A stretch of DNA of 63,451 nt, filler included, from Choristocarpus tenellus KU-1152 (Eukaryota > Protista > Phaeophyceae): assembly GCA_964200185.2 (NCBI GenBank). It is 9 parts of 9 records of this genome, joined end to end, with 100 filler letters (N's around TTAATTAATTAA, not from the genome) between each part and the next. Parts side by side here need not be neighbours in the genome. Positions count along the whole stretch, not along the records: positions 41,940 to 53,321 come from CAXNAD020002351.1; 8 more parts are not named here. One strand, written 5' to 3'. Shown here in pieces: positions 1-63,451 of this stretch. The first letter of the stretch is position 1; the number at the start of each line of letters is the position of its first letter. Under the pieces are notes generated by a model, which worked only from the letters and a program-made list of their open reading frames with translations, searched no databases and was not told where the DNA came from. Position numbers and translations under genes: made by a program.

Positions 1-1996
1 CCTTAAAAAGTGCCGAAACATTTCCAAAAAAGGTCATAAAAGGGGCCCTTCTAAAAAACCTTTCGGTACTTTTTTAAGACCGTTTTCGCAAAACTCATAG
101 TCCCACTCCATCCTCAATTTTGCGAATCCACTGTTATGGGGGAGTGTGCAAAATAAGACAATAGTGAGGTGTACCTTATTTTGTGTATATGAGATTATTG
201 TGTTGGTTGAGTCCATGTGATGTAACTAATGAGATAGTACATGCAGATTATGTATGGGATTATGTATTGGTATTTTTTCCACATTCAACTACTTTGACAT
301 AACTGTTGACTTAGATAGGAAGCACAAATAATAATAAACAAGCAATGAGAAGACACTACACAAAGGTCACTCTTCTCTTCTAATTTCAACCATTTAATCA
401 CGTTCAGCAAAGGGGGTCGTGTGAGGCTTCACACCTTCTTATCTTCACTACTAACAAATAACATTACCTCCCAAGGTAAAATTGCACAGTTTCCGTAGTT
501 AGGATTAGGGAATGGCGAACAATTCCCTCCAATCCGATATTGGAAGTCTTACTGCTCGCTACTTACATTCTCCACCCACAATTAATCTTCGCCACCATAA
601 TCCAGATCTTTTCGCAGTTTATTTCAAGATATAATAATTAGTTTCAAATCCCAACACACTTGTCCGTTGTCAATACAAGTAAACTCTTCTGTGGCGATAA
701 AAGTATCACATTTGTCATGCGATAGGTTGATTATGATGAATCTCTCTCTGCAACATTCTTGATCTTCTGTCAGGTTTGAGGCAATTTGAAATTTGATATT
801 ATCTATGAACATATCCACGATGCATATGTGGTATCTCCATATATATGTGTTTCATTTTGCATTTGGTTTAGCCCTGGAAATGTCAGTCAGTATGAATGAT
901 ATATATCAGATACATCAGCTACAAGTCTGTATGAACTATGGACATGAGAAATTTGTCGGCCAGGGAAAATATGTATCTTCTTACTACCACCTTGAGTCTT
1001 AAGTTGACTATACCGATATCGATTGGATGGGGTGATGTTGTTGCCCAAGACAGAGCGGAAGTTCACCTTTGACGTTGCTTTCGACTTAATAGTATCCAAC
1101 GAAATAGTGTGTAAAAGTGAATAATCTCCCCAAACACTCATGCTCAACATTGTTATCCCAGATATCACCATATTCTTTCCCTCTTCAATCCCTCTTCACC
1201 CTTCCACTTTCATATGAATATTATTATTAAGCCCTTTCATATTTTGGAGATGTGTCTGGGGAAAACCAATGAAAACTATGAACGTGTCAGAAAAAATCCC
1301 TAAAAAAGTGACAGTAGACATAAAATGTGAAAGACATTCATCTACTATATGTTGTACCACAGCCTTCCTGTACCTCCAACCTACCTAAGTCCTGCACTCA
1401 AGGGTGAGGAGTTAGGGAAGCATCTCAAGCATCTAAGAACCTCCTCTTCCATCTTCCTGGTTTCTCCAGTATAAAACACATGCCACTACATAGGGTTACG
1501 TTGTTATTGTTAGTGTGAGCGTCTGGTTCTATCAAGGGAAAAAGTTTTCTGTTCAGTAAAAACCTAATAGTCTGACATTCTAAAAATCTTCTTCTTACAA
1601 TATACCCCTTTACCCCCTTAATGATAAAATAATAAAAACAAAATAGTGTAAGTGTGACAATCCATAGAAGAATAATATTTCTTCATCCGCTTCTGTGCCG
1701 TTTATCACTTTTTCTTTAAGACCAAAGCACAAGGCATAAGAAGAATCCTGAGGATGGCTACTTTCATCTCTATCAACTTGAGAGAACAAACATTCCCACT
1801 ATATTCCATAGTATAACGTACCAATATATATACATATATGAGATTTTGTATGTAGTACATGTCAACTATATATTTTCTGCGTGTGTTTTGGAAGTACTTT
1901 CAAACTACACCACTCTACCCTCCTTCTCTAGTCTCATTCCTTCGATACCGAGGAGGTTTTATTCCCTGCCTTCAATCACACCCCCCACCAACAACC

Positions 1997-4900
1997 ATGA
2001 GGATCTCCTCATGCATGGGCTTGTTTGTAGCTCTAACTCGTGCAGGAGCGCAAGAACAAACACTTCGCATGTTGGTCCCGTTCTACGTCAAGCCCCTGAA
2101 GCCCGATACACCTCCAGGTACACACGCTTAAGTGTTGCTTCGTCTTAACCCTCGAGAAAGAGGGGGGGCGAGGACAGCAAATGTTTGCAGCCTTTTCTCC
2201 GTGGATATTTTCATATGACCGTTTCCCGTCGTTGCCCACAGATTCTCCATCACACAAAACGTTTTCGAGGCTGTAAAGACTTCATGCATAGGCACTAGCT
2301 TATTGTAAATACCTGCACGGGTCGGTAACATCGCACTCCTCAATCCTGTCTACATAATCAACTCGTAGGTGATCTATGGACTGAACTCGAAGTACTCTCA
2401 GACAATGCTTACTACGATGCAATGGAGATTGCGGGTTCATCTGGTGTGGGCATCACCGTGGTCATCAATCCCGCCAATGGACCCTTTGACCCGACTGATA
2501 CTTCCGAGTGGACTTCCACTCTTTACCCTCTGTACCGGGAAAGAGTACCGACTCTAATCAATAAAGGAATAGAAGAGGTGAGATGAATGGTACGAAGTCC
2601 ACATTTTGCATGAGAGTGGCGACAGGAATTTCAGGTCTGGACTAGATATCGACAAGCAATAGAAGGATATTCCTGCCACCAGAAATTCACGCCCCCAGAA
2701 TCCCCTAGACATATCATCTACCCTGAGCATAGGATATGTCCCTTGGGCATATTGTTAATTCCTTATGATACACAGCTCGTTCGTTGCTCCCCTCCCCAGT
2801 CTAACCACCCGCACACGTTGCCTCGCTAATCGATCAAAGTTGATATCTCTACCTACATCTCTTTGTTACTCCAGATTTGCACAGATGTCCTTTCTTTTTC
2901 GTTCTTTGCCATCTCTTTAGGTCCATTTCATTCCAACTTCTTTTTCCTCTTCCCCAACACGTGTACCATTGAATCGTCCTACTACTAGTATCAAAACGTA
3001 CAAGAATAGTGTACTGGGTACTGACGTCTCTATTGTAATATTACGTTTTTTCATGGCCTTGCTGCATTTCAAGGTATTGTGCTATGTTCCCACAGGTTAC
3101 GGAGAGAGGACAGATGTCGAAACTAACATCGATATGTATGCCATCGAGGGATACTTTACTGACCCTGTTGATGGAACACTCTTGTGCGATGGGATTTTCT
3201 TAGATGAGACTTCAGCTGATGCTGCTGAAGTGTCAAAATGTGAGCTCCTAGATACCATCTTTAACCCACACAATCGCTCTTTCGTAAATGGGCAAAGATA
3301 TCTAAGCAAGAAGTGTGCAGGAAAATTGTGCAGTAAACAGTCGATCGACTGTTTTCTTGATATTAGAAATGGAGAGCAACTTGTCAGGCATTTGGTATCC
3401 CATACTTCCCTAGAGTTCACCATTGCCTGTTTGAACATAGTTTTCGATATTGAATGTAGAGTGTCTGTGAACCTTTATGTTATCTTGCCTGCAACATTTT
3501 GGTAGTTATCGCCCCAAACATAACATCTCCAGACTTTCATAATTCTCGACATGGATGGGCATTATACGCAATTAACCAACAATTTTGTTGTGCCAATAAA
3601 CTTGAGTGATTTTTCGTAGAGTGTTGATGCTGGTGATGGTGGAAGTTTGCTTTGAGAGGTCTCTGTTGGAGGGGGAGGGAAAGGGGTGGAAAATACCTTG
3701 CCATTCTGCCTTTGATAAGTCAATCTCACCTTGATTAACAACTTCTACTCCCTCTGCCCTGTCCTCGTCTGTGGGTTCTAATACAAACTCAATTCACAGA
3801 TGACGGCTATTACTCACACGCACAGACTAAGTTCCCTGGCGGGAAGGTGGTATTCAACACAGGATTGACACCCAATGATACTGCTCTCTACTCACCTGGT
3901 GGAAGCAAGGTGGTCATCACCTCGTGAGTTTTTCTACAACAACTGCACTGCCAACAACTTGTCTGGTTGCCCCAACAGACAATTCATGTTGAACTCCCAA
4001 CTTTTTCAAACCTATCCCTCAGGTTGGAGAACTACTTTATTACTCTGCCAGATTCTGCTACTGGTGGGGGGAAGGTCATGCCAGCAGCACCCGCCAGTGG
4101 CACCAGCAGCGCCCAGCACTCTGCCATGATCCACGGTGCTCCTTCCAACATGACCTTGGATGATGTGAGGCCGTCTAGAATTTGATTCTACTGCCTACTA
4201 CTGATCCTGTGCTTGACCAGATTATACCTCTCATTTCTTGTGACTTGCGTCAATCTTTTATTCCCTCGGGAAATATCATACTTGAAGGGATTGCACAATA
4301 TATCAAGTCAAAGTTCCCTGGTACTATTGCTGGTGCATTGTGGATTAACACAGCAGAGAACATTCCAGGAGAATCACAAACACTACAATGGTAGTTATTG
4401 ATCCAGCACTGCGAGTATAAGACTGTCCTAGACCACAAATGTTTCCCCTACCCAGGAACCATAGATTTGTCTGAATTTGATCCGACTTCCATGTTATTAT
4501 GCCAATGAGTGTGCAATTTGCAGGGAATTTTTTCAGTCCTTGAATCTGTCCACATCCATACCTGGCCCTAACTTTCAGATGGTAAGCCTGATGGAAAGTG
4601 CGTACCTCAACAACTGGGGAAGCATCTTCCTTACAGATGACCTGGCGTCAACCACATCTGTGACGGGAGAGGTATGGCAATGGCCTTATCAAGCTTGGTG
4701 GACTTGGTGGTACTTGAGAGTTTGATCAGAAACCTGGTAACATATTACATAGATTTGCACAGTTCGATTGGTCATTGAAAATTCTTCTTGCAATGGCACA
4801 ACTGTATTGTTATTCAAGACATGCAATTGCCCTGTGTGGCAGAACTCCCTAGAGAAATTAGCCAGCAACTTGGCTATGTAAGAATGGTTTATGAGATGTG

Positions 4901-6892
4901 CTGTAAATTCATCTATTCATTAAAATGCCTAAAATAATACTGTATTGTGATCAATTTGCCATGCTGCGCCACTTCAGCTGATTCACCTCAACCCATGGGA
5001 TACAGTGCCGAGTTTCTTATCCACTCTGTTGGAGGCAATATTGATGGTATCAGGATCCGTTCCCACAGGTGGGTTCCATTTGTCTGCATGGTACACTACA
5101 TAATGTGTGCACACTGAATCATTTGTGCACCATTGCAGTAGTTCTGGGTGAACCATAGGATGTATTTTACTACTTCGAAGTAAAGAGCTTGTAAGGGCTC
5201 AAGTCTTGTTGGTAATAAACTATGTTTCCTTTCACTCGAGGCAAATATGTGCAAGGCCAATTTGTTATCTGCACTAGAGTTGATAGAAAATAGGGGTGAT
5301 ATCTGGAAGTCCTTATCTCCATCAGCTCCAAACCATAATCCCTGTATCCCACAGATATCACACCTTCAGAACTGGTTCATGCTTCTGTTTCTTTTCTTCT
5401 GTGTTTTTCACCATACAGTTCTACTATCATAGGCTCAACACAAAGTGCTTGCCCTATCTCATAACCGCAGTATGGACCACTGTGTCTGAAATTGAGCGAT
5501 CGAGTGCTTGTAATGTACCTCTCATCGACAAAGAATGATGTTGATACTGTATACTTCATTCAATCACCAGATCCTTGTGCTACAAATCCATGCCTCAACA
5601 ATGGCACATGCAATGAGGATGGTACGTGCACCTGTGTGGATCCCTACTTTGGGGACACTTGCAATGAATTGGTTGGTGAGTGTAGCTGCTGAGATTTATG
5701 TGAGAGCTGGTCTGTGCATGGCACATTTTAGTATCGCACAGGTATCACAACTTCGGAACTGGTTGGTGTTTCTTTTCTTTTCTTCTGTGTTTTTCACCAT
5801 ACAGTTCTACTCTCATAGGCTCAACACAAAGTGCTTGCCTTATCCCATATCCTCTGTATGGATCACTGTGTTTGAAATTGCATGATCGAGTACTTGTAAT
5901 GTACCTCTAATCAACAAAGAATGATGTCGACACTGTATACTTCATTCAATCACCAGATCCTTGTGCTACAAATCCATGCCTCAACAATGGCACATGCAAT
6001 GAGGATGGTACGTGCACTTGTGTGGATCCCTACTTTGGGGACACTTGCAATGAATTGGTTGGTGAGTGTAGCTGCTGAGATTTATGTGAGAGCTGGTCTG
6101 TGCATGGCCCATTTCCATAGCTTGCCTGCAATTCCTTTGAGTGATACACCATTCTTTTGAAGTATAGAGTGCCATAAAGACGGGCGATTGGAAATGCAAT
6201 GATCGTTTCTCTTAAATGTTCTAAGATATCAAGTTCAGAAACACGTAAGGCAACATGGAGTAGGTCCAAGTTTCGGCGAGAGACTGCCGAGACATGTAAA
6301 CATCACTCTTCCCTTCTACTTGCTCTTTGCGTGTTGTACTTTCCCAGATTATACCTGCATCCCCCTAGGAGAGATGACCTGCGAGCATAATTGTGACTGT
6401 TGCAGAGACAGCAGCACGAAGAAGGACATCAAATGCGGGAAGAGAGGAAACTGCTGCGTCAGGGCGGAAAAGAGTTGTGAAAAAGACAGGTGAGAATTAA
6501 TCTACGTTTAATATACATTTCCCAATTGTTGAAGATGGTAGGCAGTAAAGGTACCTTTGAACAACCTTTGCAAAACAAAATGATCTACTTTGTGGGTGCG
6601 ATGCTGCACGTAGGATGGCATGATAGATAAATCTAACTTGCAGGCAGGTACTGAGGTAGTCAGAGAGTGTTGCCCTATGCTATCGTACAGATGGCTAAGG
6701 AAGTGAAGGATATCTTTTTGGGTTGAGGTTGCGACATATTTCTTACTTGTGCACCCCTTGGCCCTGCCTCCTTGCTATTGGTCTATAAGTGAATGCTGTG
6801 GAAAGATGACATGTGAAGAATGGAAATGCAAAAGGCCAGACTACAAGTATATGGATGGGAGGAGAGACGGAGGAGGAGGGAGACACGGCTAG
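1997..6892 (+). CDS. Secreted spherulation-specific family 4 (spherulin-4 / GH135, Sph3-like) glycoside hydrolase with 2 EGF-like and 2 cystine-knot-like C-terminal modules, 466 aa, 11 exons
   Basis: Exons 1997-2117, 2369-2577, 3074-3239, 3800-3923, 4023-4164, 4579-4671, 4978-5068, 5571-5675, 5957-6061, 6348-6489, 6790-6892. All introns GT-AG with matching phases; 1401 nt ATG to TAG. Signal-peptide-like N-terminus, then Sph4 motifs in order: LVPFY..P, VVINPANGP, VLCYVPTGYGER, DGIFLDE, VVFNTG, VITSLEN, GSIFLTDD, NPWDTVPSF. Confidence 0.88.
5345..6110 (+). repeat. Tandem duplication (period 386 bp) of an intron + EGF-exon unit
   Basis: Near-identical phase-1 exons DPCATNPCLNNGTCNEDGTCTCVDPYFGDTCNELV at 5571-5675 and 5957-6061, with the flanking intron sequence also duplicated. 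Confidence 0.93.
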
Positions 6893-7189
6893 TCTCAAAC
6901 ATCGATTTCACTACTATGTATCTCTATCTGACTTAGGGACATAGTATGAGCTTTGTGGGTGTAGTGGAAGGAAACGGTGGGTCTCATAGTGCATGCATCT
7001 CCTGTCCAGCCTATATATTTAAGACACCTGAGCAATTATGTTTTGTGCCAGGTGTAGGGAGTGCTACAGCAGGCAACAGGTCGAGTAATGATAATGATTT
7101 TTGGTGGATTGAGATGAACCATGATGGCGATGCTGAACTAACAATGCGCATATTGATAACATATTTTTCTTCAATTCTTGTAAATGTGA

Positions 7190-7950
7190 CTTGTGCGTGT
7201 TTGTGAGAAAGGGTCAATGAAGAGCAACACTGATAAGGATTAGTGAATCTCCTTGTCTGATGCTCATTTCCAATACTTTGAATTTGCCAATCTGCCCCTC
7301 CCAAATTGTTGTATCTGTGATTAGTTGAATTCCAGGCATGTCAGACAGGTTTTCCTACGGGTTGAAGCCAAAGGCTCCTTTCTTTTGAAGAATGTGTTTA
7401 TGACCTTAGCACTGTATCAGTAGATCTACCACATTACCAATACATCTCTGTGCTTTTGTGATTGGTCCATAATATTCTGAATGTATGGCCTTCTGACAAA
7501 TAACCTGGAGCTATTTGCAGCACACATGGTAATAGTACTTGTAAGTCATGTACAGATTAGCTTGGTAACAATAAAAAAATTCTAATTATCTTTTTGGCAT
7601 TTTGTTGGAAACACGGCCCCACTTGCATCAGGCAGTACAGGAATGACTTTTTGGCGACATTTGTTACTCGCTTTTCTCATTTACTTCACGAAGAAGACAT
7701 GAGTATTGCTCAAGTCTTAATGGGCTTTTTGACTCATGTTAAACGTTTCACACTGTTGGCTGGGGATTAGCGGTTACCATGCTTCGTGGAGGAATACTTA
7801 TGGTTGAACACATGTTTTATATTATTTTTTTGCGACCTTTTGGTTTGTGCGTGTATTTCATGTATTTTCATCGGTCCCAGCAGTGGGGCCGGCCTTGGCC
7901 TGGACATTTTAAAACAGTTGATGGTCGTGGGTAAAAAATTGTTCTTGTAT
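7190..7950 (-). mobile_element. Degenerate non-LTR (LINE) reverse transcriptase relic
   Basis: Frameshifted minus-strand pieces TYKY.., CGRSTDTV and SIRQGDSL..LLFIDPF follow RT motif order; many stops. Confidence 0.4.
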
Positions 7951-8749
7951 TGTATTGGTGAAAATGGATCAAGCTGGATTGGTCAAGATATGATAAAATA
8001 TATTTCCAAATATATGTGCGGAAAAGAAACATTTCCCTTCTATATACCTTCAGTCACCCTCTTCTCAATCTTTGCGACAAATTTAATTGCAATGTGACGG
8101 GTTGTCCTCGTTTCCAATCGATGTCATACATGTTTCTGCAGTACCGCCCATACCTTGTTTGGATACAATCCGGTCCTCTGTCCAGTCTGCTGGTCTCTCC
8201 GCATTTGTGTCCCAACCTGATGCATAGCAGCCCTATGTCAGTCCTCATTGCCCCCTCCTCCAGTTGAGAATCCCCTCCCACTCCCCCCCCACCACTCCTT
8301 TTTCGCACTGAGGACCACTCCACCCTCCCCACCCTTTCCTCCTCCGCCCAGTCCAGCAAAGTCTGTAGGCTTTACTGCTTCAACAATCCTGACCTCTTAG
8401 AGGGGGCTTCATCCGCTGTCATGTCCCTCTTCATGCCTGGTATCCTTGCTGATCCCGCTTCTGCAACCAAATTCCTCTCCACTACGCTTCAATCATACTT
8501 TGTCAATACCGTTCTTCCCCACCAGACACACTTGGCATGTTTGTGTGCAACACCTCAACCATACCTACTGAACCTCAGGAACTCCCCTCCCACACTGACA
8601 ACTCCCTTACCACCCAAGAGAGGCATCTCTACCAGATCCTGTTGGTAGCTTTCTCTACCTTTCCATTTGCACCTGCCCTGGCATCTCCCACATCAAAATG
8701 GGCCAAAGTATATTTGGAGAGGGGGGAGATCTAGCACAAGTTGCCTATT

Positions 8750-9170
8750 CGCACCTTGAGCTGGTAATGTGAAAATAGCCTGTTTGATGCTATTCTTTGA
8801 GCTGATGTTATGAGAAAGTGTACAACAAAGGGCACGTTGGATTGATGCTCCGCCTTTAAAATTGGGACTGGAAAGAAGGTTACGGTCGGCCCATTTATCT
8901 GTCCATGACTTTGGTGCTTCAGTAATCCTTCAGGGGAAAGAGAAGACTGGTCCGTTTTTTTTTTATTATATTCCTATGGATGAAGCATATGTGAAGGTGA
9001 TTGTTTTTTGTTGAGACTAACGTACTCAGTTTTTTTGTGAAACACACACTGCCACACCAATGTCCCGAGAATGTAATCTCGAAGGCATGAGTGTACAACC
9101 GATCAGGAATGTGTCTGTTGTACAGTATTGAAGATGGTGCATGAATGACCATGGTACAAGAGGACATCCC
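8750..9170 (-). mobile_element. Possible LTR-retrotransposon integrase relic
   Basis: RHIPDRLYTHAFEITFSGHW loosely resembles the rve core G.P..I.SD.G..F.S..W; highly decayed. Confidence 0.3.
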
Positions 9171-9654
9171 ATCGCATAGTAATATCTATGAATCTATTAT
9201 GGAATACAACGTTTAAAACACACATGCAACATTTAATCCAAATTGAATCCAATGTTGGAAGTTCTATTCAAATGAAACAATTCATCACAAAGAGCAGTAA
9301 GCATAATATGAGAAATACTTGGAGTATATAAATTAAGTACAACAATAGTAGTGAGAACAAGAGGGAGATGTAGCACACATCTACGTTAAAAGTAGAAAAT
9401 CACTAACCAAATGTGAAAAAGTTGGAATCAGGTGGTCAGGTTCTTCAGACTGAAGGGGACCAGGAAGGGGAGAGGGAAGACCCACAGGAGGAAGGGAAAG
9501 AAGAGAGAGGAGGCAGGATGTTGAGCAACCCTCAGAAGGTCACTCAGGGAAGGAGTGAACAACAGGAAAGTGATTGACGGGGGTTTGTAAGCTCCACTCA
9601 AATCACCCGATATTGGCTTCAGTGCTGACGTCATACGAAGTTAAGGCATTTCAG

Positions 9655-9862
9655 AGTTTTTCGATTTTGATAAATTTTGGCTACTGTGTTTGTTAGCAAG
9701 TTGCACTATCCTTGCTCTGGACACACGTTTCGCAGTCGTACACATTCTGGGTAACTGTATTCACACAGAAAACCGAAAAAGGGCAAATAAACCCCGTGAG
9801 AAGCCAATCCCCGACCGGACAAACAGGGCAAAATTCTTACCCTCTTAAAGATGCTTTAACTC
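9655..9862. mobile_element. MITE family A2, partial copy
   Basis: Matches 43251-43507 (centre GTAACTGTnTTCACACAGAAAACCGAAAAAGGG); ends in TIR ...ATGCTTTAACTC. Confidence 0.75.
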
Positions 9863-10287
9863 ATGACGCAACAGACCCTGAGCTGTATCTTCAAGGAAGG
9901 GAACTCAATACCTTAGTCGGAAGGTGACTATCACAAGTATCATGTATGAAAAAACGCTCCAACACTAATTATACCCAACTTCTTGACTAGAACACATTAA
10001 TAATTACAAGAATTAAGGAAAATGCTACACTCAAGAAAAATATGGGTGGTACATCATCTCATGTTGTCCCTCTTCTATTTCATCGTCATGTGGGACTTAT
10101 CCAGAAAGAGGTTCTGTATTTCATTCTCTGTGCAACAACCACTGGTATACAAAACCACTCACTTTGTCTCACAGAACACACAATTCATACACCAATATCC
10201 ATACCAATGAGCACTTCATTACCCACTAGTACTTGTAGGACAACTCCCTAAGAAAAATCTACCCTAACCTCATGCCAGCCAAGTACA

Positions 10288-10543
10288 GGGTGCAAATATC
10301 TTAGAGGGTACGAGTTTTGCCCTGTTTGTCCGTTTGGGGCTTGACTTCCCACGGATTTTTATGTCATATTCCTACTCCGAAATGTTTCAGAGTAGGTAAT
10401 ATGTTTACATTATGAAAGGTGTGTCCGGAACAAGGATATTGACACTTCCTACCAAACACAATAGTCAAACTTACATCAAACTTGCAAAATTGGATTTTGG
10501 AACCCAAATGGACACGACTCTACCCTCCAAGTTACTTTGACTC
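10288..10543. mobile_element. MITE family A, full length, diverged
   Basis: Both TIRs and the internal CCTACTCCGAAA..TTCAGAGTAGG palindrome are present. Confidence 0.85.
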
Positions 10544-10637
10544 TCACAGTATTTGTGACGCTGGGGTATTCAAACAGACCGCCACCAACCGCACAATTTG
10601 TTAAGTGAGCACAGAATTGGCCTTCACTTACCTTCTA

Positions 10638-10708
10638 GGGTCAAAGTATCTGGGGGGGGGGGGGGGGGGGCGTCCGTTTTTCACCCTTTTTTTCATTTTC
10701 CCTTTTTT
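10638..10708. mobile_element. MITE family C terminus at contig end
   Basis: GGGTCAAAGTATCTGGGG followed by a poly-G tract. Confidence 0.7.
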
Positions 10709-10808
10709 NNNNNNNNNNNNNNNNNNNNNNNNNNNNNNNNNNNNNNNNNNNNTTAATTAATTAANNNNNNNNNNNNNNNNNNNNNNNNNNNNNNNNNNNN
10801 NNNNNNNN
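10709..10808. other. Artificial contig linker N-TTAATTAATTAA-N (also 13462-13561, 19085-19184, 22301-22400, 35291-35390, 41840-41939, 53322-53421, 57374-57473)
   Basis: The same 100-bp spacer, with stops in all six frames, occurs eight times. Confidence 0.98.
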
Positions 10809-10977
10809 TTTTAGAGTAGGTGAAATATTTATGTTATGAAAAGGTGTGTATGGAACAAGGATATTGACACTCCCTAACATACACAACAGCCAAAATTTAA
10901 TCAAAATCGCAACATTGGATTTTGCCCCAAACAGACAACAAACAGACTCGACCCTAACCTCTAAGATACTTTGATTC
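10809..10977. mobile_element. MITE family A, partial (contig start)
   Basis: One half of family A, ending CTCTAAGATACTTTGATTC. Confidence 0.8.
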
Positions 10978-11324
10978 ACATAGTGATTGTCATAAACGTA
11001 CAAGTCGATAAAAAGTGACTCTTTACGAAATAGTGGTTACCACAAACCACTTTGAAGGGATAGGCCACTTTACACGTCCGTTAGGTTTTTTTTTAATACT
11101 AAATCCACTGAAACCCGTGCTTAGGTGTTATTAAACACCAAGAACGCACTTTAGGGGTCTCACACGTTTCCAACTTTCAGAAAACCTAAGAAGTCCTTCC
11201 AACTGGTACCCACTATTTAAATAAACCCTAAATCCACTTTTTGGCATCTTTAGGGTTTAAATAAAGACTAGATAACATCAAAAAGCGGATCTATGTTATT
11301 CGCGGTTACCGGCAACTATGTTTA

Positions 11325-11978
11325 CCGTTGAACACTCAGAACACGTGCGATAGGGTTCTTCCAAAAGTAGAATGATATTCTAATCTTTACACCAACAAAT
11401 ACAGATACAAACCACATCCTTCATTGATCTAATAGTTCAAAACGTACGAAACGAAAAGGTCACAAAAATACAGACACTTTCTGTCCCGGTTCAATATGGA
11501 ATCCTATGCTGTTTGATATTCGTGTTTTTGTAACGCAATTCTCATAAAAAATGTGAATTCTGAGTTTTGAGGATCGACAGACCAGACGACATAAAACAGC
11601 ACCTCCCATCCCTCAGTCCTCATTTCAATTCATTCCCTTCAGTAGATACCGCCGTTGAACACTCAGAACACGTGCGTTAGGGTTCTTCCAAAAGTAGAAT
11701 GATATTCTAATCTTTACACCAACAAATACAGATACAAACCACATCCTTTATTGATCTAATAGTTCGAAACGTACAAAATGAAAAGGTCACAAAAATACAG
11801 ACACTCTCTGTCCCGGTTCAATATGGAATCCTATGCTGTTTGATATTCGTGTTTTTGTAACGCAATTCTCATAAAAAAATGTGAAATCTGAGTTTTGAGG
11901 ATCGACAGACCAGACGACATAAAACAGCACCTCCCATCCCTCAGTCCTCATTTCAATTCATTCCCTTCCGTGGATACC
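11325..11978 (+). repeat. Direct tandem duplication, period 327 bp
   Basis: CCGTTGAACACTCAGAACACGTGCG... starts at 11325 and again at 11652; few substitutions. Confidence 0.95.
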
Positions 11979-12185
11979 ACGCAGACCTCTTACTTATCCA
12001 TCCCCATCACACACCCCCAATCTTTGCCATGTCGAACATTCCAAGAACAACAACCCACCCGCCCGCCAATGGGAAACGTTTGGAATCCAGAACGCAGGAC
12101 CTACCCCCTACTGGCATGTCCCAGCTATTGTATGAACATTATCTGGGCTCATACAAGATGAAACTTGTTCACGTCACATGCACAG

Positions 12186-12921
12186 ATATGGTGCGTCCTT
12201 TAAGCGAGTGTGGCCTTGCGCGAAGTCTATAAAGGAGAAAGGCTGGCTGGATCAGTTTGCTCCAAGTGTTGTCATTCAGCGAGAAAGTTTAGGTAATATG
12301 GATGAGCTAAACGCCGATACTGCGCTTGCCATTGAAGGGCGTGTATTGGACAGAAACCATAGAGTAAAGGTGCTGAAGAGAGTGTTTGATCCCGAGCATG
12401 CTTTCAGCATGCGGATCTACATGGAGTTCGCGCAAACGGAAGAGAGGCTAATTTCCAACGGTGGGTGATGGACTGTTTTCGTTGTTCCATAATCACCTGA
12501 CCGTTCTGATCAACTAAGCACCGAAGTAATGTAATGTTTTCGTTGTTCCGTGATCGCCTGATGACTATTCTGATATACGAAGTTGTTGTCGAGTTTCCTT
12601 TGCTAAGTTCATTGTCAGTCAGCCCATTGTGGATATTTTCGTTGCTCATCTTTTTTATCCCTCGCGGTATTCCTGTCCACAGCAACGTGTTTCTCAAAAA
12701 ATACTTGCCGCATGTGTCCCGCGATCGCTCCCCACCTAACCCTTGTCCCGTTCGCCCACTGCACCGCCATGCTTATAGCACTCAACGACGCGACCGAGAG
12801 TGTGGTTGAGTGCACGTTATACGATAAGATATATTTTCAGGACAAGTTCCAAGAATCTATCAAGCGACAGACGAAGAAGAAAGAAATGTCACTAGGAGAG
12901 ATCCGCAGAATGTACCAAAAG
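12186..12921 (+). CDS. Putative internal exons of an unidentified gene
   Basis: 12186-12460 (cag|...|gtgggt) and 12683-12921 (cag|...|gtgaga) are phase-compatible and stop-free: YGASFKRVWP...ERLISN / ATCFSKNTCRMCP...EIRRMYQK. No family recognised. Confidence 0.45.
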
Positions 12922-13309
12922 GTGAGAGAGTTGTCGACATTGGTGGGATGGTTGCACTCTACTCCTCCTCTAGTTGGGTTACAGCTGTTGCGAGATATCC
13001 CTGTGTCGAACTATTCAACCTAAGTTGAGATAGTTATCCTGCATTTATACCCTGTCAACCAACTTATTGATCTTCGGGTGACAATGTAGGATGTATGTGT
13101 GGTTAACCACAGACGTGCAATAAAATTATTTCTTGATTGTTTTATCAACGGTATTGCCTGAACCCTCCCCCCTCCACACACACACACATATACCGCGTTG
13201 GCATGGTAATAACGATGCCTCATCCTCGCTGGCTGGGTGCATAATGCTTCCGTTTTCTGCCCATCGCAAAGGTGGGCGTTACTACCCCATCGAAATCAAC
13301 TCTACGAAA

Positions 13310-13461
13310 GGTTCAAAGTATCTGGGAGGGGGGGTTGGCTGTCCATTTGGGGTCAATTTTTTCATATCGTGATTTTTGGGTGATTTGGTTGCCATACGTC
13401 GGATGGATAATGCAAATGCACTTTTCCCGATTTTGGTCCAAATGGACACCCTCGTGTAGAC
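13310..13461. mobile_element. MITE family C, truncated by contig end
   Basis: GGTTCAAAGTATCTGGGAGG TIR; body matches 38609-38785. Confidence 0.85.
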
Positions 13462-14946
13462 NNNNNNNNNNNNNNNNNNNNNNNNNNNNNNNNNNNNNNN
13501 NNNNNTTAATTAATTAANNNNNNNNNNNNNNNNNNNNNNNNNNNNNNNNNNNNNNNNNNNNCGCAGTGGTTGGTCATCAAATGTGGGGGATGACTGGAAA
13601 TCAGTGTCGAAGGGGGTTTGCACTGGTTGAGAGGGTTTCACAATAACTAAGAGGGTTTCTTCTGGCAGCGAATTCCTCCCTCATGGTCAGTGTCGTGTCA
13701 TCAACAGCCCACCAGTTTTCTTAATCCTCAAAACCTCTTACTCCAGCATTGACTACCTTATTTCCTTGCCCTTGAAAATATATTGCCTGCTGTACGTCTA
13801 CGCTCTTTGACCCCTTTCTCCCGTATTTTGCCCATTCAACCCCTTTCTTGGTGTGATCCCACAGGGTATCCTACTCGTCGAAATCAAAGCCCAGCGCAGA
13901 CTCCCAGGGCAAGCCACCCACTATATTTGTTGTAAAGTATAACTTGTACATCTCTCCCTAATGTGCAAAGTAAAGGAAGCTCCCCCTCGATTAGCCTATC
14001 TCCAGTCTAAAACGATACCTACCTCTATATCGTACTTACCTCATTATCATTTAGTATATTTCTGCTATGTCATACTATCTAAAGTATATATTTAGTTTCA
14101 AGAATGTTTTTAGGCTTTGTATTGCTCACGAATTCTGCATTATGTTTATTAACTTACTCCTTGTTTGCCATTCCCCTATTTTTCCATTCCTTTCCTTCCC
14201 CATGTATTCCCTCTTCTGACCAGCCCATTGACCCCTCCCAGATACTATTGAGCCAAGTCTTAGTAAGGGTTTGAACACGAAAGTGGAGGATTCTAGCAAA
14301 TAGATCCAGGTATCTGCCTGACTATAGTTGTCGGATGTGATAGGTATACGCAGGGGTAGTGAATAGGTGTCTCTATCTTGGGGTTAGGGCAACTGACATG
14401 ATTTAGAAAGAGGTTATACACGTAGAAACCCTACTACTTCACAAACACTGCCTTGACTGGTCAACTGTCCACATGACACCTCAATTTCCTTTACTGAAAA
14501 TGGGGGGTTCGGGAGGAGTGAGTAAAGTATTGCATAGAAACGAACTTGAGTATTTCCACTAAATCCAATAGCTGGGAAACACAAGCAAAGACAGGGGATA
14601 GATGTGTGTGGCTCTGGGTGAGCAGTGCGGGCAACCAAGTCGGTATTGAAAGCAACAAGATCAAGAACTTGAAGGGCAAGGTTTTGCATTCCAATGCTTC
14701 CACAATCAATTTCTTGACCTTCCATCCGCCCACAAACCGAATTTCCTTTAACTGTGTACATTGAGATTGGTTGCGCTGGTTTGCCACTGGATATGTGGGA
14801 TTGACCGCATTGGTTGGTGACTGGAAGTCAGTGGTGAAGATGGTTTGCACTTATTGGTCACTGGGTATGTGGAATTGGCCTCATTGATGGTGACTGAAAG
14901 TCAGTGGTCACCCTGATTGGTCACATGGTATGTGCAATGTGACCAC

Positions 14947-15205
14947 GAGTGAAAGTATCTTAGAGGGTACGAGTTTCTCCCTTTTTTGTCCATTTGGGGC
15001 TTGGCTTCCCATGTTTGTTTTATGGCATTTTCCTACTCCAGAATGTTTCGGAGTAGGTAAGATGTATACATTATGAAAATGTGTGTTTGGAATAAGTATA
15101 TTGACACTTCCTACCAAACGAAATAGCCAAAATTGCATCAAAATTGCAACATTGGATTTTGGCCCCCAAATGGACGCGGCTCTACCCTCTAAGATAATTT
15201 GGCTC
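14947..15205. mobile_element. MITE family A (~260 bp)
   Basis: TIRs GAGTGAAAGTATCTTAGAGGGTA ... TACCCTCTAAGATAATTTGGCTC. Confidence 0.92.
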
Positions 15206-15240
15206 CACATTGGAGGATGACTGGAAATAAGTGGTGAAGA

Positions 15241-15501
15241 GAGTAAAGGTATCTTAGAGGGTACAAGGTTTGCCCTGTTTGTCCATTTGGGACTCGGCTT
15301 CCCTCGAGTTTTTTTTAATGACTTTGTCCTACTCCAAAATATTTCGGAGAAGGTAAAATGTATACGTTATGAAAAGGTCTGTCCAGAACAAGGATATTGA
15401 CACTTCCTAACAAATACAATAGCCAAAATTACATCAAAATTGCAGCATGGGATTTTGGCCCCCAAATGGACGCGGCTCTACCCTCTAAGATACTTTGACT
15501 C
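15241..15501. mobile_element. MITE family A with 4-bp TSD AAGA
   Basis: Both TIRs; AAGA at 15237-15240 and 15502-15505. Confidence 0.92.
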
Positions 15502-15851
15502 AAGATTGGTTGCGCTTGTTGGTCACTGAATATGTGGAGTTGGCTGTTGGGGGTGGTGACTGGATATGCGGATTTGGCCTCATAGTGTGGGGGGTAATAA
15601 GGATAGTATGTAGAGGGAAAGAAGTAGTGGCATTATAGTAGTTGGGGAGGAGGAGAGTGAATTGACTGCTGAGTCGAGTCTAGTTGAGGAATTCAGAATT
15701 CGTGAGCAAAGCAAAACGACAATAATGAGGTAAGAAATAAAGCTGTATATGTAGGTATCGTATTAGCATCGACTGTGGGCTCCTGATATATATATATATA
15801 TATTCTTATATCATTTCAGTTGTATCCGATACGAGAAAAAAGGTCCTCAAC

Positions 15852-16108
15852 GAGCCAAAGTATCTTAGAGGGTAGGGCTACGTCTATTTGGGGACAAAAT
15901 CCAATGTTGCGATTTTGATGTAATTATGGCTATCGTGTTTGTTAGGAAGTCTCAGTATCCTTGTTCCAGACACACCTTTTCATAACGTATACATTTGGCC
16001 TACTACGAAACATTTTGGAGTGTGAAAAAGTAATAAAACGCCCATGGGAAGCCAAGCCCCAAATGAACAAGCAGGGCCAAACTAGTACCCTCTAAGATAC
16101 TTTCACTC
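15852..16108. mobile_element. MITE family A (opposite orientation) with TSD CAAC
   Basis: Both TIRs; CAAC at 15848-15851 and 16109-16112. Confidence 0.92.
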
Positions 16109-16217
16109 CAACCTCAGCTGCCTTTTCAAGCGTTAACGTGTGAAGAGTACGCAAGTTCTAGCTTGGAAGTTCATTTTGCTCATTTCTGTACCGTACTCAG
16201 AATGACGGCTTGTTTCC

Positions 16218-16650
16218 GAGCCAAGTATCTTGGACGGTAGAGCTGCGTCCTTTTTGGGGCCCAAAATCCAAAGTTGCAATTTTAGTGTAATCTTGGCTAT
16301 CGTGTTTCTTAGGAGATGTCAATGTCCTTGTTCTGGACACTCCTTTCCATAACGCATACATTTTACCTACTCCGAAATATTTTTACCCTGCTGTCAAAAC
16401 GTTGCACAACATTCTTACTTTGGACACACACAGCTGTCGTCTGTATTGGCGTGTGATTCCGAATCAGCTCTCACACTGCCAAATCGTCATGATCAAAAAG
16501 ATGATAGGTAAATAGTAAGATGCATATAATACAGAATTGAGACCAACATTTATTTTTGGAGTAGGTAAAATGTCATTAAAAACATGTGGGCAGTTAAGCC
16601 CCAAATGGACAAACAGAAAAAACCCCGTACCCTCTAAGATACTTTCACTC
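16218..16650. mobile_element. MITE family A interrupted by a 166-bp insertion (16385-16550)
   Basis: The two MITE halves flank unrelated DNA bounded by duplicated TATTTTT. Confidence 0.85.
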
Positions 16651-17199
16651 TTCTGTCATGAATTTCGAAATTATCTGTCATCTACATATACTACACATAC
16701 GTTTATGAATTTCATCTTTATTGCATAGAAGGAGATTACTCTCTCGTCTCTAAGAAGCAAAAAAGAGAAAATGGGTGCTAAATGAAAAACAAATACGTGG
16801 ACTTAATGCCCAGAAAACAGCAGGGTCTTTTGAGAAACTGAGGATCCCAACGTCATCAACAGCAATAGTAGTAGTGCCCCTCAACAAATATATTGGAGGG
16901 CCTCTGATACAAATAAAGGTTTGAAAAATAAATAAATATATATATGAGGATATTTCCTCTACCTTTTGAACATGTCATAGATATGTCACAGACAGATGTA
17001 TGTGGACAGTAAGCAATCTGGATGGACCGTCCTCAAATTGCTATCAAGTACTTCAAAAATACATGTGATACACTAACGCCTTATTGCTGCTCATAACAAA
17101 TTGATTATGATGTGTACTGCGAACGGGATAAAAACTATATTTAATTTTTAATGAACCCTTCTTACTTGTAACAAATTGTTGTGATTCAACGACAAGATT

Positions 17200-18450
17200 A
17201 TTCTATTGTTGTCCGTCAAGCGTGAGTAATCTTGGTATAATGCCTCCTGGGAAAATTGCGCAGGTAGATAAAGTACTACAGATTCTTTGTCAGAAATGTT
17301 TCAACAGGGTTCGGTCATTCTTCTACCATCTGTTGGGGAGTTTTATATATGTATCATGGGGATTTATCTCACCATTTTGTGCTGGGGGGGATCCATTGCC
17401 TCATTTTGGAAAGACACCACATAAATGAAGGTGAGCTGTTGTGGGTGGCACTTTCAAAAGGTAGAAATCTCCAGGGTTGTGTTTCTTCCTCAGAGATTCA
17501 AGTGCTAGATCGTTGGACATAGTCTGCAAGAAGAGGATGGCATGGACAATAGAGAGAGAAAGGGAGAGGAATCCTCAATTCAGTGATACAGTGACCAGCA
17601 AGAAGAGAGGTGCACGGATAAGAACAAGGTAGGTGTCAAACATCTCACTGATCGATAGATAAAACAGTTTGTACCTTAGCGTTCCTGCTGACTTCTCAAA
17701 TAGAATGCTCGGGCTGCTGTTGTTGTTGTGCATCCAGGTTTGGAGGTATTTGATCTGTGGAGACTAACTTGATGTGGTGATGCTGGCATTATCTGTTTTT
17801 CCTTTGGTTGATAATGAATTGATGGGAGAATGGAGTGGAATAATGAAATGTTGTTTACCTATCTGTAAGTGGAGGGAAGATGTGTAGGTGACTCAATTGA
17901 CTGGTTGAAGGTGGATGAGAGAGGTTTAGGTTGGGGTTGGAAACATTAGCCGGGCAGAGTAAGGTATGTGAGAATCAGTCAATATAATGTTTCATAGAGT
18001 TGGAGCCAGCTAACAACTCAGTTCCTATCCAATATGATGATCAAGGCATGGAAATGTGAATATTTCCTGACTCATCACAGCGTCATCTATGATACTGTCA
18101 AATCCCGCTTGCAGCAGATAGTGACTGCCACTTGAGACAAAGTAAACGCGAGGTACTCAAAGTTGCATTTTTAGGATGACCGCAAATAGTTGGAAAGTTT
18201 CGACTTCTTTTAAATGACCATGGGATTGTGAAGGGTTACAAAACTGGCGTATAATGCAAAAGAGCCAAAAACTGGGGACCTCTCGCTACTTTGGTTCACT
18301 ACACAAGTGGCTCTCTCTACACATGTCATGCATTTCGGACTGGAAAGACCAGGCAGATGGGCAAGGAGTGGCCTGTCAGGTTCTTGGGATGCTCCCTCGC
18401 TCCTCACCCAGTTGTATAGGGTATAGCAGCAATGAATACATAATATTGTG
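17200..18450 (-). mobile_element. Possible degenerate LINE RT relic
   Basis: Minus-strand fragments GSIPRT*Q, ERSPVFGSFALYASF, AGFDSII and QIKYLQ fall in RT-like order. Confidence 0.3.
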
Positions 18451-18769
18451 ATTGCCAAGCCTTAAGGAGCTTTCGTGCTACACCTGATATTCAAACGGAA
18501 AATAGATTTTAGAGAGGTATCTTTCACATTTTCGACAGCTGGCTGTAACTATTACGAATATCCTTGTGATATTGGTTTAGCGTTTTTCCCTGCCACATCT
18601 GGTTAATGTCAGTGGGCAGAATAATATGTACTAGAATACTACGGATGTTCTACCGAAAATTATATGCATCAATACTACTGTACTGTAACGTACCTTACAT
18701 ATATTATTATGCCCACTGACATCTACTAGACGCATCTCTCTAATCTATTTACTGTGTACATGAAGCTTT

Positions 18770-18889
18770 CATATTTAACGTACTCTGAAATGCTTCAGTG
18801 CAGATAAAAAGTCATAAAATACCCGTGGGAAGCCAAGCCCCAAACGGACAAACAGGGCAAAACTCGTACCCTCTAAGATACTTTCACTC
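18770..18889. mobile_element. MITE family A, half copy
   Basis: Ends GTACCCTCTAAGATACTTTCACTC. Confidence 0.85.
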
Positions 18890-21281
18890 TGATGCGAGTT
18901 GAACATCACCAGTTTCCATCCTCGAGGCGACATTCTCTCCCTCAACAGTCCCCCCCTGGGACGATGAAATATGCCTCATTTCCGCCTAGTTCTTCGACAC
19001 GCACCTCTGATGTTACCGTCTTGGGGTGGGTCCCCCCCCCCCAAAATTCCCACTGGGATGATGGTATTCACTTCACCCCCTGAGNNNNNNNNNNNNNNNN
19101 NNNNNNNNNNNNNNNNNNNNNNNNNNNNTTAATTAATTAANNNNNNNNNNNNNNNNNNNNNNNNNNNNNNNNNNNNNNNNNNNNGTTTATGGGGGGTGGG
19201 GGTGGTAGTCCCCTTCCACTTTTGATGCAATGTGATGCGATCATCTCGGCTTTCTCACTGCGTAAGTCTGCTATTCTCACAATTCCAGGAAACCGAGAGA
19301 GTTGATGCAGAGACAACGGCGGAGACCACGTGGGCTTGGGGGTGGGTGGGTGGGTGAGTGCCATGCGGTAGGAATGGACAAATTGTTAAAAAAAATACTA
19401 TGTTTTTAAAAATTCCAATACCAATAAAAAAAAGCAAGAGAGAAAATAAATAAATATTTTGCTAAGGAATAAAAAGAAACAGTCTGCATTATTGTAAGGT
19501 GCATATACTGCTGTAGAACATGTGTAAATATATTTTTCTTATTTATCTAATAAATGTAAAAAAACGAGCACTGCAATTATTTTTTTTTTAGTGATTGAAC
19601 AGGCGTTTTTTTCAACAGCTTCTGACGCACTTTGGCAGGAAGATTTGAAGTGATGGTCAGGGGGAGTTTTCGGTAGGGTAACCAAGCCACACATTAGGGT
19701 TGGACTGTTGATACACTACTTGATGCCAACTTATGTTTTGCAAATGTTGAAGGGGAGGGACCGGGGGGGAGGGGGGGAAAGAAGCAATGCATGTATAGGA
19801 GAAGTCAACAAATACTTCAACAGGGTCTACATTGTATTATTTATAGGAAAAAGGCGTTCCTTGAACAAAACATACAATAGAATTTAATATTAATAATAAT
19901 AATAACACCACATATGTACATATATATTAATTTTTGAGGATTAGAAAATAAAAAAGGGGGAATTTTTTTTACATAGAGTGTAACAGACAAAGAGAGTCCT
20001 ATGCCATCTTGCAGTCAATTCCAAAAAAAGATAAGAAAGAGTGTTTATTACCCTACATACGTAGCGCAGTAAGATATTATTATTATTATTATGACCATTG
20101 CTGTTAGTAGGATCATGGATAACTGCAAAATACCGTCAGGCAGATCCCCACCCCCCCTTCTCTTTTTTTTACCTAAAAAAAAAAGTCTCTATCACAAGAA
20201 AAAAAAAAGTCTGGCGTTGAAGGGGTTTGAACTCACGAAATCTTTGCAAGTTGGTGAAACGGCTCTATTCTGTCACCACACATCCGTGTAAAAAAAGAGG
20301 GTGTATTGTATTAGGGTGTATTCCGGTGTAAGGACATTGGAAAAAAAATTGAAGAGGTCATACAGATCGACATTTTCTGTTTGGGAGGAGGGGAGAATCC
20401 CTGTGATTGTGAGTGCCCATGAGTCTAAGACCTATGACTGTGAGTCTGCAAAACAAACCACACCCAACACCCAGCACAGCACCCAGCCAGATGGATCTTG
20501 TTTGGGGGTGTCCCTATGCCTGCATGTCTAAATAAAAAAATATATGCGTTGCTCCACTCCACTCCACTCCACTCCTCAATAATAAAAAATATATATTTCT
20601 TGATAGATCAAAAAATAAAATATTTCACTTCACTCACTAAAATATTGGTAACGGTAGTGCTACACACATACTCCGGAGTAAATACTTGAAGGAGGCGTTT
20701 GATGTGGAAAGGGTTAGGGTTAGGGTTAGCAGAGTCAACAAGGTGGAGATGATCCTGCTTCGAAAGAATAACATATGGTATACGGTCTGTCTTAGTCTCT
20801 ACTATTGTACAATCTCCTTACAATCTGAGGAGCCAATTTTCAGTTACGCACTTCTCAAACAATCATTTTTTTGTTTTTTTTTCTCCTTTTTGACACATCT
20901 GACTCATCACACCGACTCATCCCCTCCTCTCTCGCTTTTCCATTAAAAAAAAATCAGTCTAGTTGAGTTCGATGTTAACGCCCATGTGTGTACAACTAAT
21001 GTGTGTACAACTAATGTGTGTGTGTGTGTGTGTGTGTATTAGATGAAACAAAACACACTCTTTGTTCAACAGTCTGACAGTTACATTTATTTTATATATT
21101 GATGTTTTTTCGATACTCCGACAGTTACATGTCTAGAAATAATGATATTCTTGTTACTTGTTACTTCCACATTCCCCACCTCCATACACAGATTTTAACC
21201 TCAATGCATAGACCTCCACGTACTCCGGACAGGGATGTGGGGGGGGTATACAAAGACTGTTACACTGCTAAAGGTACCTAC

Positions 21282-21438
21282 CTCTGCAAAGGGGATGTGA
21301 GTAAGGCCTCAACAAGCAGGTCGATGTTGGGACACTCTGAAAACGCCTGCTTGACTATTGCAGTGGCCAGTTCCATGCGCTGGTCAACATCCTTGCAGTC
21401 AAGGAGCTCACGACCCAAGGACATCAACCCATCTGAAT
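21282..21438 (-). CDS. LIG1: Internal exon of DNA ligase I
   Basis: DSDGLMSLGRELLDCKDVDQRMELATAIVKQAFSECPNIDLLVEALLTSPLQR matches the LIG1 segment (KQ..SECP..D.L...LL) just before PGIP.KPMLA. Donor gtaggt; acceptor at 21432 or 21438. No other exons identified on this contig. Confidence 0.78.
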
Positions 21439-21753
21439 CTTTCCAAGGGTTAGGGTTAGGGTTAGAGAGATAGAGTGAGTGTGTGTGTGCCTGCTTGTAA
21501 TTTTGTTTGAGATTTCTTTGTGAGAAATCACTACCTCAATAAAACAAATATTTATATATATATACATGTCTATAAAAATAATATAAAACAATAATGTTTA
21601 CAAAAAAAAAATGTTTAGAATTGTTCCTCGCAACGCCAGCACAATTGTACCCCAAATGTGTAATAATCACCTACATAATCACTCTATGCACATAACACTT
21701 ACAAATATTGCCAAAGAAGTGCGTGCTGGAAAACACTTGGTACTCTATCAAGG

Positions 21754-21960
21754 GTACCAACAGAGAGTACTGTACCAACAGAGAGTACTGTACCAACAGA
21801 GAGTACTGTACCAACAGAGAGTACTGTACCAACAGAGAGTACTGTACCAACAGAGAGTACTGTACCAACAGAGAGTACTGTACCCACAGAGAGTACTGTA
21901 CCAACAGAGAGTACTGTACTTACAGAGAGTACTGTACCAACAGAGAGTACTGTACCAACA
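21754..21960. repeat. Minisatellite, 18-bp unit GTACCAACAGAGAGTACT x ~11.5
   Basis: Directly visible; two slightly variant units; no spacers. Confidence 0.97.
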
Positions 21961-22400
21961 AAGGTTAAAGGTACTCTCTCACCAACAAGCACCCTACCGA
22001 TTGACTATTTCAAATTCTAGACCACTGGGATAAATTTACGTCCTGGTATTATTATTATTATTATAATATTATTTTCACCCATCTTTTGCATTAAAAAAAA
22101 TGTGTTCAAATCGGGGTTAGGGTATTGGAGACACAGATAGGGACATGGGGGTTCATTTTATTGATCTGTACCTATAGTGGTAACAATTAAATGACAGGAA
22201 TGGACTACCTACCAGACTAAGCTAAAAACGAAAAAAAAAACTGGAGTAATAAAAAATAATACTATAATTTTTCTATACATACATATTATATATAAATAAA
22301 NNNNNNNNNNNNNNNNNNNNNNNNNNNNNNNNNNNNNNNNNNNNTTAATTAATTAANNNNNNNNNNNNNNNNNNNNNNNNNNNNNNNNNNNNNNNNNNNN

Positions 22401-22537
22401 CCCCCCCTAGATACTTTGACCCATTTACTTACTCCTAAACATTTCGGAATTGGAAAATGTTGTAAAATACCTGCGGGAAGCCAAGCCCCAAACGGGCAAT
22501 CAGGGCAAAACTCCTACCCTCTAAGAAAATTTCGCTC
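22401..22537. mobile_element. Family C end abutting or nested in a family A half copy
   Basis: CCCCTAGATACTTTGACCC is followed directly by family A sequence through to its TIR. Confidence 0.7.
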
Positions 22538-22719
22538 ACAAAGTTTTAAGAGAGAAACCCTTGGAATCTATTGGATGATTCACAACATTTGAGAGTGGAA
22601 AAATAATACTCCATCCAAGTACGTTTTTGCTGTTGTCGGTGCCACAAGGGCATACTTTTCACCCCTAAAAAACCGATAGTGAATGAGTAAATATGGGAGT
22701 CAGTACTTGTACACTGCAC

Positions 22720-25700
22720 CTGCACCGCTGCAGCCGCTCGGGGCAAGACCCTCCTTCGGTCAAAAGGTGTTTTGGGAGGTCTTCGTCTACCAACTTGGAT
22801 GCTCCACACCCTCTTGGACACGCCACGGGACGCTTGGGGCAATGGTAAGAGGCATGGGCCTTCTCCAACCATGAAGGAAGACCTCTGCACATTCAGAAAC
22901 GGCAAACACATAAGGGCAGTGCAGCAGCATCAGAAAAAATAATATATGTGTGTTGGAGAGGCTGGTGGGGGTGTAGCAGAGTGGGCTAGATTTTAACTAT
23001 ATCATGGGTGATGTGGAAGTGAAGCTGAAGACTGGAGGTTAAGTCTGTTGGGGTCATAAAGGAGTTGTCCTGAGAAGGAGGGAAGGGATTGGCAGTCATA
23101 TTGGGGGGTGTAGCTTCGGAGAGGAGAAAATCTAGGAAACTTGTGACCTCAATTTTTGAAAAAAGTAGCAACTATAAAGGATAGAGCAAGGAGTTCCATC
23201 GTAGTCCCACTTCCTTTTCCATATCAAAGACTTGTTTCGTTTTTTTAATGCAATATGAAGGTTTCAGGCATGACAAGGGCATGTGCTTGCTAGCTCTGTG
23301 CGGTGATACCTAGAACCCAAAGTATCTGGGAGGGGGGGGGGGGTCTACACCAGGGTGTCCATTTGGGGCAAAATCAGGAAAAGTGCATTTATAGTAACCA
23401 ATCGACGTATGCAACCAAATCAACCAAAAATCGCGACATGAAAATATTGACCCCAAATGGACAGCCAACACCCCCCTCCCAGATAATTTGAACCTAGGCT
23501 TGGTCAATACAACACAACTTTGGCACCACAAGGTCGAATGGCATAATGAGAAAGCAGCCTTATTAAGCCCAATCCATCATCCCTCATCCAACCTGATGCC
23601 ACAGCCATTGGGGCAAGGCACCACCCGATGCGGGCATAAGAAATGCTCGTGCGTTTCCCTACGTGCTGCAGGTCCGAGCCTGACATTGCAGCCCTCCCAG
23701 CAGCAAGGTCGATCACAGACCTCAGTCTCATGGTGTTCGAGAGTTGCAGCCTCCACCCATGCCCCACAACTCACCCGGCACCGTACCTTGCGCTTTGGAC
23801 AGTCCTTGTTTGGGTTTGTTGGAATGAATAGCGCAGGAGCGTGACCATTAGCAAGAGCATGGTCGAGGATGAGGGTACTGGGCTGAGGGTGATGGGCGTG
23901 GGGGGTGACACTGTGATGGCATTTTGAGGTTGATTTGCAATTTTTGGCACTTGAAGGCCTGTGAAGAGAAAATGGGGATGTTGTTCACATTTATCTCTTG
24001 ATCACTTTGGTTCTGATAGAGTATCTATTTCATGGAGCATTGTGACGGCTAAGCGAAGGGACAAAAAGCAGGTAATGGATACTATTTCTCCGCATCTTAT
24101 CTTGTTTAGCTTGAGATGAATTATAGCCCCGAGGAGTACCACAAACAGCAGCAGCATATACTCTGCTCATATACAGCACTCCACCCTACCTTCTTGATGT
24201 GACTATTCATGTCAACATTGGCTATCTTCAAGCCACACCCGAATACACAGGGGTGCTGGCTCAGTCTGCAGTGCTCCTGCTCGTGCTGTTCAAGCATTGA
24301 TGCCATGACAGTATGTCCACATTCTCTTCTGCATTTTACGTTTCGGAACTTACACCTTGTGTGGACAATTTCAGAGCAAAGGGAGTTAGATCAGACTTGT
24401 TCATGAGAGGGAAAGAAATTTAGAGGGTAGGGCCACGTCTGTTCGGGATCTTAAGTCCAATGTTGCAATTTTGATGAATTTTGACGATCTTGTTCGTTTG
24501 CAAAATGCCAATATCCTTGCTCCGGACACATGTTTTAGAGTCATACACATTTTAGGTAACTATGTTCACACAGAAAACTGAAAAAAAGGCTCAATGTATC
24601 TGGGGGGGGGTAGGGGGTGATTCTACACCAGGGTGTCCATTTGGGCTATCACCAGGAAAAGTGCACTTACATTATCCATCCGACGTATGCAACCAAATAC
24701 CCAAAAATCGCGACATGGAAAAAAGGACCCCAAGTGGATAGCCGCCACCCCCACCCCCCAAAGGGCATAAAAACCTGTCGGAAGTCAAGCCCCAAACGAG
24801 CAGACAGGTCAAGCCTCCTACCCTCATAAATTCTATGAGTCCAATCATAAGTGGACTCTATTAACGCCACATACTGTACATGTCCATATGTGTTGAGAGT
24901 CGACACAGTAATACCATTAGGATTTTGTTCTATTCCTTTCCACTAATATTGTTGGTGGTGGAGGTTCTATAGTGGGTGCTGCAGGTCTAACACTTTTACA
25001 GTGCAGTGGTATATACAGCAGAAACGGATATCACACCATGTGCATGGGAATTGACTTGCAAGAAAGTATGTAGGAGTTGCACCTAGAACAAGTATATTTT
25101 GAGGAAGGTATCAGTTGGGTTATGAGCACAATGGTTATCTAGGGCCGCAACATGCAGTGAGGTTAGTAAATAGCCTCTTAGCCTTTGGTTGATACTTGTC
25201 CCTAGAAGTACTAATCCTATTCCTACTAATATGGTTAAGGGCGTACATGACCATATCCCCTACCTCCCAGAGACCTCTTCATCATATTTTTATTGGAACT
25301 ATTATCCGAAAGATTATGTATATATTTTCCTCAAAGTAGTACTATCTCTCTTTTGTCCTGTTGTGACCGTGGGTAGCCTTCCATCTTTTAGAAAAGTCTT
25401 GGTGTGTACTGTTGATGCATGAGTGAAAGTATCTTAAAGGGTACGAGTTTTACCCTGTTTGTCCATTTGGGGCTTGGATCCCATGGGGGTTTTTATGACA
25501 TTTTCCTACTCCAAAATGTTTAGGAGTAGGTAAAATGTATACGTTATGGAAAGGTTTGTCTGAAACATAGATATTGACACTTCCTAACATACATGATAGC
25601 CAAACATTACATCAATATTGCAACATTGGATTTTGACCCCCAAATGGACGCGGCTCTACCCTAACCCTAAGATACTTTGGCTCGCATGGCGCAATACCAC

Positions 25701-28700
25701 CACCTCCCACGCCACAAAAACTCTAGCATCTTCCAGAACCCTGCGCAAGCAACCTGCTACACACACTTCGGCGGTAGGATATAAGCCGATAAAAATGATT
25801 TATCTCACAGATGCGTGATGTGTGCCTGAAGGTGGTCATGCAGCATGATCTCGTAGCAACCCCGAGATCTATTGGGACACTTGACCTCCCTCTTGGGACA
25901 GTCCATCTCTGTGTGCTTGGGGAGATCCCCAAAGGCCAGGGTGAGACCACACCTTGTGCATCCTGTCCTCCGGCGAGGGCAGTCTCCGCTCTCGTGCCTA
26001 TCGATACTGTCTCTGCGATCCTTGTGTGTGCAACCGCCATTGCTGCATGTAACCCTGTATTGTAGGTTCAGGAAAATGGGAGGCTGCAATGACAGTGCCT
26101 TTTGGAAGTTGCAGTGATTGCTTTGGGCATTTGTTGGGGTTGGGGAGTGGAGTTGGGAACAGTATAAGGTGTATCACATCTTGGTCCTAGTCGGCATTGC
26201 TGCCCAGTTGTTGATGTTGGCAAGTTCCAATAACATCCAGTTCAGGAAAGCGGAAATGAGCTGCACCTCATAGGACTGCCCAGAAGGGGTAACATTGTGC
26301 TTTCTGCTCAGAACACTGTCAAATCTAGATACTACAATTGCGCAGTGACTGCCTGCCCTGATGGAACAGTGGTACTGTGGTGTTGCTTAGTTGTGAAGTC
26401 CATAGTATCGTAGAGGGGCGGGGGTGTGTGTGGGTGGGTTAGCCTATGTTGTCTATTTGGGGCTTGGCGAGGCATTTTAAGATACCCCGTTTTGATGCCC
26501 ATTTTGCGGGCGATTTTCTTCTGGATTTGGCTCAGGCTGGAGGATGGAAAAGAAGGGTGGACACAGATGAAGAAATTGTCCTTATATCTGACACGTTCAC
26601 TCAAATGTCAAGAAAATTACATGGAGTCACGAAGGCCCTGAATGGACGCCTGAGCCCCCCAATGAGATACTATGGACCTGAGATTGACTGCCTCAGAGAT
26701 GGTTCTCTTCACTATATTATTTCTGCCATCATTGTTGCTGTGTATCCTACTCATATTAATGCCACTATTCCTGTTGGGGGGGGGGAAACCAACTCTATCC
26801 TCAGCACGAGATAGTAGGGCTCTAGCTTAGGAGCCAAAGTATCTTAGAGGTTAGAGCCGCGTCCATTTGGAAACCAAAATCCAATGTTGCCATTTTGGTG
26901 TAATTTTGGCTATTGTGTTTGTTAGGAGATTTCAATATCCTTGTTCCGGACACACCTTTTCATAACGTATACGTTTTACATACTCCGAAACATTCTGAAG
27001 TAGGTAGAATGTCATTAATAAACTGTGGGAAGCCTAGCCCCAAATGGACAAATAGGGATAACCTTGTACCCTCTAAGATATTTTCACTCTTAGCAGCACT
27101 TTGTTGTGGTAATGTGTTCCTGAAGACTTGCAACTGTGTTGAATCTGTGAATCTACTCTCTTTCAAGAAAATGTATTGGTCCCATTATCCAGGGTGACCT
27201 GCCACCGATCTCCCACAGTGTATGAGTGTGCAGTGCAAAGGGGTCTTCCCAAAAATAGCTAGAAAAGCCCTGGCAGCTCTCTAGTGCCTTCCCTCAATAT
27301 ATGCCGTGTGGCACTTGGTACAAGGACACTTCATATGCTGCCTCACAGGGGTCGTTTGGTGTGCAACCTGCAATCATCATAATCACCTCTCTGCAGCATG
27401 CTTAAGGGTTTCCAACCCTGCATCCCACTTCATGACCCTTGTGTGCGCATCTTCCAGTATTGCTGCTACTTCTCCGTGTCCCTCCTATGTACCAGTACCG
27501 GAGAGTGCAATGTCAAGATAGTTTGGAATGATCATTGTGCCTTACACAGAATAGGACACGCTGGAATGTCACTGTGCTTACATTGTATGTAATAATACAG
27601 CCTCGACATGTCCTTGAAGCATTGGTATTGAGTATAATTTTATCAGCTTGTATTATCGTACCTGGACCCTCCCCTTAGGAATCCCGACTTGGAGACCACA
27701 ACAGATACTCTCTAAATCTCTACATAAGGAAACTCGTTATGAGTTCTGGCTGCAACCATAGCGTTCACCCCCAAAACTCACAGCAGTAACTTTGTCAATA
27801 TCCATTAGGAGAAGTATTTCCACCAGCCAAGTAATACCTTTTGTGCCAATTCCAAAGCAGTGCATCCGTGCTGATCCCTGTGGCCAATAAAGTCCAAAAA
27901 ATGTGCAAACCATTTGGGGGCATTTGGATCCTCCTCAAAATCATTTCGATTTCTAGGTTCCCCTGAGCTTCTCTCCTTCGTCCTTCTATCAATAAATCTG
28001 ATTCCGTATGATGTATTGGGGTGAGCTTGAGGGTTAGGGGAAGAGGAGAGGAGAATGGGTGCATCACACTCAATGGTAGGGTGTATGGTGGGAAAGTCTC
28101 ATGATGCAACTATTGCAAATCTCAATTAGTGCCCCCCTCTTATAGAGGACTCATCAATCTATATTAAATGTGTGAGCACAAAGACTAATTCGGTAGAGAT
28201 TCTCACCCCATCATTCGATCAAATATATTTCAGGGTAGTGGCTGAATATGACTGGTTGTGTTTCCTAGCTTATCCGCTACACTCTTCAAAATACTTTAAC
28301 TGTCTCATGTGCTCGTCTCAAGAACATTCTGGAACACAAAGGAACCAAACATATTAGTACACAGCTGAGCTAAAAGACAAGTAAAGTGATAGCAACAATG
28401 ATGTATTGGAGGGGTAGGAACTCAACATTTTCCCCAGTTGAACAGCTTTTTGCTATAGAGTCAGTAGGGTCCTTTTCGCCTGAAAATTTCATTATCTACA
28501 CTCTCCACCAACCCCATCGCGAACACACAAAACAGATGCCGTAGAAAATCCGCTAAAGAATGAACCTAGTATTAAATAGGAAATGATAGGTATGGCATCA
28601 CATGAGCCAGGTCGATTGTCCCCCTTAGCTCAACCAAGGTGCCCCCTCAACCTCTCGCTTTCACCTTTTCTTGACGACCTTATCCCTGATATGATCCAAC

Positions 28701-30312
28701 AAGTTAACCACCACACCCATACTGCCACTGGCAGAAGCATAGTGGAGAGCTGTTCTTCCCTCCAGTTGGGTGGGCTGGGTTACATCCACGCTGCCTTGCG
28801 ATATCAGTTCTGCTGTCACTAACTCGAACCCACACACTGATGCCCAAGTTAGAGCTGTATGACCAACATTACTTTCAATATTCGGATCTGCACCCTGTAG
28901 ATTTGAGCGTTTGTTGTTTGGAATGACTGAAGCTGCAACGATATTGATGTTGGCATTTACTTACGAGAGAGGAAGATGGACTGATGACATTTTTCTTGCA
29001 ATGTAGTGGTTCCTATATGTATGAACATCTGTTGTTGGGTCTTTTGGGAAGAGTGTTTGTCTATGGAGATGCTCTCATAGTATCAAAAAAGGAGGAGTAG
29101 AGCGGTTGATGACAGTACATGTGAGGGTAATTCCTTAAGACGGTGCTGCTTCAAGAAGAATATGTAGGATGGAGATTTCCTGAAAGTCGGTGTATGAACA
29201 CTTCAAATAAGGTTCAATACCCTTGATACATACCTATTACCAAAACACTATACCATTGTTATTTTCACCTCTTTTAGTAGACGATGGACAATATCCACAT
29301 GGTTCCTCGTTGTGGCCAGATTGAGTGCTGTCACACACCCTTTTCCCTGTACATCAAGATGATACAAAGGGGATGCTTGTCCTGTCCCAACTATATCACA
29401 ACCAGAACTCCTTCTAGATGCTTTGGTATCATCCTCTGGTTCCTTTTGCTGATATCCTTGGTCTTCATCCTGCCTCAGCTCCTGCTCTTGCCCCTGCTCT
29501 TGCCCCTGCTCCTGAGCATCCGCCTGTCCCAATTCCAATAGTTTAAAAGCCTCTAAGTACTCTTTCCGAGTGTGTCGTGTCCGGTCAAGAATACTTTTTA
29601 TCTCTGGGAGAGACTGGGTATCAATGGCGACTCGTAGGTCCTTCATATGATTTTCATTGCCCTTGATGACGGCTAAGAGCTCAGATTCTTGTAGCTTGGC
29701 TTGGTTGGTCCTTCTTCTGTAGCAGATATCGTTTTCCATGGCCTTTTCAAGAATCTGCACGACTTGGTCTTTTTTGGCGATCCTAGCCCAGTCCAGGGCG
29801 GTTCTTCCCTGCCCATCCTGAGCAAACATGTCTGCGCCCTCCACAATAAGGACCTCTACTATGTTAGCGTGACCTCCAGCAGCAGCACGTGCTAAAGGAG
29901 TGTAGTTATTGAACTTTGAGTTCACATCTGCCCACGAGTCTATGGCTTCCACAACATCGGGCACACAACCTGAGGCCGCCCCACGCGTCAGATTTGTGTC
30001 CGCATGTCGCGAAAGTTCAGTGATAAGGAGCCCCAACTCGCCTCTAACTTCAGACCTCGTACATAACGGTCCAGCTGATGGCACTTTCAGCGGCGTACAC
30101 TCCTTGCCATTCGTTTGGTTGTTTCCCTCTCCAGAATGACTGGACATGTTTGCCCACGCTACATTTTCAGCAGGCTCCTGTTCAATAGTCTGTGTAATAG
30201 CGCTCGGCTTGGAGGTCGGATCAATGCGCTGAATCCTATTCTTCGACTTTATCTTCTCAGTGAAGGAGGGACTACGAGGTCCGCTGACCTGTAGGTGGTA
30301 TATTCCATCCAT
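22720..30312 (-). CDS. Ankyrin-repeat + tandem TRAF-type zinc-finger protein (3'-partial; exact start uncertain)
   Basis: Exons 30312-29269, 28894-28665, 27997-27838, 27484-27387, 26054-25809, 24355-24190, 23804-23593, 22884-22720, all GT-AG and in phase. Ankyrin motifs cross junctions (LLKE|GADPN, TALELAQK|EGHGEVAAIL), then ~7 C-x2-4-C...H...C fingers (e.g. CPNGCG..HASYHCPKRPVACPRGCG). Confidence 0.88.
23314..23494. mobile_element. MITE family C (~180 bp), intronic
   Basis: TIRs CCCAAAGTATCTGGGAGG ... CCTCCCAGATAATTTGAACC. Confidence 0.88.
24407..24841. mobile_element. MITE A2 with a nested family C copy (24588 to ~24760)
   Basis: A2 sequence stops at GAAAAAAA; C begins GGCTCAATGTATCTGGGG; A2 resumes at AAGGGCATAAAA. 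Confidence 0.8.
25421..25683. mobile_element. MITE family A with TSD GCAT, intronic
   Basis: Both TIRs; GCAT on both flanks. Confidence 0.92.
26831..27089. mobile_element. MITE family A with TSD TTAG, intronic
   Basis: Both TIRs; TTAG on both flanks. Confidence 0.92.
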
Positions 30313-30738
30313 CTTTATCTACACCCCTCTTAGCCTCACCCCACACTGTGTCTGTCAACAGGGAAGGAGAACTCAATCTCAATCGAAATCTCGACTACAC
30401 CGAGTCCAGATGCCAATATTGCTGGAGGAACACCACCAACCTTCAACGAGCTTGCTTGCTCGGATAGAGTAGGAATGATAAGTGGTGAAAGGGTGACCAA
30501 ACTTCAATTCAAGTGTTGATCGTTTCTAGACTTCTACAACAATGTAAAATCGTACGTAAATCACGTTACAATTCTCTTCAAATATGACTTTCGTGGAGGC
30601 GTGTGCAGTTTACCCTCTCTCCTCCCCAACCAAGAAAGGTGGTTGGCGACAAGCAAAACTGAAGAGCCCACTTCCAGTCCCTCCTACAAGTATCGCAGCA
30701 AGGGCTTATACAATAGGGTAATATAGGCGTTAGTAACC

Positions 30739-32968
30739 ATGGCAAAGGCGAGCTGCGTGATGACAGGCGACGAGGAGGGCCTTAAAGGGGTGCTGACCTT
30801 GACACAGGTGGACATTCGTGAGGAAGGGTGCTAGGCGGACTTTGACTTCAGGATTGTTGGCTCTAAGGAAAAGATTGATTCAGCATGAAGGAGATCGTGC
30901 TTCCTTTGTTATGTCTGTATGTACGTTCCATGTTGGGGGAATAGGAATCGTTGGAGAGCTTCGGAGGATACCCACTCCATCTTCCCCTCAGTCGGTCATC
31001 TAGAACTCCTCTCCACTGCTCTTGTGAATACCTCTTGGGGTTATTCGACTACAGGACATATGGAAGTCAATGAGATTACTCAACTTGGCCTTGATGCTTT
31101 CTCCGTCCCCTTATCCTTATCTTTCTTGGTCTACCAGTCACAGGAGGAAGCCCCCACCATCATGGAAGGCGAAATCACTGGCTTGCGGCCGGTGAGAAAG
31201 CCTGCGGTGTAGTAGCAGTCCCCACACTGCTCGTTTCTTTTCTAAGTTGTGCCGTCATCTTCGTTTGACTCTACCTTCCATTCCCAATTATAGTTCAACT
31301 GCCTCTCCGTCTTTCCCCTCCACCATCCTGTTGTAGGCTAGTCCACACCACTTGTTAGTCTTACCTCCGTCTTTTCCCTACCCTCAACTGCAACAATTTC
31401 AAAGGGGCGCCACGGGATCCACATTCACGTGTTTGGGGATTTCTCAGAGGGGTTGGTGAGTGCAGGCGGGATCTTCAATCCCTTCAGCAAGAACCATGGG
31501 GCTCCAGACGACGAAGACCGGATGGTGGGAGATCTGGGTGAGTTGACAGCCTTGGTAGTAGATCCCATGGGCGGTGGATGCTTGGCATTGCCGTGATGTC
31601 AGAGTGTAGTTACGTTTCTCTTTGCGTTGAACATTGTCTGGGCTATTCATTGAGGCTCCTCTGCCTATCAAAAGGAGATTTGAATCCTTAGTATCCTGCA
31701 GGCACTTCATAGCACAATGTTGTGAATGGGCAAATTACCCATGCAGAAAAGAAACCTCTTGAGCCACCTAGTTAGGCTTTGTGATGGATTCTTATGGATT
31801 AATTTGGAGGGTAGAACCGATTATTTCAAGGAAGATTTAAGGATTGGATAATTGAATGTCTTGTTTCTTTCCCTAACCCCACTTCCTTTCCTTTTCCCTT
31901 TTTGATGTGTGACTGTGTTGCTATGGGCTATGCATGGTAGGAAATGTGGATGTGGATGAGGCAGGCAACTGCAAGATCCACATAGAGGACCGAATGGTGA
32001 GGCTAATTGGCCCGCACTCCATTATTGGACGTTCTATCATCATCAAGGCTGGTGAAGATGACCTTGGCAGGGTAAGGGTTAACTTTGTTTCGCAAACCAT
32101 AAGGCAAAAACGACAGGCACTGACACACTAGGGTGCATACAAACTTCTATAATGGTTGCATAGTACCTTACTTCCTGTGCTGTTGAGACCTCAGTCCTTT
32201 TCTAGGGTAAATCCTTCGTTTTGGGAGGGGAGTACATGCACAGTAGGATGGGATTATCTGAATGATTTGGTTGGTGACAGTGGGTGCAGCTTTTAAATTC
32301 TGTACACAGAGTTCTATGGTGTACATTCAAGAAAATCTTAAAATCCAATTTTCAGAATCACGAGTCGGATACTGAAGCCGTCACTTCCTTGTCCAGGTAC
32401 ATGATTGGTGAAGTCAAATTGAAAATCACAACACAAATCGGCGCCGTAGAGTCTAAGAAAAACTGCACTACATTCACATATTAGTGACCTTCGCGGACAA
32501 CCTTTCTGTACACTATATGAGACAACCGGAGTGTGTGCCTCCCATAACCACTTTACCTACTAGAATAACACAACTCATTCTCCAGGTCATTTTTTTTTGC
32601 CACAAGTTGACTCCCCGTGGCACCATGCAGATGTGGCACGCTAAAGTAGTGGAGCCATGTTGTCTACTGCGCAGAAGTAAAGTTCATTTTTGGGCATCTA
32701 TTTGAATCTCTCACGTCTTTTTTGCTCCGAGTGAGGCTATATTCCTGGACATGTTTGTTCTCCCTTGTGTAGTACATTGCGGGGGTTAGGGTTCCTCTTT
32801 TGTTGAGGTGATGATGCCCAGCACTTTTCAGTCCATTTTCTTTTTTCCCAGTGTCTGACCTCCTGCCCCATCCAAAACCCACAGGGTGGCCATGAGTTAT
32901 CCCTTACCACAGGTAATGCAGGCGCTCGAATGGCGGGTGGAGTGGTTGGCATTGCTGCCTCCAAGTAG
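30739..32968 (+). CDS. Cu/Zn superoxide dismutase (SOD1)-fold protein with a degenerate metal site, 156 aa, 5 exons
   Basis: Exons 30739-30807, 31138-31191, 31405-31537, 31941-32071, 32885-32968 (471 nt): [108 protein letters not shown]. Confidence 0.93.
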
Positions 32969-34332
32969 AGAGCAGAGGTCAACGCAGGCACAGTTGGTGT
33001 GATTGGCTCTTTAGGGGATCGTGAGGCCAAAATCGAAAAGTTGTTGCTGGGGCAGGGGCGGGTGGGTGGATACAGAATGCAGAGTCCACGAGGATGATGT
33101 GGGGCTGTGGGAGAGGCCATGAGGGGGTGCAGTCAGTGTAGGGGACCCTTTCCAAGACGAATCTGAGAAAATTTTCGACTGTGATGATGGTAGTCTTCAA
33201 GAGCTCTAGCTGAGTGCATCTTTTATGCAGTTTCCTTTTCTTTTCGGGTCGCCTCGTGGTCGTCAGACTAGCTATGACTTGGTGGTGCAGCAAGTGAATG
33301 GATTTCACCAGTTGCCCCACCCACTTGCTCCTAGGGTTCATTCTCCAGCTCTGCTGAGTAAGACAGACAAGTTGCCTCAATTTATTTTTGTCTTGATTGG
33401 TTATCTTTCATGCCTTTTCATGATAAGGTTTGCGGGCCTTCCTCTTTTGTGCAAGTTTCCCACTCGTTCAGAATTCAAGAGGGATGAACAAATGTTCAAG
33501 TTTGGGTTACCTTCTCTACTGTCCAAGTCAAATCTTTCTTAAAACCATGGAGAGGGCAAGATTTTGTAATTTCAGGGTATTTCATGTGTTAAGTGCATTG
33601 TGGGTGAGGATACATGAATTGATGGGGGAGGGGATTGAGGGGGGCACAGAGAGAGTCCTTTGCAGTGAGGTGCTCGTCATGCACACAAACAGTTGAGGCT
33701 ATGGAGGGCAGTGCAAAAAAAGAATAGGGAGGACTTTGATATTGATGTCTGGCTGGATGTCAATCAAACGGCAATGTAGGGGAGCTGATGTCCGGTCCCA
33801 TTTGTTGTACAAAGTTTTTGCTTTTTGATTGGCCTATGTCCAGTGGTGCTTTTCTATGCTAGCTGTACTCGTTTGGTGCACCCCTTTGCTATATTTGTGT
33901 GTTGACTTTTACTTTATACCAGTGCTATTAGAGCTTTAGTGTACAGTAGTAGTGCACCAATGTGTTTCTTTGCATGTGAACTGTGCTTGAACATTTCTCG
34001 TACATGGTTCATCCAAGGCTTACACATGAAAACTGTGTAAGATTTCGAAAAACACATACTCCAGCATTTATCTGCGTTGCTGCATGTGTGGGAACTGGTT
34101 TTGGGACAAGGGATCGCAACGTAATGTGCTGATTTTCGTCAACATCACCTGAGTTGGCTGACTAAGTGTGACGCTTTTTTGAGCAGAACGGTACCTTTCA
34201 CATTTGAAGTGTTTGCAAAGATAGGATTAATGATTGTGTTCGTTTCTTTCTTGTGAAATGGATAGCAATGGAAAGAGATAAGATAGTGATGGTGATGGTA
34301 ATGATGAAGGTTTGACATATGGTGAACCGAGG

Positions 34333-34562
34333 CTATTGGCTAGGTAAACTCTTTGGGGAGCTGTCTTGTGACTGTGTGGTAGTCATTCGCTTAGATGCCT
34401 GTGTCCAGTGAACCTCCAAATCAGTCTGTGGGGCCTCTTGACTGAGCTGCAATATTCTTTTGTCATTTCCTTCACTTAGAGTTGCACCATCTATGAGTGG
34501 GGTAAATTTTGACCTGTTAGAGATCCAAGGCCTTTCATTTTGTGTGTACAGTGTACCCACAT
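34333..34562 (-). CDS. Possible terminal exon of an unidentified minus-strand gene
   Basis: Good acceptor tgtatttcag followed by an open ~76-codon frame to TAG; no motif recognised. Confidence 0.2.
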
Positions 34563-37193
34563 CTGAAATACAGTTGGTCCTCTTAAGGGGGTGAAGCTTT
34601 GAATTAGGAGTTTAACTGTTAGAACGTTAAGCTTAAGGCGCTTTCCGCGCAAGGTGGTCGTAAGGGCTCTCGAATCTTATTAACAACCCTCTTGATGGTA
34701 TCATTATTATTGTTGGTGATTGTCCAATCGAAACCAACTGTAAGTCTATATTCTGAAATTCCAACTGCGTTTGGCAGTAAAATATTGATATCGTATAGTG
34801 CAGATTAGTGGTTAATGTTGAACCTTCAATGATGGCACAAAGCGCCAAATCAACTCTTACAATATATTGATTTTAGTGACTACACTATGTGGACTCACAG
34901 TTACAGTTTCTTTGTGTGTATGGGATTGGGAGGGTACACTTCAGAATCATTATCTTTCACGACCCTAACCCTCCTGATGATGAGTCCATGAAAAACTGTA
35001 CAATGTGAATAAACACTATAGGAAGATAATGAGCTACGGGAACGTTGATAATAGAGGTCGGTGTCTATGTATCAGTTTCCAATGAAGACCAACTATGAAT
35101 GGCATGGAGTTGACAATGTGTGTTGGTTTACTTTCTGATGCCGTTCATATTCTAGTGTTTGGTAATGATCAAGCGACAAGAATTCATATCCTTACACCGT
35201 TAACAGCGTATTTCCAAAATTGAGGATGGAGCATACTATGGAGGATGGGTTAGACCCAAAATTGTCCTGGAAAAAGTGTCGATATCTTTTNNNNNNNNNN
35301 NNNNNNNNNNNNNNNNNNNNNNNNNNNNNNNNNNTTAATTAATTAANNNNNNNNNNNNNNNNNNNNNNNNNNNNNNNNNNNNNNNNNNNNGGGGTTAAAG
35401 TGGTGGAGGTGGGGGGGATTATTGAGGTACTGTCTATGCTTGTATGAACCATCCACTCCTTTTGTCTAAAGGGTTCCCCCTGTGATGTGCACGGATGCAA
35501 GGGTGTGAGTATGTCCTCAGCAACCAAGCAGCTGGCCAGTGGGTGATACGACCTCCACCCCCCCCCCATCCCCCTACAAAATGATACACCTGTACACCGA
35601 GGAATGAACATATTTTGAATTGTGCATCACCTTATGTAGTGGAGTATTATCGAGATGATCTTTGAGCTGTCAATGAATATCTAACCTTGGTATGTCGTTG
35701 TTCCTTGACAGCTTGTGCACCTAGCTACTTCTATACCATCTAGCCGACTGGGGTTTCTAATTGTAGTGATTGAATCGCTGCGACTCAATTTACTGAAAAC
35801 ATAAGATTGGTGGTAAAGGTCAAAAGGGAAACATAAGATTGGCAGCTGCTCTGGTCGTTGTTAGTTCAGTTTGGAAGTTCGGAGCAGACAGTGGGTCTCT
35901 CGCACACAAACAAACACTACTGTCAGTGACACGCACCTTTACATGCCAGGGGTCCAATTAATTGTTTTTGACTCAATCTGCCATTGATGCAAGGTTTGGA
36001 GGAAGTGGTGTGATCAATGAAGACTGAGGCAGCTCTCTCAGTCCGGATTCTCTAGGGCCTGATCCTTTTGACACCCCAGCTGAAGTGGATCTGTCTCCAC
36101 TGGATGAGTGTTTTGAGTGTGGTGGGGTATCGGGAACAATGGGGATGGGGTACCTACATAATCGAGTATGGCATCCCCTCTTTTGCTTGCTCTTTTGCTT
36201 GGTATGCAGTTCCACACAAAGAGGATATCCATAAGCAAGATATACGTTGGCAGAGAGGAGAATGACAGTTCAACTAGCCTGTTGAGTAGAGCATAGGTTT
36301 CGAAGTCTGTCTCATGCCTATGACAGGGTATACCTCGATGGCGTCTCCGAATGTGGAAAAAGAGTGTGCGAGCAAGATAACGGTAGAGGTATCTTTTTGC
36401 CTACGACCATTCCGTGGGTGGAAGGCTTTACGCGCACACTTTGTGCCCTATGTGGACTTTTCGATCCTCTAGCCGAGAAAAAAAAAAGGGATTTGGCGCC
36501 TCATCACCAAAGACCATAAGTTATTTCAATGTACAACATCAGATGGTCCCCAGCAGTAGTTGGTGGGTTCAGTAAATACAAATACCAAAGTTGAACAAGA
36601 ATCCTTCCTGCGAGCACCAGTGGGATCGCATGCGTGTTTGAACTCTATGTGGTGTAGCCAGCGGCTGCTAGGTGTTGAATGATCGGAACCTTTGGAAAGC
36701 TGTGGTTCAATTCTCCAGAACGAATATATTTTCGAAATTTGGGAGCTGTTTTTTTTTGTATGTGTGTGTTGTTATTGTCTCACAGTGGTCTACTCTCTCT
36801 ATCCGACAGAGAGAGCGAAATGTGGATTGAAAGATCTAGAGGTTCACTGTCTGGAAAATGCAAGTAAAGAAACCCTGATAACACTTGTCGAATGTGTTCA
36901 AGACGAGAGGTTTTTTTAGTACCGTTGACCATCCTAAAACACTATAGTTTGGTCACCCACTTGCCGATGTGGTGCCTAACCACATTCTTTGGAACATTCT
37001 TGCAGTTTGGGTGCATCGAGATTGACCTGACCTGTTGCGAGCAGTACTCAAAACGAAACCAGAGATTGAGCAGATATGTGATCCCACAAGTGCTTGCCAG
37101 AAGGACTTACAAAAATTATTCGACACTGTATTCTTTGTTCCTCCTCATTTAGAAAAGCATGCTATGAATGCATTGCTGCTGGCATCATGAAAT

Positions 37194-37230
<37 letters not shown>

Positions 37231-37379
37231 CCAAGTTGATACCAGTGTCATATGGGATTGGTGATGGAAGTGTGCCTCTTGCCTCAGGTCCCTGAATATA
37301 CAGAGGTCAGAATGTGATGTACTTTTAAATCCTATGTACCACAGGACCGTGAAGCCTTCATGCTTGGCATGGGCAAAGT

Positions 37380-39900
37380 CTCACAGACATCGGGGCAGGG
37401 TTAAGTCTTCCGGCTTACGGCATCCTTTGCTTTTGTTGATCGCACTGTTTCTGCGAGACACGGGTTCAACTTGCAAGTGACCATCTTCACGATTAATAAA
37501 ACTCTTGTGGAGATGGCCAACTTTGCTGCTTGGGGTAAACTTGACTCTGTTTTGCAGATACCGTGTGGGTGTGGACGATCTCAAACCTCTGGAATAGTCC
37601 CAATCACTTTGGGGTGCTTGGGCTCTGCCAGGTATAAAGGGCTGCCCTACAACGGATCAACGTTCCTTCTCTGACTCTTGTGATTTTTTTGGGAAGTACT
37701 TTCCTCCCTGTCTCCAGCTCCTATCGTGAAATGGGGAAAGTGAAGATTTCGGCTTCTTTGTCTAGGGGCGAGTCACATTTCCTTTATCGATCTCTCCGTT
37801 AGCACTGATCCCACCTCGAGTGGTCTACTCTGCCTTCACTGTCGATATCAGCAGAAGAGATGGGATATAATTAGGGAGGAAACGTGCATGGGCGTGGCAG
37901 TAGTACAAGTCCCACTTCCTGCTCTGAAGTGAGTGTCGATGTGTCACTATTTTTTGGGCGTTAGGGTTCCAGTTAAGCAACTTGGTGGTGGAGGGTGCTT
38001 GTTCTTCTGCCCTAATCCCAGGAAAATATTACTTCTAAAAACTCGGCACAATTTTTTGGTTCTTCCTTATTCTCTGCTGTTCTTGGGAGCACGGACAGAG
38101 TGTCTATATGAGTCTTGACAGTTTTGTATGCATGCTTGTACTGTGTGCCCTTCTGTTTTTGTTATGGAAGGTGGTGAAGAAGCCCTTGGTGTGATATCTG
38201 AAAGAGACTGTCTCGATAGATGGAAGAGATTATTTGGAGTGCAGTGAAGTGGATGAGTAGTATAGTATCAGCATACGAGCATCTGCTATCAGATAAGACC
38301 CATATTTTTCTCTCCATCCCAGGGTGTATCCATGCAAGAATCCTGAAAGAGCATGGTATGCTGTAGTGTGGAGGGTACAGGATAGTGACAAAGAGAGAGA
38401 ACACAGTGAAAAACTTATTGCTAACCCTAATCCCTAGCCTTCATCATCACCTTCTTTGTAGGGTACGTGTAGGTGACAGAACAATTGCAACTTGGCGAGT
38501 AATGCAGGCGCGCATGTCACTTAACTGTGAGCATGAGGTCACAACAGGAGAGTAATCACCATGGTATGGGTCTGTAGAGATTGTGTATCCACCACGCTCT
38601 TGACCTGTGGCTCGAAGTATATAAGTATGTGGGGTCTACACCAGGGTGTCCATTTGGGTCCTGACCAGGAGAAGTGCACTTACATTATCCATCTGATGCA
38701 TGCAACCAAATCACCCAAAAAATCGCAACATGGAAAAATGGGCCCCAAGTCGACAGCCATCACCCCACCCCGGATACTTTGAGCCCTGTGGAGGAACTTG
38801 AGAGTATTTTTGTGATGAAGTTTTCAAGTAGTAGGTACAGGATGTTGGTACCTGTCATGCCTCATATCTGACTCCACAGTTCTGGCTTGTCCTGTTATTG
38901 AAAACACCATCATGGAGCAATGCTGGTCACTCATGTATATTTTGGAGGTTAGGGTGGTAGCTGACCAGCCCTCTATACTAGGCGGAAATATGTCCTTCAC
39001 TGTTCTACTAATTACTCTGTTAGGCAGTTACCTCCACTATACATGATTGCAATGGCAAATGGGTCCTTGAAATCTAATCAGTTCGTCAGTAGATGATACG
39101 ACCCTTCACACACACCCCCACATGCAACGAGAGATTTCACACCAAGTTTATTCATACTCTGACATAGGATGTCCAGAGCTGGAGTAGTTTCTTTGAGCTC
39201 TTGATGTATATATATATTTGAATGTTTATTAATTTCTGTGGTTGTGTTCCTCAGTCTTATGCAAGCTACATGGCTGTGAATTAGCTACCTGGTGTACTTT
39301 TCAGCTGCCACTCTCCTCCATACTTCCTTGCATATTTTCTTGTCTATACAGTGAATAAACGCACTGTTACTGGCATCCATAGAGGTGGAGCAGACACTGA
39401 GGTGACACTATCAATAGTGGAATGGGAAATTGGCGATGTAAATGTTTCTTCTCACCTTGAAGAGGGTGAAGGCTGGCCCTCCCCCTTCCCTAAGGAGGGC
39501 TGAAAATGTTACGGAGGATGGTGGGCTGAAGCTGAAGTACTGGAATGTTGATGTGGTGCACAACTGCACCATGCAACTATTCCCATTGTGCGTAAAACGT
39601 CAGGGGGACTGGGCAAGGGGGGGCTGTCCTGGCCGCTAGGAGCTGTTACTGCTCATAGTGCCTTTGGAAGAAGGTTGAAGAGTTTGCTCTTAAGTGATGC
39701 GAATGGTTATCTTGTGGAGATGACCAGGTGCAGTGCTTCAGAGCAAACTCTGCATTCTTTGTGGGGAGACAGCATGAGGGACAAATGTTCCCTAGTCTCA
39801 TAACAGTTCTCTCTTGGCCCAATCCTCACGAGATTTCGCCTATGTCAGGTGTAAATGGCTGTGCATTCCATTTCTCCATTGAATGGTCCTTCTGTCGCTT
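37380..39900 (-). mobile_element. Scattered degenerate LINE-like relics
   Basis: FPISR*ELETGRKVLPKK (~37700) and HLRANSS...STFQYF (~39530-39700) weakly resemble non-LTR ORF2 motifs; not necessarily one element. Confidence 0.28.
38609..38785. mobile_element. MITE family C with TSD CTGT
   Basis: GGCTCGAAGTAT ... GATACTTTGAGCC with CTGT on both sides; empty paralogous site at ~40650. Confidence 0.9.
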
Positions 39901-40881
39901 CTCTGACTTGTCTGGTCATACCTTGCCGCACCCTCTCAAGTCCCCACCCTGGAGATTGAGAGGAAATACTTCAGTCTCTTCTTGGTGAGGGGGATACCCC
40001 CTTCATTGATCCCCGGTAGGTGACACTGGTTGTTGCCTTACACCGTGTAGTGGTTCCTTCTTCATGAACACCCTCAGCTGTGCAGACTTAATTGCCTGGA
40101 GAGTGGAAGCATTCGGGGAAACATTGGGGGAAGGATCGTAGCCAGGGGCTCAGTTTCCACTCTGAAGCAAGCTAGTGAGTAGTTGTGTCACCATTTCTGG
40201 GCATTGACATGCCAGTTGACCCACCTGATAGTGGTTGATGTTTTTTCTTCCACTCTGGTCTCAAGGAAGGTCACTTCCTAGGAATACCTACAGGTTTTGG
40301 GCCTTTTTAGTTCTCTGCTTTTCTTGGAAGCATGAATAGAATGTGCTTATGAGCCCCGGCAGTTTTGATATACATGGTTGTTCTGTGTGTGTACTTGTTT
40401 TGGTAATGGGAGGATGGAGGTGTAAGAGATAAAAAATGTGTACATATCTTTTTCTGCATTATACCAAACAGCAGCAGGGATTGTATTATTAGATACAAGG
40501 GCTTGTTTTGGAATCCGGTGAAGTAATAGAGTAATTGCAGCTTGCCAGTAGAGCAGTTGTGCATGTCCACAAAACCACACAAATGTGACCCTAAGAGGAG
40601 TGTTATCTCAGACGTTCTGTAGAGAGTGTGTATCCACCACGCCCTTTGACTCGTGAAGGAACTTAACGTACCTTTGTGATGCAGTTTTCAAGTAGCAGGT
40701 ACTGACTTGTGGTACCAGCCATGCCTGAGTTGACTTTGAAAATTTCTGTTCAACCTGGTCTTGAAAACATACTCATAAATGTCATGAGTGGTGTACCTCT
40801 CTTTACCCCTTTTGATCTTTTTGATGGTGTTGGCACGACCCTGTGCTACATCTCATGTCATCCTCCCGCCCCTCTTCTCAG

Positions 40882-41839
40882 GCGAGCAGGGGGTACTCTG
40901 CGTGCTGCGAATGTGGTCGAGGCCACTCTGCAGCTTGGTGGGAGTGAGTACTTAAAGCCCCTAGAATTGCGGTCGCCTTGGCACAAGGTGTGTGTGTGTG
41001 TGTGTGTGTGAGGAAGGCATGGTCAAGAGTCATCCTCTATTCTTTGTTTCTAGAGTGGACTTGTAGGAACTCCTTTGTGTGTGTGTTTGCGGAGTGCTCT
41101 GAAGTATGTAGTGGTTATAAAGTCATCTGACGTGACTGTGTCCTAACTACACCCTCCCCTCCCTGTTCTTCCTCCTTCTGTTCTATTTATAACCTTTCAA
41201 ATCATCTGATTGGGTGGCCAGTCCTCTGGCGCTGACGTGTATGTCATACTCTTGGCAGGCGTCATCCTTCTCGCGGTTTGTGGGTACGGAGCCCTTGTTG
41301 GCATCACAGCTATGGTGGTATCGGTTGGTCGTCGTGCCACCAATGCCCTCCGAGCAGTTGCCACACGTTGTGAACAATGTGAGGTTCTAGGGGGCAAGAG
41401 TGAAACCCAAAGTAGGAAGGGTAAGAGGAGAGGAGGGGGCAGGGTCAGGAGTGGAGGAAGTAGCTGCTTGGTGGCGAGCTCTGCCTCAGCAGCAGCACAA
41501 GCAGCTGCTGTTGCAGGCTCTGCTGCAGCAGCAATTCAGGGAAGTGTGCGAAGAGGGCTGGTTCCGGATAGGTGGGGTGAGGGACGAGCTGAAGATACTC
41601 TTGACATGGCATTGGGAGCGCTTTTAGGGGGTGTTGCTTGTGGAGAGGAGTTTCCAGAGGATGAAATGGCGGAATTAGATGGCCCAGCAGTTGATCGTAG
41701 TGGAGATGGGATGGGAGGTTCCCTGGGAGGTGGTAGTGGGAATGGGAGCATGGGCCATCGCCGGTCCCTCTCAGGCGAGCTGGTTGTTTGGCCGGGTAAT
41801 GGAGAGGGTAAGTGGGGTGGTGACCTCCGTGGGTGGGGG
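40882..41839 (+). CDS. C-terminal exons of a membrane-anchored UDP-glycosyltransferase (GT1/UGT-like), partial
   Basis: Exons 40882-40987 and 41222 to contig end splice to GGTLRAANVVEATLQLGGSEYLKPLELRSPWHK|SSGADVYVILLAGVILLAVCGYG, matching the UGT tail RA..W.E...R.GG..HL.P....W.....DV plus TM helix. Confidence 0.68.
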
Positions 41840-43250
41840 NNNNNNNNNNNNNNNNNNNNNNNNNNNNNNNNNNNNNNNNNNNNTTAATTAATTAANNNNN
41901 NNNNNNNNNNNNNNNNNNNNNNNNNNNNNNNNNNNNNNNCCTATTTTTTTTATCTTTTCGAAAAAAGCGGTACAAAATTGCATATTTTTCGATTTGGTTC
42001 ATAAAATTTGGCCCAAAATAGGGGTTGGTACTGTATTTCAATTCGATATTTTATTTTATCTCTTTTGGGCTTATACCGACATATCTATAGTTTCCATTTG
42101 TTTTCCTCCTCACACAGCTGCAAAATGTCAGAGGGCATAATAATAAAAATATTTCAATACTCCTGTGGAAAGCAGATTTGTTTACTATCTTAGCGTTATT
42201 GCCGTATGCTATATACCGTCATATGGATTGAGATTCTTCTCTGAGAACTTCGGTAAAACTGTGTGGAGGATCTTCGGAGTGATATATTCCGTGTCTTGGA
42301 GCACATCTCTTCATGAGTACGTTTCTTTCGAAAGTGGATTTCCCATTTCTAAGAGGTTTCTTCACTGAAATCCATCCGAACCATGATCGGGATGCTTCAA
42401 TTATTAAAATATCATTCTTAAGCTCTTCAAAGTATCAAATATGCCGGATCTCTCACTTTAAATGTTCACTTTCTGGTTGCGATTGGGTTGTAAGGAGGAT
42501 TGAACAACAATTCCTTGCCGAATGTGTGGGATCAAAATGAAAAAAAAAGTAATGAAGTACAAGATAAAAAATCTAGGACTTCATAGTCGTCATTTCGTTT
42601 ATGAAATTGCCAATAAGGCACATCGCCTATGACACAACTCCAATCCCAAACCCAAACCCAACCCCAAAAATATAATTTCGATGCAAAAATCCAATAAAAC
42701 ACGTAACACAACAGCGCATTGCATTGCTGTGTTGGATTGCTGCTGTTACCGGGCACAAGTGGAATTTGACTTTCTTGTTGTTAGACGTGTTAAAAAGGAG
42801 CAAAGTGGGCGGTGAAAGAAAAATAATCGAAAAAAGGAATAACACAAAAGGGAAAGTAGGGAACTCAATCGAGGTTTAGCCATCAAGTGTATGTGTATCT
42901 ATCCATCCCCAGAAAGCCCCAGTACCTCCAGTACCAAGATCCAATCCCTAGAAAGAAAAAGACCCAAACCCCTGACCCTTCTCGAGGTCCCCAACATGGG
43001 GTGAACGCCTCTTGGGATCCTGGACTCTGTTCCTCAATTCTAAGTCCTCTAACCTCCTCCCGAGCTTGGAGAGGCACATCCAAATGGGAGAGCAATCATA
43101 ACAGACGGTATCCCAAAAATGGTAAAATGCTCTGGAGCACAAAAATATGGAAGGCAGGTTGCATACATGCAATTGAATGGAAGGTGCAGTGTGAGCGCTG
43201 TGTTTCTGATGAGTATCAACCTACTACAACAGTAGTAGTAAGTAGTATTA

Positions 43251-43507
43251 GAGTCAAAGCATTCTAGAGGGTAGGGTCGCATTCTTTTGGAGTCCAAAAT
43301 CCAGTGTTGCGATTTTGATGTAATTTTGGCTATCTTGTTTGTTAGCAAGTGTCATTATCCTTGCTCCAGACACACCTTTCTTAGTCGTATACATTTTAGG
43401 TAACTGTGTGCACACAGAAAACCGAAAAAGGGCTTAAAAAACGTGGGAAGCCAAGCCCCGAACGGATAAACAAGGCAAATCTCCTACCCTCTTAAATGCT
43501 TTGGGTC
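43251..43507. mobile_element. MITE family A2, full length
   Basis: GAGTCAAAGCATTCTAGAGGGTAG ... CTACCCTCTTAAATGCTTTGGGTC. Confidence 0.88.
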
Positions 43508-44476
43508 ATAGTTAGGCACTTGTCAATAGCTCTAATCGCATGGGGATGATATCATTGCGTGTGTATTCTTGATACCAGTCCGTAGACATGCTACTACTCC
43601 TGATGAGACTAGTGTTCCAGGAGCAATTGTTTTTTTCACTGGAACGACCTCTCTACTCAACCACTGGCACTAGCCTAGAAATCCGCGGTATGTGTAAGTG
43701 CAAAGGGAGGAAGGATAGCTTCCAACGGCTGCAGGCAGGAGAAACAAGCGGCCTAACGAAGATGGAGTTTGAGCCCTTGTGGTCAATGTGTGAATGATTC
43801 TCCAGAGCTGCAGCTGGGTGCATTGTGTGTAATGGACAGTTCGCGCTCAGGATGGACACCTGCTTCCTCCATGTTCTTGTTTGCACGAATGAGTAGTTGT
43901 ATGTATGCATGTATGTTTGGACAGGCTTATAAGGGTGGCACATCAGCGTGTGGAGACGATGTTTTCAGTCAAATAATATGCTGAACATCCACCTATATTG
44001 TAGACACTTACTAACGATGAACCATACCCCGTACATCAACATTCTTGTGTTTTCAAATGCATTAGTTGGCTGGATTGCGAGTCGTGTCATTCCTCGTTTG
44101 GATACTTTTCAAGGACAATATTTCAACCTCCAGTAACTCCACTTTGAGAGGGCGAATTGCTTGGGAATTGAGATCAAGCCTGGTAGGTGGAAAGCACAAT
44201 CGAGTACTAATGCAACCTGGGAATCAGTGGTGGGGATGTTTCCTACTGGTCAGGAAAGAATTCTGGGCACTTGAACCTACTAGAGTCAAAGTAAGATGTT
44301 CAGGTACAACAACAATCAATGGTGCAGACATGATTAGAATTATCATATTGGATTTTTCGCAATTGTTCGAGTTGCAGAGAAGTTGTGGTTGTGTGTATAT
44401 TTGTGTTGTTGTTGTAGCCTAATGTGTGTCAGTACCTTCAATTTTGCATGGAGGTGATTTTTTGTCATGTAGTTAA

Positions 44477-44734
44477 GAGCCAAAGTATCTTAGAGGGTAG
44501 AGCCGCATCCATTTGAGGGCTAAAAACCAATGTTGTGATTTTGATGTAATTTTGGCTATCGTGTTTGTTAGTAAGTGTCAATATCCTTGTTATAGACACA
44601 CCTTTTCAGAAAGTACACATTTTACGTACTCCAAAAATTTTTGGAAGTAGGAAAGCGTCATAAAAGACCCATGGGAAACCACGCCCCGAATGGACAAACA
44701 GGGCAAACTCGTATCCTCTAGGATACTTTCACTC
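44477..44734. mobile_element. MITE family A
   Basis: Both TIRs; flanks TTAA/TAAA. Confidence 0.9.
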
Positions 44735-45148
44735 TAAAATGAACATTTCAATGTCTGCATGTAATTATATACGTATTTATGTATATCTGAGTGTAGTATT
44801 TAGGGCAACTACTGCTTTCTGTGTAGTTTGCACATGTTTTTCACATGATATCATTTGTAGAAGGTATGCAATTTGGTGGTGATAGTATGTAGTGGGTGTT
44901 TCTTGTCTCATGCATCGAACATAGATACTACCAATAATATTACTACCACAACCACTTTTTTAGGTAGTAATTCATTCGTATTGTGAGACGCATGATGATG
45001 GTGTACAGAAAGCGATGATGAGTTTTTATGGTGAGTACTGGTCTTGGGTCTAACGCCTCCTCCGCTCTCATTCCTCCAACACCACTCCATTATTTTTCCT
45101 TGGCGTTACTCTCTTTGCAATATATTCTTCTTGTTTTGATGTTGTAAA

Positions 45149-45149
<1 letters not shown>

Positions 45150-45180
<31 letters not shown>

Positions 45181-45235
45181 GCAGCAGCAATAGTAGTAAT
45201 AGTCGTAGTAGAAGTAGTAGTAGAAGTAGTAGTAG
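45150..45235. repeat. Imperfect (GTA)n microsatellite
   Basis: Directly visible. Confidence 0.9.
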
Positions 45236-45699
45236 ACTTTCTCCTAATACGTTTTACCATTTGCCGAACGTCTAAAGAGACAGGACAAAGTATTTAATCA
45301 CTGGGTAGAAATAAATGAGGCCAAGATTTCCCCAAACTTAGGATTGCGGAAAGGAGATATATGCGCTACACAATATACAGGGTTATGACAGAATCAACAA
45401 ACAGACATCATCAACTTCACTGAGTGAGGTAGGTAACGTAAAACGGCCAAAGGAAATGACACACTGCGTTTCAATATTCTGAATTCTAATGTTTATGCAT
45501 TTGTTTTCTATATTATATATTACTTTTCCCTCTGATATTTTAACATTATTTTACAGATATGTCTTCTATATCGGTAACATATTACGGGGTGATTGACCAT
45601 GCCAAATTTCCACTAAATTCCCAAAATAATTTGGGCGGTTACGGTGAGCCGTTTTTTTTCCCCGTTTTGTGTTATAAGTCAGTCTTTCAATCTCTTCCA

Positions 45700-46550
45700 A
45701 TCTCTTCCAATTCAACCATGTTTCTCTGGATGATTTTCTAAGATTGACTTGAGGGGGGATATTTCTCCTTTGTTTTAAACATTTCGACATAATTCAGAAA
45801 ATAACATAAATTGCTTCAGTTTCTCATAACTATTGATCTTCAAGATTTCCCCCGTCATTCCTGGAAGTCTTGATGATAGATTAACCATTTGCAGTTGCCC
45901 TGTGTGCATTGCAGTAACCTACAGCAAGCAAATAAGGAAATGTAATAGAGGGATTAAAGTAGTTGCTGGAGGAACGCCTTGCGACTAGAAAGTGAAATTA
46001 ACGTGCCTCCACACCCCCTAGAACTTGCTATCCGACCTTGGTTCTGCTTTGGTACTTTGATCAGCGTATAGATCGTGGTTGCTGTGTTGACCACTCGATC
46101 TTGGGCTGGAATGGAGGTTGTGGTAAATGTGCTGCAGGCCCCTGCGAGGAATAGGGCGCCCTTGTTGACTCCAAGAGAACTCTAGGCAAATTACTACAAG
46201 GACGTAGTACAACCAGATTCGCGGTAATCAGAATATGGGAAAAAAAAATCGATAACGAGATAAGTACTTAATCAAAGTAGAAGCTACTCTACTAAAATTA
46301 GAAAAGCAAATAGGACGTAAAAAAAACAATGCGGGTAATGCTTCCATGCATGACCGCAAGATAATTTCCTCCAAGGAGAGTGGGGATGAAGTCATGGTTG
46401 GAAGGGCAGGCTTCCCAGATGGCTTGGATTCACTTGAAGTCAGCAGCCACTAAATTGATGAGTGGGAAGAGACCAATGACGCCGCAAGTAGCCACTAAAT
46501 ACAATTTGAGAGAAGAAAGTCATGACACCTCAGCCTCTACAATTGAAGGG
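45700..46550 (-). mobile_element. Degenerate non-LTR retrotransposon RT relic
   Basis: Ordered motifs LRPICFS (~46320), SQQGRPI (~46160), DLYADQ (~46065), VNLRKS (~45740). Confidence 0.5.
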
Positions 46551-47894
46551 AACAAAGTCTTAAGCAGTACAAAAACTACGGATACACAAAAGAATATTCA
46601 AGCGTCTTGTAGGTAGACCCTTGATGTTTCAGTGGCGAGTGAAGTCACGTAGTTAGGATGACATAGTAGCCTCAATGCTCAAGGATGAAGGCAGATGATG
46701 GTGCTTGAAGAACAGTTGAGCTTACACCACTTGCTCACTCACTTCGATTATTGTTCTTAGTAGTTTGACCATGGGTATATATACTGACCACGATCATCAG
46801 AAGAGGGCGAAGTAAATATACGTTGGAAGTCTGTAAGTTCAATACACCCAAATGACCTGATCACCAAAGTCTCAACATCTCCTTCTAGTATGAAAAACAA
46901 ACTAGAGATGGTTGGCGCACATCCTACGTGAAAATGGGTACGCTGTCTCCAAGGGGGTAACAAAATGAGACATCGACACAAAACCAGCCTGTAGAGGAGG
47001 GTGGAGGGATTGAAGGTTGGAGTTGAAGCATCAGTGATGTTATTTGGAATCAGATATAGATGTCAAGCTCTTCATATATCATGGATTGTACCTTCACGCA
47101 TTGTAAAGCAATCGGTAGAATTTATAGGGTTTGCTGTTTTGAGAATCAGGTGGTTAGACGATTGATTGAGTGAAGGTACATTGCATTACCGAAGTGGTTA
47201 TGTAATCTTCATCCTCACATGTGTTGTGATGTAGGGTTGTTGAACTGGATGATCAGCTTCCACAGTCCGTTCCTTGTCACACTCAGTCATATAGAACCAT
47301 CTCCTCTAACACAGTACTATTTAATGGTTGGGAATGGGATACTTGTACTGAACAGCGCAAGAAATACATTTAATATCCACTCACAATAAGTAATGACTTG
47401 TAAAGGTAGATAGAACTGTATTCTCAAAAACGAATACATATCAATTTTATCACCATTCAGAACAGTGTTTTTCTTTGCGAATTGAACACTTTTGGGGCAC
47501 TTGTATCCAACAGCGTAGTCGCGGTCATTTTGTTATATGGACACAGTGGTGAGGTATGCATAGCGACTTCTGGTTATAAAAAGAAAGGCCGTACCCCGCT
47601 TGTTTTCCCTAACGAATTTCACGATCACCACCTCGTACCTTGTACTCATTTGTTTTGTTCAAAACATTCTTCATAGTATCCACAACATTTCACTATTGTT
47701 GGTGGATTTTTCAATAAACAACCCTCCCTATCTGTGGACATGTTCTGAATTTAATACATCAAAGGCTCAAAGTATCTTGGGGGGGAGGGTGGTGACTGTC
47801 CATTTGGGATCAATATTTTCCATGTCGCGATTTTTGGGTGATTTGGTTGCATACGTCGGATGGATAATGTAAGTGCACTGTTCCTGGTTATGTC

Positions 47895-48178
47895 CCAAAT
47901 CCAAGCTCGATAATAATTACATTGCCGACTAGCCAGGCAATGATTTCACCAAATACAATATAAGAATATGTATATATGCTAACAGATGCCGGAAGCATTG
48001 AAGCTAGTTCAGTATATGCAAGAGCAACAAATATGCATGTAAAGCCAGCGATAGCTTATGAAATAGTTACAGCTGGTCCCGCATATTGTGAAGCTACAAG
48101 ACTAGTGAGTGTAAATACACCAGTTCCGACAATAGCTCCTAGTCCCAGCAAAATCAGATCAAGTGCTGTTAGACTTGT
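47895..48178 (-). pseudogene. Fragment of a bacterial-type APC cationic amino-acid permease (Rickettsia-like)
   Basis: Intronless TSLTALDLILLGLGAIVGTGVFTLTSLVASQYAGPAVTIS*AIAGFTCIFVALAYTELASMLPASVSIYTYSYIVFGEIIAWLVGNVIIIELGFG; one in-frame TAA; truncated at both ends. Confidence 0.88.
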
Positions 48179-48179
48179 A

Positions 48180-48476
48180 TATCGTTTAACCAAGTAATAT
48201 CAAACTATTATGCACAAAATATTAAATCAATAATCAATCTTTCCTCCTCTACTACTAGCGTTTATGGAGACCATAAAGGATCATGGGTAAATGAACCAAG
48301 GTAATTCAAAATGGTCAAAAAAATAGCTTAAGGTACAAAGTAGAAGTTAACGGGCAAAAATTTGGCAATCAAAACAATATTAATACAAAAATACTTAGAT
48401 TAGCAGGAATTTATGGACGTTACCGAAATAGTCTTACAAAAATAAGAAAGAACACTGCACGTTCGATTCAGAGAAA
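48180..48476 (+). pseudogene. Fragment of a bacterial YeeZ-like NAD-dependent epimerase/atypical SDR
   Basis: NIKSIINLSSSTTSVYGDHKGSWVNE, then after a disruption RYKVEVNGQKF..KILRLAGIYGRYRNSL; hallmark S.T.VYGDH.G.WV.E and RLAGIYG motifs. Confidence 0.82.
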
Positions 48477-48801
48477 AATGGACACCCTGGTGTAGACCTC
48501 CTTTTCCCCCCAGATACTTTGGGTCAAAATATGTACAGATAAGTTTGGGAACATCAACAGAACTCTTAATGTGATCGGTATACTTGTATTTTTCTTTCCA
48601 CCCACTTTGTTATTGAGCCAATTACTTACACTATTTTATTATTATGCCCTCTGACATTTTGCAGATGTGTCAGGGAATTACTTTAGTGCTATTATTACAA
48701 TTTCAATACTATAGACTATCACTAAAATAGTAGATGTGAATTGTATTTGTGGATCTTTGTCTAACTGCCTTCAAAACTTAATGTTAACCATGTATTACAG
48801 A

Positions 48802-48874
48802 GCCGGAGTAGCTCAGTCGGTAGAGCGTACGACTTTTAATCGTATGGTCGTGGGTTCGAGCCCCACCTTCGGTG
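48802..48874 (+). tRNA. tRNA-Lys(UUU)
   Basis: Cloverleaf: acceptor GCCGGAG/CTTCGGT, D-arm GCTCAGTCGGTAGAGC, anticodon arm TACGA-CTTTTAA-TCGTA, T-loop GTTCGAGCCC; no encoded CCA; T-run at ~48908. Confidence 0.95.
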
Positions 48875-50615
48875 GAAGCTGTCCATGAAATTCTAGGAAA
48901 GCCTTCAATTTTTGGAACTCATTCGTTAAATGGACAGAGTTAATTTCGTCGATATCCAAACCCTATCAACTTCTGACACCGAATTTGTTTTCGTTGAAAA
49001 GCTTGCTTCGAATATCCAAAGTCCACGTGGTAAGCACTACTACTACGAATTGTACACCTATATACCTGTGTTTGGACTATTGTTCCATCTGTCGTTTACC
49101 ACAAAATGTGGAATCCCAAATGAGGGCGCAAGGCTTCATTATGGAGCAACTCCAATACAGTCCCACCACAATATTGTTTGATCAAGTGGAGTGGGGAGTA
49201 GTGGGATTGATGGACCCGACAATGCGTAAGAAACTACTGGGCATAAACCAAGGCTGTACAACTAGCTGTAGTCACCAGGTACTTGGCTACATATACTCTG
49301 GACCAGTACATAGCATGAGAAGTAGTGCAGCAGTATGTAGTGCCTTTAAACTCCCTCTAAGATTGGATGGCTCGCTTATGGATCGGTATAGTGCAGGCTA
49401 AAGTAAGGAAATAAACATACTATGATATCGACATGACATTATTTTTTCTCGAAATTGTGGTTTCGACAATCCAAACCCTATTTGACAAGCTTCAAAGATT
49501 TGTGTACTGAACGCCCTTGTAGGTTAGGTGTGGTCTACCAGAAACCATCGTTGGAACACACATTTGAACCTGGTCTTGACAAGGATTTCTGTAAAAAAAA
49601 ATGTATTTGACGGACCACATGGTAAGCACAACGGAAGTAACACCTACACCCTCTTGTCTGTAGCTAAACCACAAAAAGAAAGAGCTTAGTTGTTTTTTTG
49701 GTGGCAATGGCTTTTATTGTGGACAGGCGAGTGCCGTGCAAGATTTGGGGAAGTGGAGCAATGATAATAATGGGATGGCTGAGCCCTAATGTGCAAGAAG
49801 AAATCAAGGCATGTACGAGGCAGTTCAACCAAGAGCAGGTGCATGTGGTGAAACAGTTATTCATAGTCAAAAAGGAGTGGTGAGGTCTGTGCCTGAAGTG
49901 ACGGAAGTATTCATACACACCAGTAAGTAGTGCATCTCTGCTTTGTCACTTTATCCTCTTCAAAGTGACTAACAAGAAATTCTTAACTACTAATGAAAGC
50001 ACCACAGACCAGGGCCTCGCCAGGCACCATAAAATATAACAACACGCCCTCTGAGCCAACCATCCCCTCACTAATGTCTAGGAATATGATTTGACCACAG
50101 GTAGACGGAAGCGAAGGTGGGTGTCTGACAATGGTTCCAAACATCAACTACCTCGCATCTAGTGGTTGCTATTGCTACTACTACCACTACTACAAGTTGT
50201 CATCGAAGCGGTAACATCTTCTGGGTTGACCAATTCTCTCCAGTTCAAAAGTCTTCAAGAGGACTGTTGGACCTGCTAATGTCGTGACAATAGGTTCCTA
50301 GAACAGTATGTACACCTGAGTCCCCTATACCCAAACAAATGACGGTATACTTTCTACATTGAGCATATTCGTCTATACGAGAGTAAAATATACTGAGAAG
50401 CAATAATGGTGCGTTTTTTTATTATATGTATCAAGTGTTTTTTTTGTTAAAGTATTGAAAACATAAGTAGGAAACAGACACTTCACAAGAATTTATTTCA
50501 CAGTGAGAAATAATTAATGTGAGCACATTATGTAGTAAGTTTTTTTTGTTAAAATATGGAGAACAGATCTCCAAAACGTATATTTCACAAAATATTCTTT
50601 CATATACTGAGTAAT

Positions 50616-50713
50616 GAGCCAAAGTAAGCGAGAGGTACCCAGGTTTGACCGTTTTGCACATACTTGTAAGCTCCTTAAATGCAGCCCTGGGCAACTCTTG
50701 TTTACTTTGACTC
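50616..50713. mobile_element. 98-bp mini-MITE with GAGCCAAAGTA / TACTTTGACTC ends
   Basis: Same terminal motif as family A; another right end at ~51825-51844. Confidence 0.6.
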
Positions 50714-51132
50714 AATCTATATATACAGTTCATAATTAAATAAGTACATTTCTTTGAAAAAAATCGAATACAGAACTAGAAAACAGACAACTCAAAATAT
50801 TTTTTAACATTGGGCACTGTGTATTATGGGCACATACAAAAAGCAAGGATGAGTATCAGACACCAAGGGTTATTAATGGCGTTCTCTTCAAGATGATTTG
50901 TACGCCATATGAAACCTACAATATCTGATTCATTGGGATAAACACCACATTTTAAAATTGGAGTATAATAAGTATACATGTGTATGCCCGCTGACATTTT
51001 GAAGAAGTTGTCAAAGAGGAACAAGGGAAATATTCCCGGCAAAGAATACAGTAGACACAACAATATCATCATTATTATTATACGTAAGGTGTGAATGAAA
51101 TGGTGAGATCACTTTTTTCTTCCCGACTCTAA

Positions 51133-51567
51133 CCCTAAGTTTTGCCCTCTTTGGCCGTTGGGGGCTTGGCTTCCCACGTTTTTTTTGCCCTTCTTCGGTT
51201 TTCTGTGTGAACGCAGTTGCCTAAAATGGATAGGATTATGAAAGGTGTGTCTGGACCAACGATATTGCCCCCAGGGCACAGGAGTANNNNNNNNNNGTGA
51301 AGTAACTGATAGATTAGTGGTTTCCACACTTACAGTGTTTTATAGTGTTCTCACGTTTAGGATATTTTATTTCTTTAGGGCTAATAACGACGTATCTATA
51401 GTTTTCATTGGTTTTCCCCCTGACGCATCATCTGTAAAAAGTCAGAGGGCATAATATCGACACTACTGGTTTAACAAACACGATAGCCAGAACTTACGAA
51501 AATCCCAACATTGGACATAATATGTTCCCGAACGGACGTGGCCCTACCCTCTTTAATGCTTTGACTC
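51133..51567. mobile_element. MITE A2 interrupted by repeat family B (spans a 10-N gap)
   Basis: A2 runs to GATATT (~51266) and resumes at ATATCGACAC (~51453), ending ATGCTTTGACTC. Confidence 0.65.
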
Positions 51568-52149
51568 TTGCGTGCTTGACAATGAGTCGAAGTAAACCAG
51601 AGGTACAAAGAGTTGGGATTTTAACGATGCTGACAAATATGTGAAAAAATTGACTTTTAAAAAATAAATGTGTACAGGATATTTTCTGAATCGTGTCGGA
51701 AAAATTAAAAAAATTGAGAAATAATCGATCTGAAGTTAAACTTAGAACTTCATCCACAGAAATATAGGCGAATCGCAAAAGAATGAAAAACTGGCTTATA
51801 GAGCAATACTCCCAAAACTGGATACCTCTTGTTTACTTTGACTCAATAACACCAAACACCAAACAGAAGAAGAACTGAATACAACACTAGAAGAAGGAGG
51901 GATATTTTTCCCGTGTAACTCTAAAGCGTATTTCACACTGCGAGCATATACCCTAGCGAAGCACAAGCCCATTAAAGAGACGGCATTTTCGAGTCCATTG
52001 GACTCAAGAGCTTAAAGACATATCGTTATCCCTGTGTGGGGAAGAAATCGCCGTGTCCTGAACCTCGTCTCCCGTTGGCACTCTACTCCTCATGCAAGGG
52101 TACCATAGTAGTTGATCTACTTTGGTGTCCTCTCTTTCCTTTCATGATT

Positions 52150-52600
52150 GCAGCATATTTTAACAGCGTGACAACATACCATGACTTGAATGTAGCACCC
52201 CTATATCGGTAAATATTTGATACTACAAGGAGGCCGGCTCAGAAGTAACTGGTACCATACTTGAACATACTATCCAATTACAAAACCGACCTCAAACATA
52301 TCATCTGTCTTGCATCCGGCACCTTTCACCCCCCTCTCAAAAGAAGAAACATCAACCGACTTTTCGGCCCCATCTCCTTGCACACCTTGCATGTATAGAT
52401 ATTCCACCTACCCACCAGAGGAACAAGAACATTTTTCAGCTGCCAGGACAAGGTACACTTAGATAAGCTACACTAGGCACCTGACCTATGGCCTGCAACA
52501 ATTCCGCCCCTCAGACAAACATCCCACTTCTACAAGACCGTATCATCACATCATTGTCAGGAGGTTATGTATCGGTACCATACTAAAAAATATCAACACC
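52150..52600 (+). mobile_element. Possible LINE AP-endonuclease relic
   Basis: LNVAP, TFFSCQDKVHLD and PYHHIIV weakly parallel NVYAP, TF...SRID and SDH motifs. Confidence 0.28.
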
Positions 52601-54327
52601 TTTCAAGGGTCTTAGATCCATTTCCACTTCCCAAACTAAACACAACACCTCCCCATTTACCTATCCTCGCCATAGAGGGAACTAGACTGGAACCCCCACC
52701 CCCAGTATTTGTTAGTTTGTTGGTACAAACAGCATTACTCCAAAGACAACAACAGTATATACATGACAAGCGTGATGCAACATGCCTCCGTTGAAGAGAG
52801 AACTACCGTTCTGAACTAATGCATCCATCCACAGCATTCCCACGTTCTATTGACAGCAATCCTGAATGTATTGATTACAGTTCCTGCATTACACCACTGG
52901 TATGATCCACAGCACCAATGACTTGAGGGAGCACACCATCCAACCCCACCACATCACAAAAAAATATAAAAAATCTTCTGGGTTGATGCCCANNNNNNNN
53001 NNGCACCCCCCACAACCCAACCCCCCATCCAAAAAAAAAATTAACCGTTATGTTGGGGTGGTCCCCCCCCCCCCCCCCCCCGGTGCCAGCTACCTACGAC
53101 ACACTTGAAGCATCAAATATGGTATTTTTTTATTTCCTCTCTTGATGTACACCTACTGCTACTATAATACCGTATACAACAGTGAAATAAAAAAATATAC
53201 TTCATACACCAAGAATTGAACTGAGACAGGGGGGAGGGGGGGGGGGGGGGGCGGGGGGCAGGGGGGAGGGGGCCACCGGCAAAAAACAAACAACACAAAA
53301 ACAAGGCCAAACGTAACCGCANNNNNNNNNNNNNNNNNNNNNNNNNNNNNNNNNNNNNNNNNNNNTTAATTAATTAANNNNNNNNNNNNNNNNNNNNNNN
53401 NNNNNNNNNNNNNNNNNNNNNGGCCAATGGTAAGGGGTATTGAAGAAAAATAAGATGGGGACATGGTGGGAGGGAAAATTATTAGGCTAGTTTTATTTTT
53501 TTAATTCACCCTTCGAAAAAAAAATTCCTGATATATTTTTAATTTTTGAGAAATATGTTAAAACTTTGTCCTTTTTTTTTTTAATGATTTTAAACTAAGG
53601 ACACAAAAGAGAGACTCACTCTGACCCTAACCCTACATTGAACAATTGATGGTACTGACGTGAAGATCAGCAACCCTTCTGTTGTGCCAAGGGGCGTTTT
53701 CATTGTACTCTTGCCTGCAGTAAGTAATTGTGTTACTTATTTAATTTGTGGAAAAAAACGGTTTTGAGGGACAAGTGTCATATCTTGGATTATTTGTATT
53801 GCAAATGCTAACCCTAACCCTAACCTTTTTTATTTAAAGCTTTTTTTGCAATATGTGCCCTATGTTTTGAAGGCCATTTTAAGCGTTAAATAAATAAAAA
53901 TTAATCCAGAAAAAAACTGAGTGAAGGTCTGTTCCTATTTTATATATATTGGAATAATCAGAATCCATTCACTAACAAACAAAAAATATTTGTTCCAAAA
54001 ATTTCCAATAGCTCAGATTTTTCTAATCCCTTTTTTTTTATTAAGATAATCCATTCCTATCTGCCCATGGTCTAGACCCCTATTAGAAAACAATAGAACC
54101 AGACTGTTCACAATTGATGGGACTGGGTTGAAAGACCCTGATATTATATATCATTTGTAGCCGAAGTCCCAGGGAGCTCGAGGTCTGGTGTTGTGTGGGG
54201 AGGCTTGTGTCCCTTGAATTATGCTTGTCGAGATAGAGTGGAATTATTGGTCTTGGGTCAATGACCTCAGGTGTGAGAAGGTAGTGGGATATAGAGAGGT
54301 TGTGCACAACCTACTTGACAACACAGT

Positions 54328-54361
<34 letters not shown>

Positions 54362-55341
54362 GTCTAAAAAGAGTCTGGTGAGAAATCAGCTTTCTACTTG
54401 TGAGAAATGCAACTGCTCTTCCCGACTGAAAACGCCTCCGAATTCTTTCAACTTCTGTTTGAAGTTTGACTCGATATGGTGGAGATCGCTTCATTGTTTA
54501 AGTAATATGGAGTATTGGAACAATCCAACGCGAGGAGAAAATAAATATATATATATATATATATATCAGAACACTTTTGAGCGGCTGAAAGGTGATTGTG
54601 ATTTTCGACAGCGAGAGCAGGCCCTAGTTCTTTTTCTCTTTCATCAGTTACTGATGATTTAAAAAATAAAATTTTATGAGTTGGGATCGTACAGAGGGGC
54701 GAGAAAGAAAGCCTGCGCAAGGTTGTTTTCCGGAACAAGTAGGGTTGCGTCATGTCATTTGCTCTGATTTGTCATGAATAGCCAAAAGCTCAAGGCGATG
54801 GGGCTCTTATTGGTGCAAGTGCCAAAACCCTCTACTTGCTGTTGGAATGATTGAAGCATGTACAGGGTGTGTGTGCTTCAGATTCCATCACTTTATTTTT
54901 TTCAAGAGCCAAGAGTGATGATAATAATAGTAATGGTGTAGTGTGACGAAGGGGTTGCTTTAGGTTATGGTACGTGTACCATTAAATCTCCTTGTATTTG
55001 AGCTGAGAAAAAATAAAAAGGCACTAAGATAATAATAATAATAATAATAATAATGGTAGCAGTCGTACTAGTAGTAGTGAGTACAAAAAAAGTACTTCTA
55101 TTTTTGCGTTACGTTGCACTCTATTTTATTTTTCTGAAAGAGTCAAGAGTAGGATAGTGCAATGTATGAAGGGCAGTATGTGTGTGTCACATCACATCAT
55201 TTCGTTTAATAGAGACGAGAAATATGACACTGCAATATAATAAGAAGCGAATTTTGTGTGTGTGTGTGTGTTACATCAGCTTATATTCGAGATTTTAGCC
55301 CATGGTTAATGAAGTGCATCTTGACCCTTTCAGTACTCCAG

Positions 55342-56971
55342 GAAGTGAAGGATACCTACGAGGATGTTCGTCGCCTGGAGGCGTCCATCATTGAGTTGCA
55401 CAAGATGTTTATGGACCTGGCTCTTCTTGTGGACCGTCAGGGGGAGATGCTCGATCAGATAGAGTTCCAGGTACAACACTATACATAGCCTGCTATTATT
55501 TTATTTTATTTCTAAGGCGTTTTTTTTTTTTTTTTTTAGTAGGGATGTAGGAGTGAGTGTAGAGGTTTGTGTCCAAAACTGTCTTGAAACTTCAACGCAT
55601 TACTTTTTGTTGCATAGCTGTTGCCTGCACAATTGTCATTTTTTTAATGCTCCTTCTTCTCACCCCTTGGAGGGTTTTCCTGCCTCCCCTGCAGCCCCCC
55701 CTCCCCCACCCACTGACTGACCAACCTTTGCCCAGCTCAGGCACAGTACGCAAGCATGTCGTGGTAATTGGGGAAGGGCTTCCTCCCTGACCCTTAAGTG
55801 TACACACCGGTGGTGATTGTTTTATGAAAAGCAAAAAAAAAAGGAGTAAAGGTTGAAATGGTTCTTGGTCTTGAAGGGGTCACGAAAACGTTTTGAAGGT
55901 AACGGTAGAAGAGAAAAGAAAGAAGTGATTTATTTCAACAGCAGTAGGGTTGTGAGGGGGTGAAGGAGGATTAAAGTTTAAAAGGATCGGTGTTGTGGCT
56001 CTTGAATTATCGGAGGAGGGGGTGGAGTCCCCTATGTTGACTAGAAGAGTTACCTGTCGAGTATAGCACGTGCGCTGTGAAGTAAAAAAAAAAGTTTTGA
56101 GACTGATTTTTTTTTTAATAGAGAATATATCTTACGGCTTCCTCAATAATTTTCCCCTGTTCAACCTTTTTTGGTATATGAAAGATAGTAGATTTTTTAT
56201 TTAACTAATAATGTTCTACTCCTGTTCAGTAGTGTGTGAAGCGCATGGTGGATTGTGCCTGCGTGCCCTGTGGGCCGACATTGGTTTCTCGTGGTGCCCT
56301 GTGGCTGCCACGAGCTGAAAATGGTGCATGTCAGTGCATCATGGGACTAGTGAACAAGGAGGTAGAGGCCAGGGCAACAGTGTAAGATACAAGATAAGGG
56401 TAAATGGTTCGCCTTTTTTTTGTGGCGGTTGTCCTTCCTAGCGCGGTCCTGGAAATTTCTTATTTCCAAAGACACTTCAAAATGGATAGTCAGAGAGTGG
56501 TATGAGAGTTATATATATTCAATTGCACCTGAATGGTTAAAATGGAACTGATTCTAAATACACTCTCAATCCACATACATATCGTATCGTCCCTTCTCAT
56601 AAACAAGCATAATAGATGTTCGTTTTTTAAGTGCCATGTAGTGCTTCCTAACCCCATGACACCAGCAAGAGTTTAAGCACTCTTGCTGGCCTATCCTTGC
56701 CTGTAATGTCATCACTAGCTGTTCATATCCTTACTGGCCCCTACTCTTGCTCCTACGGGGCGCCCCTGCACTGCTTCTCTCTCCCCCGCCACCTTCGATG
56801 GCCTTGTTCCTACAGGTGAAGTCAGCAGGAGATTACGTCAGGGATGCCAACACAGACATAGAGCACGCTATAGATAGCTCAAAAAAGATTCGTAAGCGCC
56901 AGTGCTGCATGATCATTATAGCCCTGGTCATCATTGCCATCATTATCCTTATCATTGTAGTGATGGCATAG
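55342..56971 (+). CDS. Syntaxin (Qa-SNARE, plasma-membrane type), last two exons
   Basis: Exons 55342-55470 and 56816-56971: EVKDTYEDVRRLEASIIELHKMFMDLALLVDRQGEMLDQIEFQ|VKSAGDYVRDANTDIEHAIDSSKKIRKRQCCMIIIALVIIAIIILIIVVMA*; zero-layer Q and C-terminal TM anchor. Confidence 0.95.
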
Positions 56972-57219
56972 CTCAATGGACGTTGCTCCAGCCGCAGGCG
57001 TTTGTTGTCGATGTCATCGCTGTCGTCGTCGTCCCCCCCCCCGTCCCCATCCCCGTCCCCCCACTTTTTGTTTTTTTGCTGAAGGAGATACGATTCAAAT
57101 CAGAGTAAGACTACAATTTATTTATTTTTTAAGGAAAGTGCAACGGAAGGGCCACTGTGCTGCTTGTACTGTTGATGAGTTGTTTGTGGGGTAGAGGAAG
57201 GTATCGCGGATTTTTTTTG

Positions 57220-57252
<33 letters not shown>

Positions 57253-57495
57253 GTCTCTGTCTCACTGGTGAGATTTTGGGCTTGTTGGAGATGTGTGCTG
57301 TTGTATAGCACTTCGAGTACAAGGTCGAAAAGATTTTGAGTGCTGCTGCACGAATCTTCCCCCTCCCCCCCCCNNNNNNNNNNNNNNNNNNNNNNNNNNN
57401 NNNNNNNNNNNNNNNNNTTAATTAATTAANNNNNNNNNNNNNNNNNNNNNNNNNNNNNNNNNNNNNNNNNNNNCCCCCCTCAGATACTTTGAGCC

Positions 57496-58250
57496 TGACT
57501 TGGACAGGGACCACCATCAACCTCCCAGGTAAGCCCACCACCAGATCTTCATCAGCAGCGGATGAAGTAGGTCTGCAACGAAAGAGAAAGGCTGAAGAAG
57601 CGTTTCCAATACTTCTTATTGCAGGAAGCTGAGATGAAGCACCTTCATGACCAACAGCTCGAACGATGACTGGAGCAGGATAATAACGATTTCCTACTAC
57701 TGCAGAAAAGGAAGGAGAGGCGCTCCGGGCAAGACCTGGAACTCAGAGAAAGATTGCTTATCTTGCATCAGCAGCAGCACCTGGAGGTGGAGGAGCATTT
57801 TGATATTCATAATGTTGTGGTTATTGGAGCATTTTAAGGGCCTACAGTGTGTGAAAGTTGATCTTGCTGTGGGTGAGGTGCTTTGTAGTTTGCAACAATT
57901 GGGGGTTGAGGTAGGTTATACACCTTCTCAGTGTCCTGGAGCTCCTACCCCTCCACCTCCAGGTGCTGCCGCTGATGCAAGATAAACAATCTTTGCCTGA
58001 GTTCCAGGTCTTGCTCGGAGTGCCTCTCCTTCTTCCTCTTCTATGGTAGTAGGAAATCGTTCTTATCCTGCTCCAGTCTTCGCTCAAGCTGTTGGTCATG
58101 AAGGTGCTTCATCCCAGCTTCCTGCAATAAGAGATCTTGGAGATGCTTCTTCAGCCTTTCTCTTTCCTTGCAGACCTACTTCATCCGCTGCTGATGAAGA
58201 TCTGGTGGTGGGCTTACCTGGGAGGGTGATGGCGGTCCCTATCCAAGTCA
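57496..58250. repeat. Inverted duplication: arms 57496-57793 and 57950-58250
   Basis: The arms are diverged reverse complements; ORF-track peptides 57647(+) and 57842..58099(-) mirror each other. Confidence 0.93.
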
Positions 58251-58567
58251 CAGGATATAATATGAAGATAGCATGGGCTTTGCTTGTTTCAAACATCGAC
58301 ACACCCGTGGGGCTTGAAGAGATGTAGATTGTGCACACTCCCCCTTCAAGTACACTGTAAGGCGAGAACCTGAATGCAATTGGATATGCCCGTTCTGTAC
58401 AATGGTCCCAACCCCTTGCACAGGACAATTTCACAAGCAAGGAAGCACCATCTACGGCTCTACTACCACTGGGAAAGGGTGCCTGTAAAGGTGGCATCTT
58501 TGCATCTTTGTTTTAGTGAACGCATGGGTCATGAATGGACTGAGAAAAAGACACAACTCCATCCCAA

Positions 58568-58604
<37 letters not shown>

Positions 58605-58799
58605 GCGCTTTCAATGAACGAGGCTTGCAACACAATTCTGCAGAAGACATTCCACCAATGGAGTAACGAGAACTCCATGAAGGTGGCATGCACTGCAGTG
58701 TCTACCGAGAAACAGCGCACATTTGTCCTACCACACACTGAGGAGTACATGACTGAACGAGGAGTTGTGCCCTGAGGATATGTGAGAGTCAACGCATTC

Positions 58800-59900
58800 A
58801 AGACTATATATCATACAGAAGGAGAAAATAGAACTTGTTGGAGACTCATCACATACTTTCCCATCTCCCTTACTGCTCTGCCAAGTCAGCAGAAAACCTT
58901 TATATTTCTGAAAGTAGTCTCCAGTCTGATTTTCCCACACTCCCATTTAAACATTTCACGCTCCTCATTGAAAGGGTTGAGGCGAATGTGCCGTAGTTCA
59001 ACTGTGCTTTGCATCATCAGCTGGTGGTGCCAGCGATCTTGTTGCTCAGCTTCTTCTGAACATAGCTCCGTATCATTCTCCTGCGCAATCTCATACTCCC
59101 AAAGGTGCTTCTCTCGCAAGAGGAGAAGGTTCCACTCCTGTTGAGAACACAGGTTTCGGGTATCTTGGATGGCCCGCTCACCAACACACTCGTCCTGTGT
59201 AAGAGGTACTCTCCTCCTTTGTGCCTTAGCTGCACTCTTTTGTCACAACTGTTCCAGTTTAAGGAACTTGTGGTGCCAGCTGTCGAATTTCTCACAGAGT
59301 CCATTTCCATCATTGTGGGCACTAGGCAAGGTCAGGCAATGCCTCTTTCCGGTCCCAGAAGAGGTTGCTCCTTGCACAGGCTTGGAGGGGTTGGTGCTGC
59401 CCATGATACTCATCACCGCCTGCCTGACTGCAGAGCACCCTGCACCCGGTTCTTTCTGATACATTGCTAAGATTAGTGGCACAGACAGTAATGGGAAAGC
59501 CTTAGACATCATGTCTAAGATCAGTGCATTGGAAAGGGAGAGGATTCAACTTCTATCTGGAGTGTTCGCTAGGTTAAACCCTGTTGCACAAGGTATTTGT
59601 AGGGAGGGAATACAAGTGACTTGTCACAAGGACAGTGTGTGTTGCTACTCTCTAAACAGAATTTTCCACACAGCAGTACTGTGTCTTCTTCTTTTTTTTG
59701 AAAAATTCGTGCTCACCCCCATTCTATGCTTCTTTTCCGTGGGGAGTGTTAATCCGCAGGTATTTGGCTTACCCCTCCTAACATTGACCATTAGGCACAT
59801 TCAAGGTTGTTGAGAGCACCGCCCTTGGGTTGAGATTGGTACTTTTCGCCACGGTAGCTAACCCACAATCTCGTTTGGGTAATTGCTTCCAGCCCATGAA
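58800..59900 (-). mobile_element. Degenerate non-LTR retrotransposon (possibly CRE-like) relic
   Basis: VQQG (~59585) and QEWNLLLLR...ELCSEEAEQQD (~59140-59030) resemble RT and post-RT motifs. Confidence 0.4.
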
Positions 59901-60689
59901 AAGCATCATAGACTCTCTCATAAAAATACACAATCATTCTTTCACTCAAGAGGAGACATTACCTGTGTTTGTTCTTCCAGTCGTCATTTGCGACGTTTCA
60001 CCAGTAGTACAGATGTAGGTGCAGTTGATGCAGGTGTAGTTGACATAGTACTGCCTGAGGCTGGCTGGGGAAGTGGAGGTTGGTGTGTCCACATTGCCGA
60101 CACCTGAGCTGCCACTGCTGGGACCATTGAGATATGATGATAATGTAGGAACTGCAATACCTGTGCCTGATGGGTGGGTCAGTGGTGGACACTGTGAGAA
60201 TGGATTGGATTGGGCTGTATTGTCGATGGTGCATATCTTCGCAAACGTCACGATCTCTGAGTATATACATACACATGTATATACTGTGAGCACGTAAACT
60301 GCTCTGCTGGAAGGATTGACATTTTTGTCATATTAGAGTATCCAGTCGTGTCCCTCACACCACCACATGGTTTGGATTACTATAATAATAATCTGATTCA
60401 GGTAGGAGAGAATAATATTATCATTCACTGCCATTGGCCCTAGTAACAGGTGTTGTTACAATAATATAATAATATAAGGATATTGCAGGGATTGATGGTC
60501 TCCATATATTATTTTGGCTTGGTGTTGATGATAATGTACTCAGGACAAAAAACACGTACTCAAATCCAAAGGATGGTGAACAGAGGTGGACTGTGGCGAG
60601 GCAGGTCATCCTAGAGTCACCAGCTCTGGTAGGAGGGGGAGTTTAACCCATACATGGGATTCGGTGGTGAAGGTTTATGCTGTGCATGG

Positions 60690-62800
60690 TCAAGCAGGAC
60701 AGCACACAACGAAATATCTCAGCTTATTGTGCAGTTCTTGATGTCTGAGAATGACTCCATCACATTGATCGTGAGTTAACCTTGGTATTAGCATCCAACG
60801 ATGGAGTTTGACCGAAAAGAGGCGACAAAATGATGTAGAGAAACTCACAGCATGGTGCATCGAGGCCTGGAGATAGGCACAGGGGCACAGATGAACTATG
60901 ATAAGGCCCGAGCTAATCATTGAGAGGCATGGATGCTGGCACTATACTCTCTTACTTGGGTGTGAACCTACAAGCAAATTTATAGTATGCCCAATACAGA
61001 TCTAATTTCTGTAATATTGTGAGGCTGAAGAATTTGTGTCTCACCAATTCATATACCAGCACTAGGAATTGTATGACCTAAACAGTCCACATTTGCTGGA
61101 CCAAAGTATATCTTAGATGGTCATAAGGCCAATCCTGCTGGGTAACGTGGAAAAAACATGCACAAAAATCAGTTGCAAAGAGGGTTCACAGGAAGAAGAA
61201 AATGTCACAAGATTATCCAAACAACAGAGAAGTCCTGAACTGGTGCAAACGTCTGGTAAGGCAAGGGGCATCATGCATTGAAACAACCAAGCGAGACGTA
61301 TTTGTGATGCCAAAAGGCTTTCCATTAAAAACAAACCCTGCCTTATGAGAGACAATACTGTCTTCAATATCACCTGGAGTCGTTGGAAGCTGGTGGTACG
61401 CAGATTGAACGTCTGCTGTGGTTACGGACTTTGCAGCTCCAATGGAATCCAGATGTGCCTCAGCGGATGACATAGGCTTAAGTCTTCAAAATATTTCTCT
61501 TATTAAAAGTGACACTGTAATCCATACAAAATGTCAGAGTGCGGTCTTTCTTGGTCAGAATGGTAACAGTTGAGATCCAAGGACATGGTCGTTGTTCAAC
61601 AACGGACAATAAGCTCATCAGTAGCATCCCTATCACGGGAGTTGACTGCACAATATATATATGTAAACATCTTCTCAGAGTGCTAAGGAAAAAAAAATTG
61701 TTGAGACATCAATGGCAGCCACTGTGCTCGATTTTGGACGCCTTGCTAGAAAGACGACACACAATGAGAAGGTGGTAATTCAACATCGCAGCTAACGAAA
61801 GAAAGAGTTTCAGAGCGCCAGTTATAACTGGATCCAATTGCATATATCTTGTTCAGGGTCTAAGCCTGGAACAACCAAATCCTCGACAAGGTGAGCGATA
61901 TCATCTAGTTGAAGTGAGAATCGAATAAATCCACAAAAGGGATGCATAGCATCACCGCGTAAATTATTAGATTAGTTATGTTCGGGTCTCTAAATGTCCT
62001 CGCCAAGACTTCTTACGTGCGCCTCGTTGAGTTGCAGTAGTTTCAAAGGTCTAGTTGTTGGTTCAAACAAAGCAATCGCAATTTCTGAGCCATATTTCAG
62101 AGGATAAGAACCTTTAGAAGCACACTCTACTGCTGAGACAAGACGTGTTTGAAATTGTCGAGATTTGACACTAAAAGCTCCTACGATTTCTGAGTGATGT
62201 ATGTCCACTGGCGACCATACTCAGCTACTGCATCTGCAGTCAGGCCATGGTGATTGGTTGAAAGCCGTCTTCAAATCGTACCAGGAACGTGGCGTAATAA
62301 TGGGGAGAGGATGAGAGGATTGTTTAACTCAGCTGGAGTTTGAATAGCAGCTACATGTGATGGTGAGCACCATTCGACATCTCCCCGAAAAGACTGCTGG
62401 CAAAGAAATCTGGCCTGTGGTCTTAAAATATGGGGGAGGCCTTGAAGACACGCAGCAGAGACAGTCTCATCATCTTGAATGTAAAGGGGCAATTGTGGTC
62501 TTACCATGACCTCAAAGTTGTCAAGCATACGTTCTCTATGACAGAAGTACTCCGAAGATCAGGGGGTAGCTCTCGAAAAGAGATCCTAGATCGAATGCGT
62601 CTATCCTCAATGGAAATATCCCCGTCTTCAACTTCTTCCAGCTTGGGAAAAGGACTGCTCGAAAGTAGAGAGGAAACGCCAGATTTCTGCTTCCTTTCTT
62701 CTTCAATCCTTTGCCCTTGGCAAATCTGGTCAAAATGTCACTAACTTCTTGCGAGAGGAACATCTCTGACAATCCCAATACTCGAGGCTGGTTGTCATCC
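60690..62800 (-). mobile_element. Ty3/Gypsy LTR retrotransposon pol relic (RT ~61050-61620, RNase H ~60700-60950)
   Basis: PCPWISTVTILTKKDRTLTFCMDY, LDSIGAAKSVTTADVQSAYHQLP, FNGKPFGITN, LFQCMM and CCLDNLVTFS occur in canonical Gypsy RT order with frameshifts; outer limits uncertain. Confidence 0.8.
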
Positions 62801-63451
62801 ACGAGTGGTAAGGAAAGGTTTGTATGATCCTTAAGAGAGTGGGCGGTGAGGAGACCCGAGATAGTGCGACCGACGTGACATCATAGAACACGACGTAAAT
62901 ATAAACTACTATGTCATAATATGTATTATTATGTCCGTTGACGAGATGTTGGGCAGCTTGTGATAGGGGAGAAATAAAATATGAAGTTTGTGAAGTAATT
63001 CAAATTTTTGAGTATGAGAAGGGAAAGTTTATAAAGTTATCTGAGTTTTGTGGGCGGAAGAATTCTGGTTGGTTGGGGGCACAGGGCAAGGAAGGGGACA
63101 AGAAAGAAAATAAGAATCAGCAAAGGTACGAAGAGTTAAGGAGTGAGTGGTAGGTTAAAGAAACGAGTGGTAGGCAGAGGCACGAGGAATGAGGGGATGG
63201 TCAGTATTGAATTGAAGAGGAAATCTGATGCTGGGGCAACAAGGAGAGTGGTGCTAAATCAAGAGGACCCCCGAGCAAGCTTTCCTGCCCACCCGCCCTG
63301 TCGATTGCTCACGACCGACTTGGATCTTAGGGTGGGAGGAGGGGTCAAGTTTGGGCGGGGTAGGTGTCTTCTAGCTCAAAGGCGCGGTAGGAAGGGGATG
63401 ATGAAGGGGGGTTTCTTGGATGATTGGGGAGTGGTGTTGAGTGGTGTGGGG

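Follow-up and report, generated by a model that had tools for sequence, protein, structure and literature searches.

A probable relic of bacterial DNA, with a Rickettsiaceae-type permease fragment, inside a repeated TIR element of Choristocarpus tenellus

Introduction

The transfer of DNA from intracellular bacteria to eukaryotic genomes is a known kind of event. Mosaic insertions of organellar DNA (NUMTs and NUPTs) and filler DNA are assembled from non-contiguous fragments in mixed orientation, joined through short microhomology at repaired breaks. The nuclear genome of Volvox carteri was found in 2015 to contain ~9 kb of non-functional Rickettsiaceae DNA at low copy number, which keeps the bacterial gene order 16S, murB, ddlB, ftsQ and is near a known endosymbiont (PMC4324946). 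Wolbachia inserts in host nuclei (nuwts) and other relics of endosymbiont-to-host lateral gene transfer (LGT) have been used as ‘ghosts’ of former symbionts (PMC3798261, PMC12693587). A second literature deals with single-copy Pack-TIRs, transposons with terminal inverted repeats (TIRs) that took up cargo when gaps were filled independently of transposition, with microhomology and with breakpoints inside the element (Tan et al. 2021, PMC8277862). Such cargo is copied from a parental gene on one of the genome’s own chromosomes, in most cases a nearby one (PMC8277862).

Here we describe a 579-bp insert in an 11.4-kb piece of the C. tenellus KU-1152 genome, part of a window (the whole stretch of DNA analysed) of 63,451 nucleotides, which links the literature on endosymbiont-derived nuclear inserts with that on Pack-TIR formation. 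In common with the Volvox insert, it consists of dead bacterial DNA, at least half of it of Rickettsiaceae type, at low copy number in association with a host transposon (in Volvox, the element Jordan, adjoining or interrupting the insert), and would likewise be the trace of a past invasion whose bacterium need not be carried today. Unlike the Volvox insert, it is made of two unlinked scraps inside a transposon copy and has no close sampled donor. With nuwts, mostly decaying pseudogene fragments, it shares the presence of Rickettsiales DNA in host chromosomes, but the donor family is Rickettsiaceae rather than Anaplasmataceae, and there is one small fragment so far. Intact ends, a foreign interior, an internal breakpoint, microhomology and a single copy are shared with single-copy Pack-TIRs; unlike theirs, the cargo is exogenous bacterial DNA without a parental copy and would therefore have been ligated or copied from free DNA. 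The concatenation of fragments of an intracellular genome recalls mosaic NUMTs and NUPTs, the source being a bacterium instead of an organelle.

The interrupted element and its insert

The host element measures 183 bp when intact and is split here into two arms by AT-rich DNA (Table 1). Its ungapped inverted repeats (47768–47793 against 48496–48521) match over 26 nt at 81% identity, and the gapped TIRs score 33, against 13.8 ± 2.5 (maximum 24) in 500 shuffles. When 12,940 contigs of sequencing run X1 were aligned to a 3.7-kb stretch around the locus (3,701 letters), the summed contig depth over 47788–47911 was 782,033, against ~22 for the unique flanks. The reads hold thousands of diverged copies of the element, whose most abundant part is the core at 47816–47900. 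Near-identical copies are represented by 1,607 contigs at ≥99%, a count that refers to the entire 3.7-kb stretch and not to the element alone. Short length, terminal inverted repeats and high copy number identify the element as a miniature inverted-repeat transposable element (MITE). In the single copy inspected, the flanks CAAA/AAAA display no clear target-site duplication. Many contigs come from insert-free copies and connect 47879–47896 straight to 48475–48477, reading ...CC(C)AAATGGACACC.

Table 1. Features of the interrupted element and its insert, in window coordinates.
Feature	Position	Strand	Basis
Left arm of interrupted MITE-like TIR element	47764..47900		Contig depth and joins in other copies
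Left terminal inverted repeat	47768..47805		26-nt match at 81%; gapped alignment score 33
AAAT junction microhomology, left copy	47897..47900		Read directly in sequence
Pseudogenised fragment of Rickettsiaceae-type APC amino-acid transporter, residues 24–118 of 468	47897..48180	-	Profiles, loci, tree
In-frame TAA replacing a Tyr (TAC) near-invariant in Rickettsiaceae	48056..48058	-	Alignment to relatives
Join of the two gene pieces, very AT-rich	48181..48247		Between permease and SDR homology limits
Frameshifted YeeZ-like SDR-family oxidoreductase fragment, profile positions 101–174 of 284	48248..48477	+	SDR profile
AAAT junction microhomology, right copy	48476..48479		Read directly in sequence
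Right arm of TIR element, containing the right TIR (48476–48521)	48480..48525		Inverted-repeat match and contig joins

The insert can be placed at 47897–48475 or, equally, at 47901–48479. Homology to the donor permease extends through the left AAAT to 47896, and a four-base microhomology of this kind could arise by chance with a probability between about 1 in 100 and 1 in 250. The breakpoint is internal: it lies 137 bp into the element, on the inner boundary of the right TIR, and not at an excision end. A first-pass annotation of this DNA had described a MITE split at a junction that is uninterrupted in another copy, with both TIRs intact and flanks CAAA/AAAA, holding an AT-rich insert of two gene pieces in opposite orientations with AAAT repeated at its ends. 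All of this was recovered in our analysis, including the quoted intact junction, with small corrections of the coordinates and a length of 579 bp.

Both junctions exist in the reads, and the insert is physically joined to host DNA at host copy number. Logan unitigs, assembled independently from the reads of runs X1 and X2 (both from one study, possibly including the assembly’s own sample, and not an independent population sample), span the two junctions with 0 differences: record 7 of X1 (47856–48657) at a depth of 22.1 and record 14 of X2 (47855–48657) at 6.87, each equal to its unique flanks. Over 47912–48407 the depth is 22.1–28 in X1 and 6.9–8.7 in X2, again the level of the unique flanks (in X1, 22.1 for the insert versus 21.9). 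The read-derived contigs contain neither a sequence variant in the insert nor extra depth, and the aligned contigs include no second version of it at ≥90% likeness. The bridging unitig is unbranched, so its 31-mers are shared with no other context.

Two truncated gene fragments

The permease half is of bacterial origin and in a pseudogene state. Collinear matches to the NCBIfam BcaP and TIGR00909 profiles (E 2e-11 to 2e-15, profile positions 23–115; sub-matches at 23–61 and 64–115 of 460 with E 2e-11 and 1.7e-15) place it in the APC superfamily (TIGR00909 2A0306 / BcaP-like). The bacterial-type models TIGR00909/BcaP give 56–57 bits, and TIGR00906, the CAT model of eukaryote type, gives 30. The fragment represents 20% of the transporter length and is broken; the full-length relative in locus L004 scores 488 bits. 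Compared with the bacterial loci L001, L003 and L004, the piece has ~80% amino-acid and 75–77% nucleotide identity with no indel. Its two sub-pieces map to one gene, exactly one codon apart, with 79.8% amino-acid identity to L001 and L004 and an ungapped nucleotide identity of 76–77% to L003 and L004 over 276–277 nt. The GC content at third codon positions (GC3) is 21%, relatives having 16–39%. Near-invariant columns are affected by three changes, G25S, Y40stop and G65V, among them alterations of invariant glycines. Across the first and second codon positions that are conserved (169 in all), the fragment has 12 private changes; of eight relatives, six have 1–5 and the remaining two have 6 and 10. 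The earlier description of this piece as truncated and pseudogenised is thus borne out.

Among 80 genome loci, the best ~40 belong to Rickettsiaceae or Rickettsiales (65–81% amino-acid identity) and include Megaira, Tisiphia, Rickettsia, Orientia and many metagenome-assembled genomes (MAGs), several of which are MAGs of cobionts from eukaryote sequencing projects. The nearest relatives are uncultured Rickettsiaceae MAGs, yet they differ by ~25% at the nucleotide level. As the closest sampled genome reaches only ~75% nucleotide identity, either the event is old or sampling has missed the donor lineage. Ca. Megaira polyxenophila (Megaera in database spelling), at 76% amino-acid and 72% nucleotide identity, ranks below the uncultured MAGs; the first-pass annotation had named Ca. 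Megaira as an example of the Rickettsiales endosymbionts that occur in algae. A search of 1.84 billion representative proteins gave, among the matches listed, none above 75% and no closer eukaryotic amino-acid transporter; the 75% top match is a contig of Rotaria sordida with 88% nucleotide identity to Tisiphia, and longer representatives of unassigned origin have about 50% identity to the permease piece. A search for other samples through short predicted proteins identical to the fragment was blank.

In phylogenetic analysis, the fragment and the Rickettsiaceae form a 43-row clade with support 100/97, in agreement with the first-pass assignment of the piece to a Rickettsiaceae-type permease. 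The unconstrained tree groups the fragment with uncultured MAGs (loci L001–L006, L010 and L013; 81/86). A position just outside all 42 sampled Rickettsiaceae rows was not rejected by the AU test (p 0.33); for this reason we claim the 100/97 clade and not nesting inside crown Rickettsiaceae, and ‘within Rickettsiaceae’ could be read as ‘sister of sampled Rickettsiaceae’. Judged from these comparisons, the permease piece certainly derives from the Rickettsiaceae or a close sister lineage of that family.

The second piece matches a short-chain dehydrogenase/reductase (SDR) profile built from 120 alphaproteobacterial SDR oxidoreductases, with collinear plus-strand matches of 30.8 bits (positions 128–174) and 21.9 bits (positions 101–116). 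The reading frame shifts between 48296 and 48324, and the matched sequence includes the motifs STTSVYGDHxGxWVxE and RLAGIYG. Pfam alone gives 3Beta_HSD (E 0.004), and curated Pfam/NCBIfam models stay below threshold on the fragments; the YeeZ-like SDR (PF01370-type) family match, obtained via the custom profile, is weaker than the permease match. Its GC3 of 23–25%, versus 60% in a free-living homologue, points to an AT-rich donor. The best relatives among the matches listed are free-living alphaproteobacteria at 37–38% identity. A metagenome scan yielded one locus, L081, at 38%; a profile search seeded with L081 and the fragments returned, among the matches listed, only Rhodobacterales-like proteins; and tblastn on plasmids gave Sinorhizobium-type matches at 37%. 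Searches for the donor in the ESM Atlas and the PDB gave nothing recognisable and a blank, respectively. The first-pass annotation was right in recognising a YeeZ-like SDR fragment, but these matches do not tie it to Rickettsiaceae. In terms of what defines an endosymbiont LGT relic, the permease half has the sequence of a bacterial endosymbiont lineage, and the SDR half is placed to family and to an AT-rich donor only.

The insert is composite, because permease and SDR genes are not neighbours in the 80 bacterial loci, where the 10 kb on either side of the permease contain no SDR gene. A contiguous divergent gene pair in the donor was considered and rejected: in bacterial loci the gene upstream of the permease is mnmA, and at the join both genes are cut short. 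The cargo is chimeric as first described, with two unlinked, truncated genes fused in opposite orientations. Permease identity falls to background left of 48180 (in permease orientation), the GC content of 48176–48217 is 26%, and the right part of the join may be SDR sequence that is no longer alignable. A single donor would be the simplest account of the AT-rich third positions shared by both halves.

Origin of the insert

We consider it probable (about 0.78) that the locus is a nuclear relic of bacterial DNA ligated into a break inside a resident TIR element and decaying since. Two unlinked fragments of the genome of an AT-rich intracellular bacterium would have been fused at their ends and inserted by ligation at a double-strand break in a resident copy of the highly repeated 183-bp element, by end joining or gap filling with 4-bp microhomology (AAAT) at one junction, along the same routes as for NUMTs, NUPTs, Wolbachia nuwts and single-copy Pack-TIRs. 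The transposon would be the landing site and not the active capturer. Neutral decay would then have introduced the stop codon, the frameshift and the changes at invariant residues, leaving a single copy with no function. The junction microhomology and the internal breakpoint are consistent with the repair-filler origin suggested in the first-pass annotation, and the bacterial DNA would imply that the germ line or cell line was once infected.

The same annotation had also proposed a Pack-type element that could spread bacterial DNA, for which a depth of 22.1 against 21.9 in the flanks gives no sign of movement. Non-TE sequence does lie between intact TIRs, and an arrangement of TIR, cargo and TIR with microhomology is formally a Pack-TIR structure (PMC8277862). 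The family is moreover very abundant, with the near-identical copies counted above. However, a cargo copied from a parental locus is at odds with the single-copy depth and the bacterial origin, and a multicopy, mobilised loaded element with the flank-level depth and the unbranched unitig; the insert is single copy in both runs, and hence provides no evidence of mobilisation. It is very unlikely that the MITE actively captured the DNA while transposing, whether by template switching or by repair of the gap left on excision, and is able to take it to new sites: the breakpoint is internal rather than at an excision end, single-copy Pack-TIRs mostly form without transposition (PMC8277862), and the cargo has no parental copy in the genome, which excludes template switching onto a chromosomal donor. 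An ordinary Pack-MULE/Pack-TIR capture of the host’s own gene fragments, the usual Pack-TIR case (PMC8277862), is scarcely credible even though eukaryotes possess APC/CAT transporters and SDR enzymes, given the far closer match of the permease piece to Rickettsiaceae than to the ~50% representatives, a CAT-model score about half that of the bacterial model, a GC3 of 21–25% within a host region of 40.5% GC, and a read depth that reveals no parental copy.

Contamination or chimeric assembly, with reads of a live Rickettsiales symbiont misjoined to a host repeat, has some appeal in that Rickettsiaceae are common cobionts in eukaryote sequencing, as several of the best loci illustrate, and high-copy repeats are classic misassembly sites. 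It is nonetheless highly improbable, since unitigs of two runs span MITE, insert and MITE without difference at host depth, no 31-mer path can arise from a four-base overlap, the truncated genes are fused head to head and carry a stop and a frameshift, the nearest sampled genome is ~25% different, and no second, intact version was found among the aligned contigs at ≥90% likeness. The first-pass argument against simple contamination thus gains from the bridged junctions. An indirect route, through a larger nuclear or organellar insert of which only this scrap survives, has precedents in the 9-kb rickettsial insert of V. carteri (PMC4324946) and in rickettsial DNA in a fern mitogenome (PMC10027690); a contribution by two different bacteria would fit the low identity of the SDR relatives (37–38%) and the absence of linkage between the two genes in all sampled genomes. 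We regard either as unlikely: by read depth the insert has no second copy, the 11.4-kb piece has no other match to available Rickettsiaceae loci, and both halves have the same extreme AT-rich third positions.

Implications and surrounding sequence

As a relic ligated into a resident element, the insert would be a contamination-proof marker, dated by its decay, of a past Rickettsia-family infection in the host germ line; if the host is unicellular, the infected compartment would be the cell line itself. It would also show, in a clear natural case, how exogenous bacterial DNA can serve as repair filler inside a transposon. The dead single-copy fragment alone has no expected effect on the host, and its value would be higher if many more such fragments occur genome-wide. 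We tentatively raise the possibility, doubtful as it is, that the insert is one scrap of a wider invasion, with DNA of an unsampled Rickettsiaceae lineage scattered in the nuclear genome, preferentially at fragile MITE sites. The host lineage could then, equally tentatively, have once carried that lineage or carry it still, and in a stronger version loaded MITEs may have moved some of the scraps. Such a dispersed fossil record would inform on the host range and age of the symbiont lineage.

No Pfam domain was detected in the ORFs of the surrounding 11 kb, and Rfam returned only the tRNA on the surrounding sequence. The 3.7-kb stretch also contains a second repeat family, in addition to this tRNA gene.

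The element and its insert

The element at 47764–48525 lies in non-coding eukaryotic DNA, 280 bp upstream of a tRNA-Lys(UUU) gene, within an examined piece of 40.5% GC whose ORFs carry no Pfam domains. Inverted repeats stand at both ends (47768–47793 against 48496–48521; 26 nt, 81%), and a gapped alignment of 47768–47805 with 48476–48521 scored 33, against 13.8 ± 2.5 (maximum 24) in 500 shuffles. The intact element measures 183 bp (47764–47900 plus 48480–48525). It is split by a 579-bp insert, whose limits can be written as 47897–48475 or 47901–48479 because AAAT occurs at both 47897–47900 and 48476–48479. The breakpoint is internal to the element and borders the right inverted repeat on its inner side.

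Two public runs of this organism, X1 and X2, belong to one study; their Logan contigs were aligned to 46300–50000, where a second repeat family and the tRNA gene are located as well. In X1, 12,940 contigs matched it, mostly 90–99% alike, and the left arm is hugely repeated, with a summed contig depth of 782,033 at 47788–47911 versus ~22 in unique flanks. Many of these contigs jump from 47879–47896 to 48475–48477, reading ...CC(C)AAAT-GGACACC with small variants of their own, and therefore represent other family copies without the insert. The architecture proposed in the first-pass annotation, a MITE with an intact copy elsewhere, split by AT-rich DNA, with AAAT at both junctions and inverted repeats at both ends, is thus borne out.

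Directly right of the element lies a second, unrelated high-copy repeat (summed depth 119,000–148,000 versus 22 in unique sequence) with many joints going back from 48675–48677 to 48632–48640, so that its copies differ by a short internal duplication. The tRNA-Lys gene has a summed depth of ~2,500 in X1 and is therefore present in many near-identical copies or belongs to a tRNA-derived repeat. The study's other organism has matching reads (90–95% alike) at this gene alone.

Features of the insert and its surroundings
Feature	Position	Strand	Basis or description
Permease fragment	47897–48180	minus	APC-type transporter; NCBIfam match and Rickettsiaceae homology
SDR fragment	48248–48477 (firm extent)	plus	Profile of 120 SDR proteins
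Second high-copy repeat	48532–48779		Contig depth
tRNA-Lys(UUU) gene	48802–48874		ARAGORN and Rfam (71 bits)
(GTA)27 microsatellite	45154–45235
Assembly gap	about 51.2 kb		20-N run inside the piece
Poly-G run, 44 nt	53229–53272		End of the piece

Junctions and copy number

Both junctions are spanned with 0 differences by X1 record 7 (802 nt, 47856–48657, depth 22.1) and X2 record 14 (803 nt, 47855–48657, depth 6.87). Depth across 47912–48407 is 22–28 in X1 and 6.9–8.7 in X2, next to unique flanks at 21.9 and 3–7, and the contigs of both runs show no variant letters over this stretch. A 4-base overlap cannot produce a 31-mer unitig, and other read contexts sharing 31-mers of the insert would break it; spanning unitigs at flank-like depth therefore place the insert next to the repeat in the reads themselves, at host copy number. 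Neither a second genomic copy at ≥90% identity nor a near-identical live donor was found in X1 or X2. The insert thus has genuine junctions and is present once; the runs, which may include the assembly's own sample, prove the junctions and do not amount to a population sample.

The permease half is of Rickettsiaceae type

The peptide strings quoted in the first-pass annotation are present in the translation of the insert, whose permease half is bacterial in origin. The NCBIfam models BcaP and TIGR00909 match the permease half at profile positions 23–61 and 64–115 (E 2e-11, 1.7e-15), and the eukaryote-type CAT model TIGR00906 reaches about half the score of these bacterial-type models. Scanning bacteria and archaea with one genome per species gave 80 loci, of which the best ~40 are Rickettsiaceae or Rickettsiales (65–81% amino-acid identity), including many MAGs, Ca. 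Megaira polyxenophila (Megaera in the database record), Ca. Megaira venefica, Tisiphia, Rickettsia and Orientia, followed by sphingomonads (60–68%) and then Bacilli (~50–59%). Gapless nucleotide alignments reach 76–77% over 276–277 nt to loci L003 and L004 and 75.7% to L001, falling to background past 48180 and past 47896. In L004, mnmA is closely followed by the counterpart, a 468-aa ORF of which the fragment covers residues 24–118. Both permease pieces fall in one gene, with a gap of exactly one codon between them; the stop (TAA at 48056–48058, minus strand; TAC in L001) is thus an in-frame substitution.

Among the matches listed by HMMER against 1.84 billion representative proteins spanning every domain, which include full-length proteins (400–560 aa) at ~50–59%, nothing exceeds 75%. 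The best match comes from a gene model called on a contig of Rotaria sordida; the bacterial part of this contig has 84–88% DNA identity to a Tisiphia endosymbiont. In this contig (CAJOBE010004585.1), the stretch 9837–12950 corresponds to the endosymbiont's mnmA and APC-permease region, and an intron-bearing 214-aa gene model (P0151) is called across it; the Tisiphia synteny is not continued in the left 9.8 kb. It reflects either recent transfer to the rotifer or chimeric joining of host and symbiont DNA.

A maximum-likelihood tree of 95 aligned permease residues places the fragment in a 43-row clade (support 100/97), whose other 42 rows are Rickettsiaceae or else MAG contigs that are unlabelled or mis-binned. 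In this clade it joins uncultured Rickettsiaceae (L001–L006, L010 and L013) at 81/86, apart from the Tisiphia/Rickettsia groups and from that of Megaira polyxenophila, which is not the nearest sampled relative. Because an AU test (p 0.33) does not reject a position immediately external to those 42 sampled rows, the safe statement is that the donor belongs to the Rickettsiaceae or their immediate sister. One locus in the clade, L027 (73% identity to the fragment), is binned as a Janthinobacterium lividum MAG, and its contig is probably mis-binned.

The fragment has a GC3 of 21% (16–39% in relatives). Of 169 first and second codon positions at which seven or more of the 8 closest relatives agree, 12 have private changes in the fragment; six relatives carry 1–5, L013 6 and L005 10. 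Three of 40 near-invariant clade residues are altered (G25S, Y40stop, G65V), and the end branch is 0.26 versus a median of 0.04. These changes are relaxed constraint after transfer; their modest amount and the lack of indels speak against a very old event.

The SDR half and the composite structure

Curated models hardly detect the SDR half (Pfam: only 3Beta_HSD, E 0.004), and a metagenome scan gave a single relative, L081 (38%). Through it, a profile was built from 120 proteins annotated as SDR family oxidoreductase or nucleoside-diphosphate-sugar epimerase, which matches STTSVYGDHKGSWVNE at positions 101–116 (21.9 bits) and ...ILRLAGIYG...TARSIQRK at positions 128–174 (30.8 bits); the remaining reading frames give no score. 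The two pieces are collinear on the profile, with a frameshift between 48296 and 48324, and cover ~30% of a 284-residue protein. No close donor was found in PDB, the ESM Atlas, an L081-seeded profile search or a plasmid tblastn. GC3 is 23–25%, like the permease half and unlike L081 (60%); with so little decay since transfer, the donor must, judging by composition, have been AT-rich.

None of the 80 loci has an SDR gene less than 10 kb from the permease gene, and both genes are truncated where they join (48181–48247); the insert must thus combine two or more unlinked fragments. The reading of two truncated pseudogene pieces, one with an in-frame stop and one with a frameshift, holds.

Probable repair filler in a resident transposon

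The insert is a nuclear relic of Rickettsiales DNA, a known kind of relic, and its neat feature is its placement as filler within a transposon. The best-supported reading is repair filler from endosymbiont DNA; the repair route, a common donor and a past infection are what we infer. DNA of a lysed intracellular Rickettsiaceae bacterium would have been present in the nucleus, where two fragments were concatenated, and the concatenate may have sealed a break in a MITE copy already in place, through gap filling or end joining assisted by AAAT microhomology. The whole anatomy, with its internal breakpoint, microhomology, mixed orientation and single copy, fits descriptions of mosaic NUMT/NUPT inserts and of Wolbachia nuwts (PMC3798261, PMC12693587).

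The first-pass annotation had also read the insert as repair filler, giving a Pack-type element that could spread bacterial DNA; its observation stands and its interpretation is supported only in part. The anatomy also fits single-copy Pack-TIRs, most of which reportedly form at internal fragile sites with no transposition involved (PMC8277862), but the insert lacks a defining feature of Pack-TIRs, a parental copy in the genome, and the loaded element, with its single-copy insert, shows no sign of ever having moved. The insert is a single dead fragment and so of moderate interest; many such relics in a screen of the genome, or any mobilised copy, would raise that. The closest taxonomic precedent is in the nuclear genome of Volvox carteri, where a 9-kb non-functional rickettsial insert is likewise linked to a host transposon (PMC4324946).
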